Shown: positions 1 to 64,000 of the stretch, one piece after another
How positions within the stretch are numbered: the first letter of the stretch is position 1
Layout: every line of letters starts with the position of its first letter
NCBI GenBank assembly: GCA_045837725.1
Contig: JBEWZL010000077.1
Span: 186,001 to 250,000, forward strand
Length of the DNA: 64,000 nucleotides
From: Vermamoeba vermiformis
Taxonomy: Eukaryota
Reading direction: 5' to 3'
The notes under the pieces: model-generated
The model's database searches: none
The model's input: the letters and a program-made list of their open reading frames with translations, nothing else
Told to the model about the DNA's origin: nothing
Made by a program: the position numbers and the translations under genes

Positions 1-88
1 TCGCCCATATTAAGAAAATTAGTTTGATGCATTCATTGTTATTTTACAAGTCTAGAAATACACTATTTACAATTGATTTGTTTTCTAT

Positions 89-2196
89 TTACACAATACT
101 CTTAGTCGAGGCAGTAGCAACACCCGAGCGAGGAGTTTGAGTGTTGTCAGATCCGGATGAAGTTGTGTGCGTGGCATTGCCGCGAGGAGTGACGCCCATG
201 AAGTGGATTTGGAAGAAAGCTATGAGACCGAGCACTACTGCTGGCTCAATGATAAAACCGACCCACATGTAGTTGTTGGAGAGGGTCATTGTCGCGAAGA
301 CTGAGGTCAGGATCGGATGTAGCAACGAAAAGACACAAGAAATGATAATGGACGTTCGAGTCTAGAAATAAGAATCTTAGTACTGATGAAATTAATTATT
401 GGAGCTTGATTTGCTTACTCTTCGCAGAGTTTGAATTTTGCTCTTGGATTTGTTGTTGGCTACAAAGTTGTTTAAGAGCTTGACGACTTTAACAGCGACA
501 GCAATATAGAAGGCAGCAATCATCAAGATAAGAACGGCGGTAAGAATACCAATGTAGAGCATTACACTGGACTGGATGTAAAGCGTGTCGACGATAATAC
601 CAGCAACAGGGAGGAGATTGAGAATTAATGCGAGAGTAAAGAACGGAACTCGTACTCTATATATTTAAATTTATTAGTATGACGCACGAGGGCAAAGAAG
701 GAAATTTTAAAATTGGATCCACTTACCTTTTGCTCAAGAACGGAGAAGTCTTTAATCCTTGGTACGCACTAACAGTTTCGAACCAAAAGAAGACCATTAA
801 TAGCAGACCGGAGACTGTTCATGAAAAGGGAGTCTTAATAAGATCCGATCCGCTTGAAATTTAAATTTGATGAGCTTACACGCCCAAGAATCTTGTAAGA
901 ATATCAAGAAAGTCTGCATCGGTACAGGATAGAAGCGACCTTCGATAGGGTCAATCCAAAGCACAATCACAACTGTCATTGGAATAATTAGTTGATTATT
1001 TTTAGCGTTCAGATCCGCTTCCGCTTACTCAGAAAATAGACCATTTCAATTAATAAGAACACAAATCCGACGTTCAGGCGGACACCTATGGTTTTAATCA
1101 TGCGCACTAGTTTGAATATGGCGTAAGCTAACAAGCCTCCGTGGCCTAGTTCGATGATGATCTGAACGGTCAAGAACCATCCAGTGCGAAAAACAGCGTC
1201 ATGCCACGTGTTGACAGCTATTAGCAATGTTATAACTGGCGTCATATTGTTATAAGGTACGTACTGGGCTCGAGCTGGATCGTTACGTAGCCTGTTGAAT
1301 TAATAACTTGTTGAAGCAGCTTGTCTCCTTCCATGCCAATCTGGAAAAGGAGTACAAGTAAGAACTAGTGATATTAAATTCCGACAGCAGTGCACAGTAA
1401 TATACTTGTCAATAGCAGTTGAATTTTGTGCGGTTACAAAAAAGTGAAATTTCCTCAATAAATTTATGCAAAGTCAACAAAATCTGAATAATACATGCTA
1501 CTGACATCGGAGACGGATGAGTTATATGGTCGTACTTACGCCGACTACTGGATAGTTAATGGCTTCACCGTGGTTCGAATAAGATTTTTGACCCGGATGT
1601 AGGGTATTATCGAGGATCATTATTCCCACTGCGCCGGCTATTAAAGGGGGAAATATTAGTTTTAATACTGGTAAACTATCCACAACTAAAAATAAACGCA
1701 CAAAAATTAACTTTTGCAATGTAATTTTAAATTGTACTGCGACATTCCCGGTTAGGAAATCTTAAATTCGTATCAATTGTTGTTCCTACCTTGAATAGCG
1801 TAGTTTACTTTGTCTATCATCGAGCATCCATATGTGGTGAGGACTACTATCTGTCCTACCGCGCTGTACTGCTCGCATCCGTTTCCCTGCCACAGATTTC
1901 AAGTTCAGTACGGAGGAATTCGGGCGGCAATAGTACTACCTGACTTACTAGATAGGTGACATTACCGACTACTTGGAACTCTGTCGCGAAGTAATTATGC
2001 ACTGGCGAGTCAATTTCTTTGCTGTTCATTTAAGGGTTAGATCTTGCTGTTCGATTAATTGTTGTTGATTTGAAGCATTGAAACAGGCTTCGCATCAAGG
2101 ATATTTCTTTAAGACTTACTTTTCATATTCAATTGGGGCTACAATAAAGGATGCGCGGGCAAAGTTTACCGCTAGCAAAAGCATACAGATGCGCAT
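89..2196 (-). CDS. Signal peptide + PA (protease-associated) domain + 7TM receptor-like membrane protein (multi-exon)
   Basis: Manual splicing gives MRICMLLLAVNFARA (signal), PA-like segments GNGCEQ..VGQIVVLTTYGCSMIDKVNYAIQ/AGAVGIMILDN../..NYPVVG/IGMEGDKLLQQV, then about seven hydrophobic segments (ORFs 1009-1245, 797-979, exon ~417-657, ORF 89-325) and a Ser/Thr-rich tail. Confidence 0.7.
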
Positions 2197-2594
2197 AAAA
2201 TTTGAGAATGAAGAGTAATTGCGCCTCATTTGTGGTCTATCTTACTAGTCGTGGAATAAATAACAATTTTACAACAGTCGAGGAATAAATTTGTGACAAA
2301 CGGCTGAACATTCAGCTTTTTCCAAATTTAGACCCATCGCAATAAAACTTATTTGAGAATTAATTTGCGACTGTCTACCTCTAGTAATTTCTTATTAAAT
2401 TTCGAGAATAGGGTTTAAAGTTTATCCGCCGATCGGAGGCGCTATGCAATTTCAAACTCGTTCTCAGTACGCGGATGTCGAAAATATAAATTCCGTATAC
2501 CGACCGAATCGGAGGTTAAATTCGCTTCGAAATGTAATAATAGGGCAGAACAGATTTATCGCAATGATATTCAGCCAATTGGCACATGTTCCGC

Positions 2595-4710
2595 TTACTG
2601 ATCTTCGACGGCGTGCGAGGGCGAGTAGCGCTCTTCTGGCACTGCTGGATGGGCTGGTGAGGCCTCGCGGGACCCATCTCGAGCACTTCTGTCGCGTGAA
2701 GGACTGCGTGACTTGCTGGCTCGTTGTTGTACCGGTGAGCGAGATCTACTTTTAGAGCGGGATCTATTTTTAGACTCGTCTTTAGGGCTGTTCCGTACAA
2801 CGACGGTAAATCTGTCTTGCGTGCGATCTCGTTGATAATCTCGATCACGGTCGTGACGGTCACGTGATCTCGATCGATCTCTGTGGCGGCGCGGTGATCT
2901 GGAGCGAGATCTGCTGCGAGGTCGATAATTTTCACGGGGCGGGCTAGTTCCATATTTAGACGTTAGTGACTATAATTAGCGCTATGAGTCAATATATTAC
3001 CTTCGTCTACGATCACGATTGCGGTCTCTGTCTCTGTCATAGTGAGATCTGTTTCTGTTGTAGCCGCGATCCCGATCTCTGTCGCGACCCCCTCTGTAGT
3101 CTCGGTTATTATAGCCGCCATTGTTGTCGCGGAATTTCATTGCACCACGGCCCTTCACTGTGCGGCCACTGCTGTCGTAGCGTGGTGGCGGTGTTCTGGA
3201 CCGTTCTCGTTCTCTTGATCTGTCGCGCTCTCGAGACCGAGATCGATCACGTGATTTTGTTTCCTTTTCAGGCAATGATTTATCTTCGTCTTTGCCGTTA
3301 CTCTCATCGCGCTCTTTTTGTTCCTCTTTGTCGCTCTTCTCGTCCTTGTGCTCGTCTTTATCTTTGTCCTCTGTCGCTCTGTCACTTTCTTTTTCTTTTC
3401 TTCTCTTCTTGTGTTTGCGCTTCTTTTCTTTGCGTTTTTTGCTCTTTTTCTTCTTCTTCTTGCGCCGTTCTTCTGAACTCGAAGACGATGAGTCAGAGTC
3501 AGAGTCTGACTCCGATGATGATTCAGAAGACGAGGCTGATGACGATGATGACGCACTTCTCTTTCTCTTCTTGCCTGCAAAATATATTGGTGTTAAATTT
3601 CCAGGAACAAATGTAACACAGCACGACCAGATCCTAAGATTAACATTGAACGAATAATACAGTGTATCTTTCTGTTAATAATAATAATAGTAATATAATG
3701 TGTTATTGATCGATATTGAGCACATTGGTCGCATAAGAATGAGTCATTGAAGTACCTTTCTTGACGAGTTCCAATTCACCGCAGTCATACACCAACACGT
3801 CCTCGTAAGGCTTGTTGTTCTCACCAGTCAATGAACTTTCAATCACTGACACCACACTCATGCCGTCAACGACCTCGCCGAAGATCACGTGCTTGCTAGC
3901 GTTAGAGGTCAGCGAGGGCGATTTATGAAATTAGTGCAAAAGTACTTACCCGTCGAGATGAGGGGTGGGGACTGTAGTAATGAAAAACTAATACAATACA
4001 TTAATATCACAGTATAATAATAAGCCTATAATATAGTGTTTTTGCTTTACAAAATGACTTACTTGGGATCCGTTAGTGTTTGGACCAGCATTAGCCATCG
4101 ATAATAATCCGGCTTTGACATGTTTCAACGATAAATTTTCATCTAATACAAAAGCGAATTAGTAATTATTCGAGTATTTATTACAAATAGAATACGCAAC
4201 GATTTTTCAGCGTGGATCCTTATTTTTGCTGCATTGTTTGTAGTATGAAATTACCTTCAAATTTGCCGCCATAAATAGACTCGCCACCAGTACCATTGCC
4301 ACGTGTAAAATCTCCTCCTTGAATCATAAAGCCTTGCAAAAAAAAAAATCAGAAAAAATACAAAAATTAATTAAAAATAATCCTTACCTTTAATCACTCT
4401 ATGGAAGGTTGATCCTTTATAATGCAATGGTTTTCCCGATTTTCCAATACCTCGCTCGCCTAAAAATAAATCGCCCATTATTTTTGTCGCTTTCTAACTC
4501 GTTAATTATATTCTAATAAGTACCTGTACATAATGCTCTAAAATTTTCAGCAGTTTTTGGGCATTTATCGTTGTATAATTCAATGACGATTCTTCCGACT
4601 AAAATATTTTGTTAGATCTTACTAGTACTATTGCATTAAGCCTTACTCTTATTTCTGCCTATGGATATATCCAAAAAGCAACGTGAACGTTGTTTGCTCT
4701 TCTTTCCCAT
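2595..4710 (-). CDS. Cyclophilin-type PPIase with Lys/acidic region and C-terminal RS domain (PPIG/CYP63-like)
   Basis: Spliced exons give [90 protein letters not shown] repeats at 2600-3275; stop at 2595-2597. Confidence 0.92.
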
Positions 4711-4769
4711 GGCTGGATTCGAAATAAAAAGCCGTTTTTTGGATTTTTCTTCGTTACCAAATGATTTGA

Positions 4770-4852
4770 GGGAGGCGTAAAACTCCCGTCGGTTTTCATT
4801 TTAAACCGACAGTTTTTTTGAAGACCTACAGTCCGTCTGTCTGCCGGTTTTC
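4770..4852. repeat. Left terminal inverted repeat, with subterminal CGGTTTT copies extending to ~4890
   Basis: Reverse complement of 6498-6579 with about 6 differences; CCGTCGGTT occurs three times. Confidence 0.92.
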
Positions 4853-4863
4853 TTCCGTCGGTT

Positions 4864-5748
4864 TTAATTCCGTCGGTTGGTGTCGGTTTTGTTCGCTAAT
4901 CGAAGCTCTGGGGCCACGGAATTGAGCCACAAAGTAGTAGCGGGGTGAAATAAGTTTATTAACAACGAATCTACCAAGAATCGCTGCAGATCAGCGTCAG
5001 GTATTTCAAACGAATACTCCTTGCGTATCTCTGCCAGTTTATTATTAGCACAGGCCAATTAACTTACGTTTGGTCATATTCCCAAGGCTCGTTTTTCCTG
5101 GCCGCGATCGAATCCAGATCAAGATTGTTGCACCATGGTACTATTTTGTTTCGTCGCCTAGTGCCGATCATTTTTGCGATTAATTCCTCCTCAGTGTAGC
5201 TAATTGATTCCAACAAGAGCTGATGTCATCTTCAATAGGTGGGAATGCTGGTCGGATCGTTATGGAAAGATCGGACAAAATTATCTTATTTGAGGGGTGA
5301 TCAAGTCGACTCTCGGATGAATAGCTATGTGTTGATCTTCTGATGGCTGATAGCATAATAATATTCTCTTTGGAAGCTTTGCCAGTGACGATCTTGATCT
5401 CGCGTTGTTGAAATTTATCAATGAGCACTTCTGGAACCTCGAGATATCCTTAGATATCGCTTCAGTATATACCAGCGTTATATAAATTTTTTTCGAACCT
5501 TTATTCTCTGTCGGGTCGCAAACGGATTGTGAGATATTGTTGTACTTCGTCATAATGTGGCACGGGGTATTCTTTGGCAGTAGTTCGCCCAGGAGCATCA
5601 TAAAGGCTGTAATCAGTTTCACTTTGATACACAAAATTAGTACAGTCTTATTTTGCTGATATTGTCTCTTCTTGTGCTGTATTTTCCAAAAATGTGCACG
5701 TGCGAAGATCTGATTTCGATAAAAGTAGAGCGATATCTTTGAGCTCAA
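4864..5748 (-). pseudogene. Possible decayed transposase remnant
   Basis: Frameshifted fragments in hAT-like order: FARAH (cf. CxAH), TKYNN about 49 aa later (cf. TRWNS), LAEIRKEYSFEIPDADLQRF (cf. dimerization motif LA..A..YL.IP.SSA..ER.FS); similarity is weak. Confidence 0.35.
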
Positions 5749-6497
5749 AACCAGTCTGCAAAATTTACTTACTTATCGTTGATGCTCTTGGTGATGATAT
5801 GAGGCTCTATACGACATAGTAAGTCACATGAAGTGAATCCGGTTTTCGAACTTACTGAACCTCTTTGCTAGCAATATCGAAGAACTCATAATTAATAAGA
5901 GGAAGACACGCCACAGTACTATTGTCTTGTATCTTGTGAGCTCCGTAATGAGACGTATATCGTCGATCCCTTGCTTTGGCGATCCAGCCGAGCCGTCTTT
6001 CGAGGGCGTTGTCTTTCTCAGCTATTGTCCGTAATTTTCTAAAGCACTTTGTAAAACAGCTTAGCGAAATCAGGAACTTTTGGGTTCGCTGTTAAACGGA
6101 ACGAGATCAGATCAAGCGTAGATGGGAAAATTGGTACACACCACTCAATTCTTCGTGCCCTCGCTTCTTTCCGACAGTACTTTTGGTTTTAGAATGATGG
6201 TCCATTTGCTCGCAACGTGCTAAACAAAATTTTAAAAATGCAATTTCAAAAGCGATCACGAAATTAATGCTTATAAACAGCAATAAAATTCAGGTAATAA
6301 TTTCAAAATTAATGACGTACCATAGCATCACCAGATTCGTTTACAGTAGGACAGATCATGACGCTGACGTTGTTTTATCTAACAAAAAGGTGAGAAATAA
6401 GGCGGAATATGCCCGCACAAACGTTATTCTGCATGCCTTCTGTGGTATACAAAGCGGCGGTTCATGTCGGTTTGAGGTCAGCGCCGGCGTATTTTTT

Positions 6498-6579
6498 GAA
6501 AACCGCCAGACAGACGGATTGTAGGTCTTTAAAAAACTGTAGGTTTAAATTGAAAACCGACGGGAGTTTTACGCCTCCC
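6498..6579. repeat. Right terminal inverted repeat
   Basis: Reverse complement of 4770-4852. Confidence 0.92.
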
Positions 6580-6671
6580 TGATTTGAACGTGCAAATAGA
6601 AGTGCACATCTATCTATATATCTTATTGCCACCATTTTATCGTGAGACTACTAGCATCTATTACGGTGGCG

Positions 6672-8359
6672 ATGAATTACCTTTTGGATTTGCCCAGTGA
6701 TTTGTTGGGCGAAATAATGGCTTATCTCAAGCAAAAATATTATTCAAGGTAATTATAAAAGGCTTTGAAGTAGTATTTTTAACCTCTGCGGTATAGCCGC
6801 AGATATTTTTATAAATTATATGAAAAATTGATTAGTTAGACCGAGATCCAATCCGCCGGTCTATTTATTTGCATAGTTAATATTACTAAAAATAATTTAG
6901 AATGTCTGTAACGTGCCGAAAAATGAACGAGCAGATCTGGTCTCATCTCAAACTCGTCTCACTATCAGAATGGGTATTCAAACGGCATTTTGCAAACAAA
7001 CTACTCGATACGAATAGATTTAGCAATTTAGAGAGCTTAAATATTCCGAGTATCACCACACAAGTGCTGCATCTGTCGCGCTTGACATCTCTCGAAGTCA
7101 AATACGATTATAGTGCAGATCAAGCATTGATAATTAAGCAATTAACACAGTTATACGCATTGGGGATTTATTCTGCTGAAAATACCATATCAGATTTGAC
7201 TGCGATGCTTGGCGACGGTCATAGCAAATTAACAAATTTACGAGTGCATTCGTTCAATTATCCTATTGGTAAGCATCACTATTGTCATATGATATACAAC
7301 TCAGTAATTTATTGGAAATCGTGCGCATATTTTATTAATAACAATTAATTGGCTAATTTTTTGGTACAGGTTTATTTCAAGTGCCAGTCATGAGTCGATT
7401 GAAAGCTCTTTCATTACGTCTTGAAATTTCGAGATCGAAAGCAATTGAAGCGACGACACTAGAGCCGTTATTTAATATGACCAATTTGGAATACCTCGAA
7501 ATTAGAAGCATCCGAGTCACCGCAGATCGAGTAACCGGCTTCTCTCGCTTGATTAATCTGCAAGATATCGATTTCTTTTCTTTTAGGAGCGATTCTAATG
7601 CAAATATTATCAATTTTGAAGAATTTCAAGCGATGAAAGCTTTGACTCGACTCGACGTATTTGAACAACGTCTGGTTGAAGAAGATATTCGAAATATTGG
7701 AAAATTGACGAACCTTGTATCACTATATATTTCTGAATACTATTATCCGCCTTCTCTAGAATATTTGTCTGGTCTGACGAATCTGACTCGACTTTGGCAA
7801 TCAGCCTCGGAAAGGAACGATATGGCACCTCAATTCAAATACTTAACGAAGTTAGAGTATATTTTAACACCTGTTTGTGCTACAATCACTCAACTCCAAC
7901 ATTTACCGCGCCTGACGGATCTGTCTTTTACTCTTGGCCACATGACCTCCGAACAACTCTGTTGCATTGGCTCGATGACGCAGCTACACGCATTAGACAT
8001 ATCGAACGATGTACTGGAGGGCACTATTGATTTAAGTGGCCTCATTAATGTCACGTGCATTACACTCTGCATTGGGCTATTTAATGTAAATATCTTACAA
8101 CGACGTAAGTGTTGCCTCTTGATTAAATAGACCTCATATTAACGATCCTTATTATGTAGGTTTACTCGATGTATTAATGCCGTTGACAAACTTGAAAGTG
8201 TTGCAACTGGATTATGAAGGCGTTTCAGATATGTCTGCAGACGAGTTTCATTCCCTTCAACAACTCACTCACCTCACAAAGTTATATTTGTACAGCGCGC
8301 AAGAAAATACCGCGTTTAATCTGGACTCGTTGCCCTACAAAGTCAAACTTGTCTGGTGA
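6672..8359 (+). CDS. F-box + leucine-rich repeat protein
   Basis: Exon 1 MNYLLDLPSDLLGEIMAYL (F-box); LxxLTNLxxL repeats in ORFs 6902-7348, 7381-8130, 8177-8359. Confidence 0.85.
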
Positions 8360-8728
8360 AGTGGCCTTGACTAGACGATTATAGTACTGGTAAATAATTG
8401 TTTAGGCTTTTGGTTCCGCGAACTTAAAGGAATTGAATACAAGCCCTTACTCTCTCAGTCAGATAGATATTCAATGCCTCAGACAGCTTACTCAGCTCGC
8501 AAGACTTTATTTCTAGCTAGTAAGAGCAAATTCGAGCTCGTTATGAGGTTTATACCAGGTAGGTCATAGTAAATTTATTGCAATTCAATGATAGAAATAT
8601 ACGAATATTTTTGGAACAAAATTCTGAATTTATTCCAATTTGAGGCATTGTCACCGAACGAAGTTTACAAAAAACTTTCAATTTTTGTAGCGAAACCTTA
8701 GCAGTACAAATCGATTCACAAGAAGACC

Positions 8729-9513
8729 ATGAAGGCCATTGTTTTTGTTGCGTTCGTTTGTTTTAGCGCTGTTTTGCGTGCTCAAACCCTTGCTGTACCA
8801 AACACCTTAACTTGCGCACAAGTAAATTATACTTCTAGCGTTGGATCCAATATATGGAGTTCGCTTGGACAATATTGGTAAGTCTAATAATTTAGAAATA
8901 TTCTCCGTAATTATTAAAAATTATTGTACAAATCTCATGTTGAATCTCATAGGACGAACTCAAAGTGGGGAGACAACAAATCATATCTAAACTGGGATAA
9001 TTCACCTCTCACTCTGCTTCGCCTGACGTATGGCGCTCTGTACGGAAGTATCTCTGAAAACCTCTATATTCAGCCTAAGAGTGGATTGTGCACCACTTCA
9101 GTCGGTAAGGGAGTTGGCAGCATCTATACCGAATTCGTTTATGGCGGAAGGTTCTTGGGTAAGTTTAGACCTCACGAGAATACTCCGCATATGCGACGAA
9201 AATTCTAAATAAATTTCTTCTCCTGATCGCTGCAGGCGTCGAACAGATTAATGGCATTTACTGCCAGAAATGGTACTTTGGAGATCAACACGATTACTTC
9301 AGTGGCAGATACACGTTATGGGTCACCGCTGATAAGGTCTTCGGCTACAACATGCCTGTTCGATACATTGCTCAAGAAAAGAATGGCAAATCGCAACCCT
9401 TCCAAACGGTGCAAATGGACTTCATGACCATGTGCACGCCGCAAGTGCCGTCGGACGACCATTTCGCGACTCCAACGTACTGCCCTGGCCTCAGCTTGCC
9501 TGTCTCTGCCTAA
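8729..9513 (+). CDS. Small secreted/lysosomal protein, possibly ependymin-related (EPDR-like)
   Basis: Signal peptide MKAIVFVAFVCFSAVLRA; three exons; G.E.ING..C.KW segment and C-terminal DHFATPTYC resemble the EPDR F..P..C ending. Confidence 0.5.
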
Positions 9514-9770
9514 ACACGTATCGCTAGAATTGGCTAGAGACGCTGCTTCAAATCCTTTAGTTTAGTGCAGAAATCTATGTTATCAATAAAGTCACTATGA
9601 TCATAGAAAATATACGGGAGTTAGTGATGAGGACCGAATTTTTGTTTGGTTTTATTATTTCAGATTCTTCGGATGAACTTACCAAGCGTTATACAATTTC
9701 TCACCCGTTACAACTCTGATAAGATCCGATTATAGCTTGGTAGTACTTCAATTACATAGATCACAAGCAG

Positions 9771-11642
9771 ATGGTAAATTTTTGATTTTTTGGTTGAAAG
9801 ATACACGCATTCAGTCGTTTAAAATAATATCTTCGCATCAAATATGATACAAAATATTTATTTACGTCGATTACAAATTATTGGAGTTAAATAATAATTA
9901 TTTTAATTATTTTAAAGGATTACAACGACTTACCCAAGGAGCTGATCCACTCGATCATCTCGTTTGGGGACGAAAATACAAAAATGAATGCAAGGGCAGT
10001 GAATAGATGCTGGTTTTCATGTGTTGATCTGGACGAGTTCGAGATTCACTTCGTCAGGCCCAACGCTCTATCCGGGATCGTTCAACATTTTTCGAAGCAT
10101 TATGAAAACAAGTATATTGGAATAGCATTGAGGAAGATAGTTACAACTAATATCTACCAATTTCCATTTTATCATATCACCGCCTTAACGCAACTGACGT
10201 CGCTCGAAGTGACATACGAAGGCGGAGCTTTTCGTTGGCTTTCGCCCACGTTTTTATACGCCTTGACGAATTTACAACGATTATCGGAAATGGACACTGG
10301 CAGCACTTTAACAAACTTAACCACGCTAGAAATAAAGAATACGGCAGAATTTCCACTCCTGCAACATTACACCAAGTTGCGACACTTGAAAATACAACAA
10401 TATCGGACAAATGATGACCCGTTTGCACCAATCGCCAACCCCAGCAGATTAACCAAGTTAGAGGTTTATATGTCTCAAGTACGATTGACGGAAAGTGGTC
10501 TGAACAAGTTGAGTCAGTTCTACAATTTGAAAGAGCTCTCTTTCGGTACAAGAACGGAACAAACCTCAGCGCGATTATGTTTAACGCACTTGACGAGCTT
10601 AGAAAAACTCAACAGCACCGATGGGTTTTCTGATGATATCTTCACGTTGACGAGATTGACGTATTTGGTGGTTGGCAGTGCCTACAACCGTTCAGATCCG
10701 CTCAGCGATATTCAAAAGGTATCTGCTCTTCAGCGGTTGAAGTATTTAGAAATACACAGCGAAGAGAGGAAAAGCTTTGATTTCTCGTTTGTTTCTTATT
10801 TAACCGATTTGGAAGACTTTAAGACCTACACGAACGTGGCGGCTACAGAGACCTTGAAACATTTAAATTCTCAGAATCTCACGCGATTGGTAATGGTTGG
10901 ATTGACCACCGACTTGATTCTTGGTGATATCAACAAGTTATCTACATTATTGGAGCTGACGGTTAGCGACGCTTTTCTAAAAAATTCTCCCGACTATCAA
11001 GGTGGATTATCGCCACTGAAGAATTTAACAAGGTTGGTAATACAGCCTTCTCTGGTTCTTTTAGTTCAACCCACAATGCTGGATGCGCTCGAAAATTTGA
11101 AGTCGTTGGAGTTCTCGACCTATCCCTGGACGAGGCAACTACCTGAAAACTTCACGTTTAAGAATTTGCCTAATTTGGAGCATTTAAATCTCCCCTATGC
11201 ACCGTCGATATTAGCCTACAACAGTTTACAATACTTGACACGATTGACGTACTTATCAGCAAGTTTTACAGCCAAAGTTTTCACTGCCAATCCAACAGTA
11301 CTTAACAATCTACCGTTAAAAAAGTTGGTCTTCTCTAGGAAGATTGTGACGCCCGAGCTCTGGTCCATGCTGACGCATCTGCGGGCTCTGGAGCACTTGG
11401 TTATTTGGCGAGTCGATTCGGAAGAGATAATCGAGTCATTTTCAGTGCTGACGAACTTGACGCATTTAACTATCAAGAAAATGAAGATGCGTCACAAAGT
11501 TCGTGGACTGCACTTGACGAAGCTGACAAACTTGCAAGAACTCAGCTTTCGAGCGCATCCGCGAAAATATTATGCGAGATTGCCCTACGACTATTTGATA
11601 CAAAAAGGAATGACTCGATTATCAGTCTTAAATCTGCGATAG
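9771..11642 (+). CDS. F-box + leucine-rich repeat protein
   Basis: ATG micro-exon at 9771, then DYNDLPKELIHSIISF..MNARAVNRCW (F-box) and a 552-aa LRR ORF. Confidence 0.88.
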
Positions 11643-11944
11643 TAGCGAGGACAAATAAACAAACCTCCACCACAATGTATATATTTCAGCTTTGCTCGTC
11701 TGGACGCTACGAAGAGCGATCTTGAGCACTCGTGGATCGGATCTGGATGCGTTGCATTTCAAAGTCATTTTTAGCGACTAAAGGAACCGAATCTTGCTAC
11801 CGCCAGTGAAATCACACCGTAAGAACTTACGGTCGGCGAAATTATGCGACGCAAGCACGGAATCGCTGGCAAGTTCCGTTCCGCTCCGTAACTTGGGATT
11901 ATAAAAGGAAATTTTAGTTCATTTGAACTCAACGATTTAGCAAC

Positions 11945-13899
11945 ATGATAGTGCAAATATTATTGGGTGTAATAGCATTCGGAGCTATTTTAGTGATCAA
12001 GAAGCTCAGCTCGCATAAGTTGGATCAGTCCATTCCCGGACGAGGACCTTTGGAAGCTCTTTTCCATGTCAAAACGTTTAGAAAGGACATTGTAAATGCA
12101 GTCAAGGAAAAGAAAACGAAATGGTTCCGCTGGGCTATCGTAGGACAAGAAGCTATTATTGCAACGCATCCAGACACTTTGAAGGTAACAAATATTCATA
12201 AAAAAATTGATTCAAATTATATATGATCATATTTATTAAAATCATGCTCTAATTCGGATTTAGTTTGTTTTGTCGAATCCCGACATTTTTCCAAAAGTAA
12301 AAATTCCATCCTTATCGAAAGAACAAGACACGTTATTCGATGGCCATATCTTATCAGCTAATGGCGACACGTGGCAGTAAGTTTCAAATTTAATTTTGGG
12401 GCGTGGGGATTAAATCCACTTTCAGTAAACATCGCGCGGCAATGGGTGCAGCCTTCCATTGGGACGCAGTGAAAGGATTCGCAGAGCCATTCTACAGTAA
12501 GACTCTGGAGCTCATGAAGCTATGGGCTGCTGAAGGATCGAAGCCCGTTGAAGTTACAGATATCTTGCCGAAATATACTTTGGATGTGCTCGGTACGTTT
12601 GAAAGATACGCGCCGGTGTATAGTATGGACGGGAACTAATATGCCTCTAATTAATAGGCGTCAGTGTCTTTGGCTATGATTTCAAAGCTATTTACGGCAA
12701 AGAAAACGAACACTTCAACGACTACTACAAAATCGTTAATTTTGCATTTAAATTCAGTAATTTAATGCGCGGTGTGGTAAGTATTAGAAAGTACGGCGCA
12801 ATATATGAATACTAATTTTCTATTAAGATGGCTAAAGTTTTTGGACTTCCGACTATTGGAGATCTGAATGCTGCTTGCGTCAGAATGCGCGAGTTCTGCA
12901 AGAATATTATAGTGGTGCGTACACTTATTATTGGTGAATTATTTTTATAATTCTAAATATATATTTTGTCAATTAGGAGAAACAAAAGCAACAACAATCA
13001 GAGAAACAAAGCGACAAAACATTTGACATTGTCGATATGATGCTCAAATCTGACGCCGGACTCTCATTGGACGAGGTAAGTGCATGTCAATATACTATTA
13101 ATAATAATATCCCAAGTATCTGTCGTTTTCGTTGCATTTTTTTTCTGATCTGATCTGGATCTAACTCAATTTGTATGACAGATGGTCTCGAATGTGTTCA
13201 TCTTCTTCCTCGCTGGTCACGAGACTACTGCCTCAGCGCTCTCATGGCTGCTCTATCATTTGGCGATTTACCCTGAGATCCAACAAAAAGTTCGCGAGGA
13301 AGTTGAACGCGTTTTGAATGGCAAACCATTGACTTCAGAATTGATGCGCGAGTTGACGTATACTTCGTATGTTATTAAGGAGAATATGCGCTTGCAATCG
13401 CCTGTGACTGAACTCGCTACACGTGAGTCAGTACAAGATACCGAATTTGAAGGCGTATTCATTCCTAAGGGCGTAAGTATATTAATATAAATATGATAAT
13501 AAGAAGAACATTAATTTATTTTCTTCATTTTTTAGCTCCGTATTGGCATTGGAATTGAAACAGCGCATCTGAACGAAGAATTCTGGGACAAGCCTGAGGA
13601 GTTCATTCCTGAACGATTCGAGAAACCACCTAAGCATCCATTCGCATATATGCCATTCTCTTTGAAATCTCGCGCTTGGTAAGTTTTCAATTCCAGATGC
13701 GATCCAATTGCCGCAACTAACTTGATCTCCATTCAGCATTGGTAGTCAATTCTCACTACTCGAGCAAACTATGTTCCTCACTACTGTCGTTCAATATTTC
13801 AAGTGGTCCTTTGTTGAGCTCAAACCTGCTACAAAGAGCATCGTGTTGAACAGACCTGATCTGCTGCGTATCAAATTCGAGCAAATCAGACAATTTTAA
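11945..13899 (+). CDS. Cytochrome P450
   Basis: N-terminal membrane anchor + IPGR hinge, I-helix AGHETT, K-helix ENMR, PERF, heme motif PFSLKSRACIG (Cys codon split by an intron). Confidence 0.95.
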
Positions 13900-14230
13900 G
13901 TTATTACTACTCCATCCTTGTAAATAGATAAATAACATTGCGATCCACTTGGCAGGATAATATTTAGATCTTCGACTGATCGCGAATCCGGTTTCAGTTT
14001 CGCTAACCAGATCTCGCGGAGAACGGATATCAAAGCAACTACAGATCACTAAATATCAACGACAAAAGGTCTTAGAAGCGAAGAAAGTATGACTTTTCAA
14101 TTTTTTTTGTGATCTGGTTTTGTCCCTCAGTTCGCAACAGAAGAACATCAAAACAAATATTTTAATATAATTCGCTGTATTATAGGCGATTGTAACATAA
14201 ATATAGCTCTGATCGATCTCGCGACCTGAA

Positions 14231-17200
14231 ATGAGCTATAAAGGTTGGTAAATCCAAATTTAAACGGATGCCGAAACTCGATTATTATAATAATAAGACA
14301 ATAATCCTATAATTATATGGTTATAGCGAGTATTGTCCATAATGCCGCTCTATTTAGTTATATTTCTGAAATCCGCCTATAATTTTCAAAAATATTAAGA
14401 AGTTAATTCTAATAGTTATATATCGTGTACTATCTATTAATATAGCTGCGCGATCAATAACAAATATTAAAATAGTTTATCGGAGATTTTAACAACGACC
14501 ATATCCAGCGAATCTTGATGCGAAACATTCGTACTGATTAAATTTAACTTAGGATCTCAATCAGGGTATACTAAATATGCACCCTCACCAACCAAAAATA
14601 ATCCAGCAACCAGTCGAACATCAGAGCATTCAAATCCACCAACTGGTTCCCAATCAAAAACTGCAACTGCTCCACCAACGAAATATAATATTCCTTGTAA
14701 ATATTACAAATCTGGAGTATGCAAACTAGGCGATCAATGTCGATTTTTACACCAAGGAAAGGTAAGCATCGATTTTTATTTAATTTTAAACATTGTGGTT
14801 TTGATCTGCGCAATCAAAGCATTCTAAGACACTTAATATCGTTAAAATATCCACGTAATATTATTTTTAACATAATTTATATTATTTGACCAAGTTAAAC
14901 TTCGAAAATTCCGAACTAATCTTTTTTTAATCTCCAAGCACAAAAATAGCAACCAAAGCAATAATAACTACTCAATAAAGTATAATTTATTCATATTATC
15001 ATATCTACAGGTCGATTCACCGGTGCGGAAATACAACACAAAACAGCCAACAACAGATCAGACCTCCAACAACACGAACAATTACAGCAATGGCAATTAC
15101 ACCGCTGCGCACTCGACACATGCGCACACTACCGACGCGAATGTCGAGCCTATAGCGACCTCTACACCCGTTAATTCGCGTGTAGGACGCAAGCCCTATT
15201 TACACATTGTCGTGTTATACGCCTCTGACATTCGCGTGTTGAAATACGCCAAAGAAATACACACTTTGTTCTTGGACAATGGCGTCGATGTCTTCTTGCA
15301 CTCGGAAGTCAATGTCAAGAACGGCGTGCCTCCTGAACGCGTGAACAAAGAGACTGGTACGTGCAACTTGACCTGTAATATTGTCAGGTGTAACGGTGTT
15401 TATAATAATTAATTACAATCAAATAATAATCATAATATTAATGTCGCATATGAAAGTAATATATATTGAATAATAGAGTGCAGTATTATTTTGAGACTAA
15501 CCGTCGCATTTCTAGAAATCAAAACAGAAAATTTAGCAGAAATAATTACAACATCACGTGCGGATTATTTAGTAGTGCTCGGTGACAGAAATATGAAGAA
15601 CAGAACTTGTCAAGCGAAAAATAAGGGCAAATTAACCGAAATGGATGTACGTTAACGCGAATACACAGAATAGCCGTGAATATGCATATATTAATGAGTA
15701 TAGGTCGGTGATATGTTAAAGGCACTGTGGTCTGAATGGTCGCAAGCACAAACCCTCAATGACGAAGATTTTGACGTGGACTCAGCTGACGATGAAGCAG
15801 TGCAAGAACTGCTGGACAAATACACGGGCGTGAAGCACATTAAAGACAGATTTAACAAGCTATTAGACAGTACGTGACAAGTGACATATCGTGATTGAAC
15901 TATTGGTTATTAATGTCTTGTTTGATTAGATATGGCAGAGCTCAAAGACACGAAACAATGGCGCGCAGTTGTTGGATCCGACGATGACAGCAACGACAGT
16001 GAAAGTAACGATGAAGATAGTGATAATAGTGATGATGGATATAGGAGCAAACGAGAAAGGGTCAGTAGCGAACAAAACATATCAAAATTGGTGATATTAT
16101 TCATGGTATTAATGAAATATTATTTTTGTCACAGAGAGTGGCAGCGCTAACAACAGATGAAAGTTATCGGTCCATTGCCTCAAAAATGACGCAGATTCAA
16201 AAAGGACTGATTCGATTACACGAACAACTCGTCGATGCAGAACAATTGATCACAAATTTGCCTATTTTGGAATCAGAAGTTGACCAATCAGAGCCCGGCG
16301 ATATGGTCGGATTCGACTTTCAACCGAGCACGACACCGACTTCAATAGCTGAACACGTGAAAGAATTTTTGTTGGCTGATATTCGCTCGATGATTGAAAG
16401 CATTGAAGAGCAGGGCAATCAATTGACTGCTTTTGGTGCGCCGTTGTGGGCTGGGTACATTGAAGGCTACAATCAGAAACTTAAAGACGCTGAAGAACAA
16501 CCTACCCGTACGTTACAATTACTTAATAATAGCATGGCTGATAATATTAACGTGGTCCATGTAGCGGCTTCACCAATTGAAATCCAACTGAAGCCTGGTC
16601 AATGGCAGTGTTCATTCTGCACGTACGTCAACGAAGAAGATCAACACGCGTGCAAGATGTGCACCAAGAAGAAACAAAGGTAATATTGACGGTCGTGTTA
16701 ATATAGGCTATGTTGATCTTATTAACGAGATGTTGAACAGTAGCAAGCCCGATGAAATGAGTGAGAGCAGTGAATGGGAAGTGAGCGGCACTGCAGCAAA
16801 GAAATTGCGCAAACAACAGCAGCGACAACAGCAAGAAAAAGAACCCGAGCCTGAAGTGAAATACGTGCCCAAAGACACGAGTGAAAAGCGCCGTTCAGAG
16901 CCACGACCAGCTCCTGTGGCCGCCGCTGCTGAGCCTAAAGCTGCTGCTCCGAAACAGGCCTTGACACCTGTCACCACGCCTGTCAAGACCGTGCCTCAGC
17001 CAGTACCTTCATTGCCCACAAACCTTGCTCCAAAACAAGCCGCTAACGGCACCCTGTCAACTTCACCCGGCAGAATTTCACCGCAACTGACTCCTAATGG
17101 CACAACTATTCAGCCCGTGGTACCGAACCAACAAGTACGTGTTCTAATATTAACAAGCCCTGCTATTAGATTGATCTAATGTTTAATTTATAGCTCAATT

Positions 17201-18714
17201 TGACACCACAAACAGTGCCGTCGTTGTCATTGCTCGCACAACAAATCAACAAGCCCGCACAGCCCGTCGTGTCAGCAACACCGTTCTTGTCCAACAACGA
17301 CTTCTTCTCGAGCTCTTCATTGGCTAATTTGTTGCAGTTGAATTCAGCTTTGCAACAACAGAACACGAATGCACTGCTGGTCAACAACGGTCAAACATCA
17401 CCGCAACCTTATCAACCTGATTACGAAGAGAACTTCCCGCCTCTCGGAGGAGCTCCGCAAGCCAGTGCTGGTGCCAAGAAGACACCTGTCCCGGCCACCA
17501 ATACTAACACGCCGAACCCCGTCAATGTCAGCAATCAATTGCCCTTGACTTCGTTGCTGCGAGACACCACGCCCTTGAACACGAGTAACAACGCCATCAG
17601 CACACCGGAGATTGGATTTTTGTCGTTCAACAACACCAACACGTCGGCCAACAACCAAGCCAATCAAGGAGGCTCGTGGAACCCGCTCCAAAGTTCATTG
17701 TACCCGCAGTCTGGTGCACTCGGCCAGTACCCGCCCTTGAACCAACCCTTCGCGCAGCTCTCAGTGTCGAACAATTTGTTGGGTGCAGCACAGCCCAAGA
17801 TGAGTGCCGGTGTCTTGCCCCAGCCCAAGATGCAACAACAGCCCGACTTCAATTTAATTTCTGGCCTCTGGTCTAAAGAACCAACACCGCCCTCGACTAT
17901 GACTTCTTTTAATACCAACACTATGAATAGCAATCCTAATGCCAACCAATCCAGTTTATTATCGGTAAGTGTTGGATCTAGATCCATGTAATTTTTTACT
18001 TACGTTTTGGATAGCAACCGTTTGACCCGTGGAAATCACCGTTCCAATCACCAAGCCCACAACCCATCACACCCCAACAACGCAGCAATTTGTTGAATAA
18101 TTTGACACAGCCTGGTCTCCCGTTAAATGTACAGAACAACTTCTTCGCCTCCAATCCGTTATTCAATCCCAACCCGCCCTTGACACAGCCCAATCTCTTA
18201 GCCAATCCTTACACACCCCTCAGCAATCCAATGAATACCAATGCCCCGTCAAGCACTACCAATACCATCAATAACAATGCCAGCACGAATAACAGTACCG
18301 AACAACAGCCCAATTCAACCAACAATTCAACCAATTTCCCCAACAATTTAACCATCTCGTTAGCCAATTTACAAAACAAAAGAAGTTTCAATCCTTATTC
18401 ACTACAAAACATGTTAATAGGCGAGTTTTCAGAAGAGTTTATTCGTGAAATGCAAAAAGCGCGAGAAATTACAGACAAAAAATATGCGAATTTACCAAAA
18501 CCAAATAGACCTTGTTGGTAAGTCCTATCGTTTAATTATATTACCGTACACGTATTAATAAGCTACTTATAGTTATTGCGGAGAAGAGTCACAATTAGAA
18601 TGTAATTTATGTGCCAATGTAGGTTTAGCAACTTATTTTTGTTCGGCACAGCATCAAAGTTTAGTTTGGAAACAGCATTTATTATTCCACAAAACTGCTT
18701 TTAATCTACAATAA
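14231..18714 (+). CDS. Large multi-zinc-finger protein: CCCH + NCOA5/anticodon-binding-like alpha/beta domain + RanBP2/NZF finger + N/Q/P-rich region + MYND finger
   Basis: PCKYYKSGVCKLGDQCRFLH; HIVVLY..LKYAKEI..NGVDVFL..YLVVLGDRNMKNRTC; WQCSFCTYVN..ACKMC; GT-AG intron joining ~16680 to ~16740; last exon YCGEESQLECNLC..YFCSAQHQSLVWKQH. Confidence 0.72.
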
Positions 18715-19022
18715 ATAGTTTATGTAAAAAACGGTGTTCATTTGCGTACATGGATCCACGCACTTTTAGTCAACTTACCTCGCAGTAGAAACTGTTAATA
18801 TGCGCAGTTCTTATATGTATATGTAGTGTTTGGGAGGAGTCATATATTTTATAGCGAGCACAGTCTATTTCCTTTAACAAAGCGAGATTCAGCCGTTCAA
18901 AGTGGTCAGATCGCGCGAGTGAATTTGACACGAGATTTTTATTCGCTGAAGAAATGAAACTTAAAACTGTACAATACTAGCGCTATAATAACATCATGTG
19001 ACTATCATAGCGGATTAGAATC

Positions 19023-19625
19023 TTATTCATCATCCTCAGCTTGTTTCTCCTGCTTGTCCTTGTTCTTGGTCGCAGGCACAGCACGTCCTCGCGTGTTAAA
19101 TACGGCGAAATTAGGTCTGTTGTCGAACATATCAAAAGTCTTTTGCGCCATAATGGTCGTCATCTTAATGGGCTTGTAGTGACCGCTCCATCCGATCACT
19201 CCCCACGCACTGATTACTAATCCAACTAGCACTTCAATAGCAATCTATAATATGTGTTATAATAATAGAAAATTAATAAACAAATAATCTTACATTCAAT
19301 GGCAAGGCTGTAAAAGGTTCTTCGACTGAAGACAAGTAGAGTCGATCTGTCATCAAATTAATGGTTAATAAAATATATTTAAATTTACTGTGACATTGTT
19401 TGATACTCTTTGTAAGAATCATTGGATCTACGCCATAATAATCGAAATAATAATTTTTAAAAAATAATAATGCGTCAGAAGGACAAAAACAATTATATAA
19501 CACGATTTACAATAATATTGAATACGCTTATAAAAAATATTAAACTTACGTTGAAAGGCAAGCAAACCGGAGTGGATCAAGATCGCGGCACCAAGAATGG
19601 TGATTAATTTACTGCTGAAGCCCAT
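19023..19625 (-). CDS. EMC5: ER membrane complex subunit 5 / membrane magnesium transporter
   Basis: ILIHSGL..RLYL..LPLNIAIEVLVGLVIS..FDNRPNFAVFNTRG matches the MMGT/EMC5 pattern. Confidence 0.88.
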
Positions 19626-19719
19626 TTATATTGTATTACGAATAAATGATCGATATAATATACGAGAAGTGTTGCTATTAGCAATAACAAAACAATGATA
19701 ATTATTTTGGTCGCACTTT

Positions 19720-19741
19720 TGTTCAGGTCGCGACCTGAACA
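19720..19741. promoter_or_regulatory. Perfect 22-bp palindrome in the EMC5/Nnf1 bidirectional promoter
   Basis: TGTTCAGGTCGCGACCTGAACA is its own reverse complement; a regulatory role is inferred from its position. Confidence 0.6.
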
Positions 19742-19901
19742 GGAGAAGTTATTGATCGATGCCAACTAACGACGTGAAACAATATTTAAGTGATTAAGTA
19801 TGTTTGACTCTCCTTTAAACCCCTTGTTAATTTTCGGATTTTCCCGCCAAAATATTTTATGTGTCGTTTTCATTTTTAAACCAAACGGAACAGCACAAGA
19901 G

Positions 19902-20577
19902 ATGACAGACAAGCGCAAAGTGATATCACGCGCAGATTTATTGTACAAAGCCATCGATGTCTCGATGCGCGGCAGTTGCAACACTATCACACAGAATTGT
20001 ATGAAACATTTTAGTGGGTTCGATGAGGCGCAACAACAAGTGTTAGAAAAATATCTAACGGCCGAATTGAAGAAATGGACCGTTGAAACACAGAATAATA
20101 TTGTCGTACGTATTTATTCATAATTACATTATTTATTTTTTATCGATTGAAAATTAATTTGGCTTGATAGACTATGATGCGTGAATTGCTCGAAAAAATG
20201 GATATGAAAGAGTCCTTACATAAGCTAGACGACGTCACTCGCGCAATTGTGGAAGGTCACGTTGCAGATCCGATCAGCACGCCTGAACAATTTTTGGTCT
20301 CAGCCACTCAATCCGCCAAGGCCAATGAAATCAAGCGACTAGAGGAGCTCGTTAAACAAGTATGTACATATATTATTCCAATATAGTCTCTAATTTCTAC
20401 CAGCTCGAGACTGAAAATACGGATCTGAAAACGAAATTGACGCAAAAGAAAGAAAAGAACTTAGAAATGAAGCAACAAGCCCTGGAGAAGCTGAAGAGGA
20501 GCGAAGAAGTCATTAAGAACACGCGCGAGTGGTCTGCCATGCCGAACAAAGAGTGGCTCGAAAGTCTGATTAAATAA
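19902..20577 (+). CDS. Kinetochore Mis12-complex subunit Nnf1/PMF1-like
   Basis: R..LL...F....L; MKESLHKLDDV, TPEQFL, LETENTDL coiled coil; about 185 aa in three exons. Confidence 0.65.
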
Positions 20578-20740
20578 CGAGCCGATCTGGCTTGATTTAA
20601 CCGTTCTTAGCTAATGAATCCGTATAATAATGAGACGTATTAGCTTGTATCGTACTTGTAATATAAAATCTTAATTATGATGAACAAAACAAACCTGGTT
20701 TTTAACCATTACATTTATCGCCACATTAGATTATGCTAAA

Positions 20741-22624
20741 ATGAAAAGAAAAGCAGAGCAACCTGCAAAAGACGAGCGAAATGCTAAAAGAAACAAATCA
20801 GACGACATTATACTGCCGTGGGTACGTAGATAAAAAAGGATCTTGAGCTAGCCTCCAAAATATTTACGGATATTCGTAACTGTGTTAAATTAGCAGCAAT
20901 ATAATAATAGTGCCTTATTAACCTCGTGAGATAATATTGTAAATTCTTGGAAGAAAAATGAACATTATTTCTCTGTGGATGTATGGACTAACCCTCTATT
21001 TCCTCAAGATGCCGATGGAAGTATGGCAAAATATTATCGAGCATTTGTTTGACAGCTATTTAATTGAAGAACGCATTTGGCGAGAAAATGTCCTGGCTTA
21101 CCTCAAAGAACGAGCAGCAGATCCAAAAAATACAGGCCCTGCTTTCAATCTTACCAATAACTTGAATAACCCCTTGGACCAAGAAATAGCCAATATTATA
21201 CGCGCGGCCCAAAATCCGGAGCCTTGGTCGCCTCAAGAAGATCCACGCGTTCAAACAAAAAGTGTTATTTTGCGCCAGCAAGAAGTTTATGGATTAATAT
21301 TCAAATTATCGGTGACCTCAAGAGACTTGTAAGTCATATAATACATTACGCATCATTAGCATTCCTTAATTAAAGTTTTTTAGTGGATGCCTCGTACAAG
21401 ACGAAAAGATCTGGAAGAAAGTTCTTGAACTGACTCTTGGCGCTAAAAAATGGCTCGAAGCCAATCCGCATTCAATAGAAAAAGAATTTTCAGGCAGCCA
21501 CAAACTTGCTTGCAAATTTTTAATGACGTTCGGACGACTTCAAAATCCAACCAAGAGCAGAGAAATTAATTTGCAAAATACAATGGGAAGTTATTCGATA
21601 ATGAACAATACAGTAGTTTATTATAACGATGAACTTTTGACGATGGATCTGGGCACGGAAATTTCAAAGAAAGAAAACTACTGGACAACGAGAGATAATC
21701 ATACGGCAACATATACACCTACGCCTTATTTAACTGTTATGGAATCACGTGGAGATAACAACGAGACGTGTTTGGATTGTTATGATAACAGGGATACAGG
21801 TACTACGTGGAATTTTGATTGGCCTGTTGGTACTCGATACGTTGGTAGTAAGTAGCTAAAAATCGCTCAATATAATCACTACAATTATCAAAGTGTTAAT
21901 TGTCTTATTCTTTTCAAATGGTAGATTGCGAAGATCTGACGATAGTTGGTGCTAATGACAACGGATATCACGTCTATGTTTCCCGAGCCATAGGAGATAC
22001 TGGAGAAGTATTTTACTTTGATACTTCGTTTAACAAAACTGCTACGGGCACGCCATATCTTCTCGGAGAACTTCCGGTGCTGTTATGGTTCACATCCGAT
22101 ACGCTTGAAATTTTCATTATTGACGGGCTTGCTAAACGCGTTAAACATGCATTGACTATTAATACACTCGATACTAAAGGGTTTAACTTCCAAGAATCAC
22201 TTGAATATGGCTGCAGGTAAGAAAAAATCTTTTTTTTGTGGATCCGGTACACTTTTGTTAACTTTTGTAACATAGGACTATCTGCTTAGACTCCATGCAC
22301 GGAGAATTAATAGAATACAACCCGGTCACATTGAAAGATTTGACAAGACTTCCGATAAAGCGAACACTGAATCTCACTGCCGATAATTTTATTGACTTTG
22401 ACTCAGCGTTCGAGATCTTGGGCACTTTTTGCTTCATCAAACAAGCGAATCAAAATGCCACTAAGTGGGTTGTTTGGGACTTGAAGGCTGCGAAGAAAGT
22501 CAATGAATGGTCGTTTGATGTGCTCTTTAGTGTGGAAAGCACAGCATCCGTGATCACAGGCACGAACTTGTACTTTTTGCTTGAAAATCATATTATGGCT
22601 TATAAGTTCGAAGATTATAAATAA
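20741..22624 (+). CDS. F-box-like protein with N-terminal NLS and beta-rich C-terminal region
   Basis: MKRK..KRNK NLS; LPWMPMEVWQNIIEHL and LFKLSVTSRD-type/DEKIWKK F-box halves; ORFs 21523-22624 are beta-strand rich. Confidence 0.6.
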
Positions 22625-22778
22625 ATATGACGTCATATTAACTCTTTGGTGCTGAGGTCTTGGATGTAAAGAGCCGTTTATTTTTAACACTAGATTTATT
22701 GTAGCAGGATCCAGCCAAAAATAATTCATTAGAATGCAAGAGAATTCATTATATATCTACATGATATGTGTACTGCGC

Positions 22779-23810
22779 TTATTTACCCTTCTTGGCACGC
22801 TCAGCAACGTCAAACTTGGCAATATCGCGACCAGCCTGCATCAGCTGCACGACATTCATGAGCTGCTTGATGGCGCAGAGAGGGGTCCACAACAACATGG
22901 CCCACTCCACGAGACCTCCTTCGCGACCCAGACCTGGCAAGGGCACGCCTGGCACCATCGGACCCTTGGTGAAGTGCAGCAGATACAGACCCAACAACGA
23001 GGCCTCATTGCCCACGCAGAGCCAGAACAAGACCCACTTGTTGCCGTAGTACAAGCGCAGCAAGGCGAATTGATCGGTGCTCGTAGTCTTGTGCGAGGTC
23101 TTGCCGCCGATCAAGGAGCTACATCCGAACATTAGTATCGTTATTTCAACGAGGATAGGTGTTCTAATTAAGGGATGTTATAAAAATAAATATACACGTA
23201 CCTATACAAGTGCGCATAGTGGCTAGTAATGTCGAGGGCAATCAAAAATGCGAATACGAGGATCAAGTCTTTGTAGAAGTAAGCCAAGACAGCTAACAGC
23301 GCGGCAGTAGAGCTGCGATCAGTCACCATGTCGAGCACAGCACCATAGCGAGTGGCTATTCGTGACAATTAGTGAGTTTTCACTGAACAGACGCAGATGC
23401 AAGTTAGGAAATAAAATAAAAAATAATTTGAAATTTAGGAATAAGAGGAAATTAGTGATATTAAGACTACAATAGTGAGGTGTATAATAACGGCATAATA
23501 TTTTAAATATTTTGACGGGTTCTTACCTTGTCCCAACCAACGAGCCACATTGCCATCCACTGCGTCGAGCAATTGACTAGCAGCATAGAAGGCAAAGAAC
23601 AACAAATAGTTCTCAAAGCAGACGTAGAATGCTGCACATGCTAGGATAATTCTTGTATAACCTGCGTATGAACGGTTAGATTTGACTTGAGACGACCTTT
23701 AAAATTTAATATTTCACTAAAATATGGCTGAATAGTATTTAATTAATTATTTTACGAATTTATTTCTTACCAATTAAATTGGGCACGTAAAAGTAAACGG
23801 GATTGACCAT
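22779..23810 (-). CDS. PIS1: CDP-diacylglycerol-inositol 3-phosphatidyltransferase (PI synthase)
   Basis: MVNPVYFYVPNLIGYTRI; LLDAVDGNVARWLGQATRYGAVLDMVTDR CDP-alcohol phosphotransferase motif; SHK, LCVGNE. Confidence 0.95.
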
Positions 23811-24314
23811 TCCAAAAAATTTTAATAATAACGGCAGTTGTTATTTCTTCAGCACAATGACGTGACACTATGCTCTATATAATTACAGTGCTAGTTGTGT
23901 TCACACTGCACTTCAATGGATTAAAATGACTCCAGTTCCGATATTTTTTTTAAATGCCAAAATCACCGCTCGACGTCATCACAAACAGCTAAGAATTCCA
24001 CCCCAAAAATAGAAGGTGTTACTACATTGGTATGTTGACGTTGTGGTATTGTCGCAGTTCCCAAAGACCGTAACACGTCGTACGACGTTTCAATCTGTTT
24101 GGAATATTGAGATCACGCTCGCTCCTTTATAATTAATCTACTTCGTAATTTTAAAATACATACTGTCTATTAACTAAATTATTGTACTACAGACGAATTA
24201 GATTATGCTGCGCGAAAAATCAATTAGCTGAAAGGAATGTTGTGGTTGCATTAATGCGTCTGATGAATTGAATAACTCAAATTTATCGATAAAGGTGACA
24301 ATAATAATTGAAAT

Positions 24315-26358
24315 ATGCTGCCTAAACTTCGACTGGTGATGGTGGGAGATCCCCGTGTTGGCAAGGTGACATCTCTTTTTTTAAAACCGCAGATTAACGA
24401 TTATTAATTACTTAGACAATGATGGCGCTGTCTCTTATGAAAGGGGCATTCCCTGAGAAGGGTACAATCCCAACGGTAAGCATTTTAGAATTATTTTTCA
24501 TTCAATAGCTGACCTATCGATCGCTTTCAGTATAGTTTTCTGAATGACTTTTATGTAAGTAACACTCGTTATACTTACTAATATCGCGAAGAATATTTAA
24601 CAAGCCTGACAGGTCACTTGCGAAGGAAAATCAGTGTTAGTGAGCTTGGAAGACACGTACTCGCAGGGCTCAACTGAATTTGTCAAGTATCGCCGCTTAG
24701 TCTACCCTCACACAGGTACAATTCTGTCATAAAATATCTTTCGTATTGACCTTAGCCTAATTATTTAGACGTACTTTTGGTGTGCTTTTCTCTCGCTTCA
24801 CGTGCTAGCTTTGATAATGTTGAGACAACAGTACGATCGATTGAATAATACATATTAGAGTGCCAAGACAGCAGTGTTAATTGTTTGTCATCAGTGGGTG
24901 CCAGAGGTCACGCAGTACTGTCCTAACGTGCCTATAATTCTCGTCGGCAACAAGCTGGATCTGCGATACGAAGCACCGAGGGATGATTCGACAGTCGTGA
25001 GTCAATTGGACGGCGTGAAGTTGGCACGTAGAATTGGTGCGTTTGCTTATGCCGAGAAGTACGTGCCTGGATACACTTTATTGCAGCTATATTGCAAGGC
25101 TGACACTTGACAGCTCTGCTTTGACACGAGAAGGACTGCAGAATGTGTTTGAGATTGCTGTTAGTGCCGTACTTAGTCCCGACAGACCACCGCGAGTGTC
25201 CATATTTACACTTCCCAAGCCAGCTGCACCTGCTGTACTCGCGACTGACCTGCCACTGTCACGCGCACTAGGTCCATTCATTGACACACAACAGTTCGCC
25301 GACTTGACTTTTGTGCTGTCAGACAAACAACAAGTGCACGCGCACAAAGTGATCTTAGCCACGAACTTGCCGAGCTTTTACAAGACATTGCTCAAGGGTG
25401 AAAGTGCCCTGCCTTCGTGCTTCAAACTCAGACCGACAGGACCACAGCCTGGCAGCCCACTCGACCCTCAAACTAGTGCGCAATGGTCAAGAACAGAGCG
25501 CACAATTATCGACACAGACCTGGACTCGCTAGTGCTCCACTGCATTCTCAAGTCCATTTACACTGGCACGGACCTCGAATTCTCCTCAGAAGTCGTGACA
25601 GCAGCTGTTCAATTCTTCACGCAGTGTCCTCGCTTCAGTTCCAAAGAGCGAGAGCAGATTTTGACTGAATTGGCACGCGATCCCAGTCCACCCTTGTCTG
25701 ACGTGTGCTTTCAGATTGGCAAACACCGCGTCTGTGCGCACAAGGTGAGTGTGCTCGAGTTTGACCTAACGAGGCTGACTTGACATGTTTGCAGGTACTT
25801 CTGACAGCAGTCAGCGAGTACTTCGGGGCCATATTCACTAGTGGGCTGAAGGAGTCTCAACTCGATGTGATTCCACTGCACGACATTGACCGCGAAGACT
25901 TTGCACTCTTGAAAGAGTTCTTGTACACTGCTCGCACTGACTCCTTGCACGCGCACAATGTCAGCAATGTCATTCGTCTGGCCAACAAAGTACGTCCCCA
26001 ATGAGTCGTGTGTCTCGCTTACACTAATGTGTGCTGTTAGTACAACTTTTCCGCGCTGATTACACATTGCGAGGTCGTGTGCAAAGACAACATTGACGCG
26101 TTTGATGTGTGGGAACTGTATCAACTCGCTACTGCACACAACTGCCATCAACTGCGGGCCTATCTTATATGGCTGATGACGGTACAATACGATGCTATTC
26201 ATGACCAGACGTGGTTCAAAAAAGAGCTCGAGTCAGATGTGCAGCAACAAGTGACGCGAGAACAATGGCCTGGCTCGGTGTATCACGCCGCAGTGCAAGA
26301 GTGGGAAAAAGAATTAAAAACTCGTGTAAAATCAAGCAGGGATTGTGCAATCATGTAA
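24315..26358 (+). CDS. RhoBTB-type protein (Rho GTPase domain + two BTB domains + CaaX)
   Basis: VGDPRVGKT, WVPEV..CPNVPIILVGNKLDLR, ADLTF..VHAHKVIL, SDVCF..AHKVLL..SEYF, C-terminal CAIM. Confidence 0.9.
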
Positions 26359-26487
26359 AATAAAAGGGCTTATGTAAATTGAATAATTTTTTAGTCTCTC
26401 TTGTTGATCTGCAGAACAACACTACTCGCAGCAGTTTATGTCGCATTAATATTTATTATACTTGAAGTTATTTTGTTATAGACCGTA

Positions 26488-27326
26488 ATGCAGTTTATTG
26501 AATCGCTCAAAAAGATAGATGGAGGTAAATCTCGTTTCTTTCTCATTTTTTAATTTATATATACAATTCCTCTGGCACATTTAATACGTATTTCAATCAA
26601 CTTATGGCTATTATCTATTTATTTAACTTTCAAGCTAATTTGTGTTTTTTTTCAGCGCGGGTCCAACATTACCTCGCCACGCTGTCATTCAAATCAGTAT
26701 CGAAGCTGATAATATGGATCGTATTATTTATGGGTGCTGTATACCTGGAACTAGGTGTCATATTCTTCCTCTGCTCAATACTTTATCTCATCTGGGTCAA
26801 TCTCGGTGAGAGAAATCCTGACGACGATTCTCCGAGTGCCTATAGTGTATTTAATAAGGGCGTTAAAAAGATCGATGGTAAGGCTGGTACAATTATTGAA
26901 AATACAACAATGTAACTGACTTTCCAACCACATCCAGGCACTTTTGAAGGTGGAGCGATGATAGAGAACATGTTATTTCAGAATAACAACCAGTATGTGC
27001 TGTATTGTCTTCTATAGATTATATGTAACAGTATTATTGACTTATCGCAATAGATCTAAGAAGGATCTGGTTGGCGTTCAATTTAAAGAAGGTCCGAAGC
27101 CGCGAGTAGTACTGCCACCACCGCGAAAAATGAATAGAAACGACACCTGCTATTGTGGTATGTATTAGTATGTATTATAAGAGCATCTTTATTGATGTAA
27201 TTGTACAATATAGGATCTGGCAAAAAATTCAAAAAGTGTTGTGCACCGTTACTCGAGGCCCAAAACAATCCAAATAGCGCAAAGAATCAATATACACAAT
27301 ATGACAGCTTCTCTGACGATGATTAG
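26488..27326 (+). CDS. SAYSvFN-domain membrane protein (SAYSD1-like) with C-terminal SEC-C zinc-binding motif
   Basis: Hydrophobic hairpin, then PSAYSVFNKG..IDGTF; spliced exons give NRNDTCYC/GSGKKFKKCC. Confidence 0.85.
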
Positions 27327-27530
27327 TGCTCTATTCACCACTTGAGAACCGATCAAGCCAGCGCTAGTACACATCCAATGTGGATCCGCTCTACTGTGAC
27401 GCAAACATTACAGCTCGAACAGCAGAGAATAAGAGTCGATTCAAGTAAAGCAGAGTCGGTTATTTACATTTTTGTACAAGTTTTGGCTGAATTCGCATGA
27501 TAGATCGGTGTATATAATACAAGAACACTC

Positions 27531-30134
27531 CTATTTGGAGTCTTCAATCTCGCGCAACAAGATGTTTTGCACGTCGCTGATTGGTCGGTTGTCACGTGAC
27601 AAGAGATCGAGCAGTATTTTGTTGAAGTGCACGGGGATGCCGAGTCTCTCGCCCTCACTCACAATCGCGCCGTTGATGCACGCCACTTCTGTCTTCTCGC
27701 CGCGCTTGACGTCGTAGAGCATGGACGACACATTTTCACTCGTGTCGCGCAGCACTGACAGCACTTTGTCCATCGGATCTGAGTAGGGCAATTGAATTTT
27801 CTTGGCTTGAGCCACTTTGACGGACTCTTGAACTGCTTTCTCGAGCAGTTTGCGACCCACGGGCGAGTTGTAGAGCTCACCGTTACTCAACTGCAACAGC
27901 GCGGTCAATGTGTTGATGCCCGCATTGATGATCAACTTGCCCCAAATCATGCTCTCGAGCTCTTCAGTGACACGTGTCTCAAAACCTGATTCAGTGAAAT
28001 ACGAGGCCCACTCGACCACTGTCAGGATATGTTAGTTATGGACATTAATATCAAGAGCTAGAGTGCCACTTACTGTTGAGATTGAACGGTGAGGACGAGT
28101 TGAGTGCGATGGTGGTGAGACCCATGCCACCGTGCTTGACTTCACCTGCTTGGAGAATAGACGCGCCGTGATTGGTCACACCTTGATAGACACGCATTTG
28201 ACTGCCGAGTTCATCGACGAGCACTTCACGATTGCCAAGTCCGTTCTGCAGTGTGAGCACGACACCCTTCGGACTCAGTATTTGCATCGCTTTCTTTGCT
28301 GCCTCGCGTGTGTGCAGCCCTTTGACGAGCACGACACACAAGTCTGCAGGGCCCACTGAGTTCAACACGTCTTCAGGTCGCTCAGTCACTTTGATGTTGG
28401 TCACGAGCTTCTGTGACTTGTCGAGTTCGTGCAGCACGAGACCTGATTGGTTGATTTTCTCCGCGTGTTCTTTCCACGACGAAATCATCCACACATCGCG
28501 CGGACTATTAGCGGTAATGTGGCTGTACTTTTGACGAGTGAGGGCCAATCTAGCGGCAAACAATGAGCCCATGGCACCACCGCCGATCAAACAGACGTTC
28601 TTCGTCAAGAGCTCGTAGTTGAATGGCTGGCCTAACGTTGAATTGAACGGCGGAATTTCACCAGTGATCACGTCGTTGATTTCGTTGGAGGTCTTCATCG
28701 TGACAGTGTTGCTATTGTTGTTCGTGTTGATGAAAAATTTGAACGAGCTCGCATTCGCCGTGTTCTCAGCTTGCGTGTTTTGACTGCGTGACTGTTGTTC
28801 GGTTGTAGCTTGCATTAAATTGGTGGGCATTGGATTGTTGATCTGCGCGCCTTTCAAGTGACCAGCTTGTCGTTGCAAAAATCTGTCCCACTCTTCAGGC
28901 TTAATGCTGTACGTGTGTTCTTTGGCTGGGAAGCTGCGTTCAGTGACCTCTTCTTTGTACTTTTGCAGCGTCTCAGTCATGATTTGACCGAGATTGATGT
29001 ATTGTTTGCAGAACTTGGGCTTCATATTGGGGTACAAGCCAAACATGTCGTGCCACACCAAGATCTGACCTGAAGTTTTGTTGCCAGCACCAATGCCGAT
29101 AGTAGGGATATCTAGCTTCTTCGTAATGTATTCGCCCACCACTTCAGGCACTGATTCAATGACGAGTGAGAAGCAGCCCGCTTGTTTCAGTGCTTCGGCA
29201 TCCGCTAACAAACTTTCAGCGTCCTAATCAGAGGTCAATAACATGTTATTACATACGACTCAACATCATTATTGTTACCTCAGCGGTCTTGCCCTGCACT
29301 CTGAAGCCACCGAGCGCGCTGAGAGTTTGCGGCGTGAGACCAATGTGACCCATGACTGGCACGCCTGCTTGCACAATGGCCTCGATGCGTGGGGCCATTC
29401 TGCGACCTCCTTCGAGCTTCACAGCATCGACCCGGCCTTCTTTCATCAACCTACAGCGATGTTAGGCGATATTGTATTATTAACCGCTGCGTTAAAGTTG
29501 TACCTGAAGGCACTTTGAATTGCCATTTCAGAACTGGATTCGTAACTGCCAAACGGCATGTCACCAACGACAAAGGTCTTTTGTGCACCACGAGTTACGG
29601 CTTTGCAATGGTGAACCATATCTAGGACAAATAAATTACTTTTTGTTGAAATTTCCAGGTCTTTGCTCGTTAATTCACATCGCGAAATTGAATTAATAAA
29701 TTTAAGGTTGAATAATTACCGTCCATGGTAACTCCAACTGTATTATTCTCTCCCATCATGACCATGCCTATATAAATTAAAATTAGAATTTTCTTGAATT
29801 TTTCAGACGCGGAGCAAACGGATCTGTAGTGGATCGACCCTCGGAATATTTTTTTTAAACAATGATACTCAATTAATTTTATAATAATCGTACCCAGCGA
29901 ATCACCAACGAGCAATGCATCGATCCCGGCTTGATCAGTGATGTACGCCGAGGTGTAATCGTACGCAGTGACCATCGTGATCGGCTTGCCCTCGCGGTAC
30001 TTTTTTTGCAAGTCAAGAATAGTGTTTTTCTTAGATTGGGTCACGGTTGAGTACATTCTCAATGGGTTGATTGATTTTCCCTCGGTATATTTTCGAACTC
30101 CATCACTGATCGTGCGTCGTACAAATTGAAACAT
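27531..30134 (-). CDS. panB-panE: Bifunctional ketopantoate hydroxymethyltransferase (PanB) - ketopantoate reductase (PanE) fusion
   Basis: PanB motifs [51 protein letters not shown] 28051-29211 continues without a stop into PanE motifs IGGGAMG, LQNGLG, then (after intron 28019-28073) [24 protein letters not shown]. Confidence 0.95.
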
Positions 30135-30280
30135 TGAAAAGTAATTGTCCGATCAGATCTGCAACTTGGATCTGTTCAATATGTGAGCTAACGATCAACT
30201 CTTTACTATTCTTAGTTGTGTTGATGTGCGCGTTGAATAAATTGAAATGAAACAGTTGCGCATTTATCTTTTTTCTACCA

Positions 30281-30334
30281 GGGCTGAAATGTCACGTGGT
30301 TCTGTGAACGGCACGTGGCTGCAAGTTTCAGCTC
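30281..30334. promoter_or_regulatory. Quasi-palindromic element with two CACGTG boxes in the panBE/panC bidirectional promoter
   Basis: CACGTG at 30293-30298 and 30312-30317; outer arms GCTGAAA/TTTCAGC and inner arms GTTC/GAAC are complementary. Confidence 0.6.
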
Positions 30335-30421
30335 CGTTTCCATCAACCAGGGCCTCCGTTGGCATATAACAGTGTTTTTTGCACAGATTTAGTTCCACAC
30401 ATCACCACACGAGTGACCATC

Positions 30422-31723
<1,302 letters not shown>

Positions 31724-31914
31724 ATAGCACTATAGTCTTTGTAGTCTTAGTCTTCGTAGCATGTATAATATTGAGTTTATTAAATTACAAATGTACATCA
31801 GTGTTTTTGAGATTAACACGCATAGCAGTTACATAATAATATTATGATAACCAAAACAAAACGTTAACTCAAATGTCCGCAAGAAGTAGTATTCACAGTG
31901 CTCGGACTCAGTTG

Positions 31915-33649
31915 TTACTCGCCAGCAATGAACTTGGTGATGTGATCAGCGAGCTGTGCGGCGCTAGTGATCGGAATGTCGTGGCCACAACCAGGGCCTG
32001 CAATCACATCTAATTGACACGCCGTGAAATATTTGGAATAAAAGGCTTCTGCGCGCTCTACAGGCACTACTTTGTCCTCTGCACCATCAGACTCGTTAAT
32101 ATCTGTTGTGTTCATGAACAACTGTTTGACGTACCTGAGCCGTGAATCAATCGCGCGGGTATTTTGAACTTGGTCAGTGCACTCGCTGCATTGTCAATGC
32201 GATGTTTCACAATGCACTCTTCGTACGAGGAATAAATGCCGTGGAAATTGTGATTCATGCCGTCCTGTCAAGCGAGTGTTAGACACGTGTCAAGTGAGGC
32301 ATTGTGACAGTTAGCGTACATAAACTACGTCCTCAGGCTTGTCTTTGACTACGAAGGGAATTATAGGCCGCCCTTGAGAATAGAATAAGTCAATAATTGC
32401 AGAATAAATGCGGCACAGTGTCACGTACAAAGAGCGCGATGTTGACAGATGACGGCGCAACAAATCTTGCACATGAGTTTGTTGTTGAGCAGTGGATGGC
32501 CGTGTGGATGGAAAATATCTTGCACGACGTACTTCTGCGCCATTTGTTCGCTCTCGTAATAGGGCAGTGAGATCAGTGACAATGTCTTCACTTTCTGCGG
32601 GAATCTAACGCACAGTGACACGCGGTGAATACAAGCCTCCGTTTGACACGTGTCAATTGACATACCTCGCAGCGAGTTCGATGGCCAGAATGCTGCCCAT
32701 GGCGTGACCAATCACGTGAAAGGGACCTTTGCGGTGCTGAATGACATCGCTGGAATTGACTAGTTAGCACTGGTGTTGCGCGGCTGTAGTTAATACTCAG
32801 CACTACGCACCGAAATAAGAAAAATAAATGCGTGTCCACGTCATACGCGAGATGTTCAGGACTCGGCGAGCGACCTGCGCGAATAATCAGATCTGTGTGA
32901 GTTCACTGAGCTTGCATTACAGCGAGCTGATAGCAACATACCATGTCCTAATAAGTCGGGTATAATATAGTGATATTTTTTCTTGTTCATTCCAGTCACC
33001 ATTGGCTAAAATTGAAAAATTTTCAGTAAACTACGGATGGAGTGAAATTGAAACCTTAAATGAGCAGCTTGATCACTACTAATATAAATAATATGTACCT
33101 CCCAATATTTGAACGACTTAGATAGTCCGTGCAATAAAATTACTGGCTCGTTGCCAGAGCCGACTTCATAAACATAGAGCGGATCTACCGGCTTCATTTG
33201 TTCAGCCGTCATAAGCTAGTAATAAAATTAATATAATCACTATTGTAATATATATAAGCAAATACTCACGCGTGATTTGGCCGCTTCAGATAATCGACCC
33301 AAAAAGTCTGAAGGCATGGAATTGATTAGACAAAATTATTATAATCTATTGTATATTCTTTTACGCATAGTAAGCATAATAATTCATAATTTAATTAATT
33401 ATTGCAATTTTAAAATTAAAAGATCTGATCCAAATTTTTACCTGTCAACGTTACATCTGCTGTGGCAAAGGGGTCGACGTCGGGTTTAATATTTTCTTGT
33501 GTATAGAATCTTCTTGCACTCTTACTATTTGCTGATTGTCGTCTAAAACTTGCAGATCCATGCAGCAAGGCGGATCCACCGATCAAACCAGCACAGCGGG
33601 GCTTAGTCCGCAGGACAATTGATACTATTGTTCGCCTAATTGATAACAT
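31915..33649 (-). CDS. Alpha/beta-hydrolase fold protein with putative mitochondrial presequence; nucleophile Ser replaced by Ala
   Basis: MLSIRRTIVSIVLRTKPR; PVILLHGL..YW; PDLLGHGRS; VIGHAMG; GCGHDIP. Confidence 0.82.
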
Positions 33650-33788
33650 ATTGATACACAAATATATACAGAGTTGTGTTCGTCAATCAGGAGCTGTTTG
33701 ACTATTTGTTGACTGTTCGTGTTTTGGTTTTTCGATCGCGCCTAAAAAATGATTCTACGAACACAATTATAACACAACACGACAGACG

Positions 33789-34685
33789 ATGATGAATCAA
33801 CAAAAACCTGTGGGTGCAGGCAAAGCCAATTACGAGGCACTCACGAATCCGCTTGGAAAGAATATGCGCGAACAGATGCGTTCTCAGTTCCGTGAAAAAT
33901 GTTTGGCGAAGAAGAAAGAAATGCGATTGCAGTTTGCTAATGAGCGTCGATCATTAAATACTCAGAATAATACACATGACGATAAAATGCTCGAAGACTT
34001 TGTGAAGGATCAGTGGAATCAATTCAGCAAAGAGGAAAATTTAGAAAATATGTTAAATAATGACGAATATATTGATTTGATGAACTACCTCGAACAGACT
34101 ATTCGACAGGAATTAATACAAGAGGGTAAGCCTCGATCCACTAAAATATTCTGATTTTCCGTTAAAATTAATCGCTTCGTGTTAAATTTACGTATTAAAT
34201 TATAGCAGAACAAAAGATGTTAGAAGAATATTACAGAAATGAAGAAGAAGCTCTTCGCGCCCAAATCCAACAACAAAACGAAGCACTCTGTCCTGTTTGC
34301 AAGAAAAACAAGCTGCTACAAAACAAACAAGTAATATTCTGCGGCTGTGGTCTGCGGATAGACACTCAGGTACGATCATAAGCAATGCGTAATAGTTAAA
34401 TGACACGTGCCATGCAACGGCTAGTTTTGTGATCTGCTTGACTAACAGTCGTATTTCGCAGAACGATGGAATTACACTCGGATATGTACATAAATCTACA
34501 GTAGATGCATTAAAAGATCACAGGTAATGAATACTGCGCTAATGTTGTCTTCAACAAACTAATTTTCTTGGATTTGCTCAAGCGCGCACTGTTTGAAAGA
34601 ACCTCATTTCCAAGTTATTAATGACCCACTACCAGCTCTGTATATGATTTGCGACGATTGCAATACCTTCCACATCATCTTGTAA
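33789..34685 (+). CDS. RPAIN: RPA-interacting protein (RIP)
   Basis: REKCLAKKKEMR N-terminal motif; C-terminal zinc finger LCPVCKKN..IFCGCGLRI..H..C..ICDDC. Confidence 0.85.
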
Positions 34686-34798
34686 ATAAATCAGCTGTAG
34701 AATATTTGAAAACGCAGTTTATTTGTTATGTACAAAAATATTTCGTTAGATCTGACCTACTACTAGGGTAGTAGTAGTACGATTATTTGACTCGTGCT

Positions 34799-40226
<5,428 letters not shown>

Positions 40227-40378
40227 GATATTGCCGCGGCTAACCGAACGGTCGCTTCCCCGCTTCGTCACGTGGTGCCTAAATAAGGAAAGAACTATCT
40301 GATTCGGATAAGGTTTATTACTTGCCTAATAACAGCAGGACTGCTCTCCACAGCTGCAGTTCTCAACACAATAGATTA

Positions 40379-41559
40379 ATGACGTGGACGCAACGAGCGG
40401 TTGGCGTAGTTTTGCTCGTTTCGGTGGTAAGTTGCAACTTGTTTCAGTTAATTAATTAAGCGCTTAAAAAATGTTCATAATTTATGATATTGTTCTATGC
40501 ACCTTGGAGGGGGAGCGGTGGACGCTTTGTCAGATTTCGAAAATGACAGTTTTGTAATTTTAAGGCTTACGCGTCCAATCCTAATCTTCAGTGGTTTGGT
40601 TTCGCTATAGTTAATGACCCGAGTGAAGTGTCTCCTTGGACCAATTTATATGTAGGAGCTGACGAGACTTACTTGGCCAAGGCAGCAGACCTAAACATCA
40701 GCTCGCTATTGCCTATTGAGACTCTATTTTGGGAGAGAAACTCAGAGGGGAGAAGAGCACTGCGCTCTGATTGGCAGAATCAATGGAACTCCATGAAAAC
40801 ATTTGTGCGTCACTGATCACTATTTGAAACACCCATCACTAACTTAATCGTACACCAGATTAACGGTCTGATTGCCAAGCAGCATATCATAGGCTTTTAT
40901 CTCGTCGATGAGGCTGTCTGGTCTGGCGTGTCATTCGCAGAGCTCGAAACAATGGCCAACTTTGTGAAGAACGAGTATCCGAACGAGACCCTGTTCTACG
41001 TCGAATCAGCAATCGTGTTGGTGCAAGACAAGAACTCATTCGACGAGCCAGTAGACTATCCTTACGTCCCTGCGGCCTTTGATTGGTTTGGTGTCGATGC
41101 CTATCCTAATATCGCGTCCATTGAGCGCGTGAAACAGGCCTATGAAGAAGATGTTTACCCGCGCATGAATTTGACGCGACAGCACGCGTTCTTGATTCCT
41201 CCAGCATACGACACTACTGGCGATAAGGTGACCTCGTGCGGTACTATTGACTGCATCTCAGGTACGCTCGACCCAACACTTGACACGTGTCAATGGCTGA
41301 CTAACAATGCGTAGTTATGATTGCTTGGGCCAGAGGATTTCTTGATTGGGCTCAATCAGACACGCGTGTCAGTGGCATGATGGCGTGGTATTGGCAATCT
41401 ACTGGTGAGCTACACTTCGAGATTGGAGCACGAGACATGCCCACTGTTGCGGCTGAATATCGACGTGTGGGCAATGCAATTGTCAACTCGAGCTCTCCTC
41501 AAAGTGTCAATATAATGTTCTATTGCATTGTATTATGGTGCGCTGCTGTGTTAATATAG
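40379..41559 (+). CDS. Secreted, possibly GPI-anchored protein with glycoside-hydrolase-like TIM-barrel features
   Basis: Signal peptide; IIGFYLVDEA, FDWFGVDAYP, VSGMMAWYW motifs; hydrophobic C-terminus after SSS. Confidence 0.55.
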
Positions 41560-41599
41560 TCTTGTTAAATATTGGGTTGTTAAATACATTTATTTGATT

Positions 41600-42404
41600 T
41601 CAAGCTGTTGGCTCTTGCACCACAATTTCTTTTTGCACAGGTGTTTCTACATCGACGACTAGGGCATGATAAGTATTAAATTAAATAACGCGTATTATTT
41701 AATGTACGTACCGATTCCTTGCAGTGCGGGGCTGTTGTGTCGCATGACGGTCAAAGTGCGTACTTGTGCCTTGCCCTTGGGACCATTTACAGTGTAAAAC
41801 AATCTAAATTTGTTTGAATTTCGCGTGGAAGAGACGCGCCAGCCCTCAGTGATCGGTGTGCCAAGTAGTTCTTGCACCTCTTTGTTGTTCGCGACTGTAT
41901 TCAGTGACGTTCTGAATGTTGAGCTGTTTTTCCATTGCCATGTCGTAATTGTTTCAGCTGCTAATCCCATTGAAATTATAAATCCTACAGCTAATGCTGC
42001 ATTTCTATAAAAATAATTAATTTGAGTGAGGGTGCGAGTGAGTTTAGTACCTGTAACGAGTTTTCTTTTTGGGCAATTGACTAAGCTTGATTTTATTATA
42101 CACTGGTGCCGATTGATCTTTTTGTATCGTTGACGATGAGAATTGTCTGAATTGACCGAAATACAACCTGGGGATATTTGGTATTGATCCAGCAATAAAA
42201 TAAATATTATTTACACAACGCGATGGGAAAAAATCTAAATAAGATGTCGTTAGTAATATATTTGTATAATGTATAATATAGATTATTTTATAATATTTAA
42301 AAATGGTCTAATATTTTTCGTGAAGCAGATCTGCTGAACTTACTTGAATAGTTCCCACGCTGGACGGAGAATAAATTAGAATAAAATCCTTTGTTAGGCC
42401 TCAT
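41600..42404 (-). CDS. Cytochrome c oxidase assembly factor Coa1/Tim21-like mitochondrial membrane protein
   Basis: Basic N-terminus, one TM segment, then SLNTVANNKEVQELLGTPITEG..FYTVNGPKGKAQV. Confidence 0.7.
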
Positions 42405-42617
42405 AGCATGGGTTGTGAAGCTCTATTCGATGTTTGTGTTGAAGATCAGTAACAAATTTTCTCCGGCGCCGCTTGCTTAATAACTTTGATAATTTGTTAG
42501 TGAATTAATCAGCCTAGATCTAGCACATAAACTACTGAAACAAATGAATTTATTGATATAATACACGTCGAATTTTGGCTTAAAAATTACTCATAGACAG
42601 ATCCAACAGTCCGCAGC

Positions 42618-45577
42618 TTATTTCTGCGTCGTGTTCGCTGAGGCCTCTGCGTCTTTCAAGTGCCAGAACGATAGTATGTTTCGATATTTCTCGTTGCGGG
42701 CCAAGGACGACGTCGAGGCACGTTCACTCACATTGGCAGGGTCAGTGGGTGCGGAGTGCGTGGAGCCGGTGCTGGTCTCTGGCACGAACTTTTCAATGCG
42801 ACCAACCAACTGCTTGACTTTAACTTCAGAGGCAGTTGCAGCCTTCGAAGCACTGGCCTGTGTGCTGATATTAGGTGCTGAGCCTGAGCCCTTGAGACCA
42901 GGCACTTGCTGTTTGTTTCCACCCGTGATCTCTTTCCACGCCGACAAGAGGGCCTTGCGCTCTGTTTCCTGTGTCTCTTTGGCACGAGGAACAGCTGGTG
43001 ATTTAGTTGCAGGTGCTGCTTGTGTGGTTTGTTTTTGCTTCTCTTCAGCCTCGCGCTTACGCTTGGCTTCTTCCTCTTGTTTTTTCCTCTCTTCTTCCTG
43101 CTTTTTCTTCTCCTCTTCAACACGCTTAGCTTCGGCTTCAGCTTTTTTCCTCTCTTCCTCTTGTTTCTTCTTCTCCTCCTCTTGCTTTTTCTTCTCTTCT
43201 TCAGCACGCTTGGCCTCTAGTTCTTTCTTTAGTCGCTCTTCTTCTTCTTTGCGTGCCTGTTCTTGTTTTCGCTTCTCTTCTTCGAGGCGTTGTTTCTCCT
43301 CGAGCTCTTTTTTAGCTTGTTCTTCTGCAGCTTTTTTCTTTTCCTCTTCTTGCTTTTTCTTCTCTTCCTCTTGTTTTCTCTTTTCTTCTTCGAGTCTCTT
43401 TGCCTCTTGTTCTTGTTTAACTCGCTCTTCTTCAGCACGCTGTTTTTCTGCTTCAGCTTTTTTAGCCTCCTCTTCCTTGCGCTGCCTTTCTTCCTCTAAA
43501 TGACTCGCGTCATTTTCTTGCCTCCCCTCGCCAGGTGGGCTGACAGGTGGTAGCTTCTCTAGATCGCGCTTTTTAGCTTCGTATTGTTCTGGTTGCTTTT
43601 CGACTTGATCGGACAACTCTTGCAATCGTCGGTCCAGTTCGTCGAACTCAAAATCTTCGTCATCGCCTTTAGATTTGTTTCCGGCACTAAGTCTCTTCAA
43701 TGAAACATTAATTAACTTTCTCAATTGTTTGCCCGCTTCGTTTAATATGGAGTTGAACAGTTCTTCAGCGCCATACTCGTGGAGAATTTCTCGGACATTT
43801 TCTATTGCAACAACGTCAGCCCTATTGTAATAGCCCCGAAATACCGTTGAATACTAACCTAATGCAGTTAACTTCTTAAGCACGCTCATGACGCAAATAG
43901 TGATTTCTTTGTTCTTTTGGAAAGATCTCAAAATATCTAGCAATGTCTTCACATTCTCTTCATTTGCAATAGTTGATCGTGCCTCCTCTGTAATAAGCAT
44001 TAATATTAAGCGTGTGTTATTGATTCGCATTGTACGTACCACTTAAGCTGATACGATCAACCGCGCGAACAATGTGTAAAATAAGATCTTCGTCTTTAAT
44101 GTGTGTTCGCATTGTTTGAATCAGTGCCGACAAGCCACTCTGTTGAGCAACGCGGACTCTGTTTGAAGCTGTCACAAATCAACGTTAGATTTGACATGCG
44201 CGTGACAAAATCTTTGCGTACCTAATCTTGCCAACTGCAGTAGAGCAATGCTAGCAGTCTTTTCAATATTGCGGTCCTTGATATTGTCTTTAAACACCTG
44301 CACGATCACTTCAACACCGCCACTATCACCGAAAGTTCGCTTGTTGTCCTCTGCGCGAAAACGTTAAGACTAATATTTTAAAATATTGAATCTTACCGCT
44401 AGTGAAGAACATATTGATAATGCACCACAAGGCCATCAATACCACGGTAGATTTGTCCTTATTCTTTTTCAACGTGTCAATGAGCGATGTAAAAATCGCG
44501 TGTTTTGCCATTTTTTCTCTGATTTCCTCTGATAAACACAATGCAGTTTAATAAATGCCATAAATATGCATATAATCGATAAATAACGCACCAACTGTCG
44601 AGATGTTACGCAGGACGGTTAAAACAAACACTTGGACCTTTTCGTTGGCAATATTCTTGTTTAAAATGCTCACAAGAATTGGAATGCCGTCCTCTCCAAT
44701 GCGATTCTTATTGTCCTCTATTTATAGGCATAATTAGCGTATTATATAATTTTTAGGATATTAATTTAAGAAATTGAATTTTTCATTGTGCACGCACCAG
44801 AATCGAAAGCAAGGTTAGTCAGCGCAGAGCAGCCATTGATTTGAATGTTCGCATCAGATTCGTGCGTTTTCATCACATTGAGAATGTGTTCTATTGTGCC
44901 TTCTTCGCCCATAGCCTCACGTACGACCTCTGATCAGAGAAAATATCGCACGGTTAATTTGATTTTGATACGAAAACAATATAATTCAAATTATGCACTA
45001 CTGGAATAAATCGGTTGATATGAGATCTGAAATTTTCCGGTCACTGCAATTGTAATTGAATTACACAAAAATAGGATATTTACCGTCTTGAGCTAAATGA
45101 GCGAGGGTTTTGAAACCAATAATTTGCAAATCCACAGAATTAATGTCTGTTTTCAATGCATTCAACGTCTTCGTTATTCCATCCGCTGCGTAAATCTCCT
45201 GTTCATAATTTTCTATTGATAAAATAATTAATTGATTAGAATCGGCATTGAGCTATTTAAAGAATATATATACAATAAAGCAAATTTAATACCGCAGGCA
45301 AATGAGACTTACCTAACAACGACAAAATCCGCATAAAATTTAAGAAATTTTTTGTATGATTAGACACTGCAAGTTTCTCTAATACTACATCTAATACGCC
45401 CGACTCTTTAATTGCGCGTTGATTGGCTTTAATTTTGTCATAATGCTCGTCAGGTGAATAGAGTTCAAGAAATGCTGAAACTACTTGATCAGCATCCGGT
45501 TCATCATCTTCCAATGCTGATAATACTCTCTCCAACTGGTCGGCTGTAGAGAGCCCCACGAACTCTTCTTTATCCAT
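42618..45577 (-). CDS. Armadillo-repeat protein with E/K-rich helical region and disordered C-terminus
   Basis: Multi-exon ARM-like repeats (IQINGCSALTNLA, GIPILVSIL, GGVEVIVQV); EEEKKKQ repeats at ~43030-43500. Confidence 0.8.
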
Positions 45578-45887
45578 TGTTCAATCTCGCTGTATTAGGT
45601 CGCTAATCCTCAACCGTTTTTGTCCACTTTGTTTCCATTCAATTTTTGCTTTGAAAAAGTTTGACCAATCTGGACGAGATTGACACCAGATTTGTACTCG
45701 CTCATACCTTCGAACAAGTGCAATTATTGAGTGGCAGGCATACTCGGTTGTCTGAGGGCGCAATTTCAATGTGCACACTGCGGCAATCCACGAGCGAATC
45801 CACTTCTTTTTTTAAGGTACAAAATACAACAAATGTCTATTCAGTGGCATTTACAAAGCATTTAATTCATCTACAAGCGCTGTACTA

Positions 45888-46884
45888 TTAAATATCATCG
45901 TCTTGTTCGGGCAGCGGACATTTTGAAGCCTCTTCTTGATCCTTTTCAAAATTACGTCGTGCTTCTTCGGGATTGAGCTCTAATAATGTCATTAGCCTCA
46001 TATCACACTATATACTTTTTAACAAATATACCTGGCGGATACAGAGCTGGTGCTTCTTGAAACTCGAGGCGCATGTCCCTGTCAGAAATGTTGAGTACAG
46101 ACCTACTATGCCGCGGCACACTCTGATTCATACCCTAGCAGCACACGAGCCAAGTGTAGAAATGGTTTTTCAATGTTAAAATTGCTCTTGGCAGATATCG
46201 CGTAGTATTCAATCTTCTTTTTTCGATGGAAGGTGATCTGCTTCGCTTTGACCTCCATATTGCTGCTATCATCGATCTTGTTGCCGCACAGTACTACTGG
46301 TATGCCAGGGCAGGTGTGTATGAGATCGCGGTACCATGTAGGCACGCTCTTATATGTCATGCGCGAGGTCAGATCGAACATAATGATAGCGGCGTGTGTG
46401 TCGAAATAATAGCCGTCACGCATGCCTGAAAACTTTTCTTGGCCTATTGAACGTGTAAATATTATTGTTGTTAGCTAACATTCAATCGTACCAGCTGTGT
46501 CCCATACATTGAATTTGATCTGTCCTTTTGTTGTAGTAAATACAAGCGGATGCACTTCTACACCGAGTGTAGCTGGCGAATATTTAGTATATTATTAATT
46601 TATTTATTTATAGCACTTACGAACATACTGTCGCTCGAACTCGCCTGTTCTGTGTCTTTTAACCTGTAATTTTTAAATTAAAAATTTATTATTGGCGCTC
46701 AAAATAAGATTCTGTCACTGTCAAATCTACTATCATAGTATTGTTATAGTAATGCTTACAAAAGTGGATTTTCCTACACCACCGTCACCGGCGAGTATTA
46801 ACTTAAATGTTCTTATTTTCTGTTGATCCTTCGGCACCGTCAGTAATGAAACATTCAATATTCTTCTAATTGTTAACCTACCAT
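45888..46884 (-). CDS. RAN: Ran-family GTPase (divergent)
   Basis: [66 protein letters not shown], acidic tail LPEQDDDI. Confidence 0.9.
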
Positions 46885-46992
46885 TTATATATAAATACAC
46901 TTATGCTCTCACTTCATTGCTTCAAACAAAATGAAACTGGCTTGAAAATTTGGCGGCAACCTACAAAACTATTCACAACTTTATTATGCACA

Positions 46993-48236
46993 TCATTTCT
47001 TAGCGGGCGGTCTATTAAACATTAAGGGCTTGAACCTATCTACAAATCCTTTGATCGTCGCCATTGTCCTCACAGGATCCTAAAACGCGATCAGATCAGG
47101 TTTTAAGTGCGGGCACTACTTACGTCCTCTTGAATGGTGTGCCCTACCGCAGGCAACACTACGAGCTGAAATTTGCCTTGCATTTGTCCAACTGTTAGTG
47201 CAGTGTCGAGTCTGTCAGTGCCAGCGAGCAGCAACATTTTGGGAATTTTTGTCGCTAAAAATAGATCTGAGATGCCAGTGAACCAGCCCGTCCAATAGGG
47301 CTCTGTTTTGTCTAAATTAACGCGCCATCGGTACTCGCCATCGTATTTGACGAGCTGTGAGGGCACTGAGACACGCGCCGAGGCACTGTTGTTCACCATG
47401 CCCGAGTTCACTCTAGTCACGTGTCATAGTGTCAGTGAATATAGCTCTAATGTGTGGATATTATGGTCTGTCTGTTACATACGCCCAGTGAATGGCCTCG
47501 TCGGGTGAAGTGAAGCTCGCTGGTCGCTTCTGTATGACAGCTTTCATGAATGGCAGTGCTTGGAGTGCAGTGCCCTCGACCACGTCCATGACGATCAGAC
47601 CAGCAATCGAGCACGTGATTGTGCACGTGACTGCGGGACTAGTGGCAGTGCGAAGACCACTCAGACTCGGCACTCGACTGCAAAAGTGGATGGCAACAGC
47701 CCCGCCCATACTGTGTCCGATGAGTATGACCTGCGTGCCTGGCTCAGGGAACAATGTGTTGAGGACATGTTGCAGGTCTGAACAGAGTGCGTCAATCGAG
47801 TAGTCACTCACTTCGTCGTCCTGAGTGCGCGTGTCACCGTGACCTCTGGAATCATACGCATACACTTGACAATGCTCTTTTAAACTTTTCTATAATTACT
47901 AGTCGTTAGCAAATTGAATAATATTAGATTCACGCTGCAGGAACTAATTGCACACAGCGAAATTTAAATGTAAAAATTAAAATTAATTATTACCGCGACA
48001 AGTGCCCATGAGAGGGACGTGTGGCCAGCGCCGTGGATGAATAGACATATTGGACCTGTTTTACCGGCCTTATAGACCTGAAAGCCACCGTCAATGACCA
48101 TCCGCTCGTCAAAGTACTCATCCCAAGGCTCAGCTTGAAAATTTTCCTCTCCCTCATTCTTGTTCTTTTCTAAGCCTACATGGCGCAGTAAACTAGCACC
48201 TTTTTCTCTCAGTAGTTGTTTGCGTAAGTCAGCCAT
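46993..48236 (-). CDS. PPME1: Protein phosphatase methylesterase 1
   Basis: FIHGAGHTSLSWA, GHSMGG, DVVEGTA, SARVSVPSQL, YWTGWF.G.SD.FL, LLLAGTDRLD..LTVGQMQGKFQ, GHTIQED. Confidence 0.95.
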
Positions 48237-48406
48237 TGAAATATTGAGCGAGGAGCATTTTTTTGTATTAAAACCTTTCAACAGGAAGCAACAGCAACAA
48301 CGAAAAGTGCCTTATACTAGTATTAGTGACCTTTTGTAGCACTCTTTACTCGTTGTTTTTAGTTTTTGAATTGAGACCTGACTTTTTCATAAACTAATCC
48401 TCAACT

Positions 48407-51400
48407 ATGAATTGGAATCAGCGACAAGACTCGCGGCAACAAAATTGGTCTAACCAACAACAGCAGGTAATTAATACTCTCAATTTTAGGTGAACGATGG
48501 AGTCCAATCCCTGTTCGCGAGAAAATCGATAAAATTTTCTGGAGCATTGGACAGCCCATTTTATCATCTTATAAGCATATATGTATTTAAAGGATAATTT
48601 TAAAATTATTTTTATTATTACCCGTAGTCCAGCAACTACGGACGTCAAGGATCGCAGTCGTCGAACTACCAGCAGAACTCGTACGGACAAGGACAAAGCA
48701 ATCAAAGCTATAACCAGCCTTATGTGCCTACAGTACAAACTCAAACGAGCTCTTATGGCTACAACGATAATCAGAGTAAGAAGCGCGATCACCGATGAGC
48801 ATTTTCATGTTTTTAATATGTGTATTATTATCCTCCTATAGATCAAGGTCAGTATTATCCTAGCGCTCAAAAGTCAAATCAGGCGCAACCACAGTCCTCC
48901 TATTATTCGCAGCAGTCTTCGCGAGGTCCTAGCCAATCCGCGCAGCCACAACAGCGTTACAACCCGACCTCATCGAGCCAGTACGCGCCTTCTGGCTCTT
49001 CTCAGCAGTACAACCCTAGCGCTGGCCCTAGTCAACAATACAACCCTCGCACGAGTCAGCCAAGTGCGACGCAAGGTCTCGGGCAGTACGGTGGTGTCAC
49101 GAGCTCATCAATGAGCAGTGGTAGTGGTGTGCAGTCAGGGCAACAAAGTGCACCTAATTTGAACAACTTGAGTCAAATATTGAGTAGTCTCACTAATCTC
49201 AGTGGATTGGTCAATATGCCGACTGGTTCTACGCAGCAGTCAATGCCTCAAACTCAAGCCCCTAATATGTCTAGTGGGCTAAATATGGGCACTAACAGCA
49301 CTGCTGGCCTCAACTCGCTGCTACGCGGTGTGCAACAACAACAACAGCCGCAGCAACAGGTTCAATTGCCAGGCAATCTGTCGCAACTCTTGCAGCAGAG
49401 CACTGGTCCACAAGCCAATGTCACACCGCAACAGAACCAAGCTCTGCAACTGTTGACTGCGCAGCTCTTACAACAACAACAACAGCAACAGCAACAGAAT
49501 GCTGGAGGTTACAAGCCTATCACGCAATCGCACATGTCGATGCCTTCACGACCCATGGGTATGGGTGCCCCTGTCTCCAGTCAGTCTCGATTCTCTTCAG
49601 GTCCGCCACAACGCAATCCTGCTCCTTCTCTTCGTGGTCGGTCAAATGCCCCCGCTCCTCGTTCTGATTTTGGTGGCCGTGGTGGACATCGCGGTGGTGG
49701 TCGTGACTTTGATCGTGATCGATCTGACCGCGATAGAAATGATCGGGACCGAGGCCGTGATGACCGCAAACGATTTGAACGTGACACACGATCGGATCGT
49801 GACAGAAATGACCGCGACAGACCCGCGCGCACAGATCGAGATCGCAATGACCGCGACAAACCTTACCGCAGATCAAAGTCGCCTGAACACAAGCGCGACA
49901 AGTCTCCGCCACCGAAGCCACGTGAAAAAACCCCGCCCAAAACCGTTGAGCCCACAAAAGACAAGGAATCGAGTCACACTGAGGCCCCTAAGAAAGAACT
50001 CACTGAAAAGGACAAAGAAAGAGAACGTGAAAAGCGCAAATATGAATGGTACGTCTTCGTCGTTAGTCATTCAATACTGACTTTATTACAGCAAAATATC
50101 GGCGCACGAAATCACCTCATTCGAGAGAGATTATGCCAGCACACGACGTCGCTATGAAAACTTGTATATCACTCCTGACTTCGCAAAGTCAATCTCTTCA
50201 TGGCTACACAGTGTGCCGCTAGAAGAGCCCCTGCCCCTCGATCATCATGTACCCTTCACGTGTGACAATGAATTTAGAGAGGTCGTTGACCCCGTCAATA
50301 ATGAGGCCCCAGCATTGCAAGCCGATCACACTCGATGGTTCGCTAAAGTGGTGTTATTGACTGGCTATTCGGCTGATGATTACGATGAAATTATGGACTC
50401 TGACAAGCAAAAGGATTTGACCCAAAAATTGAAGTTTATTGTGCAACGTCAAGACCGCTCGCAATTAATGCTGCTTGGTGGAGAATGGGAGCCGACAATT
50501 GATGGCGATGGCGATCCAGCTCAAGATACTACACTAATTCCCTCGGCTATTAGACACGTTCGTGAACAAATACAATTAGACCTGTCACCTTGCACGCGAT
50601 GGTACAGATTTTTAGAAATTCACTATCACCGCGTAGTGCCCAACACTGTGCCAGCAATGGTAGCTCGTGATATTACAGTGATCTATGTGCCCTCTGTGTG
50701 GGACTTGATCCCGTCAATGGATGATGTAAGTGTCAGTTGATTCTAGTTGCAATAACTAATCGATCACCTAGTTTATGGCGACTTGGGAACAACGTGAGTA
50801 TACTAAACTGAAGCGCCAAAAGGACAAAGAAGAGCGCGCTAGATTGGAACGTGAAAAGATTGAGAAAGAACGTCTCGAAAAACAAGAGAAAGAGCGTGCT
50901 GAAAAAGAAAAGCAAGAAAAAGAACGCCTTGAAAAGGAAAAACAGGAAACTGTCGCCGCTAGTGAGGACACTGACCAGTCAATTAATCTCAATCAGTCGG
51001 TGAGTGATCAACCCACTGATCAACCTGAAGCTGCACCTGCCGAGACAACTGAAGCCGCACCCGAACAACCGGCCCAACCTGCTGAAACTAAGCCCGAATC
51101 AGAACCGACTTCGAAGAGTGAAAGTGAGATTGTCGTGGACAAGAGCAAGGCACCCAAAGATGTCACAATCTATTTGAACACAAAACGCGAGAAATTTTTG
51201 AACAGAAAGACAGCCCAACTTTCACTAGACGGTCTTCTCGACTACGACTATGAAGGTGATCGATGGGAGCCAACATTCGAGGTATGTCACGCAAACTAAT
51301 CAGCGTACGTTCTAACCTCTTTTAGGTTTCTTTATTTGCTGAGAACTTCCATGAAATGCTCCAGCGTGACTTTGGCCACATTGTTTTACAAGCTATTATG

Positions 51401-51943
51401 AATGCTCGTCCTGAAAAACCGTCCCAAGATAAGAAACGAAGGCGCGAAGACACGAGCGAGGAAGAACGTGCTGCCAAGAAACCAAAGACCGATGAAACCA
51501 AGCCGGCAGAGACAACACAAGAGTCTGCCCAGGCTGCTGACCAAGCTGCCAAGCCTGAAACAGCAGCACCCGAACAACCGGGCGAGCCTGCGCCAGAAAC
51601 AAGTGCTGCCCCTGAAACAAAAAGCGAAGATGTCAAAACAGAGGAGCACCACGAACCCGAGAGAAAGATTAACTACAGCTTGAAGTTCGCGTTTGAATTC
51701 TTTGATCGCAATCGCACGGGTTACTTGAAGAGCGAGGACGTGGAGACAATGTTCCACGCGCTGGGCTTCCATGTCAGCAAAAATCAAATGCACGCCATTC
51801 TGGCCCACCAACTCGACTCCAAGCATCGTATATTCTACAAGAACTTGTTATACACAGAAGAGCAGCACGACCTCGAGCCCAATGACGGACAGCACGACGC
51901 AATTCCCGTGCCAGAACAAGAGCAGATGGATTTGAATGCTTAA
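48407..51943 (+). CDS. CCAR1: CCAR1/DBC1-family protein (Q-rich N-terminus, RD-rich region, DBC1 domain, coiled coil, EF-hand-like)
   Basis: LYITPDF; LGGEWEPTIDGDGDP..LIPSAIR..LDLSPCTRWYRFLEIHYHR; LSLDGLLDY..FEVSLFAENFHEMLQRDFG; FFDRNRTGYL. Confidence 0.88.
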
Positions 51944-52060
51944 TAAATTCACTTCTATTACTTAATAACAAGCACTTAGTTTTTAATTTTTTTGTTATTT
52001 ATTCGATGTGGAGAATTATTACAGGTCCACTAAACATCAATAAGAGATATTATCCTTTAT

Positions 52061-52814
52061 TTATTTAGCAACAACGGGAGCAGTCGTAGCGACAGTCTTG
52101 CCACCTTCAACAACGGCAACTTCAGCTTGGGGTTGTTGTTGTTGCTTCTTGTCACCAGTGCGTTCCTTCTTGTCCTTCTTGTTCTTGGGGAAGTCGCGCT
52201 TGGGGGGAGCACGGCTGCGTCTGTCTTCGTGCGAGCGGACACGAACGATGTGAGAGTGAATAGCGCAGGAAATGCAGTATTCCATCTTAACATACATCTT
52301 GGGGATGATGAAGTCTATGATAGACTCAAGTTAATACCAATAATAAGTGTTGAAATAATTAATAACGATCCAAATTATTATTTCTCGTCCTGTTTAGTCA
52401 TTATATTAATAATAAATACATACCCTCCATAGAGTTAGCAATAGTGCTAGCGTTAGCAAGATCTTGCTTGGCAGCGGATTCGATCATGTTTCTGACAATA
52501 AATCTCTTGATGGCCTTGTCCTATAGATTTATATTTTTTTAATATTGATTATAATAATATGTAACCGTAAACAAAGCAATATTGCAGATAAACAAATACA
52601 AAAATAATAATTATAATTGTAAATTCCTTCCACCGACAAAATATTAACGTTTTCAAACGCCTTCATCTTTCCAATGTAATATTGTATTTAATGGATATAA
52701 TTAAAATCAAATTATTACCTTAGGAACGCATCTGCCGCAGTTAGAGCAGCGAACGGGTCTGGTGTGACCGCGACCCTTTTGGCTACGACCGTTATTTCTT
52801 CTCTTGGAGGTCAT
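52061..52814 (-). CDS. RPS26: 40S ribosomal protein eS26
   Basis: [51 protein letters not shown]. Confidence 0.97.
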
Positions 52815-52903
52815 TATGAATAATTCTCCCTTGTGCTATCGAATCCGAACAAAATGGGGAAAGAAAACGAGCGCGGCAGAAGGAAAAGAAGGAAAGAAGG
52901 AGG

Positions 52904-52946
52904 ACGAAAAAAAAATGAATAAAATTGATAAAAAGATTGACCAATG
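52904..52946 (-). promoter_or_regulatory. Ribosomal-protein promoter module (copy 1), includes a CCAAT box
   Basis: ACGAAAAAAA..TAAAATTGATAA..TTGACCAAT on the + strand, shared with the eL38 upstream region. Confidence 0.6.
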
Positions 52947-53237
52947 AGATAACGACTTTTTCGTCTCGACCAAAGCATCGCTTTTAAAGGGAAAGCCGCT
53001 AGAACTTTCAACCCATTATAACACAAGATAATTTTTAACAGAATACCAGTCCGAATCTTTAATTGACCTCAGATGCTGATCTCAATCCGCGAAAGACCAG
53101 CCGGTGGATCACAACTTTGTTATTATTATCGCAGGCTCCGCACAGTATATGAATGACTTGCGGTATCGTAGCACCCACAGTTTAATTTTCGGTTTAAACT
53201 TTCAAATTTCTTACTGTGCACAATCACAACCGCATAA

Positions 53238-54286
53238 ATGCTTGCAGAATTGTGGAACAGAGGAGAGGTTCAGTGCGCAGTAGTCACATTTATTTTTGTG
53301 GCTTCGTTGTACATCTGGCAGTCAAGCAGAAAAGTGGGGTAATTGAATTGAACCTCCAGCAATTTTAAATAATTTTCTATTAATTCTTTGCGATTATATA
53401 TGTGTTATTTGGCATTAATACGGTCGATTAAAATTTTAGGGCGAGAAATGCCCCTCAAGTTGTCAAACAACGGATTGCTTCAGTGGTACTGGCCTGTGCG
53501 GTCACTCATTTGTTACATTATCACCTCAATTCGTGCCACTTGGGCCTGTCGCTCTGGCCGTTAAACCAATGTGCGGAGAGTGCTGCAGTACAAGTGTGGA
53601 GGATCTCTTTCTCAGCAGCAATTTGCCTCCTGTTGACTGGACTGCTCTTTTTAGGCCCACTTGTGCAACTAGTCAATGATTTTGATCGCGACGAGGACAT
53701 ACCTGACTTCAAGTCTCCCATCACCTGGAGAAATTTCATAGTTGTAAGCCAAACATTGCACTAACTTCACGTACTGATGCACTACCTTAACGTACAAGGG
53801 TCCCATTGCCGAAGAATTCGTGTTTCGCGCACACATGGTGCCACTGTTGCTACACGAAGGCTATACCCCGACACAGCTGTTGTTCATTACTCCGATCTAC
53901 TTCGCCCTCGCTCACGTGCATCACTTCAGAAATCACGGCAATCTCGCCGAAGTGTGTATGTATTTCGCCCACACTAGCGACAAGTCTATACTAACTGTAT
54001 TGCAGTTGTCCAATTAGGCTACACGAGTGTATTCGGCATACTCTCCACCTACATGTTCACACGCACGGGCAATATCATCGGTCCTATTCTCTCGCACTGC
54101 TTTTGTAACTACATTGGATTCCCGCGCTTCGATGCAGCAGTCGGCAACTACAAGCTGATCACACTCTACGTGCTCGGTGTCGTGCTCTTCTTTGCACTGC
54201 TTGGACCTCTCACCAATCCCACGCTGCACGAGTCTGTCTTCTACAGCACAGAGTTCTTGAGCACCATTCACACCTCTACTTCGTAA
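53238..54286 (+). CDS. RCE1: CaaX prenyl protease 2
   Basis: GPIAEEFVFR (EExxxR), FALAHVHH, HCFCNYIGFP; multi-pass membrane protein. Confidence 0.93.
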
Positions 54287-54471
54287 TTGTACATAATAAT
54301 AATAGCGCATTGTTAAGAGTACAAGTGATTCGATTGTTTTATAGAGAAAAAGGGGTTATATCTACATGTATGCCCGTGAGTGAAAGCTGAGGCACGATAA
54401 AAAGTTTCAAAAACAAAAAGACAGTGGTGGCACGTCACTATTGGCAAGCGTAAATGACATCGAGTGACAAT

Positions 54472-55681
54472 TTACAAGAAGTAGTCGGGGGCAGGACGCT
54501 TAGTGGCAGGCACACCTCGTGATTCCTAGTGCGTGTTAGTTACGGACACGAATACAGAACATTAGCACACATACCGCAGGGGCAGCTTCGAAGATCTTGA
54601 AGCCGCGGTTCAACTTCTCATCGAGCTCGAGAATAGCAGCGACATTGCCGCAGCGGTAGCAGTAGTTGGGTGCAGACCACACCGTGACGAGTGTCTCGTT
54701 GAACATGTACTTGTAGCCCTCCATCACCAGCTGATGAGCGCGGCAAATGAGGGTGGTGCCGTTGGTCTCGTTCCACTTCTGCACGACATCAGCGCCGAAC
54801 AAGTAGCCAGCACCGCGCGGACTGAGACCCCAGCCCTCAATGTCCTCGGGATCTGACCACAACAAGTCGCACATGGGGCCGTCGTGGGGCACTTCTTGCT
54901 TTCGGTCAATAGCACGGATCTGGTCCAATGTGGTGATGCTAGGACTGAGACCACCGTGCACGCAGAACACTTTGTCGTCGATGATGGCGCTCAAGCTCAA
55001 ATAATCAAATATCTCCGTGCAGTAACGCCACACATTGACACTGCCGTACTTTCGCAAACATTCGTCATAAAAGCCATATACTTGAGTAATCTGACGAGAC
55101 TCGTGATTGCCTCTGATTAAGGTGATACGATCGGGATAACGGACCTACAATGATAATTGAAAGGGTGTTAGGACGAGTAAGCATTGCATCTGTTTGCTTT
55201 CAATCGAAGTTCATTTGCAATCAACCTAATTATGCATAATACTAATTATAATGACGCATACCTTCAAAGCCAATAACAGCAAGAAAGTTTCAACGCTATA
55301 AAAGCCACGATCAACAAAATCTCCCAAAAACAAGTAGTTGGTTTCAGGGCATTCTCCACCAATTTTAAATAATTCCTTGAGATCATAAAACTGTCCGTGA
55401 ATATCACCGCATACCTGTGATAATATTGGAGGTTATTAAATGCTAATTCAATAATTTCAAATAAATAAATTCTAGAAACTCTATTATATTAATTTGATTA
55501 TAAAGCTGCTAGCAGGACATACAGTGACTGGAGAATCAACGCGCTGCACATTGCCTTCTTCAACTAAAATTTCGCGGGCCTTGGCACAAAGAGCTTTCAC
55601 TTCAGGCTCCTTGATCAGCTCGCAGCGCTTGAGCTGTTCAATTTGTCTATCCAAATCGCTCATGGACAATGTTTCAGTCAT
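54472..55681 (-). CDS. PPP4C: Serine/threonine protein phosphatase 4 catalytic subunit
   Basis: [58 protein letters not shown]-terminal DYFL. Confidence 0.95.
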
Positions 55682-55960
55682 TATAGCGGCTGTTTACAAA
55701 TATAATACTATAGTACAAATGTTACGCTTGCGTGGTCGTCCACACGTTCAAAATTGTTAAAATTAGGCGCAGAAGAAATGAATAAGTTTTGAGTCACCGA
55801 TGATACACCTCTTTTCTACTCATCAATTAGCTTTATGTCTTTATAAGTCATTAATTAATAATTATATTAAACAAAAGGAACAGCCGATCAAAGATCTGGA
55901 TCGTATGAATCCGCTCTAGTTTTAATTATATATTTTTATTGCTCGTTCAATTTAAACATT

Positions 55961-56503
55961 TTAGTGCTTAACATCAACCTTGGCGAGACCTATTGAAAAT
56001 TAAAGTTAAACAAACGATCGGATTGGAAAATTAATTTAATCACAACATACCAGGGGGCAAAGATTGCTTTAATTTCTCAACCTTCTCGGGGTCGTTGATA
56101 GTCAAAGTGTACAAATACTTGGAGCAACGGACCTTGAACTTGGTAGAGCCAGACTTGGTCTTCTTGATTCTGACTTCTGTTAACGCAAAATGGTTATTAT
56201 TGCTACTTGTAGTCTACAATTATTCTAATAATCATTATTTGCTGGCACCTATCGAGTAAAATAGCAACGCACCCCCAGTGTTAGAAAAAAATAATATTAT
56301 TATTGTAAATCGTCAAAAATTATATGTAAATTAATATCGACGATAGCTTACCCTTGGCACCCTTGCGACGAGCAGTCAACAAAAAGTCCTTGATTTCTTT
56401 GATTTGTTTAGGCTGTAAATAAAAAAATCGATCAGAATCTGCATCTAAGCAATACTCCAAATATTTTATGGTGAATCTATCTAGATCTGCTGATATATAC
56501 CAT
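55961..56503 (-). CDS. RPL38: 60S ribosomal protein eL38
   Basis: Spliced [21 protein letters not shown]/..[24 protein letters not shown]. Confidence 0.96.
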
Positions 56504-56575
56504 TATGCTATTATAGAGCAAGGGTTGATACGTTCCGGTGAGCGAGACAAAGGAAATCTTGATGGCTGGATAAAA

Positions 56576-56620
56576 ACGAAAAAAAGCGCCGCGTAAAGTT
56601 GATAATTTTTTTGGCCAATC
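56576..56620 (-). promoter_or_regulatory. Ribosomal-protein promoter module (copy 2), includes a CCAAT box
   Basis: ACGAAAAAAA..TAAAGTTGATAA..TTGGCCAAT on the + strand, matching the RPS26 upstream region. Confidence 0.6.
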
Positions 56621-56854
56621 ACAAACGTTTTGCCGTTCAGTGAAAAAATACCCGCCAAACGACCGTTACCGAAACTGACTCCAAGGGTTTCATTATTTAC
56701 AAATGTCGACAGTTGGACGCAACGCTCCTCGTTCACCAAAGGTGAACTTTTTACAATTAAAATCTCCTACGCGAGTTAACTCCGACCTGTGCAATCTGTT
56801 GGCTGATGCGTCACAGTAAGCGAACAAAAGAATATATAGGTATTAATTTTAATT

Positions 56855-57262
56855 ATGGTAAATAGAAAACGAACAAATGCCAAGTCATACCGAAAGAGAC
56901 CAAAGTACTTCAGAGATCAAACGGTAAACAAGATCACAGTCATGTCCACGACATTAGACACCATCAACAAGCAATCAAAGCCCGTTGAAAACCATGTCCT
57001 TAATCACGAAGAGAAGAGGGCTAAAGTCATTGAAGTGGAGGGCAATTTGAAGGAGTTCATTGCGCATTTGGACGATTACGTCATTCCAGAGCAGGGTGTG
57101 ACACCAAGCAAGTTCCAAAATTCGCCTACTGCGCCAAAAGTACTTGCAGATAGGACTAATATGCCGATATCACCAATGGCCGCAAAGTTGTCGCACAAGA
57201 AAAGTACCCAGCCTGCTAAATCCAGCTCCAACTCGCTGCAAGTACCTCGTCGCAAGCGATGA
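56855..57262 (+). CDS. Hypothetical small basic protein
   Basis: Uninterrupted 135-aa ORF downstream of a TATA-like sequence; SP/TP sites, KVLADRTN, terminal RRKR. Confidence 0.5.
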   Translation: MVNRKRTNAKSYRKRPKYFRDQTVNKITVMSTTLDTINKQSKPVENHVLNHEEKRAKVIEVEGNLKEFIAHLDDYVIPEQGVTPSKFQNSPTAPKVLADRTNMPISPMAAKLSHKKSTQPAKSSSNSLQVPRRKR

Positions 57263-57406
57263 GTGACCCAATAACAATATGCATGTAAATATATCACGTA
57301 CCAGTTCGACATCGACGAGTGTCTGTCGAACGACATTTTTCTTCATTTGTAAATTTCAGTAAAAGATTCAGTCAAATTATCACAGTGCAATTGACAACCA
57401 CAGCAG

Positions 57407-58109
57407 ATGGGTCGATTTTATTCAACATCATGGGACCCACGGCTAATTATATCACAGATTGTCCTTATTCAATGCGCACACTACATCCTTCTCGGAGTTT
57501 TTCTGTGGATTATGGACGGCATGGCGCAACGCCCTTTAACAATGGATCAAATATTTAATTACAAAGAAATTGACTTTTCGCCGAGTGGGACAGTAACCAC
57601 CATCAGTTTCTTGTTAACTTCATTAGTTGGGTAAGTTAATTCAATTTTTTCGTTTTTCGTAACAAAATACTACTACACGCTCCCTAGCAATAATAATGGC
57701 AAACGTAAATATATTAATTCACGTTGCAATATTATTTGTTTTATTGGAAGCATAATAATGAAATAGCGATTGAAGATCGTGCTTGAAAACTCCGTCGATT
57801 TTCATCAAATTATCCCGAGTTCTTCTACGAGCAGTTACTACTAGCGACAGACTGATATTAACTTTACAATGCAGGAGTGTGTCCGTAGTGTGGGCAGTAG
57901 AGCGAGCCAAGAAAGTGTTGGACTTCAGCGCGACGGTGCATATAGTGCATATGCTACTGACCACGCTGTGGGCTGGCTTCCCCGTGAGCTGGGAGTGGTG
58001 GCTCGTACACGTGCTGGGCGTGTTCACGCAGACCTTGCTGGGCGAGTACTTGGCATTCCGCATGTACGAGATGCACGACATTCCACTCGGCAACCTCGTC
58101 AACTTGTAA
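57407..58109 (+). CDS. SYS1: Golgi trafficking protein SYS1
   Basis: WDPRLIISQIV..QC.HY; VERAKKVLDF..TVH..H; WEWW; LGEYL. Confidence 0.93.
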
Positions 58110-58234
58110 ATATCTCGGACCACTTCACAGGTCCTGCTTTTTTGTACATAAACTCGATTTGACATCACTGAGACAGCTATTGTACGAGACTAGCAGAGAC
58201 ATTATATATATGTACAATAGAGTTTATGTTGGTA

Positions 58235-58887
58235 CTAGACATCGTTGACAGCAATGCGCGACACGAGGGCAGTGAGCAGCGAGTTGGTATTCAGTTCGGT
58301 CTCGCTAATGTCCTTGAAGTGTGCTTTGATCGCGGTCATATTCGCGTGTTGGCCTATCAGTGCTGGACTCAGTTCTGTTCCGCGCACCAGTGTGCGGATC
58401 TGTTGGACACGTGCATCATCGGCATCGAATACGACCACAATAAGGTGTTTCATCGTGTTGTTGGTTAGGCCGAATTTTCTGAGACTAGCAGTAATCTAAT
58501 ACAGCGGTGTAAGCGATGAGAAATGCGCGAGAATGATAGATCTGGCTTACATTCTTGTCCGCGGCTAATTTATACACCAACTCGGCGTGAATATCGTGTG
58601 TTTTCATAGTGTTAGTTTTTTCGGCACTAAGGGCATGAATGGCAGCGACTAAGATTTGAAAATCGCCTGCAATCTGAATTTTGAAACATGAATTTTAAAA
58701 ATTATTCAATTCAGTAACATATATAATCACTTACATAGTCTGCGTTTATAAGGCCAAATCGAATTTGTTTGTTAATTAGCAGATTTTTAATTTCAGCAAT
58801 ATTCGGCACGTCCTCGAATAAAAACAAAGACAATGTTCTGCCTGGGAACATTTCTAATTGCACTGTTTTATGTTCAATGGCACTCAT
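58235..58887 (-). CDS. CGI121: KEOPS/EKC complex subunit CGI121 (TPRKB)
   Basis: LFLFEDVPN; IAGDFQILVAAIHAL; MKTHDIHAELVYKL; IKAHFKDISETEL..L..LVSRIA. Confidence 0.85.
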
Positions 58888-59029
58888 TGTGGTCGTTACT
58901 ATTGCTATTGTGTTGAATACCTTTTTTTGCGCAATTTGTCCTCTGCGCCACGTGCTCTGCGAATTCTTCAGACGTTAAATTGAATTATGATTTATGTTAA
59001 TGGTACAATGCCTTAAAATACACTCGTGC

Positions 59030-62000
59030 TTATTGACTACTAGTGGCAGTAGTAGCAGTGCTAGTCGCTGGTTTTTTCTTCAAAATTTCATCCAAAAACT
59101 CAACCGCAAGTTTTCTGATCGCATTTTGTCGCTGCGGCGTGATTTTCTGCGCAATATTGTTAGTACTTGATGGACAGGTAACGCGCATGATCAACATACC
59201 GAGAATGAAGTGCACTCAGTGAGTCCACCAAAACCAATAGTCTTGAGGTACTTTTTGTTGATCTTCTGATCCGGTCCAATGCTGACCATTTCATAGGAGA
59301 AGATGATCTTCAAGACCTGAATCACTGCTTCGATCACTTCTGGGTTCGTAGACTTGATGATGAACTGCTCCATCTTGGGCAACAACATGTCGTAGGTGAT
59401 GGGCAGTGCTTGCGGTATTTGCAGTCCACCCTCGCGCAGTGATTTGAGAATGAACAGTGTCTCGTGCTCTTTCTCCGAGTCTGCCAAGTTGATGCCCAGC
59501 ATCGCGAACAAGAGCGCGGCGTAGTTGAGATCGGGCACGAGATTTTGCGTGAAGAAGAACGGTCCCGTGTTGCCGAGCTGTGCCTGAGCGAGGGCCTGTT
59601 CAATGTTGAAGCCGCGCAGTGTGGCCGCCTCCGCAGTGAATGCAGCAGACGCGGTGTACGTCTCGCGCAGTGTTTGACGCTCTTCGTCGGACATGACGGG
59701 CAGCAATACCGAGAGATAGCCCAACAAGTCCATGCTGTAGCCACTCACGGGCAACATCTTGTTCGAGACTTGCACCAGTGTCATCAACAGCCGACTCGTC
59801 TTGGTCTTGGTCGCGGATTCTTTCACACCTTTCAACAAGTGCGCGGCCACTGCAAAGCTGAATGAGGTCTCCCAGCTGATGCCCGTGATTGCGTCTAGTT
59901 GTTTCAACACGTGCGCGAATGGGCCAGTGCGTCTGATCTCCATCATCACCGCACTCAGACTGCGACTCTCGAGCAGACCACTCTCGTCCACGCTGCGAAT
60001 AATGGCTTCGAGCAGTGTAATGGCCTCGGCGAACAACTTCTGATCGGAGACTTGCACGAGACACACGACGAGCCAGAACATGGGCGCGTAGTACTTGGAC
60101 TGCGGGGTGATGTAGGGCATCAAGCGACCAAGACAGGTGAGCAGCGCTGTGACGAGCTCTTGATCTGCGTCATCAGCTGCAGGATTGGTGTTCGTGTTGT
60201 TGATGTTGATCACGTTGTTCATGGCCTTGCGCAGTGCAAAGAGCAGTCTCTCGAGCAAGTAGTCGTCCACTGAGTGCTGCAACAGCGCTCCCAACACCAC
60301 AAAGGCACGTGGTTGTAGCGCAATGTTTTCAGTGAATGCCGTGGTGATGGTGAGTGACAGCCAGCGCGTGAGGTACTGATTGGTCCTCGCAGAATTGAGC
60401 AAGCAGTTGAGCACGGAGTAGAGTGCATCGGCCACTGTTTGCAGGGTGCTGACATTCACCTTGGCGGGACGCGGCTCATTCTCAGCCTTGGTCTCGAAAG
60501 GATTGATCTTCTGTCCTGCAATGCCGAACAAGAGTCTGAACTGTGCCTCACCGAACTCATTGATCTTCTCGCTGAGTGCCTCCAAGGGCACTGATTGCGA
60601 GTTCATGGCCGTGTAGAGCGAGTGCACCGTGTTGACGAGCAGGCAGTAGGTGGAGATGCGCACCGTGGAGGCACCAGTGCCCATGAGCATCATCACCAAG
60701 TGGAACAGCTCGGGCAAGTAGTGCGTGACGGAGATGAGATTGGCAAAACTCAAATTGAGCACGAGACGTTGCAGCACAGTGATAGCAGGCCACAACTGAT
60801 GCGCTGCCAACGAGTCGCGGGGCTGAGCAGCGGTCTCGTTGAGTTTGTTCATGAGGCGCGTGATCATCTTGCCGGCAATGAACTGCGAGTTCTGCGAGGC
60901 GAGTGTGATGAGAATGTCGCCCAGCACGACCAGTTCAGGACTGTTCAGCGCGGTGGTCACTGCTTTCTTCATCAGCACATCGAGCACGATCTCGAGTGTG
61001 TCGTAGCTCGTGTTGCCGATCTTCTCCCAGGCCTTGGTCAGCACGGCAGGACGAATCTGAAATTGACAGGTGTCAAACATGTCACATCGAGTGACTGTGC
61101 ATTCAACTTACCATGGTCTCTTTGATAGTGAAGTCCATCAGCGAGGCAATGAACTCGCGCACCTTCTCGGCCTTGTGCGTAAACTGTGAAAGATTGGGCA
61201 GCCAGGGTGAGATGTAGTCGAGACACGAGAGCTTGGTCTCAGGGGTGACACGCTTCATATTGGCGACACTCTCCAACAGGAATTCGAGGGTCAGCTTGGT
61301 CTCAGTCTCCGCCAGTCGCTTGCTCATGTTCGTGACAAAGTGCGAGCTGCTGTTTGGAATGCACAGCCCATTCGTCTTGAGCAGTGCGACGTGCACGGAG
61401 AAGTTGAATGACTTGGCGAGCGCATTGAGCAAGTTGTACGCAGATTCGCGCAGTGGCACCGTGTTGTAGCCGACTGTGACGAGATTGAGCAGCGCCATGT
61501 TGAGCAACAGACCCGGCACATCGCCTGGACCCTTGAGCTGACTGTTGTTGTTGGCCAGTGAGCCAGGCTGCGACGTCATCTCGTAGCCGCGCTTGATGGA
61601 GAGAATGGCCTGCACAATCTCATCGGCCTGTCCACTCTGAGGGGTGCGGAAGGTGATGGATTCGAGTCCACTCTGCTCGTACTTGAGCTGGAACTCTTGA
61701 TCGTTGTTGGACGGTCTCAGCGCATCGACCACCATGCTGATGTGCACCGTGTTCACAATGGCGGCTTGATGGCCCCAGTAGTTGGCGGGCTTGTTGCTGA
61801 TCATCACCAGCGAGCTCTTGTTGATGCGCAGGGTCCACTCACTCGATGCACCTGCACGACCGCGCTTCTGCACTACAAAGCTGTGACGCATCTCGTTCTC
61901 CATGGCCAGTGTGCTGCTCGGCAGACCAGTCTCGCTTGCATCGGGCAACAGCCGCACAAACTCCTTGACCGAGTTGAAGAAAACGAATCGCTTGGCCACC

Positions 62001-64000
62001 TTGTCGACATTCTTGCCCAGCTTGCTGGCAAAGTCGCGGAACTGACGATTGGGGTGCAAGAAGTAGATGTGCTTGAGGCTGTTCTTGGCTTGGTACGGGA
62101 AGTGTTCGATCACCTTGCGCATCAGGCGGATGTCGACTTCGCTCTCTTTGCTGAAGAAAGTCAGATCCACCACAATCGAGAGGGGCTTGTCGAGGTGTGG
62201 CTCGAGTGTCTTGAACACGTAGTACAAGAACACGTCGCTGTCAGGCAGTGTGCGCGCACTGAGTCTGCTGCTGATGAGATAGAACAGCGTGTGACCCTCT
62301 TTGTTCGTGCCCTGACGATAGAAGATGCGCTTGTCACGCACGGCATCGGTGTTGGTGCCCTCCATGTTCTCCATGAAGGTGAGGAACTTGTCGTTGTTGG
62401 ACTGCTCCGTGTTGTCGCCCTGATTGCGTGCGCGGTAGTGCTGTTGCTTGGCCTCGGGCGGATCACCGAGCTTGCTGAGCAGTTGTTGCAGACGCGCTTC
62501 GACATTCTGCTTGGCCTTCCACTGAATCAAGATCTTGGAGATGGGGTCGCTGTTGCTGATCAAGTGGCGGTGAATGGCACCGAGATCTTCTTCGCGCTGT
62601 GCCTCGCTGATCGAGGGCACGAAGGACTTGCCCGCCGTGAGGGGCTTGGGGACCGCGTATTTGTCGAAGAGCTGCTCCATGGTGCTGATATTGGCCTGGA
62701 TGAAGCTGTTCATGTCCATCATGTAGGGCTCTTTCTGGAAGATCTGCAAGTTGGCGAGATTCTGCAGCACTTTGGTGACGAGAATGAGACCGCGCACGAG
62801 TGACTGCGAGGGCACATCTTCCACCAGGCCAAAGTTGCGCGGTGCGACAATGGCGGGACAGAAGAAGCGCAAGAACATGAGTCCACCGACGGCTGTGCGC
62901 TGAATCATGCGGATGTTGCTGCTCGGTGACGGCGTGCTGTTGGGATTGGCTTTCACTGCACCAGGACGCACAGGACTCGGTGACTTGGGTGCTGCACCTG
63001 CGGGCACAGAGCCTGAGTTGGTGAGTGGTCTGGACGGCTGTGCAGTGTTGGGTGTGACAGGGGTGACGGGGGTCTCCGTGGGCTCGCTGGGCATGAACGT
63101 GGCAGTCAGCGGATTGGTACCACTCGTGCCGAATCCACCAGTGATGGGCTGTGGCGTGCCAGTCTCAAATCTCTCTTTGACTTTGAGCGAGAGATAGTGA
63201 CACAGCTCGCACAGTTGTCTGTCGGGCACACAGTTAGAGCGGGTGTGGTACCGCTACTAGCGAGGGACTTACGGGGGACAGGCATCGAGCGAGGAGATGA
63301 TGGACTTGAGGAACATATTTGACACATCGTTAATGTTCTTCATATTAGCCTCTCGGTTCTGGCCGGGTGTGAGTTTGGTTGGATCCACTTCAAAATCGAG
63401 CGGCGTTTGCAAGAGATACTCGAGGGGCTTGCTGAGTGTGTCTTTGAGGTACTGCGAGCCAATCAGCTTGGTGTACGCAGCCATCAACTTGGTGGCCACA
63501 CTGTTGCGGCGGAACAATGTGTTCGGGGACTCGGTCTTGGAAATCTCCGTGCTGATTGCCATTTTTAGCAATCGCAGCGTGAATGACTGGCCCTCATCAT
63601 GAGCAGCTTGTGGTACAGTGCCAGGCGACTGATTGAGTGCAGCCGTGTCCGCGTGACTGGCAGTGTAGGCCTCGCACATGCTGACCAACACGCGCGTGAC
63701 GTCATCAGCCTCGGTGATCTGAATCACTTGCAGCAGCGCTTGAATCACTAGCATGTTCTGTTCGAACAGCAGCTCGAGCAGGGCCTCGTACTTGTCGCGC
63801 AAGTCCTCTTCGCCCTTGTCGAACTCAGCGCCCTGATCGAGAATGTTGGTGATCACCTTCAAGAAGGCTCTGCGCGTGTCAATGTCGTCGTGATAGCCCA
63901 TCTGCGAGAAGTACTCGAGGGCACTGCTCACATTGGCACTCAGCAAGTGACTCAGCGACATGATCGTGTACTTGACGAGCTGCTTGGGCTTGTTGATCTG
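59030..64000 (-). CDS. NF1: Neurofibromin-like RasGAP (5' part lies outside the window)
   Basis: LLSANV..ALEY, TLFRRNSVATK (arginine finger), FLRFFCPAIVAP, KVLQNLAN; Sec14-like and PH-like region; DVPGLLLNMALLNL, LRESAYNLL, LTLEFL, PWLPNL; NF1 C-terminal helical region. Confidence 0.95.

What the first reader, a model, noticed from the sequence alone, without database searches (positions are those of the whole stretch)
28051..29211. In-frame PanB-PanE fusion through an ~80-aa N/Q/T-rich linker
One stop-free frame runs from the PanB C-terminus (FPAKEH) through a low-complexity linker into the PanE Rossmann motif (IGGGAMG). The PanE catalytic Lys (WGKL) and Glu (KTE) motifs are retained. Bacterial PanB is a decamer, so the fusion could place many reductase domains around it and channel ketopantoate (inference). 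A comparable KPHMT-KPR fusion is known from Toxoplasma gondii, so whether this one has a shared or independent origin is an open question. It also bears on which enzyme reduces ketopantoate in eukaryotes.
Basis: partly seen in the sequence, partly recalled or inferred. Interest (0 to 1): 0.75.

Follow-up and report, generated by a model that had tools for sequence, protein, structure and literature searches.

The report
Amoeba PanB-PanE fusion gene, already known
This is a real, intron-containing amoeba gene that joins the first two enzymes of vitamin B5 (pantothenate) synthesis into one protein, but the same fusion is already on record in many other protists, so it is an ordinary member of a known kind.

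Summary
The stop-free frame 28051..29211 (-) is exon 5 (29223..28074) of a six-exon gene (30134..27531, -) encoding a 738-aa protein. The protein runs: N-terminal extension, complete PanB/KPHMT, 104-aa N/Q/T/S-rich linker, complete PanE/KPR. The junction lies inside one exon. A transcriptome-derived ORF of Vermamoeba vermiformis (737 aa, 93% identical, colinear) spans it. The linker frame is kept in a diverged genomic relative, with dN/dS 0.18 against 0.04 for PanB. Catalytic-type residues are conserved.

The fusion is not rare. 108 of the 120 best database relatives carry both domains. They include Dictyostelium, Mastigamoeba (source name "putative fused..."), Balamuthia, Naegleria, Diplonema, Capsaspora and Thecamonas. 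25 of the 120 also carry PanC. Papers describe the fusion in Toxoplasma, Perkinsus and chromerids.

The window's copy groups with other Amoebozoa, without strong support. Ketopantoate channelling around a PanB decamer remains untested. The gene sits head-to-head with panC, 287 bp apart. Novelty: already known. Interest: low.

The parts
29894..30134 (-). Exon 1. It holds the start codon, a 35-aa basic N-terminal extension (a possible mitochondrial presequence) and the start of the PanB domain, up to the GDSLG motif.
   Evidence: Pfam Pantoate_transf profile positions 1-44 of 259, E 9.5e-13. The exon is followed by a GT donor. The extension has 7 K+R against 2 D+E in residues 1-35. AlphaFold2 pLDDT is below 50 for residues 1-32.
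29720..29767 (-). Exon 2 (48 nt), PanB domain.
   Evidence: AG acceptor and GT donor, frame kept. The junctions match the 738-aa orthologue P0001 without a gap.
29504..29621 (-). Exon 3 (118 nt), PanB domain with the GDMPF motif.
   Evidence: Splice sites and frame. D117 is invariant in 18 of 18 aligned fused proteins.
29279..29450 (-). Exon 4 (172 nt), PanB domain with the VKLEGG and GHIGLTPQ motifs.
   Evidence: Pfam Pantoate_transf profile positions 100-161 of 259, E 3.7e-24. K147, E149 and H171 are invariant in 18 of 18.
28909..29223 (-). Exon 5, first 105 codons: the C-terminal third of PanB, ending at ...FPAKEHTY (protein residue 298).
   Evidence: Pfam profile positions 160-258 of 259. 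It aligns to the last residue of PDB PanB chains. dN/dS against L001 is 0.038.
28597..28908 (-). Exon 5, codons 106-209: the 104-aa interdomain linker (protein residues 299-402). Its start forms a predicted helix (302-320) and is followed by a disordered N/T/S/Q-rich core (320-391).
   Evidence: N+Q+T+S make up 43% of the linker and 53% of its core, against 22% in the rest of the protein. pLDDT is below 50 for 320-391. dN/dS is 0.18, with one in-frame 1-codon indel against L001. No tandem repeat was found.
28074..28596 (-). Exon 5, codons 210-383: the N-terminal Rossmann domain of PanE (GGGAMG and QNG motifs).
   Evidence: Pfam ApbA profile positions 1-146 of 150, E 2.3e-29. G407, G409 and N520 are invariant in 18 of 18.
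27531..28018 (-). Exon 6: the C-terminal helical domain of PanE with WGKL (K604) and KTE (E687), and the TAG stop at 27533..27531.
   Evidence: Pfam ApbA_C profile positions 2-122 of 125, E 9.6e-34. K and E align with the conserved K and E of the solved reductases 3hwr and 5hws. K604 is kept in 17 of 18 and E687 in 15 of 18.
30135..30421 (.). 287-bp divergent intergenic region between the fusion gene and panC. It is presumed to be a shared bidirectional promoter.
   Evidence: The two start codons were placed. The same head-to-head layout is seen in the related contig L001. Promoter function is inferred, not tested.
30422..31723 (+). The neighbouring panC gene (pantoate-beta-alanine ligase), about six exons, transcribed away from the fusion gene.
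   Evidence: Six exon frames cover Pfam Pantoate_ligase profile positions 2-268 of 268 in order, with E values from 2.2e-05 to 3.6e-20. The exact splice sites of panC were not worked out.

Best explanation
This is a nuclear gene of a Vermamoeba-like amoebozoan. [quoted passage not shown]

The gene is transcribed as one six-exon mRNA and translated as one chain. The chain runs: a short basic N-terminal extension, a complete PanB TIM barrel, a roughly 100-aa mostly disordered tether, and a complete two-domain PanE.

The PanB part makes ketopantoate from 2-oxoisovalerate and methylene-tetrahydrofolate. The PanE part reduces ketopantoate to pantoate with NADPH. The divergently transcribed neighbour panC then ligates pantoate to beta-alanine.

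What is shown here:
- the gene structure;
- both domains complete, with conserved active-site-type residues;
- the linker is coding and under selection;
- a full-length transcript exists in a close relative;
- the architecture is shared with many eukaryotes.

What is inferred:
- the enzyme activities, from family membership;
- mitochondrial location, from the presequence-like N-terminus and the Toxoplasma, plant and yeast precedent;
- the benefit of the fusion, which could be fixed 1:1 expression and co-location, or possibly substrate hand-over on a PanB oligomer.
For: Gene model:
- Five GT..AG introns of 126, 98, 53, 55 and 55 nt; the CDS is 2217 nt.
- The spliced product aligns 1-738 to 1-738 with P0001 at 93.6% identity and 0 gaps. 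All five junctions are matched.

Transcript support:
- Cluster member P0188 is a Trinity transcript ORF of EukProt Vermamoeba vermiformis, 737 aa, 93.4% identical, with one gap at residue 361.
- Five further 738-aa ORFs sit on contigs of only 2.4-3.4 kb, so those contigs lack introns.
- On 324-336 kb contigs the same cluster appears as exon-sized ORFs of 401/408 aa and 58/62 aa.

Domains:
- Pfam hits.
- NCBIfam scores for P0001 are above the curated cut-offs: panB equivalog 324.6 bits (cut-off 207.55) and apbA_panE 236.3 bits (cut-off 141.35).
- PDB sequence hits go to PanB and KPR chains only.
- The fold matches PanB at TM 0.87-0.89 and KPR at 0.85-0.90, normalised to the target.

Residues:
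- D78, D117, K147, E149, H171, E216 and N520 are kept in 18 of 18 aligned fused proteins.
- K604 is kept in 17 of 18 and E687 in 15 of 18.

Linker:
- dN/dS 0.18 against 0.038 for the PanB part; one in-frame indel.
- Open in 90 of 20,000 shuffles.

Context:
- The neighbours are ordinary eukaryotic genes: LRR, ABC transporter, RasGAP/CRAL_TRIO, DBC1, BTB.
- panC is adjacent.

Precedent:
- The T. gondii KPHMT-KPR runs near its predicted full size on a western blot and is mitochondrial (passages of PMC8764084).
Against: - No transcript or protein data exist for this genome itself. The transcript evidence is from relatives that are 93% identical.
- dS between the window and L001 is about 1.4, which is saturated, so the dN/dS values are rough.
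- The AlphaFold2 model gives no confident domain-domain arrangement (pTM 0.50), so nothing supports a fixed channel.
- The PanE/ApbA family also holds enzymes with other substrates, for example D-mandelate dehydrogenases among the fold matches. Reductase specificity is therefore inferred from fusion and context, not shown.
- Mitochondrial targeting rests only on composition and analogy.
Confidence: 0.9

Rival explanations
1. The gene is fused at the DNA and mRNA level, but the cell makes two separate enzymes. This would happen by proteolytic cleavage in the disordered linker, or by internal initiation at one of the linker methionines.
For: The linker core (320-391) is predicted disordered and would be accessible to proteases. 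Methionines lie at residues 325, 330 and 369. One cluster member, P0186 (464 aa, source name '2-dehydropantoate 2-reductase'), starts at residue 275 on a 1560-nt contig.
Against: P0186 begins inside the PanB domain, not in the linker. It sits on a short contig, so it looks like a truncated assembly. The T. gondii fusion runs near full size on a western blot. Linker lengths among fused homologues go down to 9-30 aa, which leaves little room for a conserved processing site.
Confidence: 0.06
2. The PanE-like half is a paralogue of the ApbA family that reduces a different 2-oxo acid, so the fusion is not a KPHMT-KPR.
For: Fold and sequence matches include D-mandelate dehydrogenases and 'oxidoreductase' NCBIfam models. 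Only the subfamily-level model TIGR00745 passes its cut-off; no PanE equivalog model does.
Against: The domain is covalently linked to PanB, and in 25 of the 120 best relatives to PanC as well. It sits next to panC in this window. N520, K604 and E687 are conserved. The best PDB sequence hits are named ketopantoate reductases.
Confidence: 0.03
3. The fusion is a reading artefact: two adjacent genes, or a pseudogene, with the low-complexity stretch being non-coding spacer that happens to be open.
For: The linker is low-complexity and the least conserved part: 82-85 of 104 residues are identical to the six Vermamoeba-cluster orthologues, against 255 of 263 in PanB.
Against: The frame is open in only 90 of 20,000 shuffles. 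dN/dS is 0.18 and the only indel is in-frame. The linker is retained in the transcript-derived ORF. In 155 of the 157 sequences that carry both domains, PanB comes before PanE in one chain.
Confidence: 0.01

Closest known systems
Vermamoeba vermiformis transcriptome protein (EukProt EP00029, P004562/P004563; P0188 here) and the 738-aa JGI proteins of the same 90% cluster (P0001 etc.)
   Same: Same length, same domain order, same linker. It is 93.4% identical over the whole chain with one gap.
   Different: About 7% of residues differ, and the differences are concentrated in the linker (83 of 104 identical). The window therefore comes from a related lineage or strain and is not the same sequence.
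Fused PanB-PanE of other protists. Examples: Dictyostelium discoideum AX4 (833 aa, NCBI/UniProt name '3-methyl-2-oxobutanoate hydroxymethyltransferase') and Mastigamoeba balamuthi (source name 'putative fused ... hydroxymethyltransferase + 2-dehydropantoate reductase'). Also Balamuthia, Arcella, Echinamoeba, Planoprotostelium, Naegleria, Acrasis, Diplonema, Capsaspora, Thecamonas and Fabomonas.
   Same: The same three Pfam domains in the same order, at 35-58% identity. In the PanB tree the window groups with Vermamoeba (100*). It then groups with Arcella, Mastigamoeba and Echinamoeba at SH-aLRT 94, below the star threshold.
   Different: Linker length varies from 9 to 147 aa. It is 32 aa in Echinamoeba and 104-136 aa in Vermamoeba and the dictyostelids. 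Linker sequence is not conserved between lineages.
Toxoplasma gondii KPHMT-KPR (TGME49_257050), with the fusions reported in other coccidia and Perkinsus
   Same: A bifunctional PanB-PanE chain. The Toxoplasma protein is expressed at full length and is mitochondrial (passages of PMC8717973 and PMC8764084).
   Different: The Toxoplasma tagged protein is far larger (144 kDa). Its sequence was not among the proteins fetched, so direct orthology was not tested here.
Trifunctional PanB-PanE-PanC proteins: Salpingoeca rosetta, Stephanoeca, Didymoeca, Sappinia, Stygamoeba, Incisomonas, Chloroparvula, Vitrella and acoel worms. Chromera is reported in PMC8717973.
   Same: The same PanB then PanE order and a homologous PanE.
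   Different: In those proteins PanC is fused to the C-terminus. In this window panC is a separate gene, divergently transcribed 287 bp upstream.
Stand-alone bacterial PanB (PDB 1m3u, 1oy0, 3vav) and PanE (PDB 1ks9/2ofp, 3hwr, 5hws)
   Same: The same folds and conserved residues. PanB is about 40% identical and PanE 24-31% identical in fold alignments. The nearest unfused PanE sequences are 40-45% identical and, where named, come from Chloroflexi/Anaerolineae.
   Different: Those are separate genes and proteins with no linker and no N-terminal extension. No solved chain among the listed matches spans both domains.

Membership tests
PanB / ketopantoate hydroxymethyltransferase (Pfam PF02548, NCBIfam TIGR00222) | Full-length match to the family profile above the curated cut-off | tested here: met
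   Window exon frames hit Pfam profile positions 1-44, 100-161 and 160-258 of 259. Exons 2-3 (about profile 45-99) were not scanned against Pfam on their own. The spliced protein matched my own PanB HMM over positions 1-263 of 263. The 93.6%-identical P0001 scores 324.6 bits against a cut-off of 207.55.
PanB / ketopantoate hydroxymethyltransferase (Pfam PF02548, NCBIfam TIGR00222) | Metal-binding and catalytic acidic/basic residues of the TIM barrel. Their roles are recalled from the E. coli and M. tuberculosis structures, not from a call. | tested here: met
   D78, D117, K147, E149, H171 and E216 are present in the window protein and invariant in 18 of 18 fused homologues.
PanB / ketopantoate hydroxymethyltransferase (Pfam PF02548, NCBIfam TIGR00222) | Decameric (pentamer-of-dimers) assembly, as in bacterial PanB crystals | not tested
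   PDB entries 3ez4, 3vav and 1m3u list 10 chains each. No oligomer of this protein was modelled.
PanE/ApbA ketopantoate reductase (Pfam PF02558 + PF08546, NCBIfam TIGR00745) | Both domains present and above the cut-offs | tested here: met
   ApbA 102.4 bits (cut-off 22.2) and ApbA_C 116.9 bits (cut-off 22.7). P0001 scores 236.3 bits on TIGR00745 against 141.35. No equivalog-level PanE model reached its cut-off.
PanE/ApbA ketopantoate reductase (Pfam PF02558 + PF08546, NCBIfam TIGR00745) | GxGxxG dinucleotide fold, plus the active-site Asn, Lys and Glu (E. coli N98, K176, E256; that numbering is recalled) | tested here: met
   G407, G409 and N520 are kept in 18 of 18, G412 in 17 of 18, K604 in 17 of 18 and E687 in 15 of 18. 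K and E align with the conserved K and E in 3hwr and 5hws. The alignment to E. coli 1ks9 itself was not displayed.
PanE/ApbA ketopantoate reductase (Pfam PF02558 + PF08546, NCBIfam TIGR00745) | Substrate is ketopantoate, not another 2-oxo acid | not testable with these tools
   Supported only by the fusion to PanB and the adjacency to panC.
Eukaryotic bifunctional KPHMT-KPR (as described for Toxoplasma gondii) | PanB followed by PanE in one reading frame on one mRNA | tested here: met
   The junction lies within exon 5. A transcript-derived 737-aa ORF exists in V. vermiformis.
Eukaryotic bifunctional KPHMT-KPR (as described for Toxoplasma gondii) | Common descent with the apicomplexan fusion | tested here: inconclusive
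   In the PanE tree all 39 fused rows lie on one side of a 98* branch and 30 bacterial-type rows lie on the other. The PanB tree is unresolved, needing 14 label changes. No Toxoplasma sequence was available. Vitrella, the only alveolate row, sits on a long branch.
Eukaryotic bifunctional KPHMT-KPR (as described for Toxoplasma gondii) | Stable full-length protein located in mitochondria | not testable with these tools
   Only the basic N-terminal extension and the Toxoplasma precedent bear on this.

The most novel reading that the evidence does not exclude
The PanB-PanE fusion arose once, early in eukaryote history, using a PanE of a Chloroflexota-like bacterial type. It has been inherited vertically ever since. 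Repeated further fusion to PanC, or fission, then produced today's mix of B-E, B-E-C and split forms. On this reading the head-to-head panC / panB-panE pair in Vermamoeba is one state of that series. The long disordered tether would let several reductase domains sweep the surface of a PanB decamer and capture ketopantoate inside the mitochondrion.
Probability: 0.2. Interest if true: 0.4.

Novelty: already known. Interest (0 to 1): 0.12.

Why it matters
The importance is modest.
- It confirms that this free-living amoeba carries a complete three-activity route from 2-oxoisovalerate to pantothenate in two adjacent genes.
- It adds one more genomic copy, with exon structure, of a fused enzyme that people lack.
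- The same fusion occurs in the pathogenic amoebae Balamuthia and Naegleria, so what has been argued for the Toxoplasma enzyme as a drug target could be asked there too.
- The survey done here shows the fusion far outside the alveolates. None of the four literature searches found this discussed. That breadth is the only mildly new point, and it comes from public databases, not from this window.

Tried and rejected
- Whole-genome search: no genome is held for this window.
- Earlier notes of this scan: none on this genome or sequence. The one word hit, on a bacterial panB neighbour, is unrelated.
- Metagenome scan for the P0001 contig: it did not return that contig, only the genomic relative L001.
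There is no verdict, and it was not tried any other way.
- Bacterial promoter/terminator scan of the intergenic region: uninformative for a eukaryote.
- Tandem repeats in the linker DNA: none.
- First dN/dS attempt: the ungapped comparison was misaligned by a 1-codon indel. It was redone with a codon alignment.
- PanB tree as a test of single against multiple fusion events: too poorly resolved, and many 'unfused' rows are unnamed and may be fragments or split gene models.
- Toxoplasma sequence: not obtained.
- Bacterial contamination was considered and rejected. The gene has spliceosomal introns and eukaryotic neighbours.
Full report
**The observation**

The minus strand carries a 390-codon stop-free frame at 28051..29223.
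- Pfam finds the last 99 profile positions of Pantoate_transf (160-258 of 259, E 1.8e-38) at its residues 2-100.
- Pfam finds the first 146 of 150 positions of ApbA (E 2.3e-29) at residues 210-373.
- Against solved structures, the PanB part aligns right to the last residue of chains 3ez4, 3vav and 1oy0. The ApbA part aligns from residue 4-6 of ketopantoate reductases.
- The 104 codons between the two domains stay open in only 90 of 20,000 nucleotide shuffles. The two other frames hold 6 and 5 stops.

**Gene structure**

The window is eukaryotic DNA. Reading the strand and checking the splice sites by script gives six exons:
- 30134-29894
- 29767-29720
- 29621-29504
- 29450-29279
- 29223-28074
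- 28018-27531

The five introns (126, 98, 53, 55 and 55 nt) all start GT and end AG. The CDS is 2217 nt, or 738 aa.

Its final codons and its stop belong to the fifth intron. The WGKL and KTE motifs are in exon 6, which Pfam calls ApbA_C (E 9.6e-34).

The model is validated by database protein P0001 (738 aa). It aligns 1-738 to 1-738 at 93.6% identity with no gap, and every exon junction is matched.

**Whose gene it is, and whether it is expressed as one unit**

P0001's 90%-identity cluster has 19 members.
- One member is a Trinity transcript ORF of EukProt Vermamoeba vermiformis: 737 aa, 93.4% identical to the window protein, with one gap at residue 361.
- Five 738-aa ORFs lie on contigs of 2.4-3.4 kb. 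These contigs cannot contain the five introns, so I infer they are cDNA-like.
- On contigs of 324-336 kb the cluster shows up as exon-sized pieces of 401/408 aa (exon 5) and 58/62 aa (exon 4).

The window therefore comes from a Vermamoeba-like amoebozoan, and in close relatives the mRNA runs through the junction. Neighbouring genes are ordinary eukaryotic ones: LRR proteins, an ABC transporter, a RasGAP + CRAL_TRIO protein, DBC1, Metallophos and BTB. No whole genome is held.

**The linker**

By domain boundaries the linker is residues 299-402, 104 aa.
- AlphaFold2 on P0001 with an 18-sequence alignment gives mean pLDDT 80.4 and pTM 0.50. Both enzymes fold confidently. A helix is predicted at 302-320, and residues 320-391 have pLDDT below 50.
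- N+Q+T+S make up 43% of the linker and 53% of its core, against 22% elsewhere.
- No tandem repeat underlies it.
- L001 is a 2706-nt metagenome contig, 76.5% identical in DNA. It has the same exon layout and the same upstream panC.
  - Compared with L001, the PanB part of exon 5 has dN/dS 0.038 (94 of 105 residues identical).
  - The linker part has dN/dS 0.18 (49 of 78 identical), with one in-frame single-codon indel.
  - dS is about 1.4, so these ratios are approximate.
- Within the Vermamoeba cluster the linker is 82-85 of 104 identical, against 255 of 263 in PanB.

The linker is translated and constrained, but loosely.

**Both enzymes look active**

P0001 passes the NCBIfam cut-offs for the panB equivalog (324.6 against 207.55) and for apbA_panE (236.3 against 141.35).

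In the 18-sequence alignment the window protein keeps these residues:
- D78, D117, K147, E149, H171 and E216 in PanB, all 18 of 18.
- G407, G409 and N520, all 18 of 18.
- K604, 17 of 18.
- E687, 15 of 18; two of the other rows are gaps.

The roles of these residues are recalled from work on the E. coli enzymes, not from a call. K604 and E687 align with the conserved K and E of solved reductases 3hwr and 5hws.

Fold search returns only single-enzyme chains. PanB matches at TM 0.87-0.89 and KPR at 0.85-0.90. No listed solved chain spans both domains. D-mandelate dehydrogenases also appear among the matches, so substrate specificity is inferred from context.

**How common the fusion is**

- A search for longer relatives of exon 5 gave 32 proteins. 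By precomputed Pfam, 31 of them carry PF02548 and PF02558.
- A profile search gave 1098 proteins at E <= 1e-30. Of the 120 listed, 108 carry both domains, and 25 of those also carry PanC.
- Named sources, by group:
  - Amoebozoa: Dictyostelium discoideum AX4 and other dictyostelids, Planoprotostelium, Protostelium, Cavostelium, Balamuthia, Arcella, Echinamoeba, Mastigamoeba balamuthi (whose source name is 'putative fused ...'), Stygamoeba and Sappinia.
  - Opisthokont relatives, apusomonads and ancyromonads: Capsaspora, the record labelled Nk52, three choanoflagellate genera, Thecamonas and Fabomonas.
  - Discoba and diplonemids: Naegleria, Acrasis and several diplonemids.
  - Other protists and algae: Incisomonas, Chloroparvula and Vitrella.
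  - Animals: two acoel worms and a mite.
- With my own domain HMMs, 157 of 382 sequences held both domains. In 155 of them PanB precedes PanE, with 9-147 aa between them. In the triple forms PanC follows PanE.
- In the 50%-identity library, 48 representatives matched at E <= 1e-30.

In print:
- Passages of PMC8717973 describe the bifunctional enzyme in coccidia and Perkinsus, and a trifunctional ORF in Chromera and Vitrella.
- Passages of PMC8764084 show that the Toxoplasma protein runs near full size and is mitochondrial.
- Four full-text searches found no paper discussing the fusion outside alveolates. Only listings were read for those. Subscription journals are not covered.

**Origin**

PanE tree (77 rows, quick IQ-TREE).
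- Rows used: 39 named fused sequences, 2 eukaryote PanE-only sequences, and 36 of 113 unfused candidates (6 named, the first 8, and 22 at random).
- Thirty unfused rows, including all six named bacteria (Chloroflexi/Anaerolineae-type and Anaeroselena), fall on one side of a branch with SH-aLRT 98.
- Every fused row falls on the other side. Six unnamed short 'unfused' proteins fall there too and may be fragments.
- This fits one eukaryotic PanE lineage, but the tree is unrooted and many branches are long.

PanB tree (70 rows).
- Rows used: 35 fused and all 35 near-complete PanB-only sequences. Four fused rows with incomplete PanB were left out.
- Fused and unfused forms, including plants, are intermixed, needing 14 label changes. 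The tree cannot count fusion events.
- The window groups with V. vermiformis (100). It then groups with an unnamed relative, Arcella, Mastigamoeba and Echinamoeba (94, not starred). This suggests vertical descent within Amoebozoa but does not establish it.

**Mechanism**

Shown: one gene, one mRNA in relatives, and two complete enzymes of consecutive steps joined by a flexible tether.

Inferred:
- The two activities.
- Mitochondrial import, from the basic N-terminus (7 K+R against 2 D+E in 35 residues) and the Toxoplasma precedent.
- The benefit of fusion, as fixed stoichiometry and co-location.

The low pTM gives no sign of a fixed interdomain interface. The one complex-prediction job was not folded.

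**Neighbour**

panC lies head-to-head with the fusion gene. Six exon frames at 30422..31723 (+) cover Pantoate_ligase positions 2-268 of 268. The two start codons are 287 bp apart, and the layout is the same in L001. Two adjacent genes thus encode all three steps from 2-oxoisovalerate to pantothenate.

**Verdict**

The finding is correct in substance but ordinary. The same fused protein is already in public data for the same genus, and the architecture is annotated across eukaryotes and published for alveolates.

Noticed in passing
window 30422-31723 (+), with intergenic 30135-30421: A panC gene (pantoate-beta-alanine ligase, about six exons) is transcribed divergently from the fusion gene. 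The start codons are 287 bp apart, so two adjacent genes encode all three pantothenate steps. The same layout is seen in the related contig L001.
   Followed up: partly
P0200 (Oppia nitens, oribatid mite): A 742-aa fused PanB-PanE annotated in a mite genome. In the PanE tree it is sister to the dictyostelid clade with SH-aLRT 100. In the PanB tree it falls with the dictyostelids in a 95* group, unresolved within it. This points to horizontal transfer from, or contamination by, a dictyostelid-like amoeba.
   Followed up: partly
Proteins P0268-P0381: The nearest stand-alone PanE proteins are 40-45% identical to the amoeba PanE domain over 93% of its length. Where named, they come from Chloroflexi/Anaerolineae/Ardenticatenaceae genomes and one Anaeroselena. 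This hints at the bacterial type from which the eukaryotic PanE derives.
   Followed up: partly
P0213, P0045, P0219, P0222, P0215, P0192, P0029, P0226, P0250, P0022, P0024: Trifunctional PanB-PanE-PanC proteins occur in choanoflagellates, Sappinia, Stygamoeba, Incisomonas, the green alga Chloroparvula, Vitrella and acoel worms. By my domain coordinates PanC sits at the C-terminus, so the order follows the pathway.
   Followed up: partly
P0009 (Echinamoeba exundans) against the window protein: Echinamoeba exundans, another amoebozoan, has only 32 aa between the two domains, against 104 aa here. The long N/T/S/Q-rich tether therefore looks like a lineage-specific expansion. Long linkers also occur in dictyostelids (104-136 aa).
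   Followed up: partly
P0233 (912 aa, ENA): This is the one protein with the reverse order (PanE before PanB). Precomputed Pfam also lists ABC_tran and PF04337 in it. It may be a mis-joined gene call.
   Followed up: no
P0251 (Dictyostelium citrinum, 373 aa, PanB only): A PanB-only protein that is nearly identical to the PanB half of the D. discoideum fusion (100* pair). The same species also has a fused entry (P0014). It is probably a split gene model or a second locus.
   Followed up: no
window 59191-64000 (-): G+C rises to 55-56% here, against about 40-45% elsewhere. The long ORFs encode RasGAP and CRAL_TRIO_2 domains, a neurofibromin-like combination, and a weak MOR2-PAG1_C match.
   Followed up: no
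window 25019-25780 (+) and 50081-51940 (+): A BTB/POZ-domain ORF lies just downstream of the fusion gene's 3' end. Further away there are DBC1, LAIKA and EF-hand ORFs. These are ordinary eukaryotic neighbours.
   Followed up: no
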